A DNA stretch of 64,000 nt from assembly GCA_039812545.1 (NCBI GenBank), contig JBDIAR010000001.1, positions 1,946-65,945 of the forward strand, given 5' to 3'. The translations under genes and the position numbers were made by a program. Positions 1-64,000 of the stretch are shown piece after piece. This stretch comes from Dermatophilaceae bacterium (GTDB taxonomy: Bacteria; Actinomycetota; Actinomycetes; Actinomycetales; Dermatophilaceae). Positions within the stretch are counted from its first letter, which is position 1, and every line of letters begins with the position of its first letter. Under the pieces are notes generated by a model, which had not been told where the DNA came from, did not search any database, and saw only the letters and a program-made list of their open reading frames with translations.

Positions 1-1
1 C

Positions 2-1060
2 GCCTTCATCTCCCCGGTCATCGCGGCCAAGGCCAACGGCGGCATCGGTGCCGCGCTCTGCGGCATCGTCGCCACCGGCGCCGTGCTGTTGGCGATCGGC
101 TTCATCGTCGACCGATTCGGTTCGCACTGGATCAACGTCCTCATGCCGCCGGCGGTCACCGGAGCCATCGTCGCCCTCATCGGGTTGAACCTCGCCCCCG
201 TGGCCGTGGGCAACTTCCAGAAGCAGGGACTGACGGCCTTCATCACGATGACCGCGATCGTCATCTTCAGCGTCGCGCTGCCGGGCTTCCTCGGCCGGAT
301 TTCGGTGCTGCTCGGGGTCATCGTCGGCTATCTCGTCGCCGTCCCGCAGGGGCAGCTCGACCTGGCCACCGCCTGGGACAATGCCGCCTGGCTCGGTTTC
401 CCCGAGTTCCACGCCCCCTCGTGGAACCTGCGCGCGATCTTCTTGATCGTCCCGGTCGTGCTCGTCCTCATCGCCGAGAACACCGGACACGTCAAGGCGG
501 TCGGCTCGATGACCGGTCGCAACATGGATGCCTCGCTCGGCCGGGCCTACATGGGCGACGGTGCGGCAACGATGATCGCCGGCATCGGCGGTGGCTCGGG
601 CACGACGACGTACGCCGAGAACATCGGCGTCATGGCGGCTACCCGGGTCTACTCGACGGCGGCCTACCTGGCAGCCGGTGGGTTCGCGATCTGCCTGGCG
701 ATGATCCCGAAGTTCGGGGCGCTCATCCTCAGCATCCCGATCGGCGTCCTGGGTGGTGCGACCATCGTCCTCTACGGTCTGATCGCCGTCCTCGGCGGCC
801 GGATCTGGGTCGAGGGCAAGGTCGACTTCAAGAACCCCGTCAACCTCTTCCCCGCCGCGGTCGGCCTCATCATCGGCGCCGCCGACATGAAGTGGGCCTT
901 CGGCGACTTCGAGTTCAACGGCATCGCGCTCGGGTCGTTCGGCTGCATCATCGCCTACCACCTGATGAACTTCTTTGCCAAGCACGGGCCGACCAAGGGC
1001 GAGCTGTACCTGCCTCCGCCGGAGAAGCCCGCCGACTTCGCCATGCGCCGCACCGGCTGA
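2..1060 (+). CDS. NCS2-family nucleobase (uracil/xanthine-type) permease, 5' end cut by window edge
   Basis: Frame is open from base 2 (AFISPVIAAKANGG...) into ORF 83..1060. Polytopic Gly/Ala/Ile/Leu-rich protein containing GTTTYAENIGVMAATRVYS, the NCS2 signature region. GC-rich third codon positions. Confidence 0.8.
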   Translation, partial: AFISPVIAAKANGGIGAALCGIVATGAVLLAIGFIVDRFGSHWINVLMPPAVTGAIVALIGLNLAPVAVGNFQKQGLTAFITMTAIVIFSVALPGFLGRISVLLGVIVGYLVAVPQGQLDLATAWDNAAWLGFPEFHAPSWNLRAIFLIVPVVLVLIAENTGHVKAVGSMTGRNMDASLGRAYMGDGAATMIAGIGGGSGTTTYAENIGVMAATRVYSTAAYLAAGGFAICLAMIPKFGALILSIPIGVLGGATIVLYGLIAVLGGRIWVEGKVDFKNPVNLFPAAVGLIIGAADMKWAFGDFEFNGIALGSFGCIIAYHLMNFFAKHGPTKGELYLPPPEKPADFAMRRTG

Positions 1061-1148
1061 CCGGATCGGCTCCCCGGCGCGCCGCCGGGGAGCCGACCCG
1101 CACCCGCATACCCTCCCCCTCCCGCCCACCTCCCCCAAGGAGACGCCC

Positions 1149-1973
1149 ATGGCGGCCATCGTCGCCCAGAACTTCGATTATCGCGCCCCCGCCACGATGT
1201 CCGAGCTCGTCCAGATCCTCGCCGACACCGAGGGTGCCCGCGTGCTGGCGGGCGGCACGGATCTGCTCGTCGAGCTGCGCAACGGCCTGTCCCGGCCCCG
1301 CCTTCTCGTCGACCTGAAACGGATCCCGGGCGTCAGCGAGATCCGGTGGTCGAGCGAGGAGGGCCTGCACATCGGCCCGGGGGTCACCATCAACGAGCTG
1401 CTGCGCAGCCCCGAGGTCGCCGAGCACTACCCGCTGCTGGCCGCCTGTGGGCACGACTTGGCCTCCCACCAGATCCGCAACCGGGCGACGGTCGTCGGCA
1501 ATATCGTCAACGCCTCCCCGTGCGCCGACATGGCTCCGGGCCTGCTCTGCCTGCAGGGCAGCGCGGTCGTCACCTCGGTGCGCGGCGAGCGCACCGTGCC
1601 GTTGCGCGAGTTCTTCACCGGGGTCAAGCGCACCGTGCTCGCCAAAGACGAGGTCCTCTCGCGGCTGGTCGTGCCGGTCGAGTTCGCCGGCGGGCGTGGG
1701 GGTTACCGCAAGCTCAAGCGCATCCAGGGCCACGACCTCGGCATCGTCGGCGTCGCGATGTGGAAGAAGGACGGGGAGTTGCGGATGGGGATCAGCTCGG
1801 CCGCTCCCACGCCCCTCGTCGTGACGGGGCTGCGTGAGGACGACGCGGCCGACCACATCGTCGAGGCGGCCCGCGCCGCCATCAGCCCGATCAGCGACGT
1901 CCGCTGCACGGCCGACTACCGCACCCACATGGTGCAGGTCTATGCCCGTCGACTCCTGGAGGAGGTGGCCTGA
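1149..1973 (+). CDS. Molybdenum hydroxylase (xanthine dehydrogenase/CO dehydrogenase family) FAD-binding medium subunit, CoxM-like
   Basis: ATG 1149 is preceded by AAGGAG. MAAIVAQNFDYRAP...ARVLAGGTDLLVELRNG matches the FAD-binding subunit fold. Its stop overlaps the next start (TGATG). Confidence 0.85.
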   Translation: MAAIVAQNFDYRAPATMSELVQILADTEGARVLAGGTDLLVELRNGLSRPRLLVDLKRIPGVSEIRWSSEEGLHIGPGVTINELLRSPEVAEHYPLLAACGHDLASHQIRNRATVVGNIVNASPCADMAPGLLCLQGSAVVTSVRGERTVPLREFFTGVKRTVLAKDEVLSRLVVPVEFAGGRGGYRKLKRIQGHDLGIVGVAMWKKDGELRMGISSAAPTPLVVTGLREDDAADHIVEAARAAISPISDVRCTADYRTHMVQVYARRLLEEVA

Positions 1974-2464
1974 TGCGAGTGACCGTGACAATCAACGGCG
2001 AGGTGTACGAACGCGACACCCCGGGGCATCGGACCCTGCTGGAATTTCTGCGCAACGACACCGGCCTGACCGGCACGAAGGAGGGCTGCGCGGCCGGCGA
2101 GTGCGGCGCGTGCACCGTCATCTTCAACGGGCAGGCCGTCAACGCCTGCATGGTCCTGGCCGCCGAGATCGACGGCGCCCGGATCGAGACCATCGAGGGT
2201 GAGGCCACCGGCGGTGACCTGTCGGACCTACAGCGCGCCTTCGTCCGCGGTCAGTCGATCCAGTGCGGGTTCTGCACGCCGGGGATGGTCATGTCGATCC
2301 GGGATCTGTTGCGGGAGAACCCCACTCCCGACGTCGACGAGATCAAGGAACGCATCGAGGGCAACTTCTGCCGGTGCACGGGCTACCAGCAGATCATCGA
2401 GGCGGTCCTCGACGTGACCGGCCAGTTGACCGACGCCAACCGGGGGGAGCTCCGCCATGTCTGA
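1973..2464 (+). CDS. Molybdenum hydroxylase [2Fe-2S] small subunit, CoxS-like
   Basis: 163 aa with both Cys clusters: GCAAGECGACTV and CGFCTPGM...CRCTGY. Confidence 0.9.
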   Translation: MRVTVTINGEVYERDTPGHRTLLEFLRNDTGLTGTKEGCAAGECGACTVIFNGQAVNACMVLAAEIDGARIETIEGEATGGDLSDLQRAFVRGQSIQCGFCTPGMVMSIRDLLRENPTPDVDEIKERIEGNFCRCTGYQQIIEAVLDVTGQLTDANRGELRHV

Positions 2465-5072
2465 CCTGCTCACGCCCGACGTGCGCGCCGACTCCGGCGA
2501 CTCCCACGACGACTCCCGCGGCGGCCAGCAGCTGCCGCGCGAGACCTCCCCGCAACTGTCCAACGAACCCGGCACGTCCTCGGAGAAGGGCGAGATCGAC
2601 GAGGTGGTCACCGAGGCCGCCGGCACCGACCGGGTCGCCACGCCGCCGGCCAGTTACATCGGCGCCGACGTCCCGCGCGTCGAAGCCGTCGACAAGGTGA
2701 CCGGCCGCGCCGTGTATGCCAGTGACCTCATCGTGCCCGGCATGCTCTACGCCAAGGTCAAGGAGAGCCCGCATGCCCGGGCCCGGATCGTCTCCATCGA
2801 CACGAGTAAGGCGGAGGCGCTCGCGGGCGTCCGCGCCGTCCTCGTCGGCGAGGAGTTGAACTACAAGCTCGGCCTCTACGTCGTCGACAAGGACATCCTC
2901 GCCAAGAACGAGGTCCGCCACTACGGCGAGGCCGTCGCCGCGGTCGCCGCGGACACTCTCGAAATCGCCTCCGCCGCAGTCGAACTCATCGAGGTCGAAT
3001 ACGAGGTCCAAAAGCCCATCCTCAACCAGGTCGACGCCCTGGCGGACGACGCCCCGCTCGTGCACCCCGACCTCGGGGAGTACTCCTACGTCGAGGCGGC
3101 CTTCAGCCCCCAGCCCGGCACCAACGTCCCGAACCTCACCCGGATGCGCAAGGGCGACGTCGAGCGCGGCTTCGAGGAGTCCGAGTTCGTCATCGAGCGG
3201 GAGTACACCAACCCCTCGGTCCAGCACGTCCCCATGGAGACCCACGTCGCCATCGTCGAGTGGCGGCCCGGCGATGACGTGACCATCTGGTCGAGCGCGC
3301 AGTCGCCGTTCACCGTGCGCAACCTGTTCTGCATCGCCTTCGGCCTGCCGCTGTCGAAGGTGCGCGTCATCATCCCGCATGTCGGCGGCGGCTTCGGCGG
3401 CAAGGCCGGCATCCATCTGGAACCCCTGCTCGCCTGCCTCTCCCGCAAGGCCGGCGGCCGGCCGGTGAAGTTCCAGGCCACCCGCGAAGAAGAGTTCAGC
3501 CTGCTGCCGTGCCGGTCGGCGTTGACCTACCGGATCAAGACCGGGGTCAGCGCCGAGGGCAAGATCCTCGCCCAGCAGATGACGATGTTCTGGGACGCCG
3601 GTGCGTATGCCGATTACGCCGTCAACGTCACGCGCGCCTCGTCCTACTCGGGCGGGGGTCCCTACTACCTGCCCAATGCCTGGCTGGACGCGTACACGAT
3701 CTACACGAACAAGCCGTACGGCACGGCATACCGGGGGTTCGGGCATGTCGAGTTCTTCTGGGGACTCGAGCGCCACATGGAACTCGTCGCCGAGGCCATC
3801 GACATGGACCCGCTCGAGTTCCGCCGCAAGAACATCCTGCGCCCGGGCGACACGACCATGACCGGTGAGGTCATCACCGAGAACACCGGAAACCCGTTGC
3901 GCTGCCTCGAGGCCGCGGCGGAGATGATCGGGTACGGCGCGCTCACCGACGAGGAACGGGCATACGAGGAGCAGACCGGACGCAAGGTCGGCAAGGGGGT
4001 CGCAACCTTGCACAAGGCGCCGGCCATGCCCTCGTTCACGGGCACGGCCGCGGTCTTGCGGATGAACTCCGACGGGACCGTCGTGCTCAACTTCTCGCTC
4101 ACCGAGATCGGCCAGGGGTCGGCGACCGTCATGGGGCAGATCGTGGCCGAGCGGCTTCGGATCCCCTTCGACTTCGTCAAGGTGGCGGTCGAGAAGGACA
4201 CCGATCACGATCCCTACGACTGGCAGACGGTTGCCTCCAAGGGCACGATCTTGTCGGGCAACGCGGTGATCCTCGCGTGCGACGACCTGTTGCACAAGGC
4301 ATACCAGGATGCGGCCCAGGTGCTGCGGGCGTCGACCTACGACCTCGACCACCGCGACGGGGCCATCTTCGTCAAGCACCACCCGAGTCACCGGGTGACC
4401 TTCGCGGAGCTGGCGATCGGGTATGCCTTCCCGAACGGCAATGCCATCGGCGGACCGCTCGTGGGCGTGGGTCGGTATGTCGCGCAGGGCCTGAGCAATA
4501 TCGACAAGGAGACGGGCCAGGGCAACCCGGCGCTCGACTGGACCTACGGCGCGCACGGTGTCGTCGTCGGGGTGGATCCCGACTCCGGCGAGTTCGACGT
4601 GCTGAAGATCAGTTCGGTCTACGACGTCGGCAAGACCCTGAACGCGGGCATGGTCCGGGGTCAGTGCATCGGCGGCATGGTGCAGGGCCTCGGGACGGCG
4701 CTGTGCGAGGGGTACATCTTCGACGACAAGGGGCGGCTGCTCAATCCGTCGTTCACCGACAACAAGATCCCGACGGCCAAGGATCTGCCGTTGGTCATCG
4801 AGACCGCGGTGGTCGAGACCGAGCAGCTCGACGGGCCGTATGGCGCCCGCGGCGTCGGCGAGCACCCGATGATCTCGGTGGCGCCGGCCATCGGCAACGC
4901 CATCGGTGCGGCCACCGGCGCGCAACTGCTGAACATGCCGATCCGTGCCGAGGACGTCTGGCGGGCGATGCGCGATTTGGAACCCATCGACAACTGGATC
5001 ACCAAATCGCCGGCGGGCCACTGCCGGTCGGCGCGGGTCATCGGTTCGCCGCGGGTGGCCGAAGGCACCTGA
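2457..5072 (+). CDS. Molybdenum hydroxylase molybdopterin-binding large subunit (xanthine dehydrogenase family), with an acidic ~60 aa N-terminal extension
   Basis: 871 aa. Motifs KVTGRAVYASD, HVGGGFGGKAG and GTAYRGFGH. Overlaps the small-subunit stop by 8 nt. Confidence 0.9.
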   Translation: MSDLLTPDVRADSGDSHDDSRGGQQLPRETSPQLSNEPGTSSEKGEIDEVVTEAAGTDRVATPPASYIGADVPRVEAVDKVTGRAVYASDLIVPGMLYAKVKESPHARARIVSIDTSKAEALAGVRAVLVGEELNYKLGLYVVDKDILAKNEVRHYGEAVAAVAADTLEIASAAVELIEVEYEVQKPILNQVDALADDAPLVHPDLGEYSYVEAAFSPQPGTNVPNLTRMRKGDVERGFEESEFVIEREYTNPSVQHVPMETHVAIVEWRPGDDVTIWSSAQSPFTVRNLFCIAFGLPLSKVRVIIPHVGGGFGGKAGIHLEPLLACLSRKAGGRPVKFQATREEEFSLLPCRSALTYRIKTGVSAEGKILAQQMTMFWDAGAYADYAVNVTRASSYSGGGPYYLPNAWLDAYTIYTNKPYGTAYRGFGHVEFFWGLERHMELVAEAIDMDPLEFRRKNILRPGDTTMTGEVITENTGNPLRCLEAAAEMIGYGALTDEERAYEEQTGRKVGKGVATLHKAPAMPSFTGTAAVLRMNSDGTVVLNFSLTEIGQGSATVMGQIVAERLRIPFDFVKVAVEKDTDHDPYDWQTVASKGTILSGNAVILACDDLLHKAYQDAAQVLRASTYDLDHRDGAIFVKHHPSHRVTFAELAIGYAFPNGNAIGGPLVGVGRYVAQGLSNIDKETGQGNPALDWTYGAHGVVVGVDPDSGEFDVLKISSVYDVGKTLNAGMVRGQCIGGMVQGLGTALCEGYIFDDKGRLLNPSFTDNKIPTAKDLPLVIETAVVETEQLDGPYGARGVGEHPMISVAPAIGNAIGAATGAQLLNMPIRAEDVWRAMRDLEPIDNWITKSPAGHCRSARVIGSPRVAEGT

Positions 5073-5143
5073 GGCGCTCCGCCCAGGGCGGCTGAGTCTG
5101 ACCCGCCGAGGCCCTGTTTCTTCGGGTCGGAGGTAATCGGGTT

Positions 5144-5184
5144 GGAGGTAATAGCGGACGCTACGAGCGTCCGCTATTACCTCC
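5144..5184. repeat. REP-like perfect palindrome (copy 1), probable bidirectional terminator; an extra GGAGGTAAT half-site lies at 5129-5137
   Basis: GGAGGTAATAGCGGACGCT (5144-5162), loop ACG, AGCGTCCGCTATTACCTCC (5166-5184): 19-bp perfect stem. Sits between convergent genes. A related copy is at 31205-31253. Confidence 0.8.
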
Positions 5185-6342
5185 ACTCGCGGGGGTAGCG
5201 CGCGGAACGGCCGTCTTGCGGGCGGCGCGTTTGGTCGTGGTGCCGTGACTGGCCGACCTGCGGCCGGTCGCCGGGGTGCCGCTGGTGGCGGGGTCGGGCT
5301 CGGGCGTGCCGCCGGACTGAGCAGCCAGCGCAGTCGGGTCGACGTCGGGACCGGCCTGCGGCCCGCCGTCCTTGCCGGCCTTCCCCGTGTCGCCCTTCGT
5401 GTTTCCCTCGCCCTTGTCTGGCTTGGCCGGCTTGGCGTCCCCGTCCTTGGCTTCCTTGCCCTTGCCCTTGCCCTTGGTCTTGCTCTTGTCGGTGTCGTTG
5501 TGGTCGAGCAGGGTGTCGGCGTAGTCCGGGACATAGCGCTGCGAATTGCGCGGCGGCCGCAGGTAGTCCCTCGCCTCCGGCCGGGTCGGGATCTCGACCG
5601 TCGGCGGTTGCAGATGCAGATAGGGCACCGAGTCGAGCAGATGCCGGATCACATTGATCCGCGAGCGCTTCTTGTCCTCGCTCTCCACGACGAACCACGG
5701 CGAACTCGGCAGATCGGTGTGCGCGAACATCCGGTCCTTGGCCCGCGAGTAGTCCTCCCAGCGGGTGATCGACTCGACGTCCATGGGGGAGAGCTTCCAC
5801 CGGCGCATCGGGTCGTCCCGCCGGGACCGGAATCGGCGCTCCTGCTCGACGTCGGAGACCGAGAACCAGTACTTGCGCAACATGATTCCGTCGTCGATGA
5901 GCATCTGTTCGAACACCGGCACCTGGCGCAGGAAGCGCTCGTACTCCACGTCGGTGCAAAAGCCCATCACGCGTTCGACTCCGGCGCGGTTGTACCAGGA
6001 GCGGTCGAAGACGACGATCTCCCCGGCCGCCGGGAGGTGTTCGACGTAGCGCTGGAAGTACCACTGCGTCTTCTGCCGGTCGCTCGGAGAGGGCAGCGCC
6101 GCGATCCGGACCCATCGCGGATTGAGGTACTCGGTCATCCGCTTGATCGCCGAACCCTTCCCCGCGGCGTCGCGTCCCTCGCAGATGACGACCAGTCGAT
6201 TGCCGGTCTGCTGGACCCACGCCTGCATGGTGACCAATTCGGCCTGCAGGTGCGCCAATTCGGCTTCGTACCGCTCTTTGGGCAGCTTGCGCATTCTGAT
6301 TCGGTCGGCCTCGGTGCCTTCTGGTCCGGTCATGGCCGACAT
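5161..6342 (-). CDS. ppk2: Polyphosphate kinase 2 (PPK2) with a ~110 aa Lys/Gly/Pro-rich C-terminal tail
   Basis: VVICEGRDAAGKGSAIKRMTEYLNPR (Walker A), FDRSWYNRAGVERVMGF and a PPK2 lid region. Tail is DKSKTKGKGKGKEAKDGDAKPAKPDKG... Confidence 0.9.
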   Translation of the reverse strand: MSAMTGPEGTEADRIRMRKLPKERYEAELAHLQAELVTMQAWVQQTGNRLVVICEGRDAAGKGSAIKRMTEYLNPRWVRIAALPSPSDRQKTQWYFQRYVEHLPAAGEIVVFDRSWYNRAGVERVMGFCTDVEYERFLRQVPVFEQMLIDDGIMLRKYWFSVSDVEQERRFRSRRDDPMRRWKLSPMDVESITRWEDYSRAKDRMFAHTDLPSSPWFVVESEDKKRSRINVIRHLLDSVPYLHLQPPTVEIPTRPEARDYLRPPRNSQRYVPDYADTLLDHNDTDKSKTKGKGKGKEAKDGDAKPAKPDKGEGNTKGDTGKAGKDGGPQAGPDVDPTALAAQSGGTPEPDPATSGTPATGRRSASHGTTTKRAARKTAVPRATPASGGNSGRS

Positions 6343-6421
6343 TCTCTGCCCTGGAGACCCCGTGCGTCACCCCCCGGCCCACTGCTCGACCGATCGGAAT
6401 CGGCCGCCCGAGCGGGCTGGG

Positions 6422-7717
6422 TCAGAGTTCGTCGGTCGGTTCGTGTTGTTCGGGATCCGGGACGTGACTAAGGGGCGGTATGCCGTGCGCTTGCTCCCAG
6501 CGCCGGTGCGCGACCCACAGCGCGATCGCCACGATCGTGAATCCCAGCGCACACCAAGCCAATCGGTGCGGGTCTTGGGTGACGATCGGTGAGATCGCCC
6601 CGGCGATCAGCGCGTTGAGGAGCAGCGCGGTCACGGACTGCATCGAGGCCGCCGCCCCCCGCGCCGCCGGGAACATGTCGAGCAGCGCGATGCTGATCAC
6701 CGGGAAGGCCAGCGAGACACCGAATGCGCCGATCGACGGACCCGTGACGGCCCATGGCAGGACCGCTCCGCCGACGAGCATCGCCTGGGTGACGTTGACG
6801 ATGCCGCCGACCAGGCATACCGACAACCCGATCGAGGCCATCCGGGTCGCAGCCATCCGGTCGGCCAGCCGCCCCGCCGTCCACGACCCGAGCGACATAC
6901 AGCCCACCACGGGGACGAAGAGCACCCAGAAGTCGCGTTCGCCGAGCCCGAGGATGCCGGTGACGAAGACCGGGGCCGAGGAGATGTACAGGAACAGCGC
7001 CGCGAAGTTCGCCGCAGCCGCCGCCGAAAGCCGTTGGAAGGGAACGTTCTTGCCGACCCGCCAGATCCCGGCCACGACCGACCGGACCCGAAGTGGCGTG
7101 CGGCGGTGCGCGGGTTGGGTTTCTGGGAGGAAGGCGGCCGTCAGTGCGCTGAGCCCTGCACCGTATGCCGCGAGGAACCAGAAGACGATCGGCCATGGGC
7201 CGAGCAGCAACAGCCAGCCGCCCACGATCGGGGCGATGGCCGGTGCGATGCCGAAGATGAGCATCACCTGGGACATCAGTCGTTGGGCGGCCGCACCTTC
7301 GAACAGGTCCCGCACGACGGCTCGCCCTACGATCATGCTCGCTCCGGCGCACACCCCCTGGGCGCCGCGCAGGATCAGCAACCAGGTCAGCGACGGGGAG
7401 AGCGCGCAGCCGGCGGAGGCGATGGCATACGCGGCGGTCCCGACGATGACGACGGGTCGCCGCCCCACGGCATCGGAAATCGGTCCGTGCAGAACGCTCA
7501 TCGCGGCGAAGGCGATCAGGTAGACGGACACGAGTTGCTGCAACTCCACCGGGCCGGCCGGGAGCGCGCGCCCCATCGACTCGAAGGCCGGGAACATCGT
7601 GTCGATCGAGAACGGCCCGAGCATCGACATCGTCGCCAACAGCACCGTGATACCCAGACCGGCCCGCCCGGTGGCGGCGGGCTCGGGACCGGTCGGGCTG
7701 TTCGCGGCGGACGTCAC
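6422..7717 (-). CDS. MFS transporter, Bcr/CflA-type drug efflux family
   Basis: The C-terminal 431 codons of ORF 6422..8260 are 12-TM-like (LGPFSIDTMFPAF, DAVGRRPVVIVG). GTG 7717 is chosen so that TM1 (GLGITVLLATMSML) is included. Upstream ORF sequence is Arg/Pro-rich shadow. Confidence 0.75.
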   Translation of the reverse strand: MTSAANSPTGPEPAATGRAGLGITVLLATMSMLGPFSIDTMFPAFESMGRALPAGPVELQQLVSVYLIAFAAMSVLHGPISDAVGRRPVVIVGTAAYAIASAGCALSPSLTWLLILRGAQGVCAGASMIVGRAVVRDLFEGAAAQRLMSQVMLIFGIAPAIAPIVGGWLLLLGPWPIVFWFLAAYGAGLSALTAAFLPETQPAHRRTPLRVRSVVAGIWRVGKNVPFQRLSAAAAANFAALFLYISSAPVFVTGILGLGERDFWVLFVPVVGCMSLGSWTAGRLADRMAATRMASIGLSVCLVGGIVNVTQAMLVGGAVLPWAVTGPSIGAFGVSLAFPVISIALLDMFPAARGAAASMQSVTALLLNALIAGAISPIVTQDPHRLAWCALGFTIVAIALWVAHRRWEQAHGIPPLSHVPDPEQHEPTDEL

Positions 7718-7816
7718 GACGACCGATGATCCCCGGTCCGCGAGAGGGGGGCCAGCGCGGATCGCGGGTTGGTCGCCCCCAGGCCCGCGCCGGCCCGGAT
7801 CAGAGCGAGATACCGT

Positions 7817-8344
7817 ATGCCGGTGCTGCTGCCCGCTGCGACGCCGCGACTGCGGTTCCGCGAGATGATGCAGGCGGATCTGGACGAGGTGACCGCGTTG
7901 CTGTCGGCGCCCGATCCGGCCCGTCCGCATCGACGCACGCGCACCCGGGCCGACGCCGAGCGCTGGATCGCGTGGACCGTGCAGAACTACGCGACCCACG
8001 GATTCGGGCTGTGGGTCATCGAGACCCACGACGGTGTGTTCATCGGCGACTGCGGGCTGACCGTCCAGACGGTCGAGGGCGAGGACACGATCGAGGTCGG
8101 GTACCACGTCCATCTGGCGTACCGGCGGCGCGGGTTGGCCGGCGAGGCGGCGGGCTCGGTCCGGGACCTGGCTCGGGCCATGGGGGTGCGCGACCTGGTC
8201 GCGATCATCCGCCCCGACAACCTGCCCTCGCAGCGGGTCGCGGCGAAGGTCGGGCTGCACCCGATCCGTCGGGTGGTCAAGAACGGCGCCGACGCCCTGG
8301 TGTTCGCCGCGACGCTGAACCCGCCGTCGGACGTGGAACCATGA
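7817..8344 (+). CDS. GNAT-family N-acetyltransferase
   Basis: MPVLLPAATPRLRFREM...GFGLWVIE...VGYHVHLAYRRRGLAGEAA (acetyl-CoA binding R-x-x-G-x-A). The ATG 7817 lies inside a GTATGCC word. Stop overlaps the asparaginase start (ATGA). Confidence 0.8.
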   Translation: MPVLLPAATPRLRFREMMQADLDEVTALLSAPDPARPHRRTRTRADAERWIAWTVQNYATHGFGLWVIETHDGVFIGDCGLTVQTVEGEDTIEVGYHVHLAYRRRGLAGEAAGSVRDLARAMGVRDLVAIIRPDNLPSQRVAAKVGLHPIRRVVKNGADALVFAATLNPPSDVEP

Positions 8345-9366
8345 CGGTCATGGACCGCCCCAGGATCGCCGTCGTCGGAACCGGCGGCACGATCGCCGGC
8401 TCGGCCGCGGCCACCCACGACAAGGCCTACCTGGCGGGAGTCGCCCGTGTCGGCGAGCTCCTCGCCGCCGTCCCGGCCCTCGAGGGGATCGCCGACCTGT
8501 CCGCCCTCGACCTGGTCAACCTCGATTCGGTCGACCTCACATCGGCCGATCGGCTGCGGATCGCGCACACCGTCGCGGGCCTGCTCGATCCGGACCCGGC
8601 CGAAGGACGCCCGGTCGACGGGGTCGTCGTCACGCACGGCACCGACACCCTGGAGGAGACTGCGGTCCTGCTTCACCTGGGGATCCGGTCGGCGGCCCCC
8701 GTCGTGCTCGTGGGGGCGATGCGACCGGCCGACGCCCCGGGCGCCGACGGTCCGGCCAATCTGCTCGACGCCGTCGTCGTCGCCGCCGATCCGACGAGCC
8801 GCGGCCGAGGTCCAGTCGTGGTGATGGACGGTCAGATCCTGGCGGCGCGCGACGTGGCGAAGCAGGCGAGCGACGGTGGCTACCGGTTCGGCTCGCCGGC
8901 CGGCGCCCTCGGGGTGGTCAGCGGCGGGCGGGTCCACTGGCGCCGCGACCTCACGGCCCCCCATGCGCAGCACGCCCTGGTTGACGTGCGTGGCATCGAC
9001 GCGCTGCCTCGAGTCGAGGCGTTCCTCGCCCATCCGGATCTGACGCCGGAGCTCTTCGAGGCGTATACGGTGGCCGCCGGTGCCGCGAGAACGCGCGGGT
9101 TGGTGCTCGTCGGACCGGGGTCGGCGGGTATGCCGGGCCGGCTGCGCGAGAGCGTGCGAGCCGCGGTGGCGCGCGGCCTGGTCGTCGTGCGCGCGTCGCG
9201 GGTGACCGGTGGTGCCGCGCGGGCGAAGGGTTCGGTGGATGACGACGACTGGCATACGGTGGCGGCCGGAGACTTCGATGCCGCCAAGGCTCGCATGGTG
9301 CTCGCCGTCGCGCTCACCGAGGGGTCGGACCGGGTGCGCGTGCAAGAATTCTTCGACCGGGCGTAG
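8341..9366 (+). CDS. L-asparaginase
   Basis: MTVMDRPRIAVVGTGGTIAG (catalytic TGGTIAG) and VVVTHGTDTLEETA (second Thr motif). Confidence 0.85.
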   Translation: MTVMDRPRIAVVGTGGTIAGSAAATHDKAYLAGVARVGELLAAVPALEGIADLSALDLVNLDSVDLTSADRLRIAHTVAGLLDPDPAEGRPVDGVVVTHGTDTLEETAVLLHLGIRSAAPVVLVGAMRPADAPGADGPANLLDAVVVAADPTSRGRGPVVVMDGQILAARDVAKQASDGGYRFGSPAGALGVVSGGRVHWRRDLTAPHAQHALVDVRGIDALPRVEAFLAHPDLTPELFEAYTVAAGAARTRGLVLVGPGSAGMPGRLRESVRAAVARGLVVVRASRVTGGAARAKGSVDDDDWHTVAAGDFDAAKARMVLAVALTEGSDRVRVQEFFDRA

Positions 9367-9484
9367 ATGGCGAATAAAAGTTGCAAATCCAGCAAAACGG
9401 ACAGAAGGGCGGAAAGGTCGGGCCATCTTCATGATTTCTTCATAATGCCTTGACCGAACCCGTTGAGTATGCGGGCCAGGATGG

Positions 9485-9621
9485 AGGGCAGACGGAGTTC
9501 CCCCGCTTCGTCAGACACGAAGAGGTTTGATCCGCAGGCCGCCCGCTCCCCCAACGGGCAGAGCCGCGAAGTCCTCGGACGGCCGTGCGCTTTCCCCCAG
9601 CGCACGGCCGTCAGTCTTTTT
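9485..9621 (+). ncRNA. Candidate 6C-like small RNA (three hairpins with C-rich loops; the last is an intrinsic terminator); 5' end uncertain
   Basis: Hairpins: GACGGAG-uucccccg-CUUCGUC (9491-9512), GCCCG-cucccccaa-CGGGC (9541-9559), GACGGCCGTGCGC-uuuccccca-GCGCACGGCCGTC (9578-9612) followed by a T tract. No plausible ORF ends here. Confidence 0.4.
9578..9621 (+). terminator. Intrinsic terminator (13-bp perfect GC stem plus T tract)
   Basis: GACGGCCGTGCGC / GCGCACGGCCGTC followed by AGTCTTTTT. Confidence 0.7.
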
Positions 9622-9790
9622 CCGGCATACCGCTCCCTCGACCGACGCGCACGAGGTGAGCCGCCCGGCCAGTCCGGCCGATGTCCCTCCCCGGCGAGCC
9701 AACGGGCCGTAGGCTGTGCCTTGGTGAGTCCTGGCAGCGAGGACCCGCCATCCGCACGAACCCACGGGAATCCGCCGAGGAGGAACCCGC

Positions 9791-10516
9791 ATGTCTGCTC
9801 GGGTCTTGGTCGTCGACGACGAAGCGCCGTTGCGCAATCTCGTCTCCTCCTACGTCGCCCGGGAGGGATACGAGGTGCGCGAGGCGGAGGACGGCGAGAT
9901 GGCCCTCCAGGTCGCCCGCGAGTTCAAACCCGATCTGGTCGTCCTCGACCTGGGCTTGCCCAAGCTCGACGGACTAGAGGTATGCCGTCAGCTGCGGACC
10001 TTCTCGGACTGCTACATCGTCATGCTCACCGCCCGCAGCGACGAGGTGGACACCATCGTCGGGCTGTCCGTCGGCGCCGACGACTATGTGACCAAACCCT
10101 TCTCGCCGCGTGAGGTGCTCGCCCGGATCAAGGTCATGATGCGGCGCCCGCGGGCCGGGGGTCCGGCGGCGGCCGGTGTCGGCGGCGCGGCGGCCCAGGA
10201 CGACCATCCCGAACCGCTGCGGTTCGGCGACCTCAGCGTCGACCTCGAATCGCGCGAGGCGCGCTTGGCGGGCGAGCTCATCGACCTGACCCGCACCGAG
10301 TTCGACCTGCTGGCCACGATGGCCGAGAAACCGCGGCGCGCCTTCTCCAGGCGCCAGCTCATCGACCAGGTGTGGGGGGACAACTGGGGCAGCGACGACC
10401 ACCTCGTCGACGTCCACATCGTCCATCTGCGACGCAAGCTCGGTGACGACGCCTCGACCGGCCGGTTCGTGCGCACCGTTCGAGGCGTCGGCTACCGCAT
10501 GGGTGACGGGAGCTGA
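9791..10516 (+). CDS. OmpR-family response regulator
   Basis: RBS GAGGAGGA sits upstream. Receiver domain VLVVDDE...DLVVLDLGLPKLDG...TKPF. Winged-helix C-terminus RTVRGVGYRM. Confidence 0.9.
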   Translation: MSARVLVVDDEAPLRNLVSSYVAREGYEVREAEDGEMALQVAREFKPDLVVLDLGLPKLDGLEVCRQLRTFSDCYIVMLTARSDEVDTIVGLSVGADDYVTKPFSPREVLARIKVMMRRPRAGGPAAAGVGGAAAQDDHPEPLRFGDLSVDLESREARLAGELIDLTRTEFDLLATMAEKPRRAFSRRQLIDQVWGDNWGSDDHLVDVHIVHLRRKLGDDASTGRFVRTVRGVGYRMGDGS

Positions 10517-10647
10517 CCCTGCCCTCCCTACCCAAACGGTCGATCAGTCTGGTCCGAGCGGTCGACGTCAAGGCGGATTCGGCCATCGGGCCGCGGCTGG
10601 GCATTCAGGTCCTCATCGCCTTCCTCGGGGTCATCGCCGGTGCGGCC

Positions 10648-11682
10648 GTGGTCGCCGGCCTGCTCGGCTTCCTCGTCGGACCCAGCGTCTTCGAGGAGCA
10701 CCTGAAGAAGGACGTCACCCTCACCCTCGACCAGCGCGCCCACATCCAGAACGCGCAGTTCATCGCCTCGATGGTGACCACGTTACTGTCGGTCACTTTG
10801 GCGTTCGCGATCGCCTCGCTCGCCAGCGTGCTGATCGCCCGGACATTCGCGGTCGCGGTCGCCAACCTCCAGGAGGCGGCCGCCCTGGTCCAGTCGGGCC
10901 GGTACGACTTCGCCGTGCAGGCCGTCGGGCTGGGTCCGGAGATCGAGGGTTTCGCCGACTCGTTCAACTCGATGGCCTCCCGACTCAACGCCGTCGAAGC
11001 CACCAGACGACGACTCCTCAGCGACCTGGCCCACGAGATCCGTACCCCCATCGCCACCTTGGACGGCTACCTCGAAGCCTTCGAGGACGGGATCGCCACG
11101 CCCGACCCGGACACCGTGGCGATGCTGCGCCAGCAGACCCGGCGGATGAGCCGGCTCGTCGCCGACATCTCCTCGATCTCACGCACCGAGGAGCACCAGC
11201 TCGCGCTGGAGATGCGCGACATGACCGTCGCCGAACTCGTCCACTCCTGCGCGGCCGCGGCCCGATCGCGGTACGAGTCGAAGGGCGTGGCGCTCACCGC
11301 GGAGGTGGCCGCCGGGCTCCCACTGATCCGGGTGGACCGCGAACGCATGGAGCAGGTCGTCGGCAATCTCCTGGACAACGCGCTGCGGCATACCGACTCC
11401 GGCGGCGCCGTCGACATGGTCGCGCGTCCCGGTGCCGACGACTGGGTCATCCTCCAGATCACCGACTCCGGCGAAGGCATCCCGCCCGAGCATCTGCCGC
11501 ACATCTTCGAACGGTTCTACCGGGTCGACACGGCCCGCGACCGGCACGCCGGCGGGTCCGGCATCGGTCTGTCCATCGTGCGGGCCCTGGTGTCCGAGCA
11601 TCGCGGCAATGTCACGGTCACCAGCGACGGGCTCGGACACGGCACCACGTTCACGATTTCCCTGCCGCCGTCGCGAGCCTGA
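10648..11682 (+). CDS. Sensor histidine kinase (HAMP-HisKA-HATPase); the true start is probably upstream of the GTG listed
   Basis: H-box SDLAHEIRTPIATL, N-box LLDNALRH, G-boxes DSGEGIP and GGSGIGLSIV. The frame is open from 10507 and encodes the missing half of TM1, but it has no ATG/GTG/TTG (see findings). Confidence 0.85.
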   Translation: MVAGLLGFLVGPSVFEEHLKKDVTLTLDQRAHIQNAQFIASMVTTLLSVTLAFAIASLASVLIARTFAVAVANLQEAAALVQSGRYDFAVQAVGLGPEIEGFADSFNSMASRLNAVEATRRRLLSDLAHEIRTPIATLDGYLEAFEDGIATPDPDTVAMLRQQTRRMSRLVADISSISRTEEHQLALEMRDMTVAELVHSCAAAARSRYESKGVALTAEVAAGLPLIRVDRERMEQVVGNLLDNALRHTDSGGAVDMVARPGADDWVILQITDSGEGIPPEHLPHIFERFYRVDTARDRHAGGSGIGLSIVRALVSEHRGNVTVTSDGLGHGTTFTISLPPSRA

Positions 11683-11707
11683 CGGCGCTATCTGGAAGGA
11701 GCCAGTC

Positions 11708-12352
11708 GTGGGCTTCCCCGACAACGTCCTGGCCGATGGTGAACGCGTCGAGAAGAGTCTCCACCCGCACTGGATGACGGTCTTCGGACCCATCCTGTTG
11801 GGCGCGGTGCTGCTCGTGGGGAGCCTGTGGGTCGTGGCCGCCACACCCGACGACGGCAAGGGCAACCTGATCCAGTGGATCGTCATCGTGCTCGCCGTGC
11901 TGCTCGCCATCCCCTTCGTCGTGGTGCCGCTGCTGGTGTGGCGGACCACCCATTACGTCATCACGAGCCACCGGGTGATGGTGCGCAAGGGCGTGCTGAA
12001 CAAGATGGGCAAGGACATCACGCTGTCCAAGATCACCGACGTCTCGTTCCGGCAGAGCCTGTTCGACCGGATCATGAATGCCGGTTCGCTCAACATCGAG
12101 TCGGCCGGCGACTCCCCGGACGAGATGCTGCGGTTCATCCCGCGCTCCAACGAGATCCAGCAGTTGATCAACCGGCTGATCGACCAGGACGACCTGCGTC
12201 GCCGGGCGGTCGAGGAGCGGCTGATCCGTCGCGATGGGACTGTGGCCGGGACGCCGGGGGCCTCTCCCACCCCGCCGGCTGCCGCGCCACCGACTGCTCA
12301 GCCGCCGGTCGAACCGCCGCACGCCCCGCACGAACTCCCGCGCGACCACTGA
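11708..12352 (+). CDS. Membrane PH-domain (bPH_2/YdbS-like) protein with a Pro-rich tail
   Basis: GTG 11708 follows GGAAGGAG. Two TM helices, then HYVITSHRVMVRKGVLNKMGKDITLSKITDVSFRQSLFDRIMNAGSLNIESAG. Confidence 0.75.
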   Translation: MGFPDNVLADGERVEKSLHPHWMTVFGPILLGAVLLVGSLWVVAATPDDGKGNLIQWIVIVLAVLLAIPFVVVPLLVWRTTHYVITSHRVMVRKGVLNKMGKDITLSKITDVSFRQSLFDRIMNAGSLNIESAGDSPDEMLRFIPRSNEIQQLINRLIDQDDLRRRAVEERLIRRDGTVAGTPGASPTPPAAAPPTAQPPVEPPHAPHELPRDH

Positions 12353-12373
12353 CCCGAGGGACCCGGCCGACTC

Positions 12374-13081
12374 CTACAGATACTGGCCGGTCGGACCGCC
12401 ACCGCTTTGCGGACCCGGAATCACCTGACCACCCGGCCCGGGCACAGCGCCCGGCTGGAGGGCGTCCGGCATACGAGGCTGACCCGGTCCCTGCGGCAGG
12501 GCACGCATCTGTTGGAGTTGCTGCTGCGCCGCCATCTGCTGGGCGACCAACGCGGTCTGTATGCCGTGGAAGAGTCCTTCCAGCCACCCGACGAGTTGGG
12601 CCTGGGCGATCCGCAGTTCGGCGTCGCTGGGTGCGGTGTCGCTGAACGGCAGGGCGATCCGGTCGAGTTCGGCGACGAGCTCGGGGGCCAGGCCGTCCTT
12701 GAGTTCGTCAAGGGAACGCTTGTGGATCTCCGCCAGTCGAGCCCGGCCGGCATCGTCGAGCGGGGCGCCACGCACCTCCTCCAACAGTTGCTTGATCATC
12801 GTGCCGATCCGCATCACCTTGGCGGGTTCCTCGACGAGGTCCGCGGGGTTGGTGGGCCCGTTGTCCGCCCCCGCGGGCGCGTCCTGATCGACCGGCTTCG
12901 GGGGATGGGCGACGCCCATCCCGTCCGGGGTCACCACGACCACCCGGGCGTCGGAGTCCTCGGGAGCGGAGCGGACCGGCATACCGGGAATGGTCCGGTT
13001 GATCGGGTCATGGCTATGTGCCTGCTCATGGTCGGGCCCGTGGTCGGGCCCGTTGGCGCCGTCGGGGCGTTGTTCGCTCAT
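12374..13081 (-). CDS. bpa: Bacterial proteasome activator Bpa (PafE)
   Basis: ATG 13081 follows GGAGGA. Disordered N-terminus, four-helix region (MRIGTMIKQLLEEVR...LVGWLEGLFHGIQ), Gln-rich linker, and a C-terminus ending ...GGGPTGQYL (the GQYL 20S-docking motif). Confidence 0.8.
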   Translation of the reverse strand: MSEQRPDGANGPDHGPDHEQAHSHDPINRTIPGMPVRSAPEDSDARVVVVTPDGMGVAHPPKPVDQDAPAGADNGPTNPADLVEEPAKVMRIGTMIKQLLEEVRGAPLDDAGRARLAEIHKRSLDELKDGLAPELVAELDRIALPFSDTAPSDAELRIAQAQLVGWLEGLFHGIQTALVAQQMAAQQQLQQMRALPQGPGQPRMPDALQPGAVPGPGGQVIPGPQSGGGPTGQYL

Positions 13082-13110
13082 GGAAGTTCCTCCGGTCGAT
13101 CGGTCGTCGG

Positions 13111-14241
13111 TCAGCCGGCCATCGCGTCGAGTCCGGCGGCCAGCCGGGCCACCGTGCCGTCGACGTCGGCCCACTTGTCGAGCCCGAACAGTCCGACGCG
13201 GAAGGTCGAGAAGTCCGCCCCCTCGTCGCACATCAGCGGCACCCCCGCGGCGGCCTGGATGCCCACGTCGACGAACTTACGTCCGGTCTTCATCCCCGGG
13301 TCGTCGGTGTAACTCACCACCACCCCCGGCGCCTCGAAGCCCGGCGCGGCCACCGAGGCATACCCGCGGGCGGCGAGCAGCGCCCGGACCTTGCGGCCGA
13401 GGTCCATCTGCCGACTGCGGGCCTCCTTGAAGCCGAGGTTCCTGGTCTGGCCCATGACCTCGGCGTTGTGCGCCAGCGCATCGGTCGGCATCGTCGCGTG
13501 ATAGGCGGCGGCGCCCCCGACATAACCCTCGGCGATGGTCAGCCACTTGAACAGGTCGAGCGCGAAGCTGCTGCTCGTGGTGCCCTCGATGGCCGCCCGG
13601 GCCCGCGGGCCGAACATCACGAACGCCCCGCACGGCGAACCGCTCCACCCCTTCTGGGGCGCGCTGATCAGCAGGTCGATGCCGAGGTCGGCCATGTCCA
13701 CCCACATCGCGCCGGAGGCGATGCAGTCCAGGACGAATAATCCCCCGACCTCGTGGGTGGCATCGGCGACGGCCCGCAGGTAGTCGTCCGGCAGCAGGAT
13801 GCCGCTGGCGGTTTCGACGTGCGGGGCGAAGACGACGGCGGGCTCGTCGGCGCGGATGGCCGCCACGACCTCCTCGATCGGGGCCGGCGCCCACGGCGCG
13901 GTGGGGGAGTCGTCCACCGGTCGGGCCGGCAGGACCGTCACGTCCTTGGTGATGGCTCCCGCGTCGATGATCTGGGACCAGCGGTACGAGAAGTACCCGT
14001 TGCGCAGGATCAGGCAGGTGCGATCGTGGGCGAACTGACGCGCGACCGCCTCCATCCCGGAGGTCCCGCTGCCGGGCACGAACGCCACGGTTTCGGCGTG
14101 GTAGGCGGCTTTGAGGATCGACACCAGGTCCTGCATCACGGCGATGAACCGCTTCGACATGTGGTTCAGTGCTCGGTCGGTGTAGACGACCGAGTACTCC
14201 AGCAGGCCGTCCGGGTCGACGTCGTCGCGCAGCGCAGTCAT
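13111..14241 (-). CDS. Class V aminotransferase (alanine/serine-glyoxylate aminotransferase family)
   Basis: 376 aa. LEYSVVYTDRALNHMS and LDCIASGAMWVDMADLGIDLLISAPQKGWSG, which contains the PLP Lys in the SAPQK context. Confidence 0.85.
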   Translation of the reverse strand: MTALRDDVDPDGLLEYSVVYTDRALNHMSKRFIAVMQDLVSILKAAYHAETVAFVPGSGTSGMEAVARQFAHDRTCLILRNGYFSYRWSQIIDAGAITKDVTVLPARPVDDSPTAPWAPAPIEEVVAAIRADEPAVVFAPHVETASGILLPDDYLRAVADATHEVGGLFVLDCIASGAMWVDMADLGIDLLISAPQKGWSGSPCGAFVMFGPRARAAIEGTTSSSFALDLFKWLTIAEGYVGGAAAYHATMPTDALAHNAEVMGQTRNLGFKEARSRQMDLGRKVRALLAARGYASVAAPGFEAPGVVVSYTDDPGMKTGRKFVDVGIQAAAGVPLMCDEGADFSTFRVGLFGLDKWADVDGTVARLAAGLDAMAG

Positions 14242-14283
14242 ACCCCCGAGCCTAAACCGAAACCCCGTCCCGCCAGGTATGCC

Positions 14284-14343
14284 GTCAGGACAGTTGGTCA
14301 GGACAGTTGGTCAGGACAGTCGTCAGGTATGCCGTCAGGACAG
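14284..14343. repeat. Short tandem repeat GTCAGGACAG (4 copies, 13-bp period for three of them) bracketed by a 20-bp direct repeat CAGGTATGCCGTCAGGACAG
   Basis: GTCAGGACAG at 14284, 14297, 14310 and 14334. CAGGTATGCCGTCAGGACAG at 14274-14293 and 14324-14343. Confidence 0.85.
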
Positions 14344-17265
14344 CCTTCGGGTCATCGTCGGCGCCCGACGAATCCCGACCCAGGCGATCGCGCCGGCGAG
14401 CACGGGCACGACCACGGCGAGCGCGATGATCGGCGGCCAGGGGATGGTGACGAACGGGCCGGCGATGACCTCGGTCCGGTCGTTGTCGACCCGAAAGATG
14501 CTGCGAGTCGTCGCGAGGGCCCAGGAGATACCCGGGATCGCGCCGACGGCCAGGCCGAGCACGGCGCCGAGTCCGGCGAGGGAGACCGCCTGCGCCGCCG
14601 CCACCTTGCGCCGCGTCGTCCGGGTGGCCCCGACGGCGGCCAGGGTGGCGCTGGTCGACGCGCCCTCGGCGGTCGACATCGCGGTCGCCACCAGCGCAGC
14701 CACCAGGACGAGCAGCGCGACGACCCCGAACGCGATCCAGATGAAGAGCCGGTCGTCGCGCTGGAATCCGCGTTCGACCATCACCGACGCGCTGTTGCCG
14801 AAGGCCTCGTCGATCCGCTGCTCGCTCTCGGGCGAGACCGCCGACCCGTCCGCACCGTGCACCAGGATCGCCGCGGCTCGGTTGGGCAGGCCCAGTTTCG
14901 CCGCGCTCGCGGTGGTGACGACCAGGCCGTATGCCGGTCCTTGGGACCCGCGCAGGGCGTCGTCCAGTCGATCGGCGTCGATCAGGAGGCCGGGCAGCTG
15001 GACCGATCGGAGCTGGCGAACCGGACCCAACCGCCCGTCCGTGCTCCAGCCGATGGTGCCGCTGGCAATCGTGACCCGACCATCGGTCATGGGGCTGGTC
15101 CGGCTGGTGTCTCGGGGCGCCCGGTCCGGGACGATGGCCGCCCCTGCCGTGACGAGGCGGCGTTCGTCGTCGCTCAATCGCAGAGCGTCGGCCAGGAACG
15201 CCGGATCGGCGATCGCGATCGCCCCGTCCTGACGACCGGCATACGTCGTCGCGGTCCGGCACGGCTGCGGGTCGGTGGGCGCCACGTCGGGCGCAGCGGC
15301 CAGCACGCTCTGTTCGAGGGTGCAACCGGGTCGCAGCAGCGCACTGACCCGGGTCGCGGCAGTGCCGTCGCCGCCGGAGCCGCTGCCGGAGCTACCGGCG
15401 GAGTTGTCGGGTGCGGTCCCCGACGGTTCCGGGTACCACGCCTCGCCGAGCAGATAGACCGCGAGCTCCGGGGCCACCGAGTGGACCGTGCGTTCGATGG
15501 TGGCCAGCCGGTTCGGAGCGGCCGAGACGAGGTCCACGATCCCGCCCCACCCGGCCGCAAAGCTCGGGGTGTACGCGCGCTCGCGCCGGGTGGTGTCGCT
15601 GGCGACGACGATCGCCAGGGTGCTGGCCAGGGCCGCGGCACCCAGGATCGCGGCGATCGTCGGGGTGGCCCGGCCGCGCTGTCGCGCGGCGTCCCGCGTC
15701 GCCATCCGCACGGACAGCGGCGCCCGCTCGGTGAGCCGTCCGAGCACGGTCAGCAGGAGCGGGACCGCGAACAGCAGCCCGAGGACGGCGATCACCGCGC
15801 CGCCGGCCAGCACGAGGGCCTGCTGTTGGGCGGCCAGGTTCAGCGGGTCGAACGCGGCCACCGCACACCCCGCCACCCCGGCGACGAAGAGCACGAACCC
15901 GGCCACCGGCATACCCCGGTGCAGTGTGGGGGAGACGTTCTGACCGCGTAGGAGGGCGACGAGGTCGAGCTTGCCCAGTCCACGGCTCGGAACCAGCGCC
16001 GCCCCGATCGACCCGACGATCGAGGTCACCACGACGACCGCCACGGCGAGCCAGGGCACCTCGAAGGGACCGACGGGAGCCGTCGAACGGACGGCCGCGA
16101 CGGCTCGCCCCACCCCCGCCGCGGCGACCCCGAGCGCCGCCGCGACGAGAGTGGCCCCGACCCCGAGGACGATGGCCTGCCCGAGGACGACCCGGCGGAC
16201 CTGCGTACGGGTCCCGCCGTTGCCCGCCAGCAACGCCAACGAACGGCGCTGGCGCGCGGCGCTGACGGCGAAGGCGGGTCCGGCGAGCAGCATGGTTTCG
16301 CCGATGAGTGCGGCGCCGAGAAGGATCGCGGTGTTCACGACCGACGAGGGTCCCGAGCCGCTCGACAGGTCGCGGAGCCGCTGCTCGTCGGTCGGGCTCA
16401 GACCCAGGTCGGTCGGCGGGTCGAGGAAGACCGCCCGCGACGTCACGTGGTACCCGGCGGTGTTCAACGCCCGCACCTGCGGCCAGGTGACCGGTGCCGG
16501 CCCCGGGACGACCCACGCCAACGCTTCGCCGGACCCCGTCGCCCGGTCAAAACCGGTGGTCGCCGGCATCGCCGACACCGGCCGGATCAAGTCGTAGGCG
16601 CTGCCCCCGGTGTCCGGCGACTCGTATGCCGTGCCCGTTCCGACGACGGTGAGGCGTACCGGTGCTGCGTCGCCCGCCGAGTACGTCACGGTCCCGGTCG
16701 TCGGTATGCCGGCAGCGGCTGCCTGAGACGTCACGACCACCTCGGTGGCCGCGGCCGGCCACCGGCCCGAGGTCAGCGACACCTTGCCGGTCAGGGTGGG
16801 TTCGGCGCCGTCGGCGTAGAGGACGGCGGCCCGGCGCTGGCGGTCGCCGAGTACGACCCGCCCGAACTGCGAGCTCGTCGCGATGGGGGTGCGGCCCAGC
16901 AGCCGGCCGATGGTCCGCGATTGGTCGGTCGCGGCGGGCTGGGCGGTGGATTGGGCGGGGGATTGGGCCGCCGCACCCGCGTCGGGCGCGGCGGGACCGG
17001 TGATGTACCACGGCGATCCGTCCGCGGGTTGCAGGACCTGACCGCCGCCGCCCCAGGTGACCAGCGCTTCGCCCCGGCCCATCCGCAGCACGAGGGCCTC
17101 GCCCCGGTCGATGTCGAAACTGGCATACAGGGCCAGCCCGCCGGTCAACAAGAAGACGGCGGCGCCGACGAGAACGGCGATGAGCGCGCTGCGGCCCTTG
17201 TGCCGCCGCGTCTCGAACCGGGCCATCCGCAAGGCCGGGCCCCACCCGGATCCGGTGGCGGTCAT
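14335..17265 (-). CDS. FtsX-family ABC transporter permease (large, two FtsX modules)
   Basis: ATG 17265 lies 1 nt after the ATPase stop. Starts MTATGSGWGPALRMARFETRRHKGRSALIAVLVGAAVFLL. Repeated 4-TM blocks are separated by large extracytoplasmic domains. Confidence 0.85.
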   Translation of the reverse strand: MTATGSGWGPALRMARFETRRHKGRSALIAVLVGAAVFLLTGGLALYASFDIDRGEALVLRMGRGEALVTWGGGGQVLQPADGSPWYITGPAAPDAGAAAQSPAQSTAQPAATDQSRTIGRLLGRTPIATSSQFGRVVLGDRQRRAAVLYADGAEPTLTGKVSLTSGRWPAAATEVVVTSQAAAAGIPTTGTVTYSAGDAAPVRLTVVGTGTAYESPDTGGSAYDLIRPVSAMPATTGFDRATGSGEALAWVVPGPAPVTWPQVRALNTAGYHVTSRAVFLDPPTDLGLSPTDEQRLRDLSSGSGPSSVVNTAILLGAALIGETMLLAGPAFAVSAARQRRSLALLAGNGGTRTQVRRVVLGQAIVLGVGATLVAAALGVAAAGVGRAVAAVRSTAPVGPFEVPWLAVAVVVVTSIVGSIGAALVPSRGLGKLDLVALLRGQNVSPTLHRGMPVAGFVLFVAGVAGCAVAAFDPLNLAAQQQALVLAGGAVIAVLGLLFAVPLLLTVLGRLTERAPLSVRMATRDAARQRGRATPTIAAILGAAALASTLAIVVASDTTRRERAYTPSFAAGWGGIVDLVSAAPNRLATIERTVHSVAPELAVYLLGEAWYPEPSGTAPDNSAGSSGSGSGGDGTAATRVSALLRPGCTLEQSVLAAAPDVAPTDPQPCRTATTYAGRQDGAIAIADPAFLADALRLSDDERRLVTAGAAIVPDRAPRDTSRTSPMTDGRVTIASGTIGWSTDGRLGPVRQLRSVQLPGLLIDADRLDDALRGSQGPAYGLVVTTASAAKLGLPNRAAAILVHGADGSAVSPESEQRIDEAFGNSASVMVERGFQRDDRLFIWIAFGVVALLVLVAALVATAMSTAEGASTSATLAAVGATRTTRRKVAAAQAVSLAGLGAVLGLAVGAIPGISWALATTRSIFRVDNDRTEVIAGPFVTIPWPPIIALAVVVPVLAGAIAWVGIRRAPTMTRRLS

Positions 17266-17266
17266 G

Positions 17267-18001
17267 TCAGGCGCGATGCAGCAGCAGGGATTCGGCGGAG
17301 TCGGGCGAACCCGTGGTGTCGACGACCACCCCGTCGCGCAGGAAGACCACCCGGTCGGCCCAGGCCGCGTGCCGGGCCTCGTGGGTGACCAGCAATCCGG
17401 CCGCGCCGGCGTCCACCCGGGCGCGCAGTACCCCGAGGACGGCCTCGCCGGTGACCGAGTCCAGCGCTCCGGTGGGTTCGTCGGCGAGCACGAGCCGGCG
17501 CTCGCCGACCAGGGCCCGGGCGATGGCGACCCGTTGTTGTTGACCGCCGGACATCTTCTCCGGGTAGCGGTCGGCGATCTGGGCGTCCAAACCGACCAGC
17601 TCGAGCGCCTCCAGGGCGATCTGGTGGGCCGCGCGCACCGAGACACCGTCCAGTTCCAGCGGCAGCCCGACGTTCTCCGCCGCGGTCAGCGACGGGATGA
17701 GGTTGAAGTCCTGGAAGACGAACCCGACCTTTCGACGCCGCAACGCCGCCAACGCATCCGGTCCCAGGGTCGCGATGTCCACGCCCTCGACGATCACGCT
17801 CCCGGAGGTGGGCCGGTCCAGGGCCCCCGCGAGATTGAGCAGCGTCGACTTGCCCGAACCCGACGGCCCCATGACGGCGACGAGTTCGCCGGGGACGACG
17901 GTCAGCGACACCCCGTCCAACGCCCGCACCTGGGCCTCGCCGGAGCCGTGGATCCGGGTCACGTCGCGCAACTGCACGACGGGGGCGCTGACCGGACTCA
18001 T
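17267..18001 (-). CDS. ABC transporter ATP-binding protein (MacB/LolD-like)
   Basis: Walker A GPSGSGKST, signature MSGGQQQRVAIARAL, Walker B LVLADEPTGALD. The ATG overlaps the PadR stop (ATGA). Confidence 0.9.
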   Translation of the reverse strand: MSPVSAPVVQLRDVTRIHGSGEAQVRALDGVSLTVVPGELVAVMGPSGSGKSTLLNLAGALDRPTSGSVIVEGVDIATLGPDALAALRRRKVGFVFQDFNLIPSLTAAENVGLPLELDGVSVRAAHQIALEALELVGLDAQIADRYPEKMSGGQQQRVAIARALVGERRLVLADEPTGALDSVTGEAVLGVLRARVDAGAAGLLVTHEARHAAWADRVVFLRDGVVVDTTGSPDSAESLLLHRA

Positions 18002-18630
18002 TCGACCGCTCCGTTCCGCTCGCCGACGACGGCCGTGCGCAGCGTCGCCCGCGCCGGAGCCGCCCCCGCAGCCGCCGCCCCGGCAGCCCCGCCCTCGCGG
18101 ATCGCCGCCGCGTGGCGGGCCAAAGCCGACTCCACGTGGTCCAGCCATCGGATCTCCGATTCGGTGGCGAAGATGTGGTTCTCCAGGACGAGCTGCCAGG
18201 CCAGGTCGCGGGTCGAGCCGATCGGTTTGCCCGCCGACTTCAACCGGGTCAGGTCGCGCAGATGGCGCATGGTGGCGGTGCGTTGGGCCTGCACCACGTG
18301 CGGAACGTCGACGCCGGGCACGGTGACCGCGAGCGCCAGCTTGATGACCAGTTCGTCGCGAGGGGTGTCCTCCCGGCTGACCGGGGTGAGCCACCACTGG
18401 TCGACCTCGGCGAGGCCCTTCGGGGTCAGCCGGTACGGGATCCGGCCCTCCGCGTCCGGCGGGAGCGCCTCGACCAGCCCGTCGCGCTCCAGCCGCCCCA
18501 GCGTCGTGTAGACCTGGCCGACGTTCAGCGGCCAGGTGCCGCCCGTGCGGGCCTCGAACTCGCCGCGCAACCGCAGCCCGTACATCGGTTCTTCGGCGAG
18601 CAGGGCCAACAGGCTCTGTTTGATCGACAT
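17998..18630 (-). CDS. PadR-family transcriptional regulator
   Basis: MSIKQSLLALLAEEPMYGLRLRGEFEARTGGTWPLNVGQVYTTLGRLERDGLV (winged helix). Confidence 0.85.
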   Translation of the reverse strand: MSIKQSLLALLAEEPMYGLRLRGEFEARTGGTWPLNVGQVYTTLGRLERDGLVEALPPDAEGRIPYRLTPKGLAEVDQWWLTPVSREDTPRDELVIKLALAVTVPGVDVPHVVQAQRTATMRHLRDLTRLKSAGKPIGSTRDLAWQLVLENHIFATESEIRWLDHVESALARHAAAIREGGAAGAAAAGAAPARATLRTAVVGERNGAVE

Positions 18631-18674
18631 CGGCTCTCCCTCGGCTGCCCCGGACCGGCCTCGGCTCGGCCCGC

Positions 18675-18712
18675 TATACCCGGTATGCCGGCGACTGTAT
18701 ACCCGGTATGCC
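18675..18712. promoter_or_regulatory. Two perfect 15-bp direct repeats TATACCCGGTATGCC upstream of padR; candidate operator
   Basis: Copies at 18675-18689 and 18698-18712, each containing the palindrome ATACC-C-GGTAT. They lie 45-82 bp upstream of the padR start. Confidence 0.4.
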
Positions 18713-18729
18713 ATCGTCGGCAAGGGAGG

Positions 18730-19425
18730 TCAGCCCGCCGGATCACGCCGACGACGCAGCAGCTCGATCCCCACGATCACCGCGATGCCCACCAGACCCC
18801 CGATGCCGTTGGTCAGGACGTCGTTCTCCGAACACGTGCGATCGGTGAACACCGCCTGGTAGGTCTCGGTCAACCCCGTGGTCGCGACGACGATCGCGAG
18901 CGCGAGGATCCGCCGACGCATCGCCAGGGCGAGGGCGATCCCGAACGGCAGGTACAACGCCAGATTCGGGATGACGTCGTGTTTGAGCTCGCCACGATCC
19001 GTCGTCAGCCAGCCGCCGGCCAGGCAGGCGCGCAGTTCGGCACCGGGATCCGCCACCGGCGCGGGCCAGCCCACCCTCGGCACCCAGGTCGTCGCGATGA
19101 TCAGGTATGCCGCCATCCCGAGCAGGTATGCCACTCCTCGCCGAGGGCGGGTGCGTACCAGCACCGCGGTGACGATCAGCCCGAGCGCCGCGGCCACCAG
19201 CAGCGGGCCGCGCTGACCGTCGCGCAGCGCCCAATACGCCCCGGAGCCGCGCACCTTGGCCGCCCCCGCGACGGTCAGCACCAGGACGACGAGCGCGCCG
19301 ACCGCCAACGGGCCCCGGCCCACGGCATACCGACGCGACAACTCGGTGACGAGCAGACCGGCATACGAGGTGATCGCGAGCAGGGCGAGGAGCTCGCTCC
19401 ACCCGACCCCGAGCAATTGCCTCAC
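18730..19425 (-). CDS. VanZ-family membrane protein
   Basis: GTG 19425 overlaps the qor stop (GTGA). Multi-TM, with NLALYLPFGIAL...CSENDVLTNGIGGLVG typical of VanZ. Confidence 0.7.
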   Translation of the reverse strand: MRQLLGVGWSELLALLAITSYAGLLVTELSRRYAVGRGPLAVGALVVLVLTVAGAAKVRGSGAYWALRDGQRGPLLVAAALGLIVTAVLVRTRPRRGVAYLLGMAAYLIIATTWVPRVGWPAPVADPGAELRACLAGGWLTTDRGELKHDVIPNLALYLPFGIALALAMRRRILALAIVVATTGLTETYQAVFTDRTCSENDVLTNGIGGLVGIAVIVGIELLRRRRDPAG

Positions 19426-20402
19426 CAGGAGGTGAGCAGGATCTTGCCGATGTGGCCGGAGGCCTCCATCTCCTGCTGGGCCGCCCCGGCCTGCGGGAAG
19501 GGATACGTCGAGTTGACGACCGGGGCGACGACACCGGATTCGATCAGCGGCCAGACGTGTTCGCGCACGGCGGCGACGATGGCGCTCTTCTCCGAGACCG
19601 GCCGGGCGCGCAGCGAGGTCGCGACGACGGCGGCGCGCTTGGCCAGCAGCGCGGCGAGATTGAGTTCGGCCTTGATGCCGCCCTGCAACCCGATGACGAC
19701 GAGCCGGCCGCCGACGGCCAGCGCCGCCACATTGCGGGCGAGGTACTTGGCGCCCATGTTGTCGAGGATGACGTCGGCGCCCGCGCCGTCGGTGGCCGCC
19801 AGGAGTTCGGCGACGAAGTCCTGTTCGCGGTAGTCGATGAGGATCTCGGCGCCCAACTCCCGGCATACCCGCAGCTTCTCGGCGCTGCCGGCGGTGACGG
19901 CCACCCGGGCCCCGATCGCCCGCCCGAGTTGGATCGCCATCGTGCCGATCCCCGACGAACCGCCGTGGACGAGCAGCGTCTGGCCGGGTTGCAGGTTCGC
20001 GGTGAGGAAGACATTGGACCAGACCGTGCACACCACCTCCGGCAGCGCCGCGGCGTCGACCAGGGACACCCCGGCCGGCCGCGGCAGCACCTGGCCGGCC
20101 GGCACCGCGACCCGCTGGGCGTATCCTCCGCCGGACAGCACGGCACAGACCTCGTCCCCGACCTGCCAGCCGGGCGCCTCCGGCCCCAGCGCGGCGATCC
20201 GCCCACTCACCTCCAGGCCGGGGATGGGGGAGGCACCCGCGGGCGGCGGGTAGAACCCCTGGCGCTGCAGGACATCGGCGCGGTTCACGCCCGCGGCCTC
20301 GACGTCGATGAGGACCTCCCCGGGGCCGGGCACCGGGTCGGGTACCTCCACGACCTGCAGGTGGTCCGGGCCGCCGGGTGAACTGATACCGATCGCCTTC
20401 AT
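19422..20402 (-). CDS. qor: NADPH:quinone oxidoreductase (zeta-crystallin/MDR family)
   Basis: EVLIDVEAAGVNRADVLQRQGFYPPP and VHGGSSGIGTMAIQL. Confidence 0.9.
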   Translation of the reverse strand: MKAIGISSPGGPDHLQVVEVPDPVPGPGEVLIDVEAAGVNRADVLQRQGFYPPPAGASPIPGLEVSGRIAALGPEAPGWQVGDEVCAVLSGGGYAQRVAVPAGQVLPRPAGVSLVDAAALPEVVCTVWSNVFLTANLQPGQTLLVHGGSSGIGTMAIQLGRAIGARVAVTAGSAEKLRVCRELGAEILIDYREQDFVAELLAATDGAGADVILDNMGAKYLARNVAALAVGGRLVVIGLQGGIKAELNLAALLAKRAAVVATSLRARPVSEKSAIVAAVREHVWPLIESGVVAPVVNSTYPFPQAGAAQQEMEASGHIGKILLTSW

Positions 20403-21007
20403 GGCAGCAGCCTACGAGCCGCCCGCAGCGCCGCCGGCGTGTCCACATCGATCAGGGCTGCGGCTTCGACCTCGATCTCCTGTATGCCGGTCAACCGCGC
20501 CAGGACCGAGCGCAGGCTCGCGCCACTCGGGTCGGCCGGGAGGGCGGCGCGCAGGGCGGCGGTTCGGTAGAGCGCGAGCAGCGGCTGGCGACGGCCGGTC
20601 TCGTCCACGGCGACGACGGCATCCACCGCGCAGGTGTTCCGGAGCCGGGCGAGGTCACGGATCGCCGGTCCGGCGAACGGCTGGTCACCGGCGAGCAGGG
20701 CCACCCAGGCGCCCGTGACCAGCTGCAATGCGGCGGCCAGCCCCGCGACCGGCCCGCCCAGCGGGGGCTCCTCCCGGGTCCACGTCACGGCTCGACCGGT
20801 GGGGCGCTGCGGGCCGACGACGATGATCCGCGACCGGTTCGGCAGGCTGTCCAGGAGATGATCCAACACGCTGGCGACCCCGAGGGTGGCGGCCGTCTTG
20901 TCCGCACCGCCGTGTCGCGAGCTGCGTCCCCCGGCCAGCACGACGACCTCCAGGGCGTCGAGCGAACCAGCCGAACCGCCTCCCGAACCGGACTCAGCCG
21001 GCGGCAT
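20399..21007 (-). CDS. mobA: Molybdenum cofactor guanylyltransferase (MobA-like NTP transferase)
   Basis: VVLAGGRSSRHGGADK, PLGGPVAGL, LLAGDQPF. Stop overlaps the qor start (ATGA). Confidence 0.7.
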   Translation of the reverse strand: MPPAESGSGGGSAGSLDALEVVVLAGGRSSRHGGADKTAATLGVASVLDHLLDSLPNRSRIIVVGPQRPTGRAVTWTREEPPLGGPVAGLAAALQLVTGAWVALLAGDQPFAGPAIRDLARLRNTCAVDAVVAVDETGRRQPLLALYRTAALRAALPADPSGASLRSVLARLTGIQEIEVEAAALIDVDTPAALRAARRLLP

Positions 21008-22031
21008 TCGGCACGAGCGCCGGGCAGGCCGTGCCGGGGCTGACGGTCATCTCGAAATGCCACGGTTCGTTGACGTAGCGCCGGCAGATGCCCCACTTGT
21101 AGCCGTTGGTCTCCAGCCACGCCGCGCCCGTGCCGATGTCCAGCGCCTCGCCCCGGACGTGCATCGAGTACTGCGGCGGTAACACCCATTGCGAGGCCGC
21201 GAGCTCCGAGCCGTGCCGGGCCACCGCCTTGGCGTGCAACTCCTCCTGCTTGGCCCAGGATCGCGACCCCGAGGACAACACCAGGTCGACCCCTTCGTTG
21301 CCCGCTTGGGTCTGGGCGGCCAGGAACGCGGTCCGCAGCGCCGGGTCCATCCGCGGCACGACCGTCGGGTCGGCCGGCTTGGGCAGCGCGGGGACGCCGG
21401 GCAGGACGAACACCTCGGTCGGCTTGGCGGCGGGCGTCGGGTTCGCCGTGGGCTTGGCGGTCGGCTTGGCGGACGGAGTCGGGTTCGCCGTGGGTTTGGC
21501 GCTCGCGGCACCGGTCGGGCGGGCGGCCTGGGGAGTCGGCGCCACCGCCGGGGCCGACGGAGCGGCCGCGGCCTGCTGTAGGGCGCTCTCGGTGTTCGTG
21601 ATCAGGGTGCGGGCCGGTTCGAGCAGACCGGACTCGAGCGGCATACCGGAGAAGGAGACCCCGCTCTGCTCGCCGGCCGTCGCAGCCGAACCCGACCGCG
21701 CGCGGACGACGGCCGTGGTCGTCGTCCCGACGATCACCAGGGCCAGGACGGCGACGGTGCGGCGGCGGCGACGGTACATCCGGGCTCGCGCGGCGCGTCG
21801 CCGGGCCAGGTAGGCCGCGTGCTGGGTCGCGAGTTCGTCGGTGCCGAACGTGCCCGCAGGGCCGGGCCGGCCGGCCGGCCGTATGCCCTGATGTGTGCCC
21901 GGCCGGTATGCCGGACGCACCGTCGCCGGCGACGTCACCGTCGGCGGGATGTAGGTGTTCTCGACGAACTCGGGCTCCCCGCCGGGCCGCGGCGCGACGT
22001 CGAGCGAGCCGCTCTCGGGCTGTGCGCTCAT
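20994..22031 (-). CDS. Membrane-anchored VanY-like D-Ala-D-Ala carboxypeptidase (peptidase M15B)
   Basis: ATG 22031 follows GAGGAG. TM anchor, Ala/Pro/Thr/Lys-rich linker, then SSGSRSWAKQEELH...SMHVRGEALDI...EPWHFE (H-x-D...H zinc site). Confidence 0.8.
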   Translation of the reverse strand: MSAQPESGSLDVAPRPGGEPEFVENTYIPPTVTSPATVRPAYRPGTHQGIRPAGRPGPAGTFGTDELATQHAAYLARRRAARARMYRRRRRTVAVLALVIVGTTTTAVVRARSGSAATAGEQSGVSFSGMPLESGLLEPARTLITNTESALQQAAAAPSAPAVAPTPQAARPTGAASAKPTANPTPSAKPTAKPTANPTPAAKPTEVFVLPGVPALPKPADPTVVPRMDPALRTAFLAAQTQAGNEGVDLVLSSGSRSWAKQEELHAKAVARHGSELAASQWVLPPQYSMHVRGEALDIGTGAAWLETNGYKWGICRRYVNEPWHFEMTVSPGTACPALVPNAAG

Positions 22032-22191
22032 GGCTGGCTCCTCGGGCTCCGCGGCCGGCACGGCTGGATCGGGTGGGCTGGTGGCTGACCTGCAGGTGGG
22101 CGACGGCGGCACCGTGACCCAATCGTCACATTAGGTATCACACGTCACTACTTCAACGAGCCGCGCCGAAGCCGGCACCGCTCTCTTGCGC

Positions 22192-22223
22192 CATATACCG
22201 AGTATGTAGATACTGGGTATATG
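22192..22223. promoter_or_regulatory. 14-bp inverted repeat overlapping the start codon of the second VanY-like gene
   Basis: CATATACCGAGTAT (22192-22205), spacer GTAG, ATACTGGGTATATG (22210-22223). 13 of 14 positions are complementary, and the ATG is 22221-22223. Confidence 0.35.
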
Positions 22224-22871
22224 ACCTCGGGACCCATTCCGGTGACGGCCGCCCTGCTCGTTCGGTCGCGCTCGCGGATCCGCCGTCGGCGACTCCGCAC
22301 CGGCTCGGTCGCGCTGACCGCCGTGGTCCTCATCGCGGGAGTCGGCACGCTCGGCTCGGCACTGCGCCGCGACGGGTCTGCCGGTGCGCCCGGCGCCGCC
22401 GGCATACCTGAGATTCTCGGCATCGTCGGCCACTCGAAGGCCCCCGGCGGCTCGGCGGACCCGGGCAACTCGGACGGCCCGTTCGCCGGCCAGTATGTCG
22501 GTCGGGCGCTGCGGCCCGACCTCGCCGCAGCGCTTCGTTCGGCGACCGAAGCCGCTGCGCACCAAGGATTTTCGCTGGTCGTAACCTCGGGCTTCCGATC
22601 CTGGCAGGCCCAACAACGGCTCTTCGACCAGGCGGTCCGACGCTACGGCGGAGCGGTCGAAGCCGCCCGCTGGGTCCTGCCACCCGAACGCTCCCAGCAC
22701 GTGCAGGGTGCGGCGGTGGACGTCGGGGACCGGGCCGCGGCGGGCTGGCTGGAGGCGAACGGGTCGACCTGGGGGCTGTGTCGCCGCTACGAAAACGAGT
22801 GGTGGCACTTCGAACTGCTCACGTCCCCGGGGGGATCCTGCCCGGCACCGGCGCCCTCCGCGGGCGGGTGA
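22221..22871 (+). CDS. VanY-like D-Ala-D-Ala carboxypeptidase (peptidase M15B), paralog of 20994..22031
   Basis: TM anchor, then TSGFRSWQAQQRLF...SQHVQGAAVDV...EWWHFE. Confidence 0.85.
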   Translation: MTSGPIPVTAALLVRSRSRIRRRRLRTGSVALTAVVLIAGVGTLGSALRRDGSAGAPGAAGIPEILGIVGHSKAPGGSADPGNSDGPFAGQYVGRALRPDLAAALRSATEAAAHQGFSLVVTSGFRSWQAQQRLFDQAVRRYGGAVEAARWVLPPERSQHVQGAAVDVGDRAAAGWLEANGSTWGLCRRYENEWWHFELLTSPGGSCPAPAPSAGG

Positions 22872-22872
22872 C

Positions 22873-22909
22873 GAAGGGGCGGCCCCCGTTGTGCGGGGAC
22901 CGCCCCTTC
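22873..22909. terminator. GC-rich hairpin between convergent genes (16-bp stem with 1 mismatch)
   Basis: GAAGGGGCGGCCCCCG, loop ttgtg, CGGGGACCGCCCCTTC. Confidence 0.6.
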
Positions 22910-22960
22910 GCCTGTCGTCCGCTGTGAGCTGATGTGCCGGCGGAAGTATGCGGGCCGACC

Positions 22961-23203
22961 TTACGCGGCGGAGGCGACCTGGTGGTGGCGCCCGGTGTTG
23001 CTGGTCGGCACGGTCCGGACCGCGGTCACCCGGGACCAGTCGACGACGACGTCGCCGCCGCTGATCAGGTCGCGCTCGGTGGTGATCTGCGAGGTGCCGG
23101 TGCCCTCGGCGTCGCAGGCCTCGGCCGGTTCGAGGATCGCCTCGACCTGGTAGGTCCGCTGGTCGAAGTCGAACTCGACGACCACGGTGGTGGTGGTTCC
23201 CAT
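22961..23203 (-). CDS. Hypothetical small protein (80 aa)
   Basis: ATG 23203 lies 6 nt after AGGAG. Starts MGTTTTVVVEFDFDQRTYQVEAILEP. High GC3, unlike the upstream extension of the ORF. Confidence 0.5.
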   Translation of the reverse strand: MGTTTTVVVEFDFDQRTYQVEAILEPAEACDAEGTGTSQITTERDLISGGDVVVDWSRVTAVRTVPTSNTGRHHQVASAA

Positions 23204-23616
23204 TGCTGCTCCTGCTTGTCTGCCCGCCCTGAAAGTCTGTCGAGCAATATCGTCGGCGGCAGATCTTGACGAGTCGCTCAGGAAGTATTGACGTTCCATT
23301 AACACCTGACGTAGTTCGCCGCGGCATTTGTCGGTCCTCTCAGGATCGCGGATTTCCTTGGTGCTCAACGGTATTCGCAGTCAATAGGGCGAACCAGCGA
23401 TAGGCGATAAAACGGACAATTGCCGAACTTCATCGGTTATCCCCTCGCCCTTTCGAGGTGAAATGTCCGTTTTGCTCCGCTTGTCCGATCAGTCGTTCCG
23501 GACCTCGTCGGGGGCGTTCTTCATGTTCCACATAGTTATTCAGGACCATCTTCAGGCTGGGCGCTCCCGGCGGTCCCGCCCGCGGCCTCGCTCACGAACG
23601 CGGCACCTGCCGCCGT

Positions 23617-23649
23617 GGCGGCTCACGAGCACCTCGGCGGCTCACGAGC
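23617..23649. promoter_or_regulatory. 14-bp perfect direct repeat GGCGGCTCACGAGC x2 (plus a degenerate third copy at 23586-23600) upstream of hutH
   Basis: Copies at 23617-23630 and 23636-23649, which is 24-56 bp before the hutH ATG. Confidence 0.3.
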
Positions 23650-23672
23650 GCTTGGCCTGGTTCCATTGAGCC

Positions 23673-25313
23673 ATGACCCCGGCCGTTCCCGATCTCCCCA
23701 CCCGCGTCCCCGATGCCGCCGGCCCCGATCCCGCCGGCCCCGCAGCCGACGAACCAACCGAACCCGTCGTCATCGGCGAACACCCCCTGCGGGTCGAGGA
23801 CGTCGTCCGGGTCGCTCGTCCCGGACCCCGCCCGCCCCGGATCTCGATCGCCGAACCCGCGCTGGCCCGGATCGCCGCCGCCCGCGACATCGTCGACGCC
23901 CTCGCCGACGACGTCGCACCCCATTACGGGGTATCGACCGGGTTCGGCGCCCTGGCCACCCGCCACATCCCCGTCGAGCTGCGGGCCCAACTTCAACGCT
24001 CCCTCGTGCGGTCGCACGCGGCCGGCAGCGGCCCCGAGGTCGAGACCGAGGTCGTGCGCGCCCTGATGGTGTTGCGCTTGGCCACCTTGACGACGGGACA
24101 CACCGGCGTGAGCGTCGAAACCGCTCAGACGTATGCCGCGATGTTGTCTGCGGGGATCACCCCGATCGTCCACGAATACGGCTCCCTCGGCTGCTCCGGC
24201 GACCTGGCGCCCTTGGCCCATTGCGCGCTCGCCGCCATCGGCGAGGGCCCGGTTCGGCTCGCCGACGGTCGCCGAGTCCCGGCGCAGGAGGCCCTGGCGG
24301 CATACGGCATACCGCCCGTCGTGCTGCGCGAGAAGGAGGGCCTGGCGCTGATCAACGGCACCGACGGCATGCTCGGCATGCTCTGCCTGGCGATCGCGGA
24401 CCTGACGATGTTGCTGCGGACCGCGGATCTCACGGCCGCGATGAGCGTGGAGGGCCTGCTCGGCACCGACCACGTCTTCGCCGCCGACCTGCAAGCCCTG
24501 CGGCCGCACCCCGGTCAGGCGGCCTCCGCCGCGAACCTGCGCCGACTCCTCGCCGACAGCCAGATCCGCGCCAGCCACGACACCCCGGACTGCCCGCGGG
24601 TTCAGGACGCGTACTCGCTGCGGTGCGCTCCGCAGGTCCACGGCGCCGCCCGGGACACCCTCGACCACGTCACGCGGGTGGCCGAGCGGGAACTCGCCTC
24701 GGCCATCGACAACCCGGTGGTCACCGCCGACGGACGCGTCGAGTCGAACGGCAATTTCCACGGTGCGCCGATCGGGTACGCCCTCGACTTCCTCGCAATC
24801 GTGGCCGCCGACGTCGCCTCGATGAGCGAACGCCGCACCGACCGGTTCCTCGACAAGGCCCGCAACGCCGGGCTCAACCCGTTCCTCGCCGACGACCCCG
24901 GCGTCGACAGCGGCCACATGATCGCCCAATACACCCAGGCCGCCATCGTCTCCGAACTCAAACGACTCGCGGTCCCGGCCAGCGTCGACTCCATCCCGAG
25001 TTCGGCGATGCAGGAGGACCACGTCTCGATGGGCTGGTCGGCCGGCCGCAAGCTGCGCCGCTCGATCGACGGGCTCACCCGCGTCATCGCCGTCGAACTG
25101 CTCACCGCGGCACGTGGCATCGCGTTGCGGGCGCCGCTGCACCCCGCCCCGGCCCACGGCGCCGTCATCGACGCCCTGCGCGAGCGACTCCCCGACGCCG
25201 CACGCCCCGGCACCGACCGGTTCCTCGCCCCCGAGATCGAAGCCGCCGTGGCCCTGGTCGGCGACGGCGGCGCGCTGGCGGCGGCGGAGTCCGTCATCGG
25301 CCACCTGGAGTGA
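23673..25313 (+). CDS. hutH: Histidine ammonia-lyase
   Basis: YGVSTGFGALA and GSLGCSGDLAPLAH (MIO tripeptide position, here Cys-Ser-Gly at 24192-24200), plus NGNFHGAP and QEDHVSMG. Confidence 0.9.
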   Translation: MTPAVPDLPTRVPDAAGPDPAGPAADEPTEPVVIGEHPLRVEDVVRVARPGPRPPRISIAEPALARIAAARDIVDALADDVAPHYGVSTGFGALATRHIPVELRAQLQRSLVRSHAAGSGPEVETEVVRALMVLRLATLTTGHTGVSVETAQTYAAMLSAGITPIVHEYGSLGCSGDLAPLAHCALAAIGEGPVRLADGRRVPAQEALAAYGIPPVVLREKEGLALINGTDGMLGMLCLAIADLTMLLRTADLTAAMSVEGLLGTDHVFAADLQALRPHPGQAASAANLRRLLADSQIRASHDTPDCPRVQDAYSLRCAPQVHGAARDTLDHVTRVAERELASAIDNPVVTADGRVESNGNFHGAPIGYALDFLAIVAADVASMSERRTDRFLDKARNAGLNPFLADDPGVDSGHMIAQYTQAAIVSELKRLAVPASVDSIPSSAMQEDHVSMGWSAGRKLRRSIDGLTRVIAVELLTAARGIALRAPLHPAPAHGAVIDALRERLPDAARPGTDRFLAPEIEAAVALVGDGGALAAAESVIGHLE

Positions 25314-25484
25314 CCGGGACAGACCCGCCGCCACCTGGCATACACTCGGACGCCGTTCACCGTCAGCGCGTAGCATCGATCACGACGCTCTGAGCCATAC
25401 GGCGGCCCGCCCCGGCGGGATCAGCCGACGGGATTCACCTGCACAGCCGTCCCACAACGTCGTGGGGCCTACGAGGGAGTGGGA

Positions 25485-26804
25485 ATGACGAGCTACTGGG
25501 CGGACCACGCGTGGCTGCCACGCGGGCTCACGGCGCGGGTGCGGATCCGAGTGAGCCAGGGCCTGATCGCCGGCATCGAAACCGACGTCGACGCGACCTC
25601 CGGTGACGTCCGGCTGCGCGGCGTCGTCCTGCCGGGACTGGCCAACGCCCACAGCCACGCCTTCCACCGAGCCCTGCGCGGGCACGTCCAGGAGCACGCG
25701 AGCAATATCTTGACCTGGCGTGACCGCATGTATGCCATTGCCCGCCAGTTGAATCCGGACACTTACCTGGCGCTGGCCCGGGCCGTCTACTGCGAGATGG
25801 CGCTGGCGGGTTACACGCTGGTCGGCGAGTTCCACTACGTCCACCACCGCCCGAACGGCAAGCCCTACGGCGATCCCAATGTGATGAGCCAGGCGCTGCG
25901 CCAGGCGGCCTCCGAGGCCGGGGTCCGGCTGACGATCCTCGACAGCGCGTACTTCCACGGCGCCCTGACCGGTGAGGGGCACCTGCCGCTCGACGAGGTC
26001 CAGGCCAGGTTCGGCGATCCCTCCGTGGGTGCTTGGCTGACCCGGGCCGATCAGCGCATCGAGACCCCCAAGTGCCGGCTCGGGTATGCCGCCCACTCCA
26101 TCCGGACTGTGTCTCGCGACGAACTCGCCGAACTCGTCGCCGCGGTCGGCGACCGTCCGCTGCACGTGCACCTGTCCCAGCAGCCCGCGGAGAACCTCGC
26201 CGCCCAGATGTACTACGGCCAGAGCCCGGCGCGGCTGCTGGACAGCGCCGGGGCGCTCGGCCCACGCACCACGGTCGTGCACGCCACGCACCTGTCGGAC
26301 GAGGACATCCACCTGATCGGCGGCACCGGGACCGGCAGCTGCATCTGCCCGACGACCGAACGCGACCTGGCCGACGGGATCGGCCCGGCCCGACGCCTGC
26401 ACGACGCGGGTTCGCCGATCAGTCTGGGCAGCGACAGCCACGCCGTCGTGGACGCCTTCGAGGAGTTGCGGGCGCTGGAGATGAACGAGCGGGTGGCCAC
26501 CAACGAGCGCGGCCGGTTCGACACCGGGGACCTCATCCTGGCCGGTTCGTTCAACGGCTATCGCTCGCTGTGCTGGGACGACGGTGGTCACCTCAGCACG
26601 GGGGCGCTCGCGGATTTCGTCGTCGTCAAGCAGGATTCGGTCAACACGGCGGGCTGCCAGCCGGGCCAGATGATCTATGCCGCGACGACCCAGGACATCG
26701 AGACCGTGGTCGTCGGTGGGACGGTGATCGCCGCGGGTGGGCAGCATCGCCTCGGGCCGGTCGGCCCGATGCTCAAGGCCGCGATTGCCCCCTTCTGGGA
26801 CTGA
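25485..26804 (+). CDS. hutF: Formimidoylglutamate deiminase
   Basis: ATG 25485 follows AGGGAG. YWADHAWLPRGL...LPGLANAHSHAFHRALRG, an amidohydrolase fold next to hutH. Confidence 0.8.
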   Translation: MTSYWADHAWLPRGLTARVRIRVSQGLIAGIETDVDATSGDVRLRGVVLPGLANAHSHAFHRALRGHVQEHASNILTWRDRMYAIARQLNPDTYLALARAVYCEMALAGYTLVGEFHYVHHRPNGKPYGDPNVMSQALRQAASEAGVRLTILDSAYFHGALTGEGHLPLDEVQARFGDPSVGAWLTRADQRIETPKCRLGYAAHSIRTVSRDELAELVAAVGDRPLHVHLSQQPAENLAAQMYYGQSPARLLDSAGALGPRTTVVHATHLSDEDIHLIGGTGTGSCICPTTERDLADGIGPARRLHDAGSPISLGSDSHAVVDAFEELRALEMNERVATNERGRFDTGDLILAGSFNGYRSLCWDDGGHLSTGALADFVVVKQDSVNTAGCQPGQMIYAATTQDIETVVVGGTVIAAGGQHRLGPVGPMLKAAIAPFWD

Positions 26805-26828
26805 TCGCGGCCCGCTGCGGGATCGACG

Positions 26829-27101
26829 TCAGGCGTCCTTGGCCTTCGGCGCGTGGCCGGCGGAGTCGATGTAGTACTGGGCCGCCTTGCGCTGCGCGGC
26901 GGTGCGGGCGGCTCCGACCGCCAGCCCGGTGAGTGCCGCGAAGGCCAACGCCTCGCCCCAGCCGGTCTCCTCCACATCGGTGGGGTCGACGGGGACCTCG
27001 CGACCGGAGCTCTTCCACAGGGCCGAGACGAGCTTGTTCGCAACCAGCCCGGCCAGGACGGCCGAACCCGTGCCGAGGATCTTCCACGCCGCCGAACCCA
27101 T
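26829..27101 (-). CDS. DUF4235-like small membrane-associated protein
   Basis: 90 aa. MGSAAWKILGTGSAVLAGLVANKLVSALWK...WGEALAFAALTGLAVGAARTAAQRKAA. Confidence 0.65.
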   Translation of the reverse strand: MGSAAWKILGTGSAVLAGLVANKLVSALWKSSGREVPVDPTDVEETGWGEALAFAALTGLAVGAARTAAQRKAAQYYIDSAGHAPKAKDA

Positions 27102-27235
27102 ATGACTCGCCTACCCGTCGCCTGTGTGTGCTTGGTCTGGTACGTGTGCATCGTCTGCGACCCGCGCCCGGTCCGAGGCGGCCGGGGCGTTGATCATGTC
27201 CGACTGTGCCACGCCGAAGGGTGTACCGTCATCTC

Positions 27236-27333
27236 ACCAACGACAGGGGAGCGCGATAGCGCTGAGAGTGCGGCCCACCCACGGGCCGCAGACCCTCGAA
27301 CCTGCTCCGGTTAGCACCGGCGAAGGGAGTCAG
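27236..27333 (+). promoter_or_regulatory. TPP (THI-box) riboswitch
   Basis: ACAGGGGAGCGCGAUAGCGCUGAGAGUGCGGCCC...GCAGACCCUCGAACCUGCUCCGGUUAGCACCGGCGAAGGGAG. CUGAGA, ACCCU, GAACCUG and the CGGUUAGCACCGGCG..AGGGA core are all present. The 3' AGGGAG doubles as the RBS of the next gene. Confidence 0.9.
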
Positions 27334-27337
27334 CTGT

Positions 27338-28495
27338 ATGCCGATCCATCCGTTCCGCTCGACGCTGCGGTCGGCCGCCGGGGCCGCTCTGACCGTGGGC
27401 GCGCTGGCCGCGTGCTCGCTCAGTTCCGGCGGCTCCACGACCTCGACCTCCCCGGCGCCCGCCCCCGGGACGACGAGTTCGTCGGGCACCTCGGGAGGTT
27501 CGGCGCCGGCCGGCGGTAAGGCGTGTCCCGACGGGGGCACCGTCCAGGTCGCGACCCACGACTCGTTCAAGGTGCCCGACGCGGCGCTCGCGGCGTTCAC
27601 CGCCGCGAGCGGCTGCCGGGTGCAGATCCTCAAGAACGGCGACGCCGGTCAGCTGACCACCAAGCTGGTCCTCACCAAGAGCTCGCCGATCGCGGACGCC
27701 GTCTACGGCATCGACAACACCTATGCCGGTCGTGCGGTGTCCGCCGGGCTGCTCACGGCATACACGCCGGCCCTCCTGCCGCCCGGGGCGGCGGATCATG
27801 CGGCCACCGGCGCCGGTGCCGCCGTCCTGACCCCGGTCGACTACGGCGACGTCTGCGTCAACATCGACGACACCTGGTTCGCCGCCAGCCAGATCGCACC
27901 GCCGAAGACCTTCGAGGATCTGACCAAAGCGTCCTACAAGGACCTGTTCGTCACCCCCTCGCCGACCACGTCGAGCCCCGGCATGGCGTTCTTCCTGGCC
28001 ACCGTCGCCACCTACGGTCAGGACGGCTGGACGGAGTACTGGACCAAGCTGAAGGCCAACGGGGTCAAGACCACCTCCGGCTGGTCGGACGCCTACTTCG
28101 TCGACTTCACCCAGGGCGGCGGCAAGGGCACCCGGCCGATCGTCTTGTCGTATGCGTCGTCGCCGCCGTTCACGATCCCCAAGGGCAAGACGAATCCGAC
28201 GACCTCGGCGCTGCTGGACACCTGTTTCCGCCAGACCGAGTATGCCGGTGTCCTCGCCGGGGCCAAGAACGAGGCGGGCGCCAAGGCGTTCGTCGACTTC
28301 CTCCTGACGTCCGCGGTGCAGGAGTCCATCCCGGACAACATGTACATGTACCCGGTGGTCAACACGGTTGCGCTGCCGGCGAGTTGGGCCCGCTGGGCGA
28401 AGCTGCCCCAGGCGCCGCTCAGCGTGGACCCGGACGTCATCGACTCGAAGCGGGACGCCTGGCTCAAGGCGTGGACGGAGCTGATGGGTTCGTGA
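27338..28495 (+). CDS. thiB: Thiamine ABC transporter substrate-binding lipoprotein
   Basis: Lipobox LAAC|S. Periplasmic-binding fold immediately downstream of the TPP riboswitch. Confidence 0.8.
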   Translation: MPIHPFRSTLRSAAGAALTVGALAACSLSSGGSTTSTSPAPAPGTTSSSGTSGGSAPAGGKACPDGGTVQVATHDSFKVPDAALAAFTAASGCRVQILKNGDAGQLTTKLVLTKSSPIADAVYGIDNTYAGRAVSAGLLTAYTPALLPPGAADHAATGAGAAVLTPVDYGDVCVNIDDTWFAASQIAPPKTFEDLTKASYKDLFVTPSPTTSSPGMAFFLATVATYGQDGWTEYWTKLKANGVKTTSGWSDAYFVDFTQGGGKGTRPIVLSYASSPPFTIPKGKTNPTTSALLDTCFRQTEYAGVLAGAKNEAGAKAFVDFLLTSAVQESIPDNMYMYPVVNTVALPASWARWAKLPQAPLSVDPDVIDSKRDAWLKAWTELMGS

Positions 28496-30192
28496 GCGCA
28501 CCGGCCGGGGCGGCGGCGAGGCCGCCGACGCGCCCGGCCGGGCTGCTCGGCCCCCTCGGGATTGCGCTGACCGCCGCAATCCCGTTGGCATTCCTCGGGA
28601 TCTTCTTCGTGTTGCCCGTGGTCGGAATGATCTCGCGTGGCCTGGTCGGCGAATCCGGTGTGGATCTGGGGGGATTCGCGGAGGTGTTCGGTCGCAGCCG
28701 CACCCTGGGGGTCATCCGGTTCACGGTGGGCAGTTCGCTGCTCGCGACCGCGGTGACGGTCGCACTCGGCCTGCCCCTGGCATACACGTTGCATCGCTTG
28801 CGGATTCCCCTGGCGGGCCTCTGGCGCGCCCTGGTCATGATGCCCTTCGTCATGCCGACCGTCGTCGTCGGGGTGATGTTCCGTTCGCTGCTCGCACCCG
28901 GCGGGATGCTCGGCGGCCTCGGTCTGGACGGGTCCTGGGTGGCCATCCTCGCCGCCTTCGTCTTCTTCAATCTCGCGGTCGTCGTGCGGACCGTCGGCGG
29001 CGCCTGGGAGGCTCTCGACCCGCGCACCGAACAGTCCGCGGCGGCGCTGGGCGCCTCGCCGTGGACGGTGTTCCGCACGGTCACGGCACCGGCGCTCGCG
29101 CCGGCCGTCGTCTCGGCGGCCTCGGTGGTGTTCCTGTTCTGTTCCACGGCATTCGGCGTGGTGCTCACGCTCGGCGGGATGAAGTACGGCACGGTCGAGA
29201 CCGAGATCTACCTGCTGACCACCACCCTGCTCGACCTGCGTGGCGCGGCAGCACTGAGCATCGTGCAGTTCGTGGCCGTCGCGGCGATGCTGTGGCTGGC
29301 CGGTCGCGCCCGCGAGCGGGTGGAGGGGCGACGGGTGGGTCGCGGGACCCGGTCGGCGCCTCTGCCTCTGCGTCGCGGTGGCCGGGGGTCCTGGGCGGCG
29401 GTCGGGGTGTCGGTCCTGACGATGGTGTTCATCGCGTTGCCCGTGACGTCGTTGGTGGTCCGGTCGTTCCGCGACGACGGGGGGTGGACGACCGCGAATT
29501 ACGTCGCGCTGACGACATTGTCGAGCGACAACGCGCTGTCCGTCACCGTGTGGCAGGCGCTGTCCACGTCCTGGCGGATCGCGGTCGACGCCGCGCTGCT
29601 GGCCATGGCGCTCGGGCTCGCGGTGAGCGTCGTCGTGACCCGTCGGCCCCGGACGCCGGCCGGTCGACGAGGGCTGGCCGTCCTGGACGGGGCGTTCATG
29701 CTGCCGCTCGGGATCTCCGCTGTGACGGTGGGTTTCGGGTTCCTGGTGACCTTGGACCGGCCGCCGTTGGACCTGCGATCCTCGCCGGTGCTCATCCCCA
29801 TCGCGCAGGCCATGGTCGCGTTGCCGCTCGTCGTGCGGACCGTGGCTCCGGCGCTGCGGGCCATCGACGACCGTCAGCGGCAGGCCGCGGCCGCGCTCGG
29901 GGCGTCCCCCCTGCGGGTGTTGCTGACCGTCGACCTGCCGGTGGTGTGGCGACCCGTGCTGGCGGGTACCGGATTCGCGTTGGCGGTGTCGATGGGCGAG
30001 TTCGGGGCGACGAGCTTCCTTGCCCGACCGGACAACCCGACTCTGCCCGTCGTCGTCTACGGCCTCATCGGCCGACCCGGTGCCGAGAACTTCGGCATGG
30101 CCTTGGCCGCCTCCGTGGTCTTGTCCGCGGTCACCGTCGCCGTCCTCGGGGCCGTCGAACGCCTGCGGGTCGGCCGGTTGGGGGCGTTCTGA
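28492..30192 (+). CDS. thiP: Thiamine/iron-type ABC transporter permease (two fused permease domains)
   Basis: GTG 28492 overlaps the thiB stop (GTGA). About 12 TM with duplicated EAA-like loops (EQSAAALGASPWTVFRTV and RQAAAALGASPLRVLLTV). Confidence 0.8.
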   Translation: MSAPAGAAARPPTRPAGLLGPLGIALTAAIPLAFLGIFFVLPVVGMISRGLVGESGVDLGGFAEVFGRSRTLGVIRFTVGSSLLATAVTVALGLPLAYTLHRLRIPLAGLWRALVMMPFVMPTVVVGVMFRSLLAPGGMLGGLGLDGSWVAILAAFVFFNLAVVVRTVGGAWEALDPRTEQSAAALGASPWTVFRTVTAPALAPAVVSAASVVFLFCSTAFGVVLTLGGMKYGTVETEIYLLTTTLLDLRGAAALSIVQFVAVAAMLWLAGRARERVEGRRVGRGTRSAPLPLRRGGRGSWAAVGVSVLTMVFIALPVTSLVVRSFRDDGGWTTANYVALTTLSSDNALSVTVWQALSTSWRIAVDAALLAMALGLAVSVVVTRRPRTPAGRRGLAVLDGAFMLPLGISAVTVGFGFLVTLDRPPLDLRSSPVLIPIAQAMVALPLVVRTVAPALRAIDDRQRQAAAALGASPLRVLLTVDLPVVWRPVLAGTGFALAVSMGEFGATSFLARPDNPTLPVVVYGLIGRPGAENFGMALAASVVLSAVTVAVLGAVERLRVGRLGAF

Positions 30193-31229
30193 TGGACGGG
30201 CTGCACATCACCGACGCCACCGTCCGATTCGGTGGCACGACGGCGGTCGACCACGTCACCCTCGCGATTCCGGGGGGAACGGTGCTGGCCGTCCTCGGTC
30301 CCTCCGGTTGCGGCAAGTCGACCCTGCTGCGCGCCGTATGCGGGTTGGAGGATCTCTCCTCCGGCAGCGTGTCGTATGACGGTGACGATCTGGCCGCGGT
30401 CCCGACCTATCGGCGGGGGTTCGCGTTGATGTTCCAGGACGGCCAGCTCTTCGCGCATGCCGACGTCGCCGCCAACGTGGCATACGGCATGCGGCGCAAA
30501 GGGATTCGTGGCACGGAACTCGACGGGGAGGTGGAGCGCCTGCTCGAGCTGGTCGGACTCGGCGGGTATGGTCGGCGCCGCCCGGCGACCCTGTCCGGCG
30601 GCGAACAGCAGCGGGTCGCGCTGGCCCGGGCGCTGGCCGCCCGGCCGCGACTCCTGCTCCTGGACGAACCCCTGTCGGCGCTGGACCGCTCGCTGCGGGA
30701 GCGTCTGGCGGCGGACCTGCGGGCGATCCTCGTGGAGACCGGGACCACCGCCATGCTCGTCACCCACGACCACGACGAGGCGTTCACCGTCGCCGACCGG
30801 ATGGCGGTGATGCTGCGCGGCCGGATCGTGCAGGAGGGACCGACGGCGCAGGTCTGGCAGTCGCCCGCCGATCCCGAGGTGGCCGAATTCCTCGGCTACG
30901 ACACGGTTCTGGATCCCGAGGCCGCGGCCCTGCTCGGGTTGTCCCTCCCCGCAGGTGAACGAATCGCCTTGGGGCGCAGCGCGCTCCGCCTCGATCCGGC
31001 GGGACCGATCACGGCCACGGTGGTTCGGGCGGCGGCGGCCCGCGGCGGCATCCACCTGGAGGTCCGCATCCCGGGACTGCCGCAGCTGCCGGCCGTCGGC
31101 GACCTGACCACCCCGCCGTCGCCCGGATCGCAGGTCCGGCTGCGCGTCGACCCCGCCGGCACCGCGGCCCTGGACCCCGCTCAACCCCCGCCCGCCCAAT
31201 CCCCGGTTGGAGGTAAAACCGGCCGCTAG
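30192..31229 (+). CDS. thiQ: ABC transporter ATP-binding protein (thiamine importer)
   Basis: [37 protein letters not shown]. The ATG overlaps the permease stop. Confidence 0.85.
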
Positions 31230-31253
31230 AAGCGGCCGGGAATACCTCCAACC
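31205..31253. repeat. REP-like palindrome (copy 2) spanning the overlapping stop codons of two convergent genes
   Basis: GGTTGGAGGTAAAACCGGCCGCT, loop AGA, AGCGGCCGGGAATACCTCCAACC. Shares GGAGGTAA..CGG.CGCTA..AGCG.CCG...TACCTCC with 5144-5184. Confidence 0.8.
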
Positions 31254-32455
31254 GCGAGCGGATTGGGCTCCGCCGACGGCTCGTACGCACACGTCGGGTC
31301 GGAGGCCAGCGGGTCGCCGGTCACGGCATACGCATGCGAACGCGACCCCCCGCATACGTCGTGGAACTCGCACACCCCGCACTTGCCGACGAACCCGCCC
31401 GGATCGCGCAACGCCCGCATGATCGGCGCCTCGCGATAGATCGCCGCGAAATCGGTCTCCTTGACGTTGCCCGCCCGATGCGGCAGGAAGCCCGACGGAT
31501 AGACGAAACCCACGTGGTCGACGAACGCGAACCCACGCCCCGAGTTCACGTCGATCGGCGGGCGAGCCGGCCGTTCGTGGACCTCGCGGTCGCCCAGCGC
31601 CGCCACCGTGAGCGCGGTCAGCTCGGCGTGCAGCGGCCCGGTCGGCATGGTCACCCCGTCCTGGGCGGCGGTCGCGCGCTGGATCACGACCCGGCGGAAG
31701 TGCGGCGCCTCCGTCGTCTTGATCGCGATGTGATGCGACATGTCGACGAGCCAGTGGTGGACGTCCTCGATCTCGGCCGGGCTGAGCGCCACGAGTTCCT
31801 CCCCGCGGCCGGTCGGCACGAGGAAGAACACCGACCACAACGCCGCCCCCATGTCGAGGACGTCGGCGAGGACCTGGGGGAGTTCGCGCACGGTGTTCTT
31901 GGTGACGGTGGTGTTGACCTGCAACCGGTACCCGAGTTCCTTGACCAGCGCCGCCGCGCGCACCGTGTCGTCGTACGTCCCCGAAATCCCGCGGAACGCG
32001 TCGTGCGTTTCCGCCTTGGCCCCGTCCAACGACAGCGACACCGCCTTGGCGCCGGCCTCGCGCAGCGCGCCCAGTCGTTCGCGGGTCAGCAGCGGGGTCA
32101 CCGAGGGTGAGAGGGCCACCGACAGCCCGATGGACGACGCGTATGCCGTGAGCTCGATCAGGTCGGCGCGTTCGAACGGATCCCCGCCGGTGAGGACGAC
32201 GATCGGCCGCGGCCTGTCGAACGAGGCGATCGAGTCCAGCAGCGCCCGGCCCTGCGCGGTCGTCAACTGCTGCGGGTTCGGCAGCGGCATCGCCTCGGCC
32301 CGGCAGTGTTTGCACGCCAGCTGGCAGGCCCGGGTCACCTCCCAGATGACGATGAACGGCCGGTCGTGGATGTCGTGATGCAGATGGCGCACGGCGCGTT
32401 CCGGCGCGGTCACCGGCGGCCGGGACGTGCCCGTGCTCGGACCCGAGGTACTCAC
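31226..32455 (-). CDS. Radical SAM/SPASM-domain protein (AhbD/NirJ-like)
   Basis: GTG 32455 overlaps the hemY stop (GTGA). CQLACKHC (CxxxCxxC). C-terminal Cys cluster KCGVCEFHDVCGGSRSHAY...DPTC. Confidence 0.85.
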   Translation of the reverse strand: MSTSGPSTGTSRPPVTAPERAVRHLHHDIHDRPFIVIWEVTRACQLACKHCRAEAMPLPNPQQLTTAQGRALLDSIASFDRPRPIVVLTGGDPFERADLIELTAYASSIGLSVALSPSVTPLLTRERLGALREAGAKAVSLSLDGAKAETHDAFRGISGTYDDTVRAAALVKELGYRLQVNTTVTKNTVRELPQVLADVLDMGAALWSVFFLVPTGRGEELVALSPAEIEDVHHWLVDMSHHIAIKTTEAPHFRRVVIQRATAAQDGVTMPTGPLHAELTALTVAALGDREVHERPARPPIDVNSGRGFAFVDHVGFVYPSGFLPHRAGNVKETDFAAIYREAPIMRALRDPGGFVGKCGVCEFHDVCGGSRSHAYAVTGDPLASDPTCAYEPSAEPNPLAVGGIPGRF

Positions 32456-33912
32456 GGGTGGACTCCTTCGCTGAGGTGGGCGCTGACCGCGGCGGCTGCG
32501 CGGTCGGCTGAACTGACACACGAGGCGATGCCGATCCCGTCGTACCCGGCCCCGGCATACCAGATCCCCGGCAGGACATCACGCACCCGAGCCATGATCG
32601 CCGGATGGCCGACCTCGAGTTGCGCCATGGCCGCCGGCCAGCGCCGGATGAGGACGTCGGCGGGTTCGGCGGTCAGGCCGGTCAGGTCCGCCAGGTCGGC
32701 GCGCACGGCCCGCAGCAGCGCCTCGTCCGTGAGGGCGTCGGCGCTGTCCTGGCGCGCGCGGCCCACCGAGACCCGCACGATCGCGCGCCCGGGCGGGCGC
32801 ACATGGGACCACTTGCTGGACAGGAAGACCGCCGCCTTCAGGGTGCGTCCGGAGTCCGACCGGGTGAGGATGCCGGTGCCCCGGTAGGCCGGGTGCGCGG
32901 CCAGGTCTGTGCTGTCGTATGCCAGGGCGAGCGTGGCGACCGAGGCGTAGGGGATCTGGGCGAGTGCGTCGGCGGCGTCCGGGGCGAGCGGCTCGATCAG
33001 GGGGCCGGCCGCGCGCGCGGGCAGCGCCAGGACCACCGCCGACGCCGCAAGCGTGGTGGCCGCCGCGCCGCCGCAGTCGAGCGTCCAGCCGTCCGGGGCC
33101 CGGCGCAACCCGATGACCGGGCGGCCCGTCAGGACGTGGCCGCCGCCCGCCTCGATCTCCCGACGCAGCCGCTCGACGAGGGTGGACAGGCCGCCCGGCA
33201 ATGAGACGAAGACCGGAGAACCGCCCATCGGCCCAGCGCCACCGCCCGTCGGACCCGCCCCGCCCGGCCGGGGACGTCGTGAGAACCGAGCCAGCACCGA
33301 GGCGGTGAGTAGCGAACGCCGGGCCGCGTCGGCGCCGGCCAACAGCGGTGCGGCGGCGGCCAGCGAGAGGCGCCGCACGTCTCCGGCGTGCAGGCTGCCC
33401 ATCATCGGGTCGACGAACGTCCGGGTCACCGCCGCCCCGAACCGATGGTCGACGAAGTCCGCGACCGAGGCGTCCGGGCCGACCGGGCGCCGCGCCGCCA
33501 GCGGTTCCACGGCGGCGCGCGCCACGGCATACGGGGACAACAGGCCGGCCCGCAGCACCGGCCGCAGGCGGGTCGGGCCGGCGGGGCCCACCCCGGCCGG
33601 GAGTCGGCGCAGTCCGCGAGCCGTGGCCAGCCAGGTACCCCCGGGACCCGCTGGCACCGCCTGGTCGAGCAGCCCGAGGTCGCTCAGCAGGGCGCGCACC
33701 GGGGGAGCGGCCAGGTAGAGCGCCTCGGCGCCGAGTTCGACCGGGACCCCGCCCAGGGTGGCCGTGTCCAGCTGACCGCCCAGCCGCGGTCCGGCCTCCA
33801 CGAGCGTCACCGGGTGTCCCGCGCGCGTCAGCCGGTATGCCGTCACGAGTCCGGCGATGCCTCCGCCCACCACGACGACGCGCGGCGGGGTCGCCGCCGG
33901 GCTGTGGGCCAT
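32452..33912 (-). CDS. hemY: Protoporphyrinogen/coproporphyrinogen III oxidase (HemY/CgoX)
   Basis: MAHSPAATPPRVVVVGGGIAGLVTAYRL (FAD GxGxxG) and YAGAGYDGIGIASCV at the C-terminus. Start chosen at ATG 33912; upstream ATGs exist. Confidence 0.8.
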   Translation of the reverse strand: MAHSPAATPPRVVVVGGGIAGLVTAYRLTRAGHPVTLVEAGPRLGGQLDTATLGGVPVELGAEALYLAAPPVRALLSDLGLLDQAVPAGPGGTWLATARGLRRLPAGVGPAGPTRLRPVLRAGLLSPYAVARAAVEPLAARRPVGPDASVADFVDHRFGAAVTRTFVDPMMGSLHAGDVRRLSLAAAAPLLAGADAARRSLLTASVLARFSRRPRPGGAGPTGGGAGPMGGSPVFVSLPGGLSTLVERLRREIEAGGGHVLTGRPVIGLRRAPDGWTLDCGGAAATTLAASAVVLALPARAAGPLIEPLAPDAADALAQIPYASVATLALAYDSTDLAAHPAYRGTGILTRSDSGRTLKAAVFLSSKWSHVRPPGRAIVRVSVGRARQDSADALTDEALLRAVRADLADLTGLTAEPADVLIRRWPAAMAQLEVGHPAIMARVRDVLPGIWYAGAGYDGIGIASCVSSADRAAAAVSAHLSEGVHP

Positions 33913-34251
33913 CTCACACCCCACGACTTCGGGGTGGGCTCTCTCGGTCGGCGGTGCACCGGCGGCGGCCGGATTGCCGTTGGGGAAGCCACCCATGCCG
34001 TCGGGGAAGGTGCGCTCGGAGACCATGATCGGGCCAGATTACCCGTTGTTACTCGTCGGTATGCCTGGCCTGCGGGGTTCTATGCGACGGCGGTAACCCA
34101 TAGGCTGACGGCAGGACGCGGACGCACGCCTGAGGGCTGCGCCCGCCGTCTACGAGATGTACCGCCACCCGTGCCGAAGAAGGCGCCGGCTGTTCGCCGT
34201 CGTCCGATGGTGCCCGGGTGCACGCGGTGCGCAGACCGCCTAGTGCAAGGG

Positions 34252-35766
34252 ATGAACAGCGTGACTGAGCAACGAGAAATCGGTGTGACTGAGCTCGTCC
34301 TGCGCGACGGCCACCAGTCCCTCATGGCCACCCGGATGGCCATCGAGGACATGGTCGACGCATGTGCAGATATCGACAAGACCGGCTACTGGTCCGTGGA
34401 GTGCTGGGGCGGCGCGACGTACGACGCCTGCATCCGGTTCCTCAACGAGGACCCGTGGGAGCGGTTGCGGACCTTCCGCAAGCTGCTGCCCAACTCGCGC
34501 CTGCAGATGCTGCTGCGCGGCCAGAACCTGCTCGGCTACCGCCACTACGCCGACGACGTCGTCGACCGGTTCGTCGAGAAGGCCGCCGAGAACGGCATGG
34601 ACGTCTTCCGGGTGTTCGACGCCCTCAACGACCCGCGCAACCTCGAGCGCGCGATGGCCGCGGTCGCCAAGAGCGGCAAGCACGCGCAGGGCACGATCTG
34701 CTACACCGTGTCCCCGCTGCACACCGTCGACGGGTACGTCCGCCTGGCCCACCAACTGCGCGACATGGGCGCCCAGTCGCTGGCCCTCAAGGACATGGCG
34801 GCGCTGCTCAAGCCGCAACCGGCATACGACATCATCAAGGCGATCAAGTCCGAGATGCCGGACATGCAGATCAACATCCACTGCCACGCGACGACGGGCG
34901 TCACCCTCGTCTCGCTGATGAAGGGCATCGAAGCCGGCGCCGACGTCGTCGACGGCTCGATCTCCTCGATTTCGATGGGCCCGGGCCACAACCCGACCGA
35001 GTCGATCTACGAAATGCTCGAGGGCACCGGCTTCGTGGCCAACCTCGACAAGGAACTCATGCGGCACACGAAGGACCACTTCGCCAAGATCCGCCCCAAG
35101 TACACCGAGTTCATGTCCGAGGTCACCACCGTCGAGACCGACATCTTCGACAGCCAGATCCCCGGCGGCATGCTCTCCAACATGGAGTCCCAGCTGAAGG
35201 CCCAGGGCGCCGGTGACCGGATGCGCGAGGTGCTCGAGGAGGTCCCGCGGGTGCGTGAGGACAGCGGTTTCCCGCCGCTGGTCACCCCGTCTTCGCAGAT
35301 CGTCGGCACCCAGGCCGTGTTCAACGTGCTGATGGGCAAGTACAAGGTCCTCACCGCCGAGTTCGCCGACCTCATGCTCGGCTACTACGGCACCTGCCTC
35401 GGCGCGATGAACCCCGAGGTCGTCGAGAAGGCCAAGGCCCAGACCGGCAAGGAGCCGATCACCGTCCGCCCGGCCGACACGATCAGCAACGAGTGGGACA
35501 CGCTGCGCGACGAGGCCGCCAAGCTGGACGGCTTCGACGGCACCGACGAGGACGTCCTCACGTATGCCATGTTCCCCAAGGTGGCACCCGGCTTCTTCAA
35601 GGAGCGTCCGAACGGTCCCAAGAACGTCGGTCGCGATCCCGACGAGGTCGCCGCCGAGAAGGCCGCCGCGGCGGGCGACGGCAAGTCCGGCCCGGTGCGT
35701 GGACCGATCAAGTATGCCGTCACCATCGACGGCAAGCAGCACTCCGTCTCCGTCAAGCAGGCCTGA
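34252..35766 (+). CDS. Methylmalonyl-CoA carboxyltransferase 5S subunit (pyruvate carboxyltransferase)
   Basis: ELVLRDGHQSLMATRM, ECWGGATYD, INIHCHATTG. About 500 aa with no biotinyl domain. Lies in an operon with the 12S and 1.3S genes. Confidence 0.9.
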   Translation: MNSVTEQREIGVTELVLRDGHQSLMATRMAIEDMVDACADIDKTGYWSVECWGGATYDACIRFLNEDPWERLRTFRKLLPNSRLQMLLRGQNLLGYRHYADDVVDRFVEKAAENGMDVFRVFDALNDPRNLERAMAAVAKSGKHAQGTICYTVSPLHTVDGYVRLAHQLRDMGAQSLALKDMAALLKPQPAYDIIKAIKSEMPDMQINIHCHATTGVTLVSLMKGIEAGADVVDGSISSISMGPGHNPTESIYEMLEGTGFVANLDKELMRHTKDHFAKIRPKYTEFMSEVTTVETDIFDSQIPGGMLSNMESQLKAQGAGDRMREVLEEVPRVREDSGFPPLVTPSSQIVGTQAVFNVLMGKYKVLTAEFADLMLGYYGTCLGAMNPEVVEKAKAQTGKEPITVRPADTISNEWDTLRDEAAKLDGFDGTDEDVLTYAMFPKVAPGFFKERPNGPKNVGRDPDEVAAEKAAAAGDGKSGPVRGPIKYAVTIDGKQHSVSVKQA

Positions 35767-35782
35767 GAGAGGTAACCCAGCG

Positions 35783-37336
35783 ATGTCCCAGAAGACGATG
35801 AAGGAACTCATCGCCGAGCTCAAGCAGGCCCGCGCCCAGGTGATGGCCGGCGGCGGCGAGAAGCGGATCGAGAAGCAGCACGAGTCGGGCAAGCTCACCG
35901 CCCGCGAGCGGGTCGACGAGCTCTTCGACGAAGACACCTTCGAAGAAACCGGCATGTTCCGCAAGCACCGCCAGACCGCCTTCGGCCTGGACAAGACCGA
36001 CATCCCCGCCGACGGTGTCGTCACCGGCGTCGGCCTGGTCGCCGGCCGCCCGGTGCACGTGGCCAGCCAGGACTTCACCGCCCAGGGCGGCTCGGCCGGC
36101 GAGATCCACTGCACGAAGATGGCCGACTCGATCAAGAAGGCCGTCGCCAACGGCACGCCCGCCGTGCTGATCAACGACTCCGGTGGCGCCCGCATCCAGG
36201 AGGGCGTCGACGCCCTCGCCGGTTACGGCCGAGTGTTCTACGCCAACGTCCTGGCCTCCGGTGTCATCCCGCAGATCGCCATCATCGCCGGCCCCTGCGC
36301 CGGTGGCGCGTCCTACTCCCCGGCCCTGACCGACTTCATCATCCAGACCCGCCAGGCGAACATGTTCATCACGGGTCCGGACGTCATCAAGGCGGTCACC
36401 GGCGAGACGGTCACGGCCGAGGCCCTCGGCGGCCCCGACGCGCACATGTCGAACTCCGGCGTCATCCACTTCGTGGCCGACGACGACCGGCAGGCGTTGC
36501 TCATCGCTAAGAAGCTGCTGAGCTTCCTGCCCTCGAACAACACCGAGGAACCGCCGCTGTCCGACGAGTACCTCGACGTCGAGCCGGACTACAGCCTCAA
36601 CGAAGTCATCCCGGACGACCCGAAGCTGTCGTACGACATGCACAAGGTCATCCACAGCATCGTCGACGCCGGTGACTTCCTCGAGGTCCAGGCCGGCTGG
36701 GCGCGAAACGTGCTGATCGGGTTCGCCCGGATCACCGGCCGCGTGGTGGGCATCATCGCCAGCCAGCCCAGCGTCATCTCCGGTGTGCTGGACATCAACG
36801 CCTCGGACAAGGCCGCCCGGTTCGTGCGGTTCTGCAACGCGTTCAACATCCCGCTCGTCACCCTGGTGGACGTGCCCGGCTTCCTGCCCGGCACCGACCA
36901 GGAGTACGGCGGCATCATCCGGCACGGCGCCAAGCTGCTGTTCGCCTACTCGGCGGCAACGGTCCCGAAGATCACCGTCATGCTGCGCAAGGCATACGGT
37001 GGCGCCTACATCGCGATGTGCAGCCGCGAGCTGGGTGCCGACCGGGTGATCGCCTGGCCGTCCGCGGAAATCGCGGTCATGGGCGCCGAGGGTGCGGCCA
37101 ATATCGTCTTCCGCAAGGAGATCGCGTCCGCCGAGGACCCGGAGGCGAAGCGCAAGGAGATGGTGGACGCCTACCGCGACGCCTTCAACACGCCCTTCGT
37201 CGCGGCCGGTCGCGGCTACGTCGATGACATCATCGAGCCGGCCGAGACCCGCAAGTACGTGGCCCGCGCGCTGGAGATGTTGCTCGACAAGCGCGAGGTG
37301 CGTCCGACCAAGAAGCACGGCAACATCCCGCTGTGA
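35783..37336 (+). CDS. Methylmalonyl-CoA carboxyltransferase 12S subunit (acyl-CoA carboxylase beta family)
   Basis: GKLTARERVDELFD, DSGGARIQEGVDALAGYG, AGPCAGGASYSPALTDF, PGFLPGTDQEYGGIIRHGAKLL. Confidence 0.9.
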   Translation: MSQKTMKELIAELKQARAQVMAGGGEKRIEKQHESGKLTARERVDELFDEDTFEETGMFRKHRQTAFGLDKTDIPADGVVTGVGLVAGRPVHVASQDFTAQGGSAGEIHCTKMADSIKKAVANGTPAVLINDSGGARIQEGVDALAGYGRVFYANVLASGVIPQIAIIAGPCAGGASYSPALTDFIIQTRQANMFITGPDVIKAVTGETVTAEALGGPDAHMSNSGVIHFVADDDRQALLIAKKLLSFLPSNNTEEPPLSDEYLDVEPDYSLNEVIPDDPKLSYDMHKVIHSIVDAGDFLEVQAGWARNVLIGFARITGRVVGIIASQPSVISGVLDINASDKAARFVRFCNAFNIPLVTLVDVPGFLPGTDQEYGGIIRHGAKLLFAYSAATVPKITVMLRKAYGGAYIAMCSRELGADRVIAWPSAEIAVMGAEGAANIVFRKEIASAEDPEAKRKEMVDAYRDAFNTPFVAAGRGYVDDIIEPAETRKYVARALEMLLDKREVRPTKKHGNIPL

Positions 37337-37353
37337 CGGGGGAGGAGACCAGC

Positions 37354-37647
37354 GTGTCCACTATGGAAGACACCGTCCGCGAGCTGCAGCAGCTCGTATC
37401 CGAACTCACCCATCGGGTCAATTTCCTGGAGGCCGAGCTCAACGCGTTCCCGCACCGCCACGCCGACGACCCGACCGATGAGGAGATGCTGGCCATCTCC
37501 GCCGCGGTCGCGGCCTTCCTCGGCCACCGCGCGCTGCCCAAGCAGGTCCACGTCCGCCGTCGTGGTGGCTGGGCGCGCAAGGGACGCGAGGGAATCCAGG
37601 AGTCGCACAGCGTGACTCACCACACCCCCCGGTATCTCGGCCACTGA
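37354..37647 (+). CDS. Small transcarboxylase-operon protein, acyl-CoA carboxylase epsilon-like
   Basis: GTG 37354 lies 5 nt after GGGGGAGGAG; alternatives are GTG 37333 (overlapping the 12S stop) and ATG 37363. PTDEEMLAISAAVAAFLG resembles the P-T-x-E-E-L-A-A motif of epsilon subunits. Confidence 0.55.
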   Translation: MSTMEDTVRELQQLVSELTHRVNFLEAELNAFPHRHADDPTDEEMLAISAAVAAFLGHRALPKQVHVRRRGGWARKGREGIQESHSVTHHTPRYLGH

Positions 37648-37695
37648 CGCCACCCACCCCTTCCCGGACAACCGGAACGACAGACGAGGTAAGAG

Positions 37696-38061
37696 ATGAA
37701 GCTGAAAGTGACCGTCAACGGGACGACGTACGACGTCGACGTGGAGGTCGAAGAGGAGAAGATCACCCCGATCGCCCCGATCATCATCGGTGGCGGAGCG
37801 GTGGGACCGGTCATCCCGGCGACGGCCAAGGCGGCGGGTTCGACCTCGTCCGGTCTGCGGGCACCCATCGCCGGTACCGTCCTGCGGATCAACGTGACCG
37901 AGGGCCAGGAGGTCAAGGCCGGCGACACCGTCGTGGTGCTCGAGGCCATGAAGATGGAGACCGAGATCACGGCCAACATGGATGCCACCGTCGCGCACAT
38001 TCTGGTCGCCGAGGGTGAAGCCGTGATGGCGGGCCAGGACGTCGTCGAGTGGGCCGAGTGA
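37696..38061 (+). CDS. Transcarboxylase 1.3S biotin carboxyl carrier subunit
   Basis: MKLKVTVNGTTYDVDVEVEE... N-terminus. Biotinylation motif VLEAMKMETEI. Confidence 0.9.
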   Translation: MKLKVTVNGTTYDVDVEVEEEKITPIAPIIIGGGAVGPVIPATAKAAGSTSSGLRAPIAGTVLRINVTEGQEVKAGDTVVVLEAMKMETEITANMDATVAHILVAEGEAVMAGQDVVEWAE

Positions 38062-38098
38062 GCGCAGCGTCGGCGACGATCTGACGTCCCCACGTGAG

Positions 38099-38136
38099 CC
38101 GGAGGGGGCGACCATCTCGATGGTCGCCCCCTCCGG
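38099..38136. terminator. 17-bp perfect GC-rich hairpin after the transcarboxylase operon
   Basis: CCGGAGGGGGCGACCAT, loop ctcg, ATGGTCGCCCCCTCCGG. Confidence 0.65.
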
Positions 38137-38161
38137 CATGTCCGAGCAGCCGGGTGTCGTT

Positions 38162-38276
38162 GGTCTGCCGCGTGAGATTGGTATACCGCGGGTGATGGGT
38201 ATGCCGGGTGCTGCGGGTATGCCGCGTGCTGCTGGCATTCCGAGTGGTGGGTATGCCGGGTATGCCGGGCCTGTCG
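38162..38276. repeat. Intergenic tandem array of the 9-mer GGTATGCCG and variants (8 units; 18-bp period, then 9-bp)
   Basis: Units start at 38162, 38180, 38198, 38216, 38234, 38250, 38259 and 38268: GGTCTGCCG, GGTATACCG, GGTATGCCG x4, GGCATTCCG, GGCCTGTCG. Confidence 0.85.
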
Positions 38277-38280
38277 GCCC

Positions 38281-40461
38281 TTAGGGCACGGTCACCTTGT
38301 GCCGCAGCGTCGAGACCAGGCCGTCCGAATCGGTCACGGTCAGCGTGACGACATACTCGCCGGGCGCGCGATAGGTGTGGCTGATCGACGGTGTCGGGCC
38401 GGGGGCGGGCGCCGTGCTGTCGTCGCCGAAATCCCACGCGTACGAGGCCACCGTGACCGGCGCGATGACCGTGCTGGCCGCCGCGTCCAAGGTCACGACG
38501 GATCCCGCCGACGTCGCCGTCACGGCCGCGCGGGGTGCCTTCGGGTTGACCCGGATCACGGCCGTGGTCGCGCTGACCCCCAGGTCGTCGGTCACCGTGA
38601 GCGTGACACCGTGGATCTGCTCGTCGGCATAGGTATGCGACACCTTGTCCGGAGTCGTGGTGACGATCGTGTTGGGATTGTCGCCACCTTCGGCCGGAGC
38701 ATTCGCATCCCCGAAACTCCAGGCATACGAGACGATCTTGCCGAGCTTGGCGGTGGACCAGGACGGGTCGAAGGTGACCTGGCCGGCCACCTCGCCGATG
38801 ACGGCGTCGAAATCGGGGATCGGTGGGATGGCCTTGACGGTCACCGGCAGCGTCGTGCGCGAGCTGTTCCCCTTGGCGTCGGTGACGACGAGGGTGACGG
38901 TGTAGTTGCCGTCCTTGGCGTACCCGTGCCGGGTGGTGGCCGTCTTGGTCCGTGCCGTCGTCCCGTCGCCGAACTCCCAGTCGAACGTGGCCAAGTCGCC
39001 GTCAAGGTCCTTGGTCGCCTTGGCGTCGAAGGCCACCGATAGTCCGGTGCTCGTGTCGGCCTGCAGCGCCGCCACCGGTGCCCCGTCGACGACCACGACC
39101 ATCCGTTGGGTCTGGTAGTTGCCCTGCTTGTCGTATGCCGTGAGCGAGACCGTGTAGCTGCCCGGGGACGCGTACCTGTGGACGGCGACCGGCTTGGAGT
39201 ACCAGTGCAGTTCCTTGCCGTCGCCGAAGTTCCACTCGTAGGACACCAGGGCGGAGGCGGTGGACCGGGAGGCCGAGGCGTCGAAGGAGGCGTCGCCCGC
39301 GGCGACCTTGGCCGTGAAGCCGGTGCGAACCGGCGAGCCGAGGATGGGGCCGGGCTGCACGGTCGAGCCGGGCGTCGGCCCGGTGGTCACCTTCGTCGGC
39401 CTGGGGCCGCTGGTCGAACCGGAGGTGATGGTCGTCTTCGGCGGTGGCGTGGCCTTGGGCGGCGCGGCCGATGTCGTGGACCCTGAGTTGATGATCGGGC
39501 CGATGACATTGGGGCCGATGGTCCCGGTGTCGCGGTAGGTGGCCGCCCACATCAACACATCGCCCACGTAGACCCGAGACGGGTTGTACCGCATGATCGC
39601 CGCCGAGATATTGGCCGCGTTGGACAGGTCTCCGCCGGTGTCGCAGAGGAAGACCCCGGCCGTGACGGCGGCGTCGTACACATTGTTCGGGTCCGCCACG
39701 CCGTCGCCGTTGCCGTCCTCGCCGAACTGGCGCCAGGTGGACGGAAGGAACTGCATGGGGCCGACGGCCCGGTCGAACTGGGTGTCCCCGTCCAGCGCTC
39801 CGCCGTCGGTGTCCCGGATGACCGCGGTCCCCGGAGTGGTCCCGTCCAGCCGGGGCCCGAGGATCACTCCCTTGGTCTTTCCGGTCGCATCGACGGCGCC
39901 GCCGTAGGCGTGGCCCGACTCGATCTTGCCGATGCCGGCGAGCAGCCACCACGGCAGATTGCATTGGGGACGCAGGGTGCGCAACCGGGTCTGCGCCGAG
40001 GTGTATGCCGTCATCAGGCCGGTGGGAACCGTGGCGGCCGCCGACCGGGTGGGGGCGATCTTGCCGTCCAGCGCCAGCTTGGCCATCTCCCCGGCCTGTT
40101 TCGCGTCGACCGGGGTGCTCACCATCCGACCGTCGAGGGCCACGAGGCTGTGGCCGATCGCGGCGGTGACGCCCTGGCCCGGAGCCGATCCGTCGACCAC
40201 GAGCCCGCCGGGTGCCGTCGTGGTGTCCGGCCGGGGCTGGGCCGGTGCGCCGAGGCTGGCTCCGACGAGCATCAGGCTCGCCATCCCGGTGCCGGCGATC
40301 GCATTGCGCAACCCGGTGCGGGCACCCGCCCGAGCCTCGGCGATCCGGCGCAACTGCCGGCCACCGGACCGAACAGCCTCTGTCCGAACCGGTTCGGCGC
40401 GCACTCCACCGCGCGGCGCCATCGTGGGCTGCGGTTGGCGGTGCGGCTGTTTCGGCGTCAT
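38281..40461 (-). CDS. Secreted lytic murein transglycosylase (SLT_2/MltB-like) fused to four PKD domains
   Basis: N-terminal signal/anchor. WWLLAGIGKIESGHA (catalytic Glu), GPMQFLPSTW. Four repeats each carry W/F-x-F-GDG (YEWNFGDG, FDWEFGDG, YAWSFGDA, YAWDFGDD). Confidence 0.85.
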   Translation of the reverse strand: MTPKQPHRQPQPTMAPRGGVRAEPVRTEAVRSGGRQLRRIAEARAGARTGLRNAIAGTGMASLMLVGASLGAPAQPRPDTTTAPGGLVVDGSAPGQGVTAAIGHSLVALDGRMVSTPVDAKQAGEMAKLALDGKIAPTRSAAATVPTGLMTAYTSAQTRLRTLRPQCNLPWWLLAGIGKIESGHAYGGAVDATGKTKGVILGPRLDGTTPGTAVIRDTDGGALDGDTQFDRAVGPMQFLPSTWRQFGEDGNGDGVADPNNVYDAAVTAGVFLCDTGGDLSNAANISAAIMRYNPSRVYVGDVLMWAATYRDTGTIGPNVIGPIINSGSTTSAAPPKATPPPKTTITSGSTSGPRPTKVTTGPTPGSTVQPGPILGSPVRTGFTAKVAAGDASFDASASRSTASALVSYEWNFGDGKELHWYSKPVAVHRYASPGSYTVSLTAYDKQGNYQTQRMVVVVDGAPVAALQADTSTGLSVAFDAKATKDLDGDLATFDWEFGDGTTARTKTATTRHGYAKDGNYTVTLVVTDAKGNSSRTTLPVTVKAIPPIPDFDAVIGEVAGQVTFDPSWSTAKLGKIVSYAWSFGDANAPAEGGDNPNTIVTTTPDKVSHTYADEQIHGVTLTVTDDLGVSATTAVIRVNPKAPRAAVTATSAGSVVTLDAAASTVIAPVTVASYAWDFGDDSTAPAPGPTPSISHTYRAPGEYVVTLTVTDSDGLVSTLRHKVTVP

Positions 40462-40627
40462 GTCTCGGGGATGCCTTGGGGTGGATCAGCCGGCTGGCCG
40501 GGTGGATGAACCGGTGGGGGTGATCTGGGAAGGTTTCAGACCGCCCGCACGATCTGACCAGATTCGTCCCAATCGTAGCTCTTTCTCCCGACGTGCGGGA
40601 GATTCCGCAGCACCCGCATACCGCACA

Positions 40628-41872
40628 TCACCTCCCGAGGACGCCACCAGAGGATCGCGGGGTGCGTCGTCGCGCCAGGAAGCTCGCGAGCCGGCCGATG
40701 GCCTCTTCGATGTCGTCGAGGTGTGGCAGGGTGACGATCCGGAAGTGGTCCGGCCGGGGCCAGTTGAACCCGGTGCCCTGGACGATCAGCAGCTTCTCCT
40801 CGCGGACCAGGTCCAGCGCGAAGCGCTCGTCGTCCTCGATCGGGTAGACCGCCGGGTCGAGCCTCGGGAACAGGTAGAGCGCGCCCCTCGGCCGCACGCA
40901 ACTGACCCCGGGGATCTCACAGACGAGTTCCCAGGCCCGTCGCCGCTGCAGTTCGAAACGGCCGCCCTGGGCGATCAACCCGTCGACCGACTGCACCCCG
41001 CCCAACGCGGTCTGGATGGCATACTGCGCCGGCACATTGGCGCACAGTCGCATATTCGCCAGTACGCCCAGCGCCTCGATATACCCTCGGGCGTGGTCCT
41101 TGGGGCCGGACAGGCCGAGCCACCCGCTGCGGAAACCCGCGACCCGATGCGTCTTGGACAGCCCGTTGAAGGTGAGGCACAGCAGGTCGGGGGCGCGCGA
41201 GGCGATCGAGATGTGGACGGCGTCGTCGTAGACGATCCGGTCGTAGATCTCGTCGGACATCAGGATCAGGTCGTGCTCGCGGGCGATCTGGACCAGCTCG
41301 TCGAGCATCGCCGGCTCGTACACCGCGCCGGTCGGGTTGTTGGGATTGATGACCACCAGGGCCCGGGTCCGATCGGTGATCTTGGAGCGCAGATCGGCCA
41401 GGTCGGGCTGCCAGTCGGCGCCCTCGTCGCACAGGTAGTGGACCGGGCGACCACCGGCCAACGCCGTCGCCGCGGTCCACAGCGGGTAGTCCGGCGCGGG
41501 GATGAGAACTTCGTCGCCGTCATCCAGCAGGCCCTGCATGGCCATCACGATCAGTTCGGAGACGCCGTTGCCGAGATAGATGTCGTCGGGGTCGACCCCC
41601 GGAATCCCCCGCAACGCGAAGTACTGGGCCACCGCGACCCGAGCCGGCAGGATCCCCTTGGAGTCCGAGTAGCCGTGGGCGATCGGCAGGGTGTGGATCA
41701 TGTCCCGCAAGATCTCCGGCGGGGCCTCGAAACCGAACGGCCCGGGGTTGCCGATGTTCAGCTTGATGATGTGTTCGCCGGCATCCTCCAGCCGCTTGGC
41801 CTCCTCCAGAACCGGGCCGCGGATTTCGTAACAGACCTTCGCGAGTTTGGAGGATTGACCGACGGCGCGCAT
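40628..41872 (-). CDS. Class I/II PLP aminotransferase (AlaA/alanine aminotransferase-like)
   Basis: SSKLAKVCYEIRGPVLEEAKRLEDAGEHIIKLNIGNP and LSKTHRVAGFRSGW (PLP Lys). Confidence 0.9.
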   Translation of the reverse strand: MRAVGQSSKLAKVCYEIRGPVLEEAKRLEDAGEHIIKLNIGNPGPFGFEAPPEILRDMIHTLPIAHGYSDSKGILPARVAVAQYFALRGIPGVDPDDIYLGNGVSELIVMAMQGLLDDGDEVLIPAPDYPLWTAATALAGGRPVHYLCDEGADWQPDLADLRSKITDRTRALVVINPNNPTGAVYEPAMLDELVQIAREHDLILMSDEIYDRIVYDDAVHISIASRAPDLLCLTFNGLSKTHRVAGFRSGWLGLSGPKDHARGYIEALGVLANMRLCANVPAQYAIQTALGGVQSVDGLIAQGGRFELQRRRAWELVCEIPGVSCVRPRGALYLFPRLDPAVYPIEDDERFALDLVREEKLLIVQGTGFNWPRPDHFRIVTLPHLDDIEEAIGRLASFLARRRTPRSSGGVLGR

Positions 41873-41945
41873 GGGGTCAAGCGTATGCCGGTGGCCGGTC
41901 GGGACCCGTCAAGGTCCCGACCGGTTGCCGCTCAGCCGTGCTGGC

Positions 41946-42170
41946 TCAGCCTTGCTTGCCGTCCAGCGCCACGAGGACACCGGCGAGGGCGAAGTACTTG
42001 TTGGAGCCGAGGTCGCGGATCGTCTTGATCCCGAGCGCCTCGGCCAGGGCCGCGTCGTGCTTCTCCGTCAGGCCGGCCAGCGCGGACGGCGGTGCGTCGA
42101 GGATCTCCGACAGCGTCTTGTCCTCGTATGCCTTGTCGAGTCCCTTGGTGAGGTTGACCTGAATAGCCAT
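41946..42170 (-). CDS. Hypothetical small protein (74 aa)
   Basis: ATG 42170 lies 6 nt after AGGAG. Starts MAIQVNLTKGLDKAYEDKTLSEILDAPPSALAGL. High GC3. Confidence 0.55.
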   Translation of the reverse strand: MAIQVNLTKGLDKAYEDKTLSEILDAPPSALAGLTEKHDAALAEALGIKTIRDLGSNKYFALAGVLVALDGKQG

Positions 42171-42335
42171 GTGCGCTCCTATGTGTTGGACCTGTATGTG
42201 CTGGACGTGCGGACCGGATACGACGAACGGTAGTGTTCCCGAGTCGCCTGAGCCCGCAATTGGGCCAACCTGGGAGTTTGCCGCACGAAAAGGTTGCGCG
42301 AACTGTGGGTGCGGGCCTGACGGCTGCGGTGAGGG

Positions 42336-42407
42336 CAGGTCAAGCGGTGACAACAGGTCGAGCGCTGACAACAGGTCAAGCGGTGACAACAGGTCAAGCG
42401 GTGACGG
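42336..42407. repeat. Four tandem 18-bp repeats CAGGTCAAGCGGTGACAA in a divergent promoter region
   Basis: Copies at 42336, 42354 (2 mismatches), 42372 (identical to copy 1) and 42390 (last 2 nt differ). Confidence 0.9.
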
Positions 42408-42421
42408 GATGAGGTCGCGAC

Positions 42422-44989
42422 GTGGCAGGACCGGCCCCGAAGACCCTGGCCGAGCGGTGTCCGGTCGGCGCGCCGCCTGACGAACTCGCCGAAGCGGCAT
42501 ACGAGGCGTTCGTCGCCTGGACGACAGACGGCGGCGTCACGCTGTACCCCGCGCAGGACGAGGCGCTGCTCGCGCTCGCGACCGGGGCCAATGTCGTGCT
42601 CGGGACGCCGACCGGTTCGGGCAAGTCCCTGGTGGCCGTCGGGGCGTGTTTCGCGGCGCTGTCCGCGGGTCAGCGCAGTTGGTACACCGCGCCGATCAAG
42701 GCGCTGGTCTCGGAGAAGTTCTTCGACCTGTGCGCGGTGTTCGGGGCGACCAATGTCGGCATGATGACCGGGGACGCCACCGTCAACGCGGGCGCCCCGA
42801 TCGTCTGCGCGACCGCCGAGATCCTGGCCAATACGGCACTGCGGGAGGGGGCGGCGGCCGGGGCGGGATTGGTCGTCATGGACGAGTTCCACTTCTACGG
42901 CGATCCGGAGCGTGGCTGGGCCTGGCAGGTTCCGCTGCTGACCCTGCCGGACACGCAGTTCCTCCTGATGTCGGCGACCCTCGGCGACACGAGTGAACTC
43001 GAGGTCGACCTGACCCGACGGACCGGCCGCGAGACCATCGCGGTGACATCCGCCGTCCGGCCCGTGCCGTTGGATTTCGCGTGGGTGGAGACGCCGATCC
43101 ACGAGAGCGTCGAGGACCTGCTGGCCGGTGGCCGCTCCCCGGTTTACGCGGTGCACTTCACCCAGGCGGCCGCCCTGGAACGCGCGCAGGCCCTGACGTC
43201 GGCGGCGGTCACGACCAAGGCCGAGCGGGCCGCGATCGCCGCCGCCGTCGGAGATTTCAGGTTCGCCAAGGGCTTTGGGCAGACCTTGCGGCGGCTGATC
43301 GGCCACGGCATCGGGGTGCACCACGCCGGGATGCTGCCGAAATACCGCCGCTTGGTCGAGACCCTCGCCCAAGCCGGGCTGCTCAAGGTCGTCTGCGGCA
43401 CCGACACCCTGGGCGTCGGCATCAATGTGCCGATTCGGACCGTGCTGCTCACCTCGCTCGTCAAGTACGACGGGACCCGGATGCGGGTCCTGCGGGCTCG
43501 TGAGTTCCATCAGATCGCCGGTCGCGCCGGTCGCGCCGGGTTCGATGTCGCCGGCTCGGTCGTATGCCAGGCGCCCGATCACGTCGTCGAAAACGCCCGG
43601 CTGGTGGCCCGGGCCGGAGACGACCCGAAGAAGTTGCGCCGCGTGCAGCGCAAGAAGCCGCCCGAGGGCGAACTGACTTACGGCGAGAGCACTTTCGAGC
43701 GGCTGGTGGCCGCCGAACCCGAGCCGCTGCGTCCGCACCTACGCATCACGCACGCGGTGGTCCTCAACATCCTGCAGCGCCCCGGCAACGGGCTGCGCGA
43801 CCTGTGGCGGCTCATCCACGGCAGCCATGAGGAGTCGGCCCGGCGACGTCGGCTGTGGCACCGGGCGGTTCGCATCGTGCGCACCCTGCTGACGGCGCAG
43901 GTGGTCCGTCTGCAGGTCGAGGTCGATCCGGACGACCCGGCGCGCGACGTGGTGCGCTGCCGGGTCGCCGTCGACCTGCAGCAGGGATTCGCGCTCAACC
44001 AGCCGCTGTCCGCCTTCGCGCTCGAGGCCCTCAAGCTCCTCGATCCCGACGACCCGGCATACCCGCTCGACGTCGTGTCCGTGGTGGAGGCGACCTTGGA
44101 GGATCCCCGGCCGGTGCTGGCCGCGCAGCGCTTCGAGGCCCGGGGAGAGGCGGTGGCGGAGTTCAAGGCGGACGGCTTGGACTACGACGAGCGGATGACC
44201 GCGCTGGAGGACGTGAGCTGGCCGCGTCCGCTGGCGGAGCTCCTGGAGGGCGCCTTCCTGGCCTACCTGCGGCACCACCCGTGGGCCGCCGAAGCCGAAC
44301 TCTCGCCCAAGTCGGTGGTTCGCGAGATGTGGGAACGGGCCATGTCGTTCGGCGAGTTCATCGCCCACCACAAGCTGGCCCGCTCGGAGGGCCTTGTGCT
44401 GCGCTATCTCAGCGACGCCTATCGGGCGTTGCGGCAGACCGTGCCGGCGACTCGGCGCACCGACGAACTCGACGAACTGACCGAGTGGCTCGGGGAGGTC
44501 GTCCGCCAGACCGACTCGAGCCTGCTGGACGAGTGGGAGACGCTCGTCAGCCCGGCCGACGACGCGGGCGACGGCGCTGGGGGTGTGGGGGTGCCCCGTC
44601 CGACGCGAGAGCGGGTCCTGTCCGACAATCCGCGGGCGCTGCGCGCGATGATCCGTCAGGCGATGTTCCGTCGGGTCGAACTGCTCGCCCTGGGTCGTTA
44701 CGACCAGCTCGCCGGTTTGGACGACGGGCTGACGGGCGAGCAGTGGCAGTCGGCGGCGCAGGACTACTTCGCCGAGTACGCCGATATCGGTACCGGACCC
44801 GATGCCCGTGGAGCGGGCCTGCTCAGCATCGAGGCCGACCCCGATGCGCCTCGCATCCTCCTCGTGGCCCAGATCATCGACGACCCCGACGGCGACCGGG
44901 ACTGGCGGATCACCGCCGAGGTCGACCTGGACGCGACCGACGAGGCGGGCGAACTCGCGCTGACGACAGCGGCATTCGCGCCCGCATGA
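42422..44989 (+). CDS. Ski2-like DEAD/DEAH-box helicase with a DUF3516-type C-terminal region
   Basis: GTPTGSGKS (motif I), VMDEFHF (DEFH box), MSATLG, HHAGMLP, QIAGRAGRAG (motif VI). 855 aa. Confidence 0.9.
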   Translation: MAGPAPKTLAERCPVGAPPDELAEAAYEAFVAWTTDGGVTLYPAQDEALLALATGANVVLGTPTGSGKSLVAVGACFAALSAGQRSWYTAPIKALVSEKFFDLCAVFGATNVGMMTGDATVNAGAPIVCATAEILANTALREGAAAGAGLVVMDEFHFYGDPERGWAWQVPLLTLPDTQFLLMSATLGDTSELEVDLTRRTGRETIAVTSAVRPVPLDFAWVETPIHESVEDLLAGGRSPVYAVHFTQAAALERAQALTSAAVTTKAERAAIAAAVGDFRFAKGFGQTLRRLIGHGIGVHHAGMLPKYRRLVETLAQAGLLKVVCGTDTLGVGINVPIRTVLLTSLVKYDGTRMRVLRAREFHQIAGRAGRAGFDVAGSVVCQAPDHVVENARLVARAGDDPKKLRRVQRKKPPEGELTYGESTFERLVAAEPEPLRPHLRITHAVVLNILQRPGNGLRDLWRLIHGSHEESARRRRLWHRAVRIVRTLLTAQVVRLQVEVDPDDPARDVVRCRVAVDLQQGFALNQPLSAFALEALKLLDPDDPAYPLDVVSVVEATLEDPRPVLAAQRFEARGEAVAEFKADGLDYDERMTALEDVSWPRPLAELLEGAFLAYLRHHPWAAEAELSPKSVVREMWERAMSFGEFIAHHKLARSEGLVLRYLSDAYRALRQTVPATRRTDELDELTEWLGEVVRQTDSSLLDEWETLVSPADDAGDGAGGVGVPRPTRERVLSDNPRALRAMIRQAMFRRVELLALGRYDQLAGLDDGLTGEQWQSAAQDYFAEYADIGTGPDARGAGLLSIEADPDAPRILLVAQIIDDPDGDRDWRITAEVDLDATDEAGELALTTAAFAPA

Positions 44990-45019
44990 CCAGTCGGCCG
45001 AGCCGGCCGGGTCGTGCCC

Positions 45020-46348
45020 TCACGCGGTGCGGTCCCGCTCGTGGACGAGCCGTCCCGCGACCCAGGACCGGGCGACGTCGGCCGGACCGCCGAGGGTGAA
45101 CAGCGCCGCAATTGCCTGGTCCGGTGAATCTGTATGCCGGAGAACGGTGTCCGTCGTCGATCCAGGATCCGGGCGCAGCCATATCGCGTCGAACTGCTTG
45201 CCGATCGAGAAGTCGCCCGCGTCCCGGTCGATCCCCAGCGCTTTCGCGCCGGCCGACGTCGCCAGAAAGAGCAATTGGGCCGGGGTCAGCGGCCATCCGC
45301 TGTCGCCGAGCAGACGCTGGACGAAGTAGGCCTGCAGCCCCTCCTTGAGCAGACAAAAGCCCGTGCCGGCGCCGACGTCGCTTCCCAGGGCCACATTGAC
45401 CCCGGCGGTCACGTGCCGGCGCATCGGGAAGAGGCCGCTGCCCAGTGAGGCATTGCTCGTGGGGCAATGCGCGACGTGGGCCTTCGCCTCGGCGAGTGCC
45501 GTCAGCTCGGTGGTCCTCGGGTGGACATTGTGCGCGAGCACGCAACGCCGGTGGACCAGTCCGTGCTTGCGGTAGGTGCCCAGGTAGTTCTCCGAGGTCG
45601 GGAAAAGGCTTGCCACCTGGGCGATTTCGGAGTTGTTCTCGTTGAGGTGGGAGGTGACCAGGATGCCTGGGGCAAGTTCTTGAAGCTCGGCACAGACTGC
45701 CAGCAGTTCGTCCGACGCGGTCAGCGCGAAGCGCGGTGTGACGGCATACCGGAGCAGTCCCCGCCCGTGCCACCGGGCGATCAGCTCACGGCCCTGCGCC
45801 AGCGCGTCCTCGGGCGTGGTGAGCAGTTCGGGACGAAGTCCCCGATCGGCCAGGACCTGACCGGCGGCCAACCGCAGCCCGGTCCCATCGGCGGCGGCGA
45901 AGAACTCCGCCATCGCGCCCGCGAAGTGGGACCCGAAGACCAAGGCGCTCGTCGTCCCCGCGGCGGCGAGGCCGGTCAGGAACTCGACGGCCACCTGCGC
46001 GGCATACCCGTGGTCGGCGAACTTGGACTCCTCGGGCAGGGCGCATTCGTCCAGCCACTCCAGCAGGGGCCGGCCGAGGCCGCCGATGACCCTGGTCTGG
46101 GGGTAGTGCACATGTGCGTCGACGAATCCCGGCAGGACGACACCATCGGGGAGCCGAACGACGGCGGCGTTCGGATGCTCCTCGGTCAACTCGGCCGGCG
46201 AACCGCGCGCACTGATCCGGCCGTCTCGCACGAGCAGGGCGCCGTCGTGACAGCGCAGCGGCTCTCGCGGGTCGTCCCGGTATGCCGGGTCGAACGGATC
46301 GACCGGGACGTCGACGAACGTCGCCGCGAAGATCTGCTCGACGCTCAC
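45020..46348 (-). CDS. guaD: Guanine deaminase
   Basis: PGFVDAHVHYPQ, TSHLNENNSEI, HCPTSNASLGSG, GSDVGAG. The GTG start overlaps the xdhC stop (GTGA). Confidence 0.9.
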   Translation of the reverse strand: MSVEQIFAATFVDVPVDPFDPAYRDDPREPLRCHDGALLVRDGRISARGSPAELTEEHPNAAVVRLPDGVVLPGFVDAHVHYPQTRVIGGLGRPLLEWLDECALPEESKFADHGYAAQVAVEFLTGLAAAGTTSALVFGSHFAGAMAEFFAAADGTGLRLAAGQVLADRGLRPELLTTPEDALAQGRELIARWHGRGLLRYAVTPRFALTASDELLAVCAELQELAPGILVTSHLNENNSEIAQVASLFPTSENYLGTYRKHGLVHRRCVLAHNVHPRTTELTALAEAKAHVAHCPTSNASLGSGLFPMRRHVTAGVNVALGSDVGAGTGFCLLKEGLQAYFVQRLLGDSGWPLTPAQLLFLATSAGAKALGIDRDAGDFSIGKQFDAIWLRPDPGSTTDTVLRHTDSPDQAIAALFTLGGPADVARSWVAGRLVHERDRTA

Positions 46349-47196
46349 GGCGACTCCCCGGACGCGGGTTCGGGTTCGCGTGCTGCGGCCACTTCCAACT
46401 CACGCAGGACCGCGACCGCGACGTCGACGGCGACCACGGCGGGTTCCTTTCCGCGCAGGGTCCCCGAACCCACCGGGCAGCGGATCGCGTCCACGGCGGC
46501 CCCGTCGTGACCCTCCGCCAGCAGCATCCGGCGGAAGCGAGCCCACTTGGCGGCCGAACCGATCAGCCCGATGGTCGCCACGCGCGGGTCGCGCAGCGCG
46601 GCATCGCAGATGGCGAAGTCCTCCGCGTGATCGTGCGTCATCACCAGTACGTGCGCACCGGACGGTGCGGTCGCCAGGGCCTGCTCCGGGATGAGCGACT
46701 GGCGGGGGACGAGGATAGCCGGGCCCCCGTCCAAGGCGTCGAGCCGGAGCGGATCGAGTTGCCCCGGGCGCGAATCGACCAGGGTCAGGTGGATCTCGCA
46801 CCTGCTGAGGATGCGGGCGAGTTCGTAACCGACATGGCCGAAGCCGAAGAGCACGACGGCCGGAGCGGGCCGCAGCGGTTCGAGGAGCACCCGGACCCGG
46901 CCACCGCAGCACTGCCGTTGTCCGTCGTGGTCCGCGTGTGGCGAGAGGTCGTGGTCGAGGTACTCCGGTGGCGGCGCGATTCCGGACGCGACCATCGACG
47001 CCAGCAGGCTCCGGGCGCGGGTGACGGCCCGATGCTCCACGGCACCGCCGCCGATGCTGCCGGTCGTGAACCCCTCTCCGACCACCATCTTCGCGCCCGC
47101 TGCGCGAGGTGAGTGCCCGTGTACCTCGACGAGAGTGACGAGCGCGACGGGTATGCCGTCGCGTCGGGACCGGGCCAGAGCCTCACTCCAGTGCAT
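46345..47196 (-). CDS. xdhC: Xanthine dehydrogenase accessory (Moco insertion) protein XdhC
   Basis: VALVTLVEVHGHSPRAAGAKMVV...GSIGGG and VVLFGFGHVGYELARIL (Rossmann-like). Confidence 0.8.
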   Translation of the reverse strand: MHWSEALARSRRDGIPVALVTLVEVHGHSPRAAGAKMVVGEGFTTGSIGGGAVEHRAVTRARSLLASMVASGIAPPPEYLDHDLSPHADHDGQRQCCGGRVRVLLEPLRPAPAVVLFGFGHVGYELARILSRCEIHLTLVDSRPGQLDPLRLDALDGGPAILVPRQSLIPEQALATAPSGAHVLVMTHDHAEDFAICDAALRDPRVATIGLIGSAAKWARFRRMLLAEGHDGAAVDAIRCPVGSGTLRGKEPAVVAVDVAVAVLRELEVAAAREPEPASGESP

Positions 47197-49486
47197 CGGC
47201 CCGCGCCTTCTCCAGCGCCCACCAGACCGCCTCCGGCGTTGCGGGACAACCGATTTCGACCGAGTGTCGGCCGTCGCCGAAGGCCGCAACGGCCTCACGC
47301 AGAGCCTCGCGGACGGCGATGGCCAGCATGAGTGGCGGCTCCCCGACCGCCTTCGACCCGTAGATGGCGCCGTCCTCGGTGGCGTCGTCGAGGAGGTGGA
47401 CGTTGAATTCGTCGGGCAGCTCCGAGAAGCTCGGCAGCTTGTACGTGCTGGCGGTCTGCGTGGTGATGCGGCCGGTGGGGGTCGCTCCGTGGGGGCCCGG
47501 GTCGGTGTCCCAGCGGAGTTCTTCGAGGGTGAGCCAGCCCAGCCCTTGGACGAACCCGCCCTCGATCTGCCCGATGTCGATGCCGGGCGACAGGCTGTCC
47601 CCGACGTCGTGGACGATGTCCACCCGGATCAGCCGATACCCTCCGGTGAAGCCGTCCACCTCCACCTCGGCGGCCGCCGCCCCGTAGGCGAAGTACTTGA
47701 ACGGTTCGCCACGCAGCGCCACCGGATCCCAGTGCAGCCCCTCGGTACGGTAGAACCCGTTGGCGGACAACGAGACCCGGTCGAAGTAGGCGGCCGAGAC
47801 GCGCTTGTCCCAATCCAGGTGCGCGTAGGGCTCCAGTCGCTCGACGATCTGACGGCAGGCGTCGCGGATCGCGGCTCCGTTGAGATCGGCTCCCGAACTC
47901 GCCGCCGTCGCAGATGTGTTGGGGACCTTGTCGGTGCGGGTCGCCGCCACCCTGACGTGCGACATCGGCACCCCGAGCGCGGTGGCCGCGACCTGCAGCA
48001 TCTTCGTGTGCAGCCCCTGGCCCATCTCCGTGCCGCCGTGGTTGATGAGCACCGAGCCGTCTTTGTAGACGTGGACGAGCGCCCCGGCCTGGTTGAACGC
48101 GGTGAAGTTGAACGAGATTCCGAACTTCACCGGCGTCACGGCGATGGCCCGCCGGGTATGCCGGTGTTCGGCGTTCCAGCCGACGATCGCCGCGCGTCGC
48201 GAGTCCAGGTCGGCCCGGTCGGCGAGCGTCGACCAGATCCGGTCCAGGCGTTCGGCGTGGCGGACGGGTTGGCCGTACGGCGTGGACTGGCCGGGTTGGT
48301 AGAAGTTGCGGCGTCGCAACTCGTGGGCGGGAATGCCGAGCAACGGGGCACTGCGCCCGATGACCTCCTCGACCACGAGCATGCCCTGCGGTCCGCCGAA
48401 TCCGCGGAAGGCGGTCTGGGACGTCTTGTTCGTCCGGGCGACCGCCCCCTCGACGCGGACATGAGGGATGAAGTAGGCGTTGTCGAAATGGCACAACGCC
48501 CGCGCGAGAACGGGTTCGGACAGATCGAGGCTGAAGCCCCCGTCGCTGGTGAGCCGCGCCTCCAGCGCCTCGAGGCGGCCCTCGGAGGACCAGCCCGCGC
48601 GGAAGGTGACGTGGAACGGATGGCGCTTGCCGGTCATCGTGAAGTCCAGCGACCGCGTCAGACGCAGCCGCACCGGCCGCCCGGTGAGGACGGCGCCGAG
48701 GGCGGCGATCGCGGCATACCCGTGCGGTTGCATCTCCTTGCCGCCGAAGCCGCCACCCATCCGCAGGCACTGGACGGTCACGGCGCTGCTCGGCAGGTCG
48801 AGCACGTGGGCGACGATGTCCTGGGTCTCGCTGGGGTGCTGGGTCGAGCACTGCACGAACACCTGACCGTTCTCGTCCACCTCGGCCAAGGCCGCCTGGG
48901 TCTCCAGGTAGAAGTGTTCCTGACCGCCGATCTCGAACTCTCCTTCGACGACGAGATCGGCTGCTGCCAAGGCGGATTCGGTGTCACCCCGCACGACGCT
49001 GCGCCGCCCGCCTTGATAGCTGCCGGCGGCGATGGCATCGGCGACGGTCAGGATCGGGGTGAGCGGTTCGATCTCGACGACGACGGCCGCGGCGCCCGTC
49101 CGGGCCGCCTCCAGCGTCTCGCCGAGCACCCACGACACGGCCTGACCGTGATAGACGACCTCGGCGGGGAACAGCGGCTCGTCGTGTTTGATCCCGCTGT
49201 CGGCCACTCCGGGGACATCGTCGGCGCACAGCACCCGCACGACCCCCGGGATCCGGTATGCCGGTGCGGCGTCCAGCTTCGTGACGATCCCGTGAGCGCA
49301 GGCGGTCTGGACCGGCCAGGCGTGCAGGACCCCCGGCCGCCGCCCGACGAGGTCGTCGGTGTAGAGCGCTTGGCCGGTCACGTGCAGCGCCGCGCTCTCG
49401 TGCGGCACCGTTTCGCCGACCACCGAGTTATCCGGGCGGACCGCGAGGTCGGCGTCGACGCGATACCCCTGGTTCTCCTGGCTCAC
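47183..49486 (-). CDS. xdhB: Xanthine dehydrogenase molybdopterin-binding subunit
   Basis: GTG 49486 overlaps the xdhA stop (GTGA). HESAALHVTGQALYTDD, RMGGGFGGKE, AFRGFGGPQG, GEPPL near the C-terminus. Confidence 0.9.
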   Translation of the reverse strand: MSQENQGYRVDADLAVRPDNSVVGETVPHESAALHVTGQALYTDDLVGRRPGVLHAWPVQTACAHGIVTKLDAAPAYRIPGVVRVLCADDVPGVADSGIKHDEPLFPAEVVYHGQAVSWVLGETLEAARTGAAAVVVEIEPLTPILTVADAIAAGSYQGGRRSVVRGDTESALAAADLVVEGEFEIGGQEHFYLETQAALAEVDENGQVFVQCSTQHPSETQDIVAHVLDLPSSAVTVQCLRMGGGFGGKEMQPHGYAAIAALGAVLTGRPVRLRLTRSLDFTMTGKRHPFHVTFRAGWSSEGRLEALEARLTSDGGFSLDLSEPVLARALCHFDNAYFIPHVRVEGAVARTNKTSQTAFRGFGGPQGMLVVEEVIGRSAPLLGIPAHELRRRNFYQPGQSTPYGQPVRHAERLDRIWSTLADRADLDSRRAAIVGWNAEHRHTRRAIAVTPVKFGISFNFTAFNQAGALVHVYKDGSVLINHGGTEMGQGLHTKMLQVAATALGVPMSHVRVAATRTDKVPNTSATAASSGADLNGAAIRDACRQIVERLEPYAHLDWDKRVSAAYFDRVSLSANGFYRTEGLHWDPVALRGEPFKYFAYGAAAAEVEVDGFTGGYRLIRVDIVHDVGDSLSPGIDIGQIEGGFVQGLGWLTLEELRWDTDPGPHGATPTGRITTQTASTYKLPSFSELPDEFNVHLLDDATEDGAIYGSKAVGEPPLMLAIAVREALREAVAAFGDGRHSVEIGCPATPEAVWWALEKARADALE

Positions 49487-50988
49487 CGGACCGCCTCGCT
49501 CACCGGGTTCTCGGCATACAGCTTGCGCAGTGCCTGGCCGAGCATTGCACAGCGATACGCGGCGCTCGCGCGGTGATCCGACAGGGGTGTGCCCTCGGTG
49601 CCCAAGACCGCGGATGCCCGGTCGATCGTGTCGGATTCCCAACGCCGGCCGACGAGTTCGGCCTCGGTGCGGACGGCGCGCAGCGGCGTGGCGGCGACGC
49701 CGCCGAGCCCGATCGCCGCCCGCGTGACGATCCCGTCCTCGACGTCGATGGCGAAGGCGATCGCCACCGAGGAGATGTCGTCGAACCGGCGCTTGGCGAT
49801 CTTGTGGAAGGCCGCCAGCCGCGGCGTCGCGGTGGCGAGCGGGACGAGGACGGCGGTGATGAGTTCGTCCGACCGGCGCACCGTATGCCGGTAGCCGGTG
49901 AAGTACTCCGTCAACGGGATCGTGCGCCGGCCGTCGGCTCGGCTGCTCAGCACGACGGAGGCGTCCAAGGCCAACAGAACGGGCGGGGAGTCGCCGATCG
50001 GCGACGCCGTGCCGAGGTTGCCGCCCAGCGTGGCCCGATTGCGGATCAACCTGCTGGCGAACTGGGGGATCAGCATGCCCAGCAACGGGATTCGGCGACC
50101 GAGGACCTCATCGATCTGGGTCAACGTCGCAGTGGCTCCGATGGTCACCGAGTCGTCGCCCACCTCGATGGCGCGCAGCTCTGACAGGTGATCGATCGCC
50201 AGGATCGAGCCGGGCCGGGCGTGCTTGAGGTTGACGTCGACCCCGTAGTCGGTGGCCCCGGCCACGATCTGCTGATCCGGATCGCGGGCGAGCAGGTCGA
50301 GCGCCTCGTCGAGGTCACCCGGTCGACGATAGGTCGCCGCTGCGGTCGCGACCTCGAACCCCCGCAGGTCGGTCGGCTCGGCGGGAGCGGCCAAGACGTC
50401 ATCGGCCGTCGGAGTGTCGAGTTCGTAGGCGGCGTCACGGATCGAGCGATATCCGGTGCACCGGCACAGGTTCCCGGACAGCGCGTGGAGGTCGAAACCG
50501 TTCGGTCCGTGGAGGTGGCCCTCGTTCGCTCCCGAAGGATGGTCCTGATGGTCCTGATGGTCCTGATGGCCCTCCGGGGCGTCGCCGGCCCGGCCGGGCC
50601 GGTAGTACTCGGCGGCCATCGAGCAGACGAACCCCGGTGTGCAGTAACCACATTGCGAGCCGCCGGCGCGCGCCATGGCCTCTTGCACGGGGTGGAGCGC
50701 ATCCGGTGTGCCCAGTCCCTCAGCGGTGCGGACCTCGCGCCCCGCCAGCCACAGAGCCGGGGCGAGGCAGGCGTTCACGGCCGACCATTGACGGTGTGCG
50801 CCGGGCGTCTCGTCGGCGACGAGGACCGCGCAGGCACCACATTCGCCCTCGGCGCAACCCTCTTTGGCACCGGTCAGGCCCTGGGTTCGCAACCAGTCGA
50901 GGGCACTGGTATGCGCGCCGGCGTCGGCAAGGGACATCGCCCGTCCGTTCACCACGACGGACGGCAGCGCGGGCCGGGTCACCTCCAC
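49483..50988 (-). CDS. xdhA: Xanthine dehydrogenase Fe-S/FAD subunit
   Basis: GTG 50988 follows GAGGAGGGTGGAGG. GCAEGECGACAV and CGYCTPGF...CRCTGY, then the FAD domain AGATDYGVDVN. His-rich insert EGHQDHQDHQDH. Confidence 0.9.
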   Translation of the reverse strand: MEVTRPALPSVVVNGRAMSLADAGAHTSALDWLRTQGLTGAKEGCAEGECGACAVLVADETPGAHRQWSAVNACLAPALWLAGREVRTAEGLGTPDALHPVQEAMARAGGSQCGYCTPGFVCSMAAEYYRPGRAGDAPEGHQDHQDHQDHPSGANEGHLHGPNGFDLHALSGNLCRCTGYRSIRDAAYELDTPTADDVLAAPAEPTDLRGFEVATAAATYRRPGDLDEALDLLARDPDQQIVAGATDYGVDVNLKHARPGSILAIDHLSELRAIEVGDDSVTIGATATLTQIDEVLGRRIPLLGMLIPQFASRLIRNRATLGGNLGTASPIGDSPPVLLALDASVVLSSRADGRRTIPLTEYFTGYRHTVRRSDELITAVLVPLATATPRLAAFHKIAKRRFDDISSVAIAFAIDVEDGIVTRAAIGLGGVAATPLRAVRTEAELVGRRWESDTIDRASAVLGTEGTPLSDHRASAAYRCAMLGQALRKLYAENPVSEAVR

Positions 50989-51108
50989 CCTCCACCCTCC
51001 TCACGTCGTTGGCCGGGACGCCTCCTGGCGCGCCGTCGCGCCTCGGGGCGTTCGGCATACGGTAGACCTGTTGGACCCCCCACAGCCAGCGCTGACACAC
51101 TGGCCGCC

Positions 51109-51895
51109 GTGCGCTTCCTGCTGATCCGGCACGGTCAATCGACCAACAACCTGCTCTCGCGCAGGGTCGTGGCGGCGCGGTCCGCGACCCGGATCCCGGG
51201 CTCACCGACCTCGGCGTCCGACAAGCGGCCAAGCTCGCCCGGCTCGCCGGTTCGGGCGGCCTGCCGTGGCCGCCGAGCGTGGTCTACACCAGCTTGAGGT
51301 GCGTGCCGTCCAGACCGCGGCACCGGTGGCCCGTGCCCTGGGGCTTCCGCTGATCGGGCACGCCGAGGTGTACGAGTGCGGCGGACCGTACGAGGACCTC
51401 GCCGGGGACGGTCGTCGCACCGCGCATCCCGGCAGCCCGTGGTCGGTAATCGAGGCCGTCGCCGCTGCGGCGGGGATGAGGATCGAGCTCCCCGACCCGA
51501 TCGGCGAGCAGGGCTGGCATACCGGCCCGTACGAGTCACCCGGCGACATCTCGGCGCGAGCGGCGCGGGTGGTCTCCGGACTGCGGTCCCGCCATTGCGA
51601 TGACGCCGTGATCGCCGTCGTCAGCCACGGCTGTTTGATCAACCAGCTTCTCCGCGCCCTGCTCGGGATCGTCACGATGACAGGCTGGTTCGCCATCCAC
51701 AACGCCGGTGTGACGGGCGTGTTCGACGAGGAATGGGAGCTGTCCTCCGTCACGGCGGGGCCCATCGACTGGACCCCTCACCTGCGGCCCGACGAGGTCA
51801 CCGACTGGGGTCGTGGACGCGCTCACGGACAGGGCCACCGCATACGGGCAGAGCGCGTGTCGACGGTCCCGGGCACGCTGTTAGATTTGCGCTGA
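51109..51895 (+). pseudogene. Histidine phosphatase (phosphoglycerate mutase-like) gene split over three reading frames
   Basis: Frame 1 from GTG 51109 reads VRFLLIRHGQSTNNLL. Frame 3 reads RDPDPGLTDLGVRQAAKLA...PPSVVYTSL. Frame 2 reads RAVQTAAPVARALGLPLIGHAEVYE... to 51895. Shifts lie near 51155-51180 and about 51293. Confidence 0.5.
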
Positions 51896-51941
51896 CAGTG
51901 CGGCCGAGCTGTGGTCGGCCCGCGGAAGGAGGCTGGTCCCC

Positions 51942-53072
51942 ATGGCCCGTCGGGTGCTCATCGCCTGTGACAAGTTCAAGGGCTCACTCACCGCCACCGA
52001 GGTCGTCGACACCATCGAGCGGGCGCTGACGGCGGCCGTGCCGGACGTGCGGGTCAGCTCGTTGCTGGTCGCCGACGGCGGAGACGGGACGCTGGACGCG
52101 GCGGTGCGGGCCGGGTACGAACGGGTTCCGTTGACCGTGGCCGGACCGACGGGCGAACCCAACCCCACCTCGTATGCCGTCAAGGACGGCACCGCGGTCG
52201 TGGAGATGGCCGATGCGTGCGGCATCGTCAAACTGCCGGGGGGCCGCCGGGAGCCGCTGACGGCGACCAGCCGGGGGGTCGGTGAGGTACTCCGGGCCGT
52301 CCTCGACCGCGCGGATGTCAGCCGGATATATCTCGGGATCGGGGGCTCGGCGAGCACCGACGGCGGCGCCGGGATGCTGCAGGCCCTCGGGGCCCGGATC
52401 TGCGACGTCGCGGGGCAGCAGTTGCCCGACGGCGGCGGTCCGCTCGCCGATGTGGCGACCGTCGACTTCTCCGGTCTCCACCCGCGGCTGCGCGACGTCG
52501 AGGTGATCGTGGCGTGCGATGTCAACAACCCGCTGCTCGGGGACATGGGGGCACCGGCGATCTTCGCACCGCAGAAGGGCGCCTCGGCGGACGAGGTGGC
52601 CCTCCTCGACGCCAACCTCGCCCGGTTCGCCGCACTCGTCACGGCGGCGGTCGGCCGCGACGACACGAGTCGCCCCGGTGCCGGAGCCGCCGGTGGGGTG
52701 GGGTATGCCGCGCAGGCCGTCCTCGACGCGCGGATGGTGCCCGGAGTCGAATTCGTGCTCGGGCTGGCGGATTTCGCCGAACAGGTCAAGGGTGCCTCGC
52801 TCGTCGTCACCGGTGAGGGGTCGATCGACCGGCAGACCCTGCTCGGCAAGACCCCCGCGGGCGTCGCCGACGCGGCGCGGGCCGCCGGGGTGCGCACGGT
52901 CGCGGTCTGCGGCCGTAACCAACTCGAAGCCGGCGACGTCGAGGACTCCGGCATCGAGCGGGTCTACGCACTGACCGACCTCGAGCCCGACCCCGAGATC
53001 TGCATGGCGCAGGCCGGCCCGCTCTTGGCGCAGCTCGTGACCCGGGTGGCGGCCGACTGGTTGACTGCGTGA
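51942..53072 (+). CDS. glxK: Glycerate kinase
   Basis: RVLIACDKFKGSLTA, LVADGGDGTLD, GGSASTDGGAGM, VVTGEGSIDRQTLLGK. Confidence 0.9.
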   Translation: MARRVLIACDKFKGSLTATEVVDTIERALTAAVPDVRVSSLLVADGGDGTLDAAVRAGYERVPLTVAGPTGEPNPTSYAVKDGTAVVEMADACGIVKLPGGRREPLTATSRGVGEVLRAVLDRADVSRIYLGIGGSASTDGGAGMLQALGARICDVAGQQLPDGGGPLADVATVDFSGLHPRLRDVEVIVACDVNNPLLGDMGAPAIFAPQKGASADEVALLDANLARFAALVTAAVGRDDTSRPGAGAAGGVGYAAQAVLDARMVPGVEFVLGLADFAEQVKGASLVVTGEGSIDRQTLLGKTPAGVADAARAAGVRTVAVCGRNQLEAGDVEDSGIERVYALTDLEPDPEICMAQAGPLLAQLVTRVAADWLTA

Positions 53073-53773
53073 CCGAGCCGCCGCCGGCGCCGTTGCCGAT
53101 CGTCCTGGTCCACGGGCTGGGCCAGGGGCCGTTGGCCTGGCAGGACGTCATCTCGGCGCTCGCCGTCGACAACGGCCTGGGCGCACGTCCCTACCTCGCC
53201 CCCTGGATCAGTGGGTTGCGACCCAAGACGGAGCGATTCGAGTTCGACGCGGCGGTCGGTGACTTCGCCCGCCAGGTCGACCTCGGCGTGGGGCCGGACC
53301 GGCCGGTCGTACTGTGCGGGATCTCGCTCGGTGCCCAACTCGCGACCCGGTATGCCGCCCAGTACCCCTCCCGCGTGGCGGGGCTCGTCCTCGTCGGCGG
53401 TCAGGTGCGTCCACCGAAGTTGGCGATGTCCTTGCAGGCCAAGGCGTTACGACTGGTCCCGAAGGCCCGGTTCGAGGCGTTGGGCGTGTCGAAGAAGCGG
53501 ACCCTCGGCGTACTGGACACCGTCGCCCGGATCGACCTCGGCGACGACCTGCCGCAGATCGCGGCCCCGACCGTGGTGGTCTGCGGGTCCCGTGATCGGC
53601 CCAATGTCGCTGCGGCCCGGGAACTCGTCCAGGGGATCGCACAGGCTCAACTACACCTCGTCGCCAAGGGCGGTCACGCCCTCAACACCGAGCGTCCCGG
53701 CGACCTGGCCGCCGTCATCGCCGGGCTGGTCGGCATCCTCGAAGGACGTCCTACGCCCGACGAGGGTGCCTGA
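53069..53773 (+). CDS. Alpha/beta-fold hydrolase
   Basis: The GTG overlaps the glxK stop (GTGA). IVLVHGLGQG; nucleophile elbow GISLG; C-terminal GGHALN. Confidence 0.8.
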   Translation: MTEPPPAPLPIVLVHGLGQGPLAWQDVISALAVDNGLGARPYLAPWISGLRPKTERFEFDAAVGDFARQVDLGVGPDRPVVLCGISLGAQLATRYAAQYPSRVAGLVLVGGQVRPPKLAMSLQAKALRLVPKARFEALGVSKKRTLGVLDTVARIDLGDDLPQIAAPTVVVCGSRDRPNVAAARELVQGIAQAQLHLVAKGGHALNTERPGDLAAVIAGLVGILEGRPTPDEGA

Positions 53774-53785
53774 GTCGGCGGCCCG

Positions 53786-54442
53786 CTATCGGCGGGTGCG
53801 TGCACCCGGTCCGATGTGTTCGTCGAGCCACGCCACGAAGGGGCGGAGGCCGGTCCACCCGTCGCGTACCCGATCGAATGCCTCGCCGGTGTGCAACCAG
53901 GCCGGACTGCCGTAATCGTGACGCAGCGTGATGGTGTTGTGCCGCATGAGGTTCAGGCGCGGGTGATCGGCGGGCACGCCACGCGGACGGGTGGCGACGA
54001 GCTCACCCCCGCACTCATAACCGGATCTCGTCGCGGTCCTGATGATCCGCTCCAGCGCCGCGCCGGACGCCGGGGAGTCGACGGCCGCCCGGTAGCGCCG
54101 ACGTTGATCCGGGTCCAGAAGGTAGCCGCCCGCTCCGACGAAGAGCCCGTCGGCGTCGACGTGCACGTAGTACGCGAAACCACCCGGCGACTCGCACCAC
54201 GCACCCTGATGGGTCTTGTAGGGCGACGTGTCGACGGCGAAGCGAACATCGCGGTGCGGGCGGAAGACGTGCGCCGTCCCGAACCGAGCCGCCAACTCCG
54301 TCACGAGTGCGGTGATGGGGCCGCGCACGACCTCGGCATACCGGTCCTTGTTCTCGCTCCACCAGGTTCTGGTGTTGTCCCGCTCGAGTTCGTCGAAGAA
54401 GACCAATGCATCGTGCGGTATGCCGGTGAAGGCCGTTGTCAT
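53786..54442 (-). CDS. DUF2461-family protein
   Basis: MTTAFTGIPHDALVFFDELERDNTRTWWSENKDRY...RPHRDVRFAVDTSPYKTH. The ATG overlaps the TetR stop (ATGA). Confidence 0.8.
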   Translation of the reverse strand: MTTAFTGIPHDALVFFDELERDNTRTWWSENKDRYAEVVRGPITALVTELAARFGTAHVFRPHRDVRFAVDTSPYKTHQGAWCESPGGFAYYVHVDADGLFVGAGGYLLDPDQRRRYRAAVDSPASGAALERIIRTATRSGYECGGELVATRPRGVPADHPRLNLMRHNTITLRHDYGSPAWLHTGEAFDRVRDGWTGLRPFVAWLDEHIGPGARTRR

Positions 54443-55077
54443 CGCGGGTCGCCCGGTTCCGTCGAGGCCGTCAGCTGCGTTGGGGTGATCGCGTCCAGGG
54501 CCCGCAGCAATGTGGGAATGAGGTCCTCCGGGCAACCGCGGCGGTACCACTCCTCGGCGGCCAGCCACAAGGCGAACAGGATCGATCCGGTGACCGCCAC
54601 GGCCTCACCGAGCGAACGCTGCGGTGGCACAGGGGATTCGACCAGGGCGTCACCAAGTCGCCAGGCGTAGTCGTCCAGGATGACGAAGGCCCCGCGCCGC
54701 ACGGCCGGTACCTCCAGGTAGTACCGCATCCGGCGCGTGGTCAGTTCGTCCTGACGGGTATGGGTCCACGAGAACATGCCGAGCGCCCGCCGGGCCGCGG
54801 TCCACGGATCGGTGTCCTTGAGCTGGTCCAGCACGGCGTCGAGCAGGGTGTCGTCATATTCATCATGGATGACGACGCCCTCCTTCGTCCCGAAGTACCG
54901 GTACACCGAACTCGGCGACACCTCGGCGGCGGCTGCGACCTCCTCGATCGTCACCGCGTCGAAGCCGCGGGCGTCGAAGAGGTCGAGTGCGACCCGCTGA
55001 ATGGTGCGCATCGCCGCACTGCGCTTGCGCGCCCGCAACCCCTGCTCGCTCGGCATACCGGAGCGGTGCTCGTGCAC
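54439..55077 (-). CDS. TetR-family transcriptional regulator
   Basis: RTIQRVALDLFDARGFDAVTIEEVAAAAEVSPSSVYRYFGTKE (HTH). Confidence 0.85.
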   Translation of the reverse strand: MHEHRSGMPSEQGLRARKRSAAMRTIQRVALDLFDARGFDAVTIEEVAAAAEVSPSSVYRYFGTKEGVVIHDEYDDTLLDAVLDQLKDTDPWTAARRALGMFSWTHTRQDELTTRRMRYYLEVPAVRRGAFVILDDYAWRLGDALVESPVPPQRSLGEAVAVTGSILFALWLAAEEWYRRGCPEDLIPTLLRALDAITPTQLTASTEPGDPR

Positions 55078-55167
55078 GGTTCCTTCGACCTCCTTCGTCG
55101 CCTCCCCGCCGAGTCTAGGAGCACTCGGAGGGACCCGGCATTGACAACGATAGAGACTCTCGAGTTA

Positions 55168-55193
55168 GAGTCGCTGTCATGAGACAGTCACTC
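55168..55193. promoter_or_regulatory. Imperfect palindrome centred on the ABC ATPase start codon; candidate TetR operator
   Basis: GAGTcgCTGTC ATGA GACAGtcACTC. Upstream are TTGACA (55141-55146) and TAGAGT (55166-55171). Confidence 0.4.
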
Positions 55194-56177
55194 TCAGCTG
55201 TGGTCACGGAGCCGGACCCGCAGTCGGCGGCGATCGAGGTTCGCGACCTCGGCAAGCGGTTCGGTTCTGTCGTCGCCCTCGACGGTCTGGACCTGCGGGT
55301 GGGCGTCGGTGAGGTGCACGGCTTCCTCGGGCCCAACGGGGCGGGGAAGACCACGACCATCCGGATCCTGCTGGGCCAACTTCGGGCCGGTTCCGGCCGG
55401 GCCGAGGTTCTCGGAGCGGACCCCTGGGTGCACGCCGTCCAGATCCACCGGCGACTGGCATACGTGCCCGGGGATACGACCCTGTGGCCGAACCTGACCG
55501 GCGGAGAGTGCATCGACCTGTTGGGGGCGTTGCATAGCCAGGAGCGCCGCGCCCCTGATCGCGTTCGGCTGGATCGGCGTCGGCGCGACGCGCTGATCGA
55601 GCGATTCGACCTCGACCCGACGCGTCGGACGCGGTCCTACTCCAAGGGGAATCGACAGAAGGTCGCGCTGATCGCCGCGTTGGCGGTCGACGCCGACCTG
55701 CTCCTGCTGGACGAGCCCACGTCGGGGCTCGACCCGTTGATGGAGGCGGTGTTCCAGGAGTGCATTCGCGAGGCCGTCGCCGCCGGATGCACGGTGCTGT
55801 TGTCCAGCCATCTCCTGGACGAGGTCGAGGCGTTGTGCGACCGGGTCTCCATCGTGCGGCACGGACGCGTCGTCTCCAGCGGTTCGCTCGACGAGCTCCG
55901 CCGCCAGACCCGAACCAGTGTCGACGCCACGACCGCCGGATCGATGCCCGAGCTGGACGACTGGCCGGGGCTGAGCGCAGTCCGGCGGCAACGGCAATCC
56001 GACGGCTGCCGGGTGACCTTCCGAGTGGCGCCTGAACAGCTCGCGGCCGCAACGGCCTTCGTCTGTCGACAGAATCCGGTTCGGCTGACCGTCACCCCGC
56101 CCAGCCTCGACGAACTCTTCCTCGCGCACTACCGCGACGACCTGGCCGACCGTACCGGTGAGGGGGCGAGCCGATGA
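55179..56177 (+). CDS. ABC transporter ATP-binding protein (DrrA-like exporter)
   Basis: GPNGAGKTTTI, YSKGNRQKVALIAAL, LLLLDEPTSGLD. Confidence 0.9.
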   Translation: MRQSLSAVVTEPDPQSAAIEVRDLGKRFGSVVALDGLDLRVGVGEVHGFLGPNGAGKTTTIRILLGQLRAGSGRAEVLGADPWVHAVQIHRRLAYVPGDTTLWPNLTGGECIDLLGALHSQERRAPDRVRLDRRRRDALIERFDLDPTRRTRSYSKGNRQKVALIAALAVDADLLLLDEPTSGLDPLMEAVFQECIREAVAAGCTVLLSSHLLDEVEALCDRVSIVRHGRVVSSGSLDELRRQTRTSVDATTAGSMPELDDWPGLSAVRRQRQSDGCRVTFRVAPEQLAAATAFVCRQNPVRLTVTPPSLDELFLAHYRDDLADRTGEGASR

Positions 56178-57760
56178 GTGCGGACGTGTTTCGGGGCACG
56201 TGGCGCTGCTTCGTCATGCAGTGGCGGGTGGGGTGGGTGGGACTGGCCGGATTCGTCGCCGCGGTCGTGTTCCCCGTCGTCGCGACGGCGGCGAGCATGG
56301 CGGGGCTGTATCCCGAGGCGGCGCAACGGGCGGTGTACCGCGCCACCGTGGGAGCGTCGGTCACCAGTACCGCGTTCAACGGCCGCGGTTACGGGCTGGA
56401 CGAACTGGGCGGCATCGCGGCATTCGAGGCGGGCATCTTCACCCAACTCGTGCTGCCGATCCTGGCCCTCGTGCTCGTGGTTCGGCATACCCGCACACAG
56501 GAGGAGATCGGCCGGCTGGACCTGCTCACCGCCGCGCCGGTCGGCCGGCTGGCCCCGCATGCCGCCGGCGTCCTCGCACCGGCCGCGGCTGCCTTGGTCG
56601 CCGGTGTCCTCACCTCGATCGGCCTGGTCGTCGTCGGTATGCCGCCGGCCGGATCCGTCGTGTACGGGGGCTCGTTGACGTTGCTGGGTCTGGTGTTCGT
56701 CGGGCTCGGTGCGCTGTCCGCCCAGCTGGCGTCCACCGCCCGAGGGGCGCTGGGTGTCGGGCTCGGGGTCTACACGCTCGCCTACGCGACCCGGCTGACG
56801 GTGGATGCCCGCGGGTCCGAGCTGACCTGGCTGAGCCCGCTCGGTTGGACCGCGGAGGTCCGCCCGTTCGAACAGGTGCGGGTGTGGCCGCTGGCGGCGA
56901 TGGTCGTGGCGACCGGGGTGTTGGTCGCGGTGGGCGTGCTCCTGGCCGCCGGTCGCGATCTGGGGTCCGCCGTGTTCCGGGAGCGGCGCGGCCCAGCCGC
57001 CGGCGCCGTCCGGAGCGTGGTCGGGCTGCACTGGCGGGCGACCCGTGGCGCCCTCGCCGGATGGGTGGGCGCCGCGGTCCTATGGGGGGTCGGCCTGGGC
57101 GCGGTGGCTCCCGACATGGTCGCCATCTTCTCCTCGAACACCCGACTCGCCGAGGCCATGGGCGTCGAACCCGGTCACGAGGCGGCCGCGCTGACCTTGC
57201 TCTCGTCGAGGTTCCTGGCTCTCATCGGGTTGGCCTGTGGGCTGGCCGTCGTGACACGGCTGCTCGCGGAGGAGCCGGCCGGCCGGACCGGTCTGGTGTT
57301 GGCCGGGCCGAGGTCGCGGACGGCTTGGTTGTCGGCCGTCACGGGTTGCGCGTTGGCGCAGGCGGCGACCGTGGTGCTTCTCGGCGGGGCGGCCTTGGGG
57401 GTGGCCGTGCGCGCCGCCACGGGTTCGGCGCGCGAGCTGACGGACGCCCTGTCGGCGACCGCCGGCACCCTTCCCGCGGCCGCGGTCGTGATCGCCGTGG
57501 CCGTGCTGGCGGGGCAGATCCGTCCGGCGCTGGTGGTCGTGGGGTGGATCTGGTTCGGTGCGATCGCGACCATCGCGCTGCTGGGGGACACGCTGCGACT
57601 GCCGACCGCGGTCCGACGGCTGTCTCCCCTCGAGCAGCTTGGCCGGCTCCCCCTGGAGGATTACCCGTTGTTGTCCGGGGTCGCCCTGACGGCGCTCGCG
57701 CTGGTGCCGATCTTGTTCTCCGTCATGGCATTTCGACGCCGCGACCTCGTCGCCGGCTGA
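56174..57760 (+). CDS. ABC exporter permease (ABC-2-like, about 12 TM)
   Basis: The ATG overlaps the ATPase stop (ATGA). 528 aa, strongly hydrophobic. Confidence 0.8.
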   Translation: MSADVFRGTWRCFVMQWRVGWVGLAGFVAAVVFPVVATAASMAGLYPEAAQRAVYRATVGASVTSTAFNGRGYGLDELGGIAAFEAGIFTQLVLPILALVLVVRHTRTQEEIGRLDLLTAAPVGRLAPHAAGVLAPAAAALVAGVLTSIGLVVVGMPPAGSVVYGGSLTLLGLVFVGLGALSAQLASTARGALGVGLGVYTLAYATRLTVDARGSELTWLSPLGWTAEVRPFEQVRVWPLAAMVVATGVLVAVGVLLAAGRDLGSAVFRERRGPAAGAVRSVVGLHWRATRGALAGWVGAAVLWGVGLGAVAPDMVAIFSSNTRLAEAMGVEPGHEAAALTLLSSRFLALIGLACGLAVVTRLLAEEPAGRTGLVLAGPRSRTAWLSAVTGCALAQAATVVLLGGAALGVAVRAATGSARELTDALSATAGTLPAAAVVIAVAVLAGQIRPALVVVGWIWFGAIATIALLGDTLRLPTAVRRLSPLEQLGRLPLEDYPLLSGVALTALALVPILFSVMAFRRRDLVAG

Positions 57761-57815
57761 GGAGCCGGACGGCGAGGTCGCGGGTGAGCGTGCTCGAAGG
57801 GTGGGCTGGGATCGG

Positions 57816-58787
57816 CTACTTGGTCTTGTGAGTGACCGGGGTGACGGCCTCCTCGCCGCGCAGGACGCGCAGGCAGTTGTCCGCGGCGAGCGTGGCCATC
57901 GCGGTGCGCGTCTCGGTCGTCGCGGAGCCCAGGTGCGGGAGCAGGACGACGTTCTCCAGCTCCAGCAGGCCCTCGTGGACCTGGGGTTCGTTCTCGAACA
58001 CGTCGAGCCCGGCACCGGCGATCTCGCCGGCCTTGAGGGCCTCGACGAGGGCGGCTTCGTCGACGATGGGTCCGCGGGCCGAGTTGACCAGGTAGGCGGT
58101 CTTCTTCATCGCCGCGAACTGTTCCGCGCCCATCAGGTGGTGGGTGGAGGGCATATACGGGCAGTGCAGCGACACGACGTCGGCGACTCGCAACAGCTCG
58201 TCGAAGTCCACCTTGCGAGCGCCGAGCTCCTGCGCGATCTCCGGCTTCATCTCGTACTCGTCGGAGTAGACCACGTCCATCCCGAATGCCTTGGCGCGCC
58301 GGGCCATGGCGATCCCGATCTGGCCGGCGCCGACGATCCCGATCGTCTTGCCCTGCAGGCCCATTCCCAGCAGGTAGAACATGCCCCACTGCCACGGCGT
58401 CTTGGAGCGGATGATGCGCTCACCCTCGCCGAAGCGGCGGGTGACCATGAGCATCAGACCGAAGGCCGTGTCGGCCGTCGTCTCGGTCAGGACGCGGGGG
58501 GTGTTCGTCGCGACCACGCCGTGGGCGTCGCAGGCCGCGACGTCGATGTTGTTGAACCCGACCGCGACATTGGCGACGACCTTCAACTGCGGTCCGGCCG
58601 CCGCCAGGAATTCGTCGTCGACCTTCTCGGTGAGCAGCGTGAGTATGCCGTCCGCCCCCTTGATGAGGTCCAGGCACTTCTCCCGGGTGATGCAGTCCGG
58701 CGCGTCCCACACGACGACGTCGTGTTCGGCCTTGAGCAGGTCGATTCCGGCTTGCGGAATGCGGTTCGTGACAACGACTTTCGCCAT
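57816..58787 (-). CDS. D-2-hydroxyacid dehydrogenase (glyoxylate/hydroxypyruvate reductase-like)
   Basis: GKTIGIVGAGQIGIAMARR (NAD fold), SLHCP, NSARGPIVDE, PHLGSAT. Confidence 0.9.
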   Translation of the reverse strand: MAKVVVTNRIPQAGIDLLKAEHDVVVWDAPDCITREKCLDLIKGADGILTLLTEKVDDEFLAAAGPQLKVVANVAVGFNNIDVAACDAHGVVATNTPRVLTETTADTAFGLMLMVTRRFGEGERIIRSKTPWQWGMFYLLGMGLQGKTIGIVGAGQIGIAMARRAKAFGMDVVYSDEYEMKPEIAQELGARKVDFDELLRVADVVSLHCPYMPSTHHLMGAEQFAAMKKTAYLVNSARGPIVDEAALVEALKAGEIAGAGLDVFENEPQVHEGLLELENVVLLPHLGSATTETRTAMATLAADNCLRVLRGEEAVTPVTHKTK

Positions 58788-58790
58788 GAT

Positions 58791-59984
58791 TCAGCCCTCG
58801 ATCCAGGTCTTCAGCCTGCCGAGGCCCTCGCGGATGAGTTCCTCGGAGATGCCGGAGTATGCCAGTCGGATGTACTTGCGCTCTTCACCCGGCTGCGGCC
58901 GGCCGAAGTGCATGCGTGTGCAGAACGACACGCCGGTGTTCTGGAGTGCCGCGGTGGCGAAGTCGCCGAGATTGTCGAAGCCCTTGGCCGCCATGGCCTC
59001 GGTGACGTCGGGGAAGAGGTAGAAGGTGGATTCGGGCAGGGCCACCGACATGCCCTGGATGGAGTTGGCCATCTCGTGTGCCGCGTCGCGCCGGCCCTGG
59101 AGGACCCGCAGCAGGTCCTTGACCGGACCCTGGTCGCCGGTGAGGCCGGCGATGCCGGCCCACTGGACGAAATGCGTCGTGCAGGACTCGTTGTTCGTGT
59201 TCATCGTCGAGAACACCTTGATGACGTCCTCCGGCCCGATCCCGGCACCGAGCCGCCAGCCGGTCATCGCGAATTTCTTCGAGAACGTGTAGAGGATGAC
59301 GGTGCGCTCTTTCATCCCCGGAAGCGCACTGATCGACGAACTCGTGCCCGAATAGCGGGTCTCGAAATATGCCTCGTCGGAGAGGACCCACAGGTCGTTC
59401 TCGATGGCCAGCTGCGCAATCGCCTCGCGCTCGGACGCCGTCGACTCGGCGGAGATCGGGTTCTGCAGGTCGTTGTAGATGATCGCCTTGGTCTTGGGCC
59501 CGATGAGCGCACGCACCTGGTCCAGGTCGATCGCGAAACCCTTGTCGGTCGGGACGTAGCGGTACGCCCGGGCCACCCCACCGAAGTACTCGATCTGCGA
59601 CTCGTAGATCGGGAAACCGGGGTTGGGGTAGAGCACCTCGTCGCCCTCGTCCATCAGGGCCTGGAGGAACTTGGTGATCACCGGCTTGCCGCCGGGTTGC
59701 ACGGCGATGTTGTCCACGCCGTAGTCGGTGCCCCGCAGCGCGTTGAGGTCCGCGGCGAGTGCCTCGCGCAGCTGGGGTATGCCGGGGCCGGGGCAGTAGC
59801 CCGTCTTGCCGTCCGCGATCGCCTTGTTCATCGCCTCGACGATGTTCGCGGGGGTGGCCAGGTCGATGTCACCCAGGTGGAAAGGGTAGATCTTGTTGCC
59901 CTTGGCACCCCAGGCCGCCGCCGCCGCGGAGACGGCGAATGCGGTTTCGGTGCCGAGTCTGGAGAGTCGTTGTGCAAGCGCCAT
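58791..59984 (-). CDS. Class I/II PLP-dependent aminotransferase
   Basis: ATG 59984 lies 9 nt after GGAAAGG. YPNPGFPIY and FSKKFAMTGWRLG (PLP Lys). Confidence 0.85.
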   Translation of the reverse strand: MALAQRLSRLGTETAFAVSAAAAAWGAKGNKIYPFHLGDIDLATPANIVEAMNKAIADGKTGYCPGPGIPQLREALAADLNALRGTDYGVDNIAVQPGGKPVITKFLQALMDEGDEVLYPNPGFPIYESQIEYFGGVARAYRYVPTDKGFAIDLDQVRALIGPKTKAIIYNDLQNPISAESTASEREAIAQLAIENDLWVLSDEAYFETRYSGTSSSISALPGMKERTVILYTFSKKFAMTGWRLGAGIGPEDVIKVFSTMNTNNESCTTHFVQWAGIAGLTGDQGPVKDLLRVLQGRRDAAHEMANSIQGMSVALPESTFYLFPDVTEAMAAKGFDNLGDFATAALQNTGVSFCTRMHFGRPQPGEERKYIRLAYSGISEELIREGLGRLKTWIEG

Positions 59985-60128
59985 TGCGAGCATCCTTTCC
60001 GCGCAGGTCCCCACCGGTGAATCTGTCCCGGCGAGAAGAGAACTGTCACGGATCAGGCTATGGGGTCGGCTCACGCGGGCGACCGCCGGGGTCGTTATAA
60101 AGGGCTCCCGAGGTGGGTATATCGGCGG

Positions 60129-61592
60129 TCAGGCGATGAGTTCCTCGTCGAGCAGGTAGTGCACGACGTCTGCCGCCGCGTAATCGGCACGGGCCGCGAG
60201 CAGGGCGCGCACCGGTTCGAGGTCCGAGCCCGAGGTCACCAGCGCGGGTTCGATATATCCGCCGGGGCGACGCTGCGGATGCCCGGCGGCGGCGAACAGG
60301 GCGTTGCACAGGCATACCCGACCCTCGGCCGCGATCTCACGGCCACCCTTGCGGGCGAAGCTGCGCGCGGGCTCGGCCGGGCAGCGGTAGTCCACACCGC
60401 CGTCGGGGCGCACATAGGCGGTCCGCAGCACGCCGAGGTCACACACCGGCGTACGGGCTTCTCGCACAGCCGGATCGGCCAGGCTGCCCGGCAGGTGGGC
60501 GACCCGGAACGGGAAACCCGTCGGGCTGACCCGGTGGTCGGCGAGAACCGCGACGTCGCCGGCGGACACGGCTGCTCGCATGGCGGACTTGATGTCGGCG
60601 TCGAAGCCGGATTCGGCGCTGTACGCGAACGCCGTCCCGACCTGGATGCCGGCGAGCCCGCAGGACAGGGCTTCGCGTAGCGCTTCGGGGGTGGCCTGGC
60701 CGCCGGCCACCCAGACCGGCAGCCCGAGGGCGAGAACGGCCCGGAGATCGACGTCGTCGCGTTCGTCGTAGACCGGTTCCCCGGCGGTGTCGAGGCGGAA
60801 CGGGCCGCGCGGGGGCGCGTTGTGTCCACCGGCGGTCGGTCCTTCGACGACGAAACCGTCCGGGCGGGTGCGGGGATCGCCGGCCAGTCCGGCGGCCAGG
60901 TCGACCGAGGCGACGATCGCCAGGGCAAGAGGCCGATCGAGCCGGGCTAGGTGGGCGGGCAGGGTGGCGGGGTCCAGCACGTCGGCCGGGTCGAAGGGCG
61001 CGGCGGCCGGGGCATCGGGTCCGTGCGCGCCCATCACCTTCACGGCGAACCGGGGCGAGCGGTGGGTCGAGAGCTCGGCGATCATCGCCGGCAGTTCGTG
61101 CGGGCTGCCCGCGCCCATGAGCACGTAGTCGACGCCGGCCAGCATGGCGCCGTAGAGGCCGGCCGGGATGGGCAGCTCGATCTTGCGGAGGTAGTTGATG
61201 CCCACGACGCCGTCGTGGCCCTCCTTGGCGAGGTAGACCTCGACGAAGTTGGCGACGGTGACCAGTTGGAGCACCCGGGGCGCCGGCGCGAGGCTGAGGC
61301 GGGGCACCTGCTTGTATGCCGACTGCGCCGGGATGCCCCCCTCGACGAAGTAGGACGCGAGGATCCAGTCGGTCAACTCGGGGACCGGGAAAGCGGCCAG
61401 GGCACGCCGGACGTGACCGCCGGGGTCGCCGTCCTGCAGGCGCCTGGCCATCAGGATCTCCAGGGACACCCCCGAGACCACCCCGAGTTGTCCGGTCTTC
61501 GACACGGCCCGGGCCAGCCGCCAGTCGGAGATGCCGACGCCCATGCCTCCCTGGATGACGACGGGTCGGGTGCGGAGCACCGGCTTGGTCAT
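60129..61592 (-). CDS. Nitronate monooxygenase-family flavoprotein (NPD-like)
   Basis: VVIQGGMGVGISDWRLARAVSKTGQLGVVSG and GIQVGTAF. 487 aa. Confidence 0.85.
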   Translation of the reverse strand: MTKPVLRTRPVVIQGGMGVGISDWRLARAVSKTGQLGVVSGVSLEILMARRLQDGDPGGHVRRALAAFPVPELTDWILASYFVEGGIPAQSAYKQVPRLSLAPAPRVLQLVTVANFVEVYLAKEGHDGVVGINYLRKIELPIPAGLYGAMLAGVDYVLMGAGSPHELPAMIAELSTHRSPRFAVKVMGAHGPDAPAAAPFDPADVLDPATLPAHLARLDRPLALAIVASVDLAAGLAGDPRTRPDGFVVEGPTAGGHNAPPRGPFRLDTAGEPVYDERDDVDLRAVLALGLPVWVAGGQATPEALREALSCGLAGIQVGTAFAYSAESGFDADIKSAMRAAVSAGDVAVLADHRVSPTGFPFRVAHLPGSLADPAVREARTPVCDLGVLRTAYVRPDGGVDYRCPAEPARSFARKGGREIAAEGRVCLCNALFAAAGHPQRRPGGYIEPALVTSGSDLEPVRALLAARADYAAADVVHYLLDEELIA

Positions 61593-61728
61593 GGCTGCGC
61601 CTCTCGTGGCTTCCTGCTGAGTCGGAGTCGACCCTCATGGGCCCTTTCCGTTACGTCTAGCTTACGGGGCTAAGTTACTGGTGCGTAATCCCGCTCGAAT
61701 TCGGGGTGTCGAGCCGTAGAGTTAGCAG

Positions 61729-62955
61729 ATGGTGATAAAACAAGGACTGTCGCGACCTTGGGCGCGCGTCGATCCCGTGGTGGCCGAGACCCTGCGGTCG
61801 GTCGTTCCGGCGGTCATCGAGGACGCGATGGACCGGATCGTCCACGACCTGCCGACACTGGGGAGCGACGTCGTCGGCCGGTTCGGCGAGGCCCTGCGGC
61901 TGGGCATCCACCAGGCCCTGCGGCACTTCACCGACCTACTCGGTCGCGACGTCTCCGCCTTGGACGACCAACTGCTGCGCATGTACGTCGAGTTCGGGGC
62001 CCGGGAGGATCGGCACGGTCGCTCCATGGAGGCCCTCCTGGCGGCATACCGGCTGGGCGCTCGCACGACCTGGGCACACTTCTCGGTCGCGGCCATCGAG
62101 GACGGAGCACCGCCTCGCCAGATCGCGCTGCTCGCCGAGGCGCTGTTCGTGTACATCGACGAACTGAGTGCGGCGTCGGCGACCGGGTTCTCCCGCGCCC
62201 AGGTCGAACGCGCGGCCCAACGCGAGCAGGCCCGTCGCCGACTGGCCGAGGCCCTGGTGGCCGGGGTTGCGGGCAGTGATCCCAGTCGGACCGCTGAACT
62301 GGCCGCGAACGCCGACTGGGAGCTGCCCGAACGACTGGCCGTCGCGGTCCATTCGCCGTCCGACGGGGGAGCAGGCGATCGCGAACCGACCACGGACGCA
62401 GAGGTGTTGGTGCTACGTACCGACGACGAGGTGCTGCTCGTGTTGCCCGAACGGGACGGCGTCCTGGCCGATCCGCAGCGCTGGGTGCGGTGTTATGTGG
62501 GGACCGTGCGGGCCGCCGCCGAGGCGTCGCTCTCGCTGGCCCACGCCCGCACGCTGCGCCGCCTGGTCGCCGAGGGCGTGGTCCCGATCGCGCCGGTCGT
62601 CGCCGCCGCCGATCACCTTCCCGAACTCGTCCTGCACGCCGACGACCGCTTGTATGCCGAACTCTGTCGCCGGGCGCTGGCCCCCCTGGACGGGTTGACC
62701 CGTCCCCGTCGCGAGATCGCGGTGCGCACGATCGCGGCCTGGTTGGCGCTGGGCGGCGACCGGTCGGCCGTCGCCGACGCCCTCGGCGTCCACCCGCAGA
62801 CCGTGAGTTACCGGCTCGGCCAACTCGCCGAACTCTTCGACGGGGGACTGGACGACCCCGCGGTGCGCGGTGAACTGCTCCTTGCCACGTATGCCGTGCG
62901 GCCGGAACGGGGCCCGGTGCTCAGTCGGCGGGGGCCGGAGCGCGCCGCACGGTGA
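61729..62955 (+). CDS. PucR-family transcriptional regulator
   Basis: C-terminal HTH RTIAAWLALGGDRSAVADALGVHPQTVSYRLGQLAELF. The first codons (ATG GTG ATA AAA CAA) are atypical, so the start may be further downstream. Confidence 0.8.
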   Translation: MVIKQGLSRPWARVDPVVAETLRSVVPAVIEDAMDRIVHDLPTLGSDVVGRFGEALRLGIHQALRHFTDLLGRDVSALDDQLLRMYVEFGAREDRHGRSMEALLAAYRLGARTTWAHFSVAAIEDGAPPRQIALLAEALFVYIDELSAASATGFSRAQVERAAQREQARRRLAEALVAGVAGSDPSRTAELAANADWELPERLAVAVHSPSDGGAGDREPTTDAEVLVLRTDDEVLLVLPERDGVLADPQRWVRCYVGTVRAAAEASLSLAHARTLRRLVAEGVVPIAPVVAAADHLPELVLHADDRLYAELCRRALAPLDGLTRPRREIAVRTIAAWLALGGDRSAVADALGVHPQTVSYRLGQLAELFDGGLDDPAVRGELLLATYAVRPERGPVLSRRGPERAAR

Positions 62956-63724
62956 GGATCTGTTCGGCCCGGCCGACCTGGCCGGTCACGTCGAACAGCG
63001 CGGACGCGGTCAGGCCGAGGCCGGTCTCCCCGAAGGACACCGTCGTGTCGAGCCCCAGCCAGCCGGCCGTGGGCTGGCGGAACAGGTGAATGGTCAGGTC
63101 GACATTGGGGAAGATCCAGTCCTGGGGGTGGGCCCGGGTGGCGTGACCGTTGGCGGCGTCGACGAGAGCGACGAAGGCCGCGGTGTCGCTCACCTGCTCG
63201 TCCTCGATGAGCCCGACATCGGTGCGGATCCACGACGCGCGCCGCCCCGGACGACCGCCCGGCACCACCCGGAAGTCCAGCGAGTCGATGAAGCCGCCGC
63301 CCCACAGCTGCGAACCGTCCCAGGGGGTCAAGGAATCCGGCGGCGGAAGCGGATCGGCGAAGCCGCCGGCGACCTCGCTGGTGTCCTGGCGGGCGAGGCG
63401 CCATCCGGTCGCCCGGACGACGTCCTGCCAGCCGACGGTCAGCGTCGCCTCGAGCAACTCGATGGTGCGGCCCGGCCGGACCGTGCGCACGGTGACCCGG
63501 CTCGGCTGGGCGGGGATGAAACCGAGGATCTCGTAACCGATCCGGCACAGTTGCATGTCCGGGCGCGCGTCGTGGCCGACCAGGGCGTGCGCGAGCAGGC
63601 CGGCGACCGGAGCCATGTGCTGCTCGTCCTCGTTCCAGGCCCCCTGGGCATGCCGGGTGGGCTGATAGGTCTCTTCATCGATCCGCCGGAAGTAGCTGTC
63701 GGAGTCCTCGGGCAGTGCCACCAT
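62921..63724 (-). CDS. Acyl-CoA thioesterase-family (double hot-dog) protein
   Basis: MVALPEDSDSYFRRIDEETYQPTRHAQGAWNEDEQHMAPVAGLL...DLTIHLFRQP. Start chosen at ATG 63724. The 3' end overlaps pucR by 35 nt (convergent). Confidence 0.7.
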   Translation of the reverse strand: MVALPEDSDSYFRRIDEETYQPTRHAQGAWNEDEQHMAPVAGLLAHALVGHDARPDMQLCRIGYEILGFIPAQPSRVTVRTVRPGRTIELLEATLTVGWQDVVRATGWRLARQDTSEVAGGFADPLPPPDSLTPWDGSQLWGGGFIDSLDFRVVPGGRPGRRASWIRTDVGLIEDEQVSDTAAFVALVDAANGHATRAHPQDWIFPNVDLTIHLFRQPTAGWLGLDTTVSFGETGLGLTASALFDVTGQVGRAEQILTVRRAPAPAD

Positions 63725-63806
63725 GCGTGCGACCCTACCTTCGGGGGGATAATCGGGCAGTCCCGCCCCGCGTCCCGAGGACCCGACCACCTGCCATGTC
63801 CCGCTC

Positions 63807-64000
63807 ATGAGTACGCCACCGCCGCCGCCCCGGCCCCCTCGACCCGGCCGCGCCCGGGAGATCCTGTTGTGGACCGCCGTGGCGCTGGCCGCCGCGGCCG
63901 CGGCGGTGATCCTCATCGTGCAGCCGTTCCAGGACACGGCGCCGTCGAACCCGCCGTCGGTCACCTCCCCGAACACGACGACCACCGGCCCCTCTCCGAC
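63807..64000 (+). CDS. Possible membrane-anchored Pro-rich protein, 3' end cut by window edge
   Basis: From ATG 63807: MSTPPPPPRPPRPGRAREILLWTAVALAAAAAAVILIV... stays open to the window end. No homology recognised. Confidence 0.3.
   Translation, partial: MSTPPPPPRPPRPGRAREILLWTAVALAAAAAAVILIVQPFQDTAPSNPPSVTSPNTTTTGPSP

What the first reader, a model, noticed from the sequence alone, without database searches (positions are those of the whole stretch)
31205..31253. Convergent genes share a CTAG stop inside a palindrome that encodes both C-termini
Copy 2 of the palindrome spans the 4-bp overlap of the thiamine ABC ATPase (stop TAG 31227-31229) and the radical-SAM gene (stop CTA 31226-28 on the minus strand).

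The left arm encodes ...PVGGKTGR* for the + gene, and the right arm encodes ...AVGGIPGRF* for the - gene. Together with ppk2 (...SGGNSGRS*), three unrelated proteins end in a GG-x-x-GR tail templated by the element.

This suggests insertion of a mobile or recombinogenic palindrome at gene 3' ends that replaces native stops. It may also act as a bidirectional terminator.
Basis: partly seen in the sequence, partly recalled or inferred. Interest (0 to 1): 0.6.

Follow-up and report, generated by a model that had tools for sequence, protein, structure and literature searches.

The report
Hairpin repeat that caps gene ends
The palindrome is one of at least 31 copies of a 53-bp hairpin repeat that sits just after genes in this actinobacterium and sometimes supplies their stop codon and last residues; its repeat class co-occurs across the bacterial family with a hairpin-flanked AbiEi/DUF559-like gene, much as REP elements go with RAYT transposases.

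Summary
At window 31203-31255 a 53-bp imperfect palindrome holds the CTAG in which the thiamine-type ABC ATPase (+, ...PVGGKTGR*) and a TIGR04053 radical-SAM gene (-, ...AVGGIPGRF*) both stop. PPK2 ends (...SGGNSGRS*) in the second copy at 5138-5190.

The element is one of 31 or more copies in this 3.3-Mb genome. Its stem covaries. Copies lie a median of about 28 nt downstream of stop codons and are enriched between convergent genes. Only 5 of 39 neighbouring gene ends run into a copy.

The tails are lineage-specific by-products. In a related species the same element sits at the same junction, but there the ABC gene stops at its own TGA 6 nt upstream. So the G000 tail arose from a later 10-bp indel and read-through, not from insertion.

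The most interesting result lies outside the finding:
- The same palindrome class (TSGAKGTR-N25-29-YACMTCSA) occurs at 5 to 390 copies in 149 of 400 other genomes of the family.
- It co-occurs (odds ratio 30) with a low-copy gene that is itself flanked by the local palindrome type. The gene has an AbiEi-like fold and a DUF559-like C-terminus.
- This is a REP/RAYT-like signature without a RAYT.

Terminator function and mobilisation are inferred, not shown.

The parts
31203..31255 (.). Copy 2 of the 53-bp palindromic repeat. The GGAGG..CCTCC core is at 31209-31249. The loop TAGAA carries the shared CTAG at 31226-31229.
   Evidence: The RNA fold is -47.9 (+) and -48.5 (-) kcal/mol, with z-scores of -9.0 and -7.4.
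30192..31229 (+). ABC transporter ATPase, the last gene of an operon that follows a TPP riboswitch. Its final 7 residues (VGGKTGR) and its stop are encoded by the left arm and loop of the element.
   Evidence: L005 comparison.
31226..32413 (-). TIGR04053-family radical SAM/SPASM gene. An alternative GTG start lies at 32521. Its final residues (VGGIPGRF) and its stop are encoded by the right arm and loop.
5138..5190 (.). Copy 1 of the repeat, a perfect 20-bp core stem with the core at 5144-5184. On the - strand the loop TCGTAG gives the PPK2 stop.
   Evidence: The same sequence occurs in another strain's assembly, L084.
5129..5137 (+). An extra solitary left half-box GGAGGTAAT directly upstream of copy 1 (partial or nested copy).
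   Evidence: Nested double boxes were also seen beside the AbiEi/DUF559-like gene in other genera (L070, L077, L082).
5161..6342 (-). PPK2 gene with a long disordered Lys/Gly-rich tail. Its last 8 residues (GGNSGRS*) come from the element.

Best explanation
The palindrome at 31203-31255 is one copy of a REP-like hairpin repeat of about 53 bp. Its form is CGnnT-GGAGGTAAT-nnCGGnCGC, a 5-nt loop, then the mirror image. The genome holds at least 31 copies.

Shown: copies lie in the short spacer just downstream of genes, and preferentially between convergent genes.

Inferred: each copy is transcribed at the end of the upstream mRNA(s) and folds into a very stable hairpin. This hairpin probably acts as a terminator or 3'-end protector for both strands.

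The element is an A/T-containing island in a 70% G+C genome. On each strand it carries TAA in one reading frame (GGAGGTAA). In about half of the strand readings it carries TAG in a second frame, at or next to the loop. So whenever a gene's own stop is lost, or a copy lands upstream of it, translation runs into the element and stops there. This produces the templated tails GG-x-x-GR(x)* or PGWR*.

The shared CTAG is a geometric by-product. CTAG is self-complementary, and in this copy it lies 18 nt and 21 nt (both multiples of 3) from the two GGA GGT boxes.

The tails are by-products, not selected peptide motifs.

The repeat class is family-wide. It is most likely maintained or spread together with a low-copy AbiEi-like/DUF559-like gene, which is itself flanked by the repeats. 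That last step is inferred.
For: Family and structure:
- 31 copies by nhmmer.
- 84.9% of stem cells are paired, 13 of 24 pairs show double (compensatory) changes, and 0 of 500 shuffles reach the observed values. Slid controls give 31-46% paired.
- Hairpin z-scores are -6.6 to -9.0.

Position:
- 12 copies are convergent, 13 tandem, 1 divergent, 1 intragenic and 4 at contig ends.
- The genome background is 402/1972/416. The binomial p for convergent excess is 1e-4.
- The median distance from stop to box is about 28 nt.

RNA-level hint: in one-gene contexts, stem mismatches are G-U-compatible on the transcribed strand 24 times and on the other strand 10 times (p = 0.012). On the - strand the inner GC stem of copy 2 is followed by TTTTAC.

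Stop supply: the box TAA is in frame in 49 of 62 strand readings of one frame. A loop stop occurs in 28 of 62 readings of another. The third frame is open in 52 of 62.

Tails are lineage-specific:
- Radical-SAM and ABC orthologues end variably just after the conserved core, and none ends with these residues outside the clade that carries the element.
- PPK2 tails differ in all homologues of 85% identity or less.

L005 shares the element at the same junction. There the radical-SAM gene ends ...VVGGIPGRF* and the ABC gene ends at its own TGA before the element.

An in-frame intragenic copy (AIGGDTGPASGPVSPPIPI) lies in a hypervariable linker of DnaE2.

Family-wide class and gene association.
Against: - No canonical U-tract follows the full stem, so this is not a textbook intrinsic terminator.
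- Gene ends come from my own codon-usage ORF caller, not from a curated annotation.
- No empty-site/filled-site pair was found for any individual copy, so mobility of single copies is inferred. The inference rests on copy-number differences between congeneric genomes (0 to 390).
- For the radical-SAM gene and PPK2 I cannot tell insertion upstream of the native stop from stop loss.
- The gene-repeat association is not corrected for phylogeny.
- The C-terminal nuclease fold was not confirmed by structure search.
Confidence: 0.72

Rival explanations
1. One reading: copies of a mobile palindrome insert into the 3' ends of genes and replace their native stop codons. On this view the tails record the insertion events.
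For: - The radical-SAM gene ends inside the element in both G000 and L005.
- PPK2 ends inside copy 1 in two strains.
- An in-frame intragenic copy in DnaE2 shows that copies can land in coding DNA.
Against: - In L005 the ABC gene keeps its own TGA upstream of the orthologous element, so the G000 tail arose after insertion, by a 10-bp indel.
- 34 of 39 adjacent gene ends do not overlap a copy.
- No target-site duplication or empty site was seen.
Confidence: 0.3
2. The palindromes act mainly at the DNA level, as binding sites for the AbiEi-like wHTH protein. They would be operators, decoys or nucleoid sites, and their place at gene ends would only reflect where insertions are tolerated. No RNA function is involved.
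For: - The N-terminal 200 residues of the flanked gene's product fold like the AbiEi antitoxin (Foldseek 6y8q, E = 1.3e-4).
- AbiEi proteins bind inverted repeats in their own promoters (PMC7319586, PMC3985639).
- The conserved part of the element is the terminal box, while the inner stem differs between lineages.
- One copy always lies 100-230 nt upstream of that gene.
Against: - Inner stems differ completely between lineages yet stay complementary. Stem mismatches are biased toward G-U on the transcribed strand. Both point to selection on a folded single strand.
- The divergent (promoter) regions expected for operators are depleted: 1 of 26 copies.
Confidence: 0.2
3. The GG-x-x-GR C-terminus is a selected functional peptide, for example a degron or a sorting signal, and the palindrome is secondary.
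For: Three unrelated proteins share the motif.
Against: - The motif is exactly the in-frame reading of the repeat consensus.
- All three cases lie in element copies.
- The motif is absent from orthologues, and only 3 of 2944 proteins carry it through the element.
- The ABC protein of the sister species lacks it.
Confidence: 0.03
4. An assembly or sequencing artefact at a hairpin produced the apparent 4-bp overlap.
For: The genome is a 271-contig draft, and 4 of 31 copies lie within 60 nt of contig ends.
Against: An independent Logan assembly of a related species (L005) has the same loop CTAG and the same right arm. Copy 1 is identical in another run's assembly (L084).
Confidence: 0.02

Closest known systems
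TRIT ('Tuberculosis Rho-independent terminator') motif of Mycobacterium (Gardner et al. 2011, PMC3152330)
   Same: - It is found in an actinobacterium.
- It is a sequence-conserved palindromic hairpin in many copies (147 in M. tuberculosis) and is mostly bidirectional.
- It is tightly associated with gene termini and often begins inside the coding sequence (around position -8), so gene ends overlap it.
- Its authors also suspected a dedicated binding factor.
   Different: - TRIT is reported only in Mycobacterium. The present class is essentially confined to one other family.
- No Rfam family matched the element.
- Copies here usually start about 20-28 nt after the stop.
- In what I read, no associated flanked gene has been described for TRIT.
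REP / REPIN elements with their RAYT transposase (Nunvar 2010; Bertels and Rainey 2011, PMC3116915, PMC3337134)
   Same: - Both are short extragenic palindromes in tens to hundreds of copies, lying at gene 3' ends.
- Both form lineage-specific sequence families.
- Both go with a low-copy gene that is itself flanked by the repeats and co-occurs with them across genomes.
   Different: - The genome has no Y1/RAYT gene (PF01797).
- The partner candidate is an AbiEi-like wHTH protein with a DUF559-like C-terminus.
- There is no 5' GTAG signature.
- Copies are mostly single hairpins, not REPIN doublets.
Small repeats that fuse to or enter ORFs: Rickettsia palindromic elements, Correia/ERIC-type elements, RU-2/RU-3 (reviewed in PMC3184786)
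   Same: Repeats with open frames extend or replace the 3' ends of genes, or insert in frame inside genes. Here five C-termini and one internal DnaE2 segment are repeat-encoded.
   Different: Those elements are longer (about 100-170 bp), occur in other phyla and are unrelated in sequence. Here the element more often supplies a stop than an open frame.
AbiEi antitoxins (type IV TA/Abi systems)
   Same: The fold of the first ~200 residues matches. AbiEi binds inverted repeats near its own gene.
   Different: - No AbiEii toxin gene is adjacent in G000. The neighbours on C52 are unrelated ORFs.
- The protein carries an extra DUF559-like domain.
- Its inverted repeats are dispersed genome-wide.

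Membership tests
REP/REPIN-RAYT system | Short imperfect palindromes, many dispersed extragenic copies | tested here: met
   31 copies were found, and 29 of 31 lie outside or at the edge of genes.
REP/REPIN-RAYT system | A RAYT (Y1 transposase, PF01797) gene in the genome, flanked by the REPs | tested here: not met
   PF01797 gave no match in G000, while the control genomes were detected. The gene flanked by the repeats is of another family.
REP/REPIN-RAYT system | Conserved GTAG at the 5' end of the REP; REPIN doublet organisation | tested here: not met
   GTAG appears only in some loops (TCGTAG), not 5' of the stem. Most copies are single hairpins.
Intrinsic (Rho-independent) terminator | G+C-rich hairpin immediately followed by a U-tract | tested here: inconclusive
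   The hairpin is very stable. No U-tract follows the full stem. The inner stem of copy 2 is followed by TTTTAC on the - strand only.
Intrinsic (Rho-independent) terminator | Transcript 3' ends map at the hairpin | not testable with these tools
TRIT (Mycobacterium) | Match to the TRIT consensus or covariance model | not testable with these tools
   No TRIT model was among the Rfam hits. The paper gives the logo only as a figure.
MITE | Terminal inverted repeats bounded by a direct target-site duplication | tested here: not met
   The bases outside the boxes are inverted (they extend the stem and covary), not direct.
Integron attC site | 5'-RYYYAAC ... GTTRRRY-3' core sites at the base of an imperfect hairpin | tested here: not met
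   Some copies have GTTGGAG...CTCCAAC, but in the opposite order. Only about a third of copies have GTT. IntI was not searched for.
DUF559 (PF04480; Vsr-like PD-(D/E)XK) for the flanked gene's C-terminus | Pfam match above the gathering score; nuclease fold | tested here: inconclusive
   - The G000 protein scores 19.5 bits against a cut-off of 20.6 (E = 9.5e-4).
- 4 of 20 homologues match at E <= 0.01.
- The invariant motif is YLD...VE(I/V)DG..H.
- PvuRts1I matches at E = 0.017.
- The fold search of the domain model gave no significant hit.
AbiEi (N-terminal wHTH plus C-terminal domain) for the flanked gene's first ~200 residues | Fold match to solved AbiEi; Pfam AbiEi_4 | tested here: met
   Foldseek matched 6y8q_A with E = 1.3e-4, probability 1.00 and target-normalised TM 0.59, on a model with pLDDT 85. 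AbiEi_4 hit 4 of 20 homologues.

The most novel reading that the evidence does not exclude
The palindrome belongs to a RAYT-independent REP-like system. An AbiEi-type wHTH protein with a DUF559 (Vsr-like) nuclease domain, encoded by a low-copy gene bracketed by its own hairpins, would recognise the conserved terminal box (TSGAKGTR) at the base of the hairpin. It would then propagate, maintain or process these repeats throughout one actinobacterial family (probably Dermatophilaceae). Protein subfamilies and box variants would co-evolve.
Probability: 0.4. Interest if true: 0.8.

Novelty: new variant of a known kind. Interest (0 to 1): 0.6.

Why it matters
The shared CTAG stop on its own is a neat but minor by-product. 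It shows how a stop-rich hairpin repeat in a high-G+C genome acts as a 'backstop' that rewrites protein C-termini. Annotators of actinobacterial MAGs should expect this.

The larger point is that REP-like repeats in Actinobacteria are poorly understood. TRIT has no known partner factor, and REPIN-RAYT systems are described mainly in Proteobacteria.

Here the palindrome class reaches 390 copies per genome in one family. It co-occurs with a hairpin-flanked gene that combines a DNA-binding AbiEi fold with a putative nuclease domain, and it co-varies with that gene.

This gives a concrete, testable candidate for how such repeats are recognised or spread. It also suggests a possible function for a widespread 'AbiEi_4/DUF559' protein type.

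Tried and rejected
1. SD/anti-SD mimicry (GGAGGU pairing with ACCUCC). Rejected because the family-wide box is TCGAGGTA, TCGATGTA or TCGAGGTG. GGAGG is only the variant seen in this genome and a few other lineages (G000, G226 and others).
2. RAYT partner. PF01797 is absent.
3. Known RNA family. Rfam gives only chance miRNA-like hits well below threshold.
4. Genes 'sandwiched' between two copies as transposases. The C91, C96 and C112 genes are a secreted protein, a NUDIX-like protein and a small unknown ORF, judged from sequence only. Only the C52 gene proved relevant.
5. MITE or attC readings. Rejected; see the membership tests.
6. Empty-site search. The metagenome scan returned relatives (L018-L027), but none aligned across a G000 element site. 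The closest relative at the finding's site (L005) already carries the element.
8. Fold search of the C-terminal domain alone. No significant match.
9. Earlier scan notes. Only first-reader notes on the same window exist; nothing was found in other genomes.

Full report
OBSERVATION

Window 31205-31256 reads GGTTGGAGGTAAAACCGGCCGC-TAGAA-GCGGCCGGGAATACCTCCAACC.
- The + ORF carries an ABC_tran domain. It is the last gene of an operon that follows a TPP riboswitch at 27235-27345. It ends ...[10 protein letters not shown] at TAG 31227-31229.
- The - ORF is a Radical_SAM protein whose homologues are named TIGR04053 radical SAM/SPASM. It ends ...AVGGIPGRF* at CTA 31226-31228.
- The two convergent genes therefore overlap by 4 bp within one CTAG.
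- A second copy lies at 5140-5191, and PPK2 ends ...ASGGNSGRS* inside it.
- Both copies fold, on either strand, at -40 to -48 kcal/mol with z-scores of -6.6 to -9.0.

THE ELEMENT IS A REPEAT FAMILY

The window lies in a 3.31-Mb draft of 271 contigs at 69.7% G+C. Its completeness is about 98%.
- An nhmmer profile built from 18 seed copies finds 31 full-length copies and nothing in between.
- The consensus is CGnnT-GGAGGTAAT-nnCGGnCGC, a 5-nt loop, then the mirror image.
- On the 30 distinct copies, 84.9% of stem cells pair and 13 of 24 pairs show changes on both sides. Examples are positions 5/49 (UA 14, GC 13) and 17/37 (CG 10, GC 10).
- No shuffle out of 500 reaches the observed values. Slid registers pair at only 31-46%.
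- One position (21/33) is unpaired in 16 of 30 copies.
- No Rfam family matches.

WHERE THE COPIES SIT

I called genes with a codon-usage model trained on long high-GC3 ORFs. This gave 3061 genes covering 90% of the genome.
- 12 copies lie between convergent genes, 13 between tandem genes (always just 3' of the upstream gene) and 1 in a divergent spacer. One lies inside a gene, and 4 are at contig ends.
- Genome-wide there are 402 convergent, 1972 tandem and 416 divergent spacers. The convergent excess has p = 1e-4.
- The distance from the stop codon to the GGAGG box has a median of about 28 nt. Only 5 of 39 neighbouring gene ends reach into a copy.
- Where only one gene is upstream, stem mismatches are G-U-compatible on the transcribed strand 24 times against 10 (p = 0.012). 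This is a modest sign of selection on the RNA hairpin.
- No U-tract follows the full stem. On the - strand the inner GC stem of copy 2 is followed by TTTTAC.

WHY GENES END IN THE ELEMENT

Read in the frame GGA GGT ..., a stop lies in or next to the loop in 28 of 62 strand readings. In the next frame the box TAA is in frame in 49 of 62. The third frame is open in 52 of 62.

CTAG loops occur in 3 of 31 copies. In copy 2 the TAG lies 18 nt from one GGA GGT box and 21 nt from the other, so it is in frame on both strands. The shared stop follows from this geometry and from CTAG being self-complementary.

ARE THE TAILS LINEAGE-SPECIFIC?

- Radical-SAM homologues share ...SDPTCxYxP and then diverge in length and sequence. 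None outside the clade carrying the element ends VGGIPGRF.
- ABC homologues mostly end within a few residues of ...DPxGxAxLP. The G000 protein is about 18 residues longer.
- PPK2 homologues all have different disordered tails. Only a 99%-identical strain variant shares the end, and its contig has the identical element.

The decisive comparison is L005, a Logan contig whose ABC protein is 89% identical. It has the same convergent ABC/radical-SAM pair and the same element at the junction, with a decayed left arm (GGAGGCAAAA-CGGGCGC).
- There the radical-SAM gene ends ...VVGGIPGRF* in the same CTAG.
- The ABC gene ends ...HLSGGHP* at its own TGA, 6 nt before the element.
- G000 differs upstream by a 10-bp indel that shifts the frame and removes that stop.

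So the ABC tail arose by stop loss and read-through into an element that was already there. For the radical-SAM gene and PPK2 the order of events cannot be resolved.

AN INTRAGENIC COPY

The lowest-scoring copy (contig C159:5286-5326) lies in frame inside a DnaE2-type polymerase gene and encodes AIGGDTGPASGPVSPPIPI. Both boxes have changed to GGTGAT/ATCACC, and the loop has no stop. In nine relatives this position is a hypervariable linker of 0 to about 60 residues.

DISTRIBUTION

- The G000 box pair GGAGGTA-N27-TACCTCC is absent from the 40 nearest relatives. It is present in 21 of 401 genomes of the family (G000 included). Each lineage has its own inner stem, which is nevertheless self-complementary in nearly all of them (G226's copies pair only weakly).
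- Flanks of the gene described below showed that GGAGGTA is one variant of a more general box. The pattern TSGAKGTR-N25-29-YACMTCSA occurs at 5 or more copies in 149 of 400 other family genomes and at 30 or more in 37. The maximum is 390. The reversed control pattern gives 0-3.
- In 23 other families of the order the counts are 0-4, with one exception of 27 copies.
- Named hits suggest the family is Dermatophilaceae in the GTDB sense (inferred). These hits are Ca. Phosphoribacter baldrii, Arsenicicoccus, Ornithinimicrobium and 'Dermatophilaceae bacterium'.

A GENE THAT GOES WITH THE REPEATS

On contig C52 a single-copy 296-residue gene (12498-13388) is bracketed by two copies 1120 nt apart.
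- In metagenome contigs of a relative (about 85% nucleotide identity next door), a 64%-identical homologue is bracketed at 1121 nt, in a different genomic context. Homology stops at the elements.
- I examined 42 homologous loci from many genera. By a strict criterion (at least 15 complementary pairs plus the box), 16 have a box-bearing hairpin on both sides and 13 on one side.
- The upstream hairpin lies about 100-230 nt before the start. The downstream one lies 0-70 nt after, or across, the stop.
- Several of the remaining loci have hybrid hairpins in which an outer arm of the local canonical type pairs with a variant inner arm.
- More distant paralogues carry different cognate palindromes, for example TTCGAAGAAGG.
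- In G000 only 4 of 3061 genes are bracketed in this way.

Across the 400 genomes, a close homologue (E <= 1e-80) goes with 5 or more repeats in 125 genomes and with fewer in 37. Without a close homologue the split is 24 against 214.
- The odds ratio is 30, Fisher p = 1e-44 and Spearman rho = 0.61.
- Within one genus (g42) the split is 5/0 against 3/12, p = 0.004.
- These tests are not phylogeny-corrected, and exceptions exist. One is G264, with 33 copies and no homologue at E <= 1e-30.

WHAT THE PROTEIN LOOKS LIKE

- An AlphaFold model from 20 homologues has pLDDT 85.
- Residues 1 to about 200 match the AbiEi antitoxin of Streptococcus agalactiae (6y8q, E = 1.3e-4, probability 1.0). AbiEi proteins bind inverted repeats at their own promoters (PMC7319586, PMC3985639).
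- The C-terminal ~95 residues carry an invariant YLD...VE(I/V)DG..H motif. They match Pfam DUF559 weakly (19.5 bits against a cut-off of 20.6) and the restriction enzyme PvuRts1I at E = 0.017.
- A separate model of this domain found no significant structural neighbour. The nuclease assignment therefore remains unconfirmed.
- G000 has no RAYT.
- Full-text searches found no paper linking DUF559 to palindromic repeats. The top-listed REPIN/RAYT papers (from the search terms REPIN, RAYT, Actinobacteria) do not mention Actinobacteria.

INTERPRETATION

Shown:
- The finding's sequence facts.
- The repeat family, its covarying hairpin and its 3'-end and convergent bias.
- The templating and lineage-specificity of the tails, and the stop-loss origin of the ABC tail.
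- The family-wide palindrome class and its statistical and positional association with the AbiEi/DUF559-like gene.

Inferred:
- The hairpins act on RNA as terminators or 3'-end protectors.
- Copies move.
- The flanked protein recognises or propagates them.

The closest known analogues are TRIT of mycobacteria, which is conserved, bidirectional and overlaps gene ends (PMC3152330), and REP/REPIN-RAYT systems. Repeat-encoded C-termini and in-frame insertions are known from other repeat families (PMC3184786).

I rate the finding itself as ordinary but instructive. The associated system is a new variant of a known kind.

Noticed in passing
L055 (= G000 contig C52:12295-13455): A single-copy gene of 296 residues (AbiEi-like fold plus DUF559-like C-terminus) is bracketed by two copies of the palindrome 1120 nt apart. 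The same bracketed module recurs in most genera of the family. Its presence tracks the palindrome copy number (odds ratio 30).
   Followed up: yes
L008 (= G000 contig C159:5286-5326): An in-frame copy of the palindrome lies inside a DnaE2-type polymerase gene and encodes AIGGDTGPASGPVSPPIPI. It sits in a linker that is hypervariable among relatives.
   Followed up: yes
G000 contigs C30:12146-13225 (-) and C246:2043-3320 (+): Two further genes end in the element, at the TAA of GGAGGTAA. Both have the tail ...PGWR*.
   Followed up: partly
G000 contigs C115:22-62, C91:13628-13668, C179:6515-6555, C246:3313-3353: Four of the 31 copies lie within about 60 nt of a contig end. The repeat probably breaks the assembly, so 31 is a lower bound.
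   Followed up: no
L036, L037, L038, L033, L034 (flanks of the AbiEi/DUF559-like gene in genera g52 and g70): The flanking hairpins are hybrids. The outer arm has the genome's canonical box, and the inner arm is a variant (for example GGATGCCGAC in place of GGAGGTAAAC). The two sides mirror each other, as if the gene cassette sat inside the loop of one canonical palindrome.
   Followed up: partly
G092 (handle), e.g. C1:2588995-2589603; L029: One relative has 390 copies, including head-to-tail arrays with a period of about 63 nt. Some of these arrays lie on both sides of its AbiEi/DUF559-like gene.
   Followed up: no
L003:5697-6743: In a relative (GCA_029778415.1; radical-SAM protein 84% identical) the radical-SAM gene is followed by an AbiEi_4-annotated gene instead of the ABC gene. 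Its radical-SAM tail reads ...GVGGLPGLPGLPGRV..., faintly like the element-encoded tail.
   Followed up: no
window 27235-27345 (+): A TPP riboswitch (Rfam RF00059, 54.5 bits) lies upstream of the SBP-permease-ATPase operon whose last gene ends in the palindrome. This supports the thiamine-transport reading.
   Followed up: partly
window 38171-38276 and 42326-42415: Two tandem arrays with an 18-bp period were found, one built from GGTATGCCG-like units (repeat finder families D3 and D2). They are unrelated to the palindrome.
   Followed up: no
L001:7105-7147 and L002:1148-1190 (Ca. Phosphoribacter baldrii): Two copies of a related palindrome (GGAGGTATTCCCGGTCGG...) have flanks that are reverse complements of each other. 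This suggests an inverted duplication that includes the element.
   Followed up: no

What the first reader, a model, noticed from the sequence alone, without database searches (positions are those of the whole stretch)
38162..38276. Intergenic tandem array built from the hyper-abundant word
Eight units of GGTATGCCG or close variants sit between the terminator hairpin of the transcarboxylase operon (38099-38136) and the stop of the convergent transglycosylase gene (38281). The units are GGTCTGCCG, GGTATACCG, GGTATGCCG x4, GGCATTCCG and GGCCTGTCG. The first five are spaced at 18 bp and the last three at 9 bp.

This is the only place in the window where the word is tandemly amplified and clearly non-coding. 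It could be a high-affinity cluster for whatever recognises the word, or the product of slippage or conversion that generates it.

Read in frame from ATG 38138, it would give a 48-aa peptide with G-[LIM]-P-x-x-x repeats (MSEQPGVVGLPREIGIPRVMGMPGAAGMPRAAGIPSGG...). However, there is no RBS, and the ATG abuts the terminator stem.
Basis: seen in the sequence. Interest (0 to 1): 0.6.

Follow-up and report, generated by a model that had tools for sequence, protein, structure and literature searches.

The report
Young variable repeat built on abundant word
The 115-base array is a young, non-coding, copy-number-variable tandem repeat that grew from one copy of an 8-base word written thousands of times through this actinobacterial genome; it is an ordinary slippage product, but a handy natural multi-copy probe for whatever reads that word.

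Summary
It has five 18-bp units, then two perfect 9-bp units. The eighth "unit" is doubtful.

It fills the whole gap between a conserved 19-bp-stem hairpin (38098-38137) and the stop of the convergent SLT/PKD gene (38281).

- **The word.** The core, GTATGCCG, occurs 3,942 times in this 3.3-Mb, 70% GC Dermatophilaceae-like genome. It is also hyper-abundant in about half of the sister genera.
- **Copy-number variation.** Fourteen copies of this locus exist in independent assemblies of near-identical strains. Six have two 9-bp units and eight have one. This is the only indel in 1.5-4.2 kb alignments.
- **Other arrays.** Two of three other word arrays checked also differ by whole units.
- **Age.** A sister species keeps the hairpin and both genes. 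Its stop-to-hairpin gap is only about 35 bp, with no word and no array.
- **Coding.** The 48-codon ORF is not coding: GC3 is 0.56 against 0.90 in genes, the repeat frame shifts, and there is no homologue.

Best reading: a lineage-specific minisatellite seeded on the word, with no dedicated function. A role as a multi-site target for the unknown reader of the word is not excluded.

The parts
37696..38061 (+). Last gene of the transcarboxylase-like operon: the biotinyl (1.3S-type) carrier subunit. It forms the left flank of the spacer.
   Evidence: Pfam Biotin_lipoyl, E = 3e-15. The upstream genes match Carboxyl_trans (E = 2.7e-192) and PYC_OADA.
38098..38137 (.). Perfect 19-nt inverted repeat with 2 nt between the arms. 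It is a likely bidirectional, I-shaped terminator shared by the convergent genes and has no T-run.
   Evidence: the repeat finder I1. Fold is -43.4 and -42.9 kcal/mol on the two strands, z = -7.6 and -6.6. The stem is conserved in the sister species loci L106 and L116. No consensus terminator with a T-run was found.
38144..38161 (+). Probable degenerate 'zeroth' 18-bp unit (GAGCAGCCG GGTGTCGTT). With it, the array fills the whole hairpin-to-stop gap.
   Evidence: The 18-bp register found by the repeat finder starts at 38149-38153. Unit alignment.
38162..38249 (+). Five units of 18 bp (the last is 16 bp), each made of word plus spacer. The words are GGTCTGCCG, GGTATACCG, GGTATGCCG, GGTATGCCG and GGCATTCCG. 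This is the older, partly decayed part of the array.
   Evidence: Word columns show 4/45 mismatches against 17/45 in spacer columns. SNPs in L098 and L105 fall here.
38250..38267 (+). Two perfect 9-bp units, GGTATGCCG GGTATGCCG. One unit is present or absent among strains (the VNTR core).
   Evidence: Alignments. The long allele is in the window, L098, L099, L100, L102 and L105. The short allele is in L081-L085, L101, L103 and L104. It is the only gap in 1.5-4.2 kb alignments.
38268..38281 (.). Small hairpin GGGCC-TGTC-GGCCC abutting the stop codon.
   Evidence: Sequence. It is paired in both strand folds.
38281..40461 (-). Convergent gene for a 726-aa SLT_2 lytic transglycosylase domain plus four PKD domains. 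If the hairpin terminates this gene, the array lies in its 3' untranslated stretch.
   Evidence: Pfam PKD_4 (E = 1.4e-62) and SLT_2 (E = 5.7e-7). The same gene and synteny occur in 13 Logan contigs.
38138..38284 (+). The 48-codon ORF through the array (MSEQPGVVGLPREIGIPRVMGMPGAAGMPRAAGIPSGGYAGYAGPVGP). Rejected as a gene.
   Evidence: GC3 is 0.56 against a mean of 0.90 in genes, and only 0.03% of 48-codon gene windows are at or below 0.60. The word is read as G-M-P in the early units and G-Y-A in the last ones, a frame change. No homologue was found. It is not called as a gene in any Logan contig. The ATG lies in the hairpin stem.

Best explanation
**What it is.** The array is a young, lineage-specific, non-coding minisatellite (VNTR). 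I do not think it is needed for anything.

**How it arose (inferred).**
1. One copy of the genome-wide hyper-abundant word GTATGCCG, with about 9-10 bp of neighbouring sequence, arose in the short dispensable gap between the stop of the SLT/PKD gene and the shared terminator hairpin.
2. Slipped-strand mispairing or unequal exchange between direct copies duplicated an 18-bp unit about five times.
3. These units then decayed. The spacer halves decayed faster than the word halves.
4. More recently, the bare 9-bp word unit at the stop-proximal end duplicated. That last step is still polymorphic in natural populations.

**What is shown.** The anatomy; the unit-scale copy-number polymorphism here and at two other word arrays; absence from a sister species with conserved flanks; non-coding status.

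**What is inferred.** The slippage mechanism itself; the order of events; and that the better preservation of word columns reflects the same genome-wide force that maintains the word everywhere. That force is uptake-sequence-like drive or selection, and its reader is unknown.
For: 1. **Regular structure.** Head-to-tail units at 18, 18, 18, 18, 16, 9, 9 bp with related spacers.
2. **Copy-number polymorphism.** Fourteen copies of the locus are otherwise 100% identical in the spacer, apart from two SNPs. Six carry two 9-bp units and eight carry one. By accession blocks they come from about six studies. The same SLT/PKD protein variant (P0007) occurs with both alleles. The indel is the only gap in each alignment.
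3. **General behaviour of word arrays.** The gpmA/phoU array on contig C65 has 4 x 16 bp here against 2 x in L107-L109. The C232 array lacks one 13-bp unit in L113. The C39 array is unchanged.
4. **Youth.** In the sister species (SLT/PKD 82% aa identical, L116; 1.3S region 88% nt identical, L106) the hairpin is conserved. The stop-to-hairpin gap is about 35 bp with no word. That species still carries the word at about 1.1 per kb.
5. **Background of tandem repeats.** The genome has 465 short-period tandem arrays, so duplication of short units is common here. Of these, 25 carry the word.
6. **Not a copy of a larger element.** The spacer is unique in the genome. There is no Rfam match in the array, no significant RNA fold (z = -1.4 and -0.4) and no promoter consensus.
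7. **Non-coding**.
Against: - Word-bearing arrays are about 2.7-fold more frequent than word density predicts (25 against 9.3 expected, Poisson p = 1e-5). The excess is 4-fold for arrays of 3.5 or more copies. Part of this is circular, because shared words help TRF call an array.
- Within the array, word columns are clearly better kept than spacer columns (p = 0.002). Something beyond neutral decay therefore acts on the words.
The polymorphism rests on assemblies.
- Only one sister-species contig shows the empty site.
Confidence: 0.74

Rival explanations
1. The array is a functional multi-site target. Eight same-strand copies would make a high-avidity site for the unknown protein or machinery that reads GTATGCCG. 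That reader could be an uptake receptor, a recombination or repair factor, or a nucleoid protein. Alleles with more copies would then be favoured or driven.
For: - The word behaves like a read signal. It has 3,942 copies, is the commonest 8-mer, occurs in all frames on both strands, and has no conserved flanks.
- It is hyper-abundant in about 8 of 19 genera of the family and sits at non-orthologous positions between genera.
- Word columns in the array are better conserved than spacers.
- Word arrays are enriched 2.7-4-fold.
- Arrays also exist in three other word-rich genera.
- Words are 1.3-1.9-fold enriched in the first 100 bp after stop codons.
Against: - The array is absent from the sister species, although that species has the word.
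- It is copy-number variable and half its units are degenerate. One SNP moves a unit further from the word.
- Genome-wide, same-strand word pairs are depleted to 0.42-0.55 of expectation at 60-300 bp, while opposite-strand pairs are at expectation. Forty control 7-mers show nothing similar. A second same-strand copy nearby therefore seems to add little or to be disfavoured.
- Arrays sit at unrelated loci with periods of 7-20 bp.
- There is no promoter or regulated gene to act on, because the flanking genes are convergent.
Confidence: 0.15
2. The array acts as RNA. It would be a repeated CGGCAUACC motif in the 3' untranslated region of the SLT/PKD mRNA, affecting stability, termination or binding of an RNA-binding protein.
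For: It lies between the stop codon and the only strong hairpin, so it is probably transcribed with the SLT/PKD gene. A small hairpin abuts the stop.
Against: - There is no significant structure on either strand (z = -1.4 and -0.4) and no Rfam family in the array.
- It is absent from the sister species and variable in length.
- The word shows no sense/antisense preference in genes genome-wide (1,364 against 1,273), which argues against an RNA-level signal.
Confidence: 0.05
3. The array encodes a small repeat protein of 48-54 aa with G-[LIM]-P repeats, translated from ATG 38138 or 38120.
For: The frame is open for 48-54 codons. The 9-bp indel keeps the frame.
Against: - GC3 is 0.56 against 0.90 +/- 0.05 in genes, lower than 99.97% of gene windows. 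Many codons used have 1-7% usage (ATA, ATT, GCT, CGT, CCT, GTT).
- The repeat is read in two different frames within the ORF.
- Both ATGs lie in or at the hairpin stem, with no ribosome-binding site.
- No homologue was found among 5.8 billion clusters, and the ORF itself is not in the collection.
- It is never called as a gene, and the whole region is absent from the sister species.
Confidence: 0.02
4. The array is an artefact, caused by leftover Illumina adapter (the P7 adapter contains CGTATGCCG) or by mis-assembly of a repeat.
For: The literal word search in papers returns mostly adapter sequences. Several Logan contigs end in or near word arrays.
Against: - There is no adapter-like flank around the 3,925 words aligned.
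- The same array was assembled independently in 13 Logan contigs from several studies.
- The word is embedded in reading frames across several genera.
Confidence: 0.01

Closest known systems
Bacterial minisatellites / VNTR loci formed by slipped-strand mispairing (for example the MIRU-VNTR type loci of mycobacteria; from my own knowledge)
   Same: - Head-to-tail short units lie in an intergenic spacer.
- Whole-unit copy-number differences occur between otherwise near-identical strains.
- Older units are decayed and a young perfect pair is present.
- The array is absent from a related species.
   Different: - The unit is built on the most abundant 8-mer of the genome rather than on an arbitrary sequence or a mobile-element remnant.
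- Periods are short (9 and 18 bp), and the word half is better conserved than the spacer half.
DNA uptake enhancing sequences: DUS of Neisseriaceae and USS of Pasteurellaceae (PMC3630211; bioRxiv 10.1101/2025.10.24.684340)
   Same: This comparison concerns the word, not the array.
- Density is about 1.2 copies per kb.
- It occurs on both strands, in genes in all frames and in spacers.
- Frame choice is biased.
- It is shared by related genera but not all of them.
- It is enriched just after genes.
   Different: - Known intergenic DUES typically form inverted pairs inside terminators (10.1101/2025.10.24.684340). Here the copies are direct, lie beside the hairpin and not in it, and close opposite-strand pairs are not enriched.
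- No uptake bias, competence or receptor is known for this family. ComEC is present in word-rich and word-poor genomes alike.
- The same-strand repulsion seen here is not a described DUES property, to my knowledge.
Chi-type recombination hotspots
   Same: It is a short, non-palindromic, over-represented word. Its same-strand copies behave as if each serves one strand, being evenly spread per strand.
   Different: - There is no strand skew along contigs: the adjacent same-orientation fraction is 0.41, not above 0.5.
- RecC is absent from this genome and from most word-rich relatives. AdnAB was not tested.
- Density is several-fold higher than E. coli Chi.
Iterons of plasmid or chromosomal replication origins
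   Same: There are five to six direct repeats with a regular period of about 18 bp.
   Different: - The array lies between convergent metabolic and cell-wall genes, with no replication-initiator gene beside it.
- The units are degenerate and vary between strains.
- It is absent from the sister species.

Membership tests
Minisatellite / VNTR (slippage-generated tandem repeat) | Head-to-tail copies of a short unit | tested here: met
   TRF finds period 18 (3.6-3.8 copies) and period 9 (2.3 copies, 100% matches). The repeat finder finds families with spacing 18, 18, 18.
Minisatellite / VNTR (slippage-generated tandem repeat) | Whole-unit copy-number differences between closely related strains | tested here: met
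   One or two copies of the 9-bp unit occur across 14 assemblies that are otherwise identical in the spacer. This comes from assemblies only, because raw reads were not available.
Minisatellite / VNTR (slippage-generated tandem repeat) | Not conserved as a functional element across species | tested here: met
   Sister-species locus L116 has about 35 bp between stop and conserved hairpin, with no word and no array.
DNA uptake sequences (DUS/USS), for the word the array is built from | Hyper-abundant short word (~1 per kb) on both strands, in genes and spacers | tested here: met
   There are 3,942 copies in 3.31 Mb. All six frame/orientation classes are occupied, and about one third lie outside my crude gene set.
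DNA uptake sequences (DUS/USS), for the word the array is built from | Shared, with variation, among related genera | tested here: met
   GGTATGCCG has 366-1,268 copies in 7 other genera of the family, 113 in one more, and background counts (6-60) in the rest of the family and in 12 other families of the order.
DNA uptake sequences (DUS/USS), for the word the array is built from | Intergenic copies as inverted pairs forming terminators | tested here: not met
   All copies in the array are direct and lie beside the hairpin. Genome-wide, opposite-strand pairs closer than 60 bp are at 0.7-0.9 of expectation.
DNA uptake sequences (DUS/USS), for the word the array is built from | Preferential uptake of word-bearing DNA by competent cells, through a specific receptor | not testable with these tools
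   ComEC (PF03772) is present in all 31 genomes, so it is permissive but does not discriminate. No receptor candidate was identified.
Chi sites | Orientation skew with replication and a RecBCD/AddAB-type reader | tested here: not met
   Neighbouring words alternate: the same-orientation fraction is 0.41. RecC (PF04257) is absent from G000 and from 6 of 8 word-rich relatives. AdnAB was not tested.
REP / MITE-type dispersed elements | Conserved element longer than the core, usually palindromic, repeated as a unit | tested here: not met
   There is no conservation outside the 8-mer in 3,925 aligned copies. The 219-bp spacer has no second copy in the genome.
Small repeat protein gene | Genome-typical codon usage, consistent repeat frame, homologues | tested here: not met
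   GC3 is 0.56 against 0.90. The frame changes between units. No homologue was found.
Structured RNA family | Match to a curated family or a fold better than shuffles | tested here: not met
   All Rfam hits below E = 1 fall on the hairpin, none in the array, and all are below gathering score. Fold z-scores are -1.4 and -0.4.

The most novel reading that the evidence does not exclude
Word arrays such as this one may be driven expansions. If GTATGCCG is a self-DNA signal read by an uptake or recombination machinery, then an allele with extra tandem copies is transmitted or repaired preferentially. Slippage variants with more words would then spread in dispensable DNA, as a 'selfish VNTR' of an uptake-like signal. 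On this reading, two observations are the footprint of that drive: the 2.7-4-fold excess of word-bearing arrays, and the selective preservation of word columns inside them.
Probability: 0.12. Interest if true: 0.7.

Novelty: new member of a known kind. Interest (0 to 1): 0.36.

Why it matters
By itself the array is an ordinary minisatellite with no sign of a dedicated function. Its value is indirect.

- **It settles a question about the word.** One could ask whether the hyper-abundant Dermatophilaceae word forms conserved 'super-sites'. At this locus it does not: the cluster is young, variable and dispensable.
- **It is a strain-typing marker.** It gives a ready marker (one or two 9-bp units) for wastewater populations of this organism.
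- **It is a natural probe.** It offers a 115-bp fragment carrying four perfect and three or four near-perfect same-strand words. That fragment could be used in pull-down, EMSA or uptake assays aimed at the unknown reader of the word.
- **It contrasts with the genome-wide spacing rule.** Same-strand words avoid each other at 60-500 bp, yet pile up at under 20 bp only through tandem duplication. This constrains models of how the word is read: strand-specifically, with diminishing returns.

Tried and rejected
- **Coding ORF:** rejected on codon usage, frame inconsistency, lack of homologues and absence from gene calls.
- **Structured RNA or known RNA family:** nothing found in the array.
- **Promoter or canonical terminator motifs:** none found.
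- **Part of a larger dispersed element:** the spacer is unique in the genome.
- **Adapter contamination:** rejected.
- **Chi/RecBCD reading of the word:** there is no skew and RecC is absent.
- **ComEC as a discriminating competence marker:** present everywhere, so uninformative.
- **Synteny in other genera:** the SLT/PKD gene is not next to the transcarboxylase operon in any of 80 loci from other genera. The spacer could only be compared within the species and with one sister species.
- **JGI metagenome scan with a 23-mer from the flank:** no match.
- **Literal literature search for the word:** swamped by Illumina adapter sequences. A search combining 'uptake sequence' with names of genera of the family found no report.
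- **Structure prediction:** not used, as there was no credible protein.

Full report
**1. What is there**

Start-to-start spacing is 18, 18, 18, 18, 16, 9, 9 bp.
- TRF reports a period-18 array (38160-38258, 74-76% matches) and a perfect period-9 array (38249-38269).
- The repeat finder places the 18-bp register as far left as 38149-38153. A degenerate 'zeroth' unit at 38144 is therefore likely, and the array fills the whole gap between hairpin and stop codon.
- The eighth unit (GGCCTGTCG) matches the word at only 6 of 9 positions. It belongs to a small GGGCC-TGTC-GGCCC hairpin that abuts the stop.

The flanks are as described.
- On the plus strand lies a PYC_OADA / Carboxyl_trans / biotinyl-carrier operon ending at 38061.
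- On the minus strand lies a 726-aa SLT_2 + four-PKD protein, with its stop at 38281.
- Between them sits a perfect 19-nt inverted repeat (38098-38137; about -43 kcal/mol on either strand, z about -7). It has no T-run.

**2. The word**

- GGTATGCCG occurs 43 times in the window against 0.34 expected.
- In the whole assembly (3.31 Mb, 69.7% GC, 271 contigs) the core GTATGCCG has 3,942 copies and is the commonest 8-mer.
- Nothing outside the 8-mer is conserved.
- Copies occupy every frame in both orientations. They prefer xxG-TAT-GCC-G in the sense strand and its mirror in the antisense strand.
- The 9-mer is hyper-abundant (366-1,268 copies) in seven other genera of the same family and intermediate (113 copies) in one more. 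It is at background (6-60 copies) in the other genera and in twelve other families of the order.
- The best matches of the carboxyltransferase are Dermatophilaceae MAGs, Austwickia, Mobilicoccus and Phycicoccus. Word-rich loci are activated-sludge Dermatophilaceae MAGs.
- In the orthologous carboxyltransferase gene, the words of different genera sit at different positions. The word is therefore still being written independently in each lineage.
- Earlier notes of this scan on other genomes describe the same word, liken it to uptake sequences, and found no published report. My own literature searches found none either.

**3. A genome-wide spacing rule that the array breaks**

- Neighbouring words alternate in orientation: the same-orientation fraction is 0.41 (1,347 of 3,284).
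- A pair-correlation analysis gives more detail. Same-strand pairs are depleted to 0.42-0.55 of expectation at 60-300 bp and recover only beyond about 1 kb. Opposite-strand pairs stay at expectation.
- Forty control 7-mers of equal abundance give same-strand fractions of 0.49-0.65. The word gives 0.32.
- Only below 60 bp are same-strand pairs not depleted (1.15 of expectation). That is where tandem arrays live.
- So a second same-strand copy a few hundred bases away is disfavoured. Very close same-strand copies arise by a different process, tandem duplication.

**4. Copy-number variation**

- The exact 1.3S protein and the five variants of the SLT/PKD protein (all at least 99% identical) are found on 13 Logan contigs that span the spacer. 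By accession blocks these come from about six studies.
- All are identical to the window across the spacer, apart from two SNPs inside the array and one 9-bp unit.
- The window, L098, L099, L100, L102 and L105 have GGGTATGCC twice. L081-L085, L101, L103 and L104 have it once.
- This is the only gap in alignments of 1.5-4.2 kb.
- The same protein variant (P0007) occurs with both alleles. The change has therefore recurred or recombined.

**5. Other word arrays behave the same way**

- The genome has about a dozen clear tandem clusters of the word, with periods of 8 to 20 bp.
- Between the convergent gpmA and phoU genes (contig C65) the architecture is hairpin - array - stop, as here. This genome has four perfect 16-bp units, while L107-L109 have two.
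- Upstream of a pirin gene (C232), one 13-bp unit is missing in L113.
- The C39 array is unchanged in the one comparison available.
- Five indel events were seen across all the strain comparisons. Three lie in word arrays, one is an 11-bp intergenic indel without a word, and one is a single base.
- Arrays of the word also exist in three other word-rich genera.

**6. The array is young**

- A sister species (SLT/PKD 82% identical in protein; 1.3S region 88% identical in DNA) is represented by L116 and L106, which come from one accession block.
- It keeps both genes and the hairpin stem.
- Its SLT/PKD stop is followed by only about 35 bp before the hairpin, with no word and no repeat.
- That species does carry the word at the usual density, 5 copies in 4.35 kb.
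- The 143-bp gap of the window's species is therefore an expansion that post-dates the split.
- In more distant genera the two genes are not neighbours.

**7. Is the word favoured in arrays?**

- The genome has 465 tandem arrays of period 7-30 bp with at least 2.8 copies. Periods of 9, 12, 15 and 18 bp dominate.
- Twenty-five arrays carry the word against 9.3 expected from word density (Poisson p = 1e-5). For arrays with at least 3.5 copies the figures are 14 against 3.5.
- Part of this excess is circular, because shared words help TRF score an array.
- Within this array, the word columns of the five 18-bp units show 4/45 departures from consensus against 17/45 for spacer columns (Fisher p = 0.002).
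- Words are also 1.3-1.9-fold enriched in the first 100 bp after stop codons.
- These are the only observations that point beyond neutral slippage. They fit the idea that the genome-wide force maintaining the word also acts on copies inside arrays.

**8. Not coding, not a known RNA, not a mobile element**

- The 48-codon ORF has GC3 of 0.56 against 0.90 +/- 0.05 in genes, and only 0.03% of gene windows are that low. It uses many very rare codons.
- It reads the word as G-M-P in the early units and G-Y-A in the late ones.
- It has no homologue and is not called as a gene in any assembly.
- Rfam matches below E = 1 all fall on the hairpin and below gathering scores.
- Neither strand of the array folds better than shuffles.
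- The spacer has no second copy in the genome.

**9. Reader of the word**

- There is no strand skew, and RecC is absent. Both argue against a RecBCD-type Chi.
- ComEC is present in all 31 genomes compared, so it does not discriminate.
- Known uptake sequences in spacers are typically inverted pairs inside terminators (bioRxiv 10.1101/2025.10.24.684340). Here the copies are direct and lie beside the hairpin.

**10. Verdict**

The array is best explained as a lineage-specific minisatellite seeded on the hyper-abundant word (confidence about 0.74). It has an older 18-bp phase and a recent 9-bp duplication that is still polymorphic. It lies in the probable 3' untranslated stretch of the SLT/PKD gene.

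A role as a multi-copy target of the word's reader is possible (about 0.15) but not supported by conservation. The interesting biology is the word itself and its same-strand spacing rule. The array is mainly useful as a marker and as a natural multi-word probe.

Noticed in passing
whole genome G000 (window included): Same-strand copies of GTATGCCG avoid each other. They are at 0.42-0.55 of expectation at 60-300 bp and recover beyond about 1 kb. Opposite-strand pairs are at expectation. Forty control 7-mers of equal abundance show no such effect. This suggests a strand-specific reader with diminishing returns, or instability of close direct copies.
   Followed up: partly
G000 contig C65:2297-2361 (between convergent gpmA and phoU): Four perfect 16-bp units, each with the word, lie next to a GC-rich hairpin. 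This is the same architecture as the array under study. Logan contigs L107-L109 have two units, and several contigs break here.
   Followed up: yes
G000 contig C232:2585-2630 (upstream of a pirin gene): A 12-13-bp-period word array lies in a 5' leader. One 13-bp unit is missing in L113, while L114 is identical to G000.
   Followed up: yes
window 14276-14334: A composite non-coding repeat. GGTATGCCGTCAGGACAG occurs at both ends of a 13-bp tandem repeat (GTCAGGACAGTTG x about 3), between two minus-strand genes.
   Followed up: no
window 24298-24313: Two abutting copies of the word (CGGCATACGGCATACC, period 7) lie inside a long ORF that the first-stage notes call hutH.
   Followed up: no
G000 contigs C158 (7.9 kb) and C161 (7.7 kb): These are the only stretches over 7 kb without the word. 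By motif and my own reading, C158 carries a copper P-type ATPase, a multicopper oxidase and a response regulator, and C161 carries narG/narH-like nitrate reductase genes. This is consistent with recently acquired DNA lacking the word. No family search was run.
   Followed up: partly
whole genome G000: The genome is unusually rich in short-period tandem repeats. It has 465 arrays of period 7-30 bp with at least 2.8 copies, dominated by periods 9, 12, 15 and 18. The window's 4 x 18 bp array at 42336-42405 is one of them.
   Followed up: no
whole genome G000, first 100 bp after stop codons: Word density is 1.3-1.9-fold above average just downstream of genes. The excess is strongest in the orientation in which the gene's sense strand reads GGCATAC.
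   Followed up: no
G013:C3:609948-609989 (locus L086/L090): A relative in another genus has a pure 7-bp-period run, GTATGCC repeated at least six times.
   Followed up: no
general: The Illumina P7 adapter contains CGTATGCCG. Literal text searches for the word therefore return adapter listings. Adapter trimmers with short minimum overlaps might clip genuine reads of these genomes at the word.
   Followed up: no
window 38281-40461: The lytic transglycosylase (SLT_2) fused to four PKD domains has close full-length relatives only in this species cluster and one sister species. Other hits cover either the SLT part (50-67% identity) or the PKD part alone.
   Followed up: no
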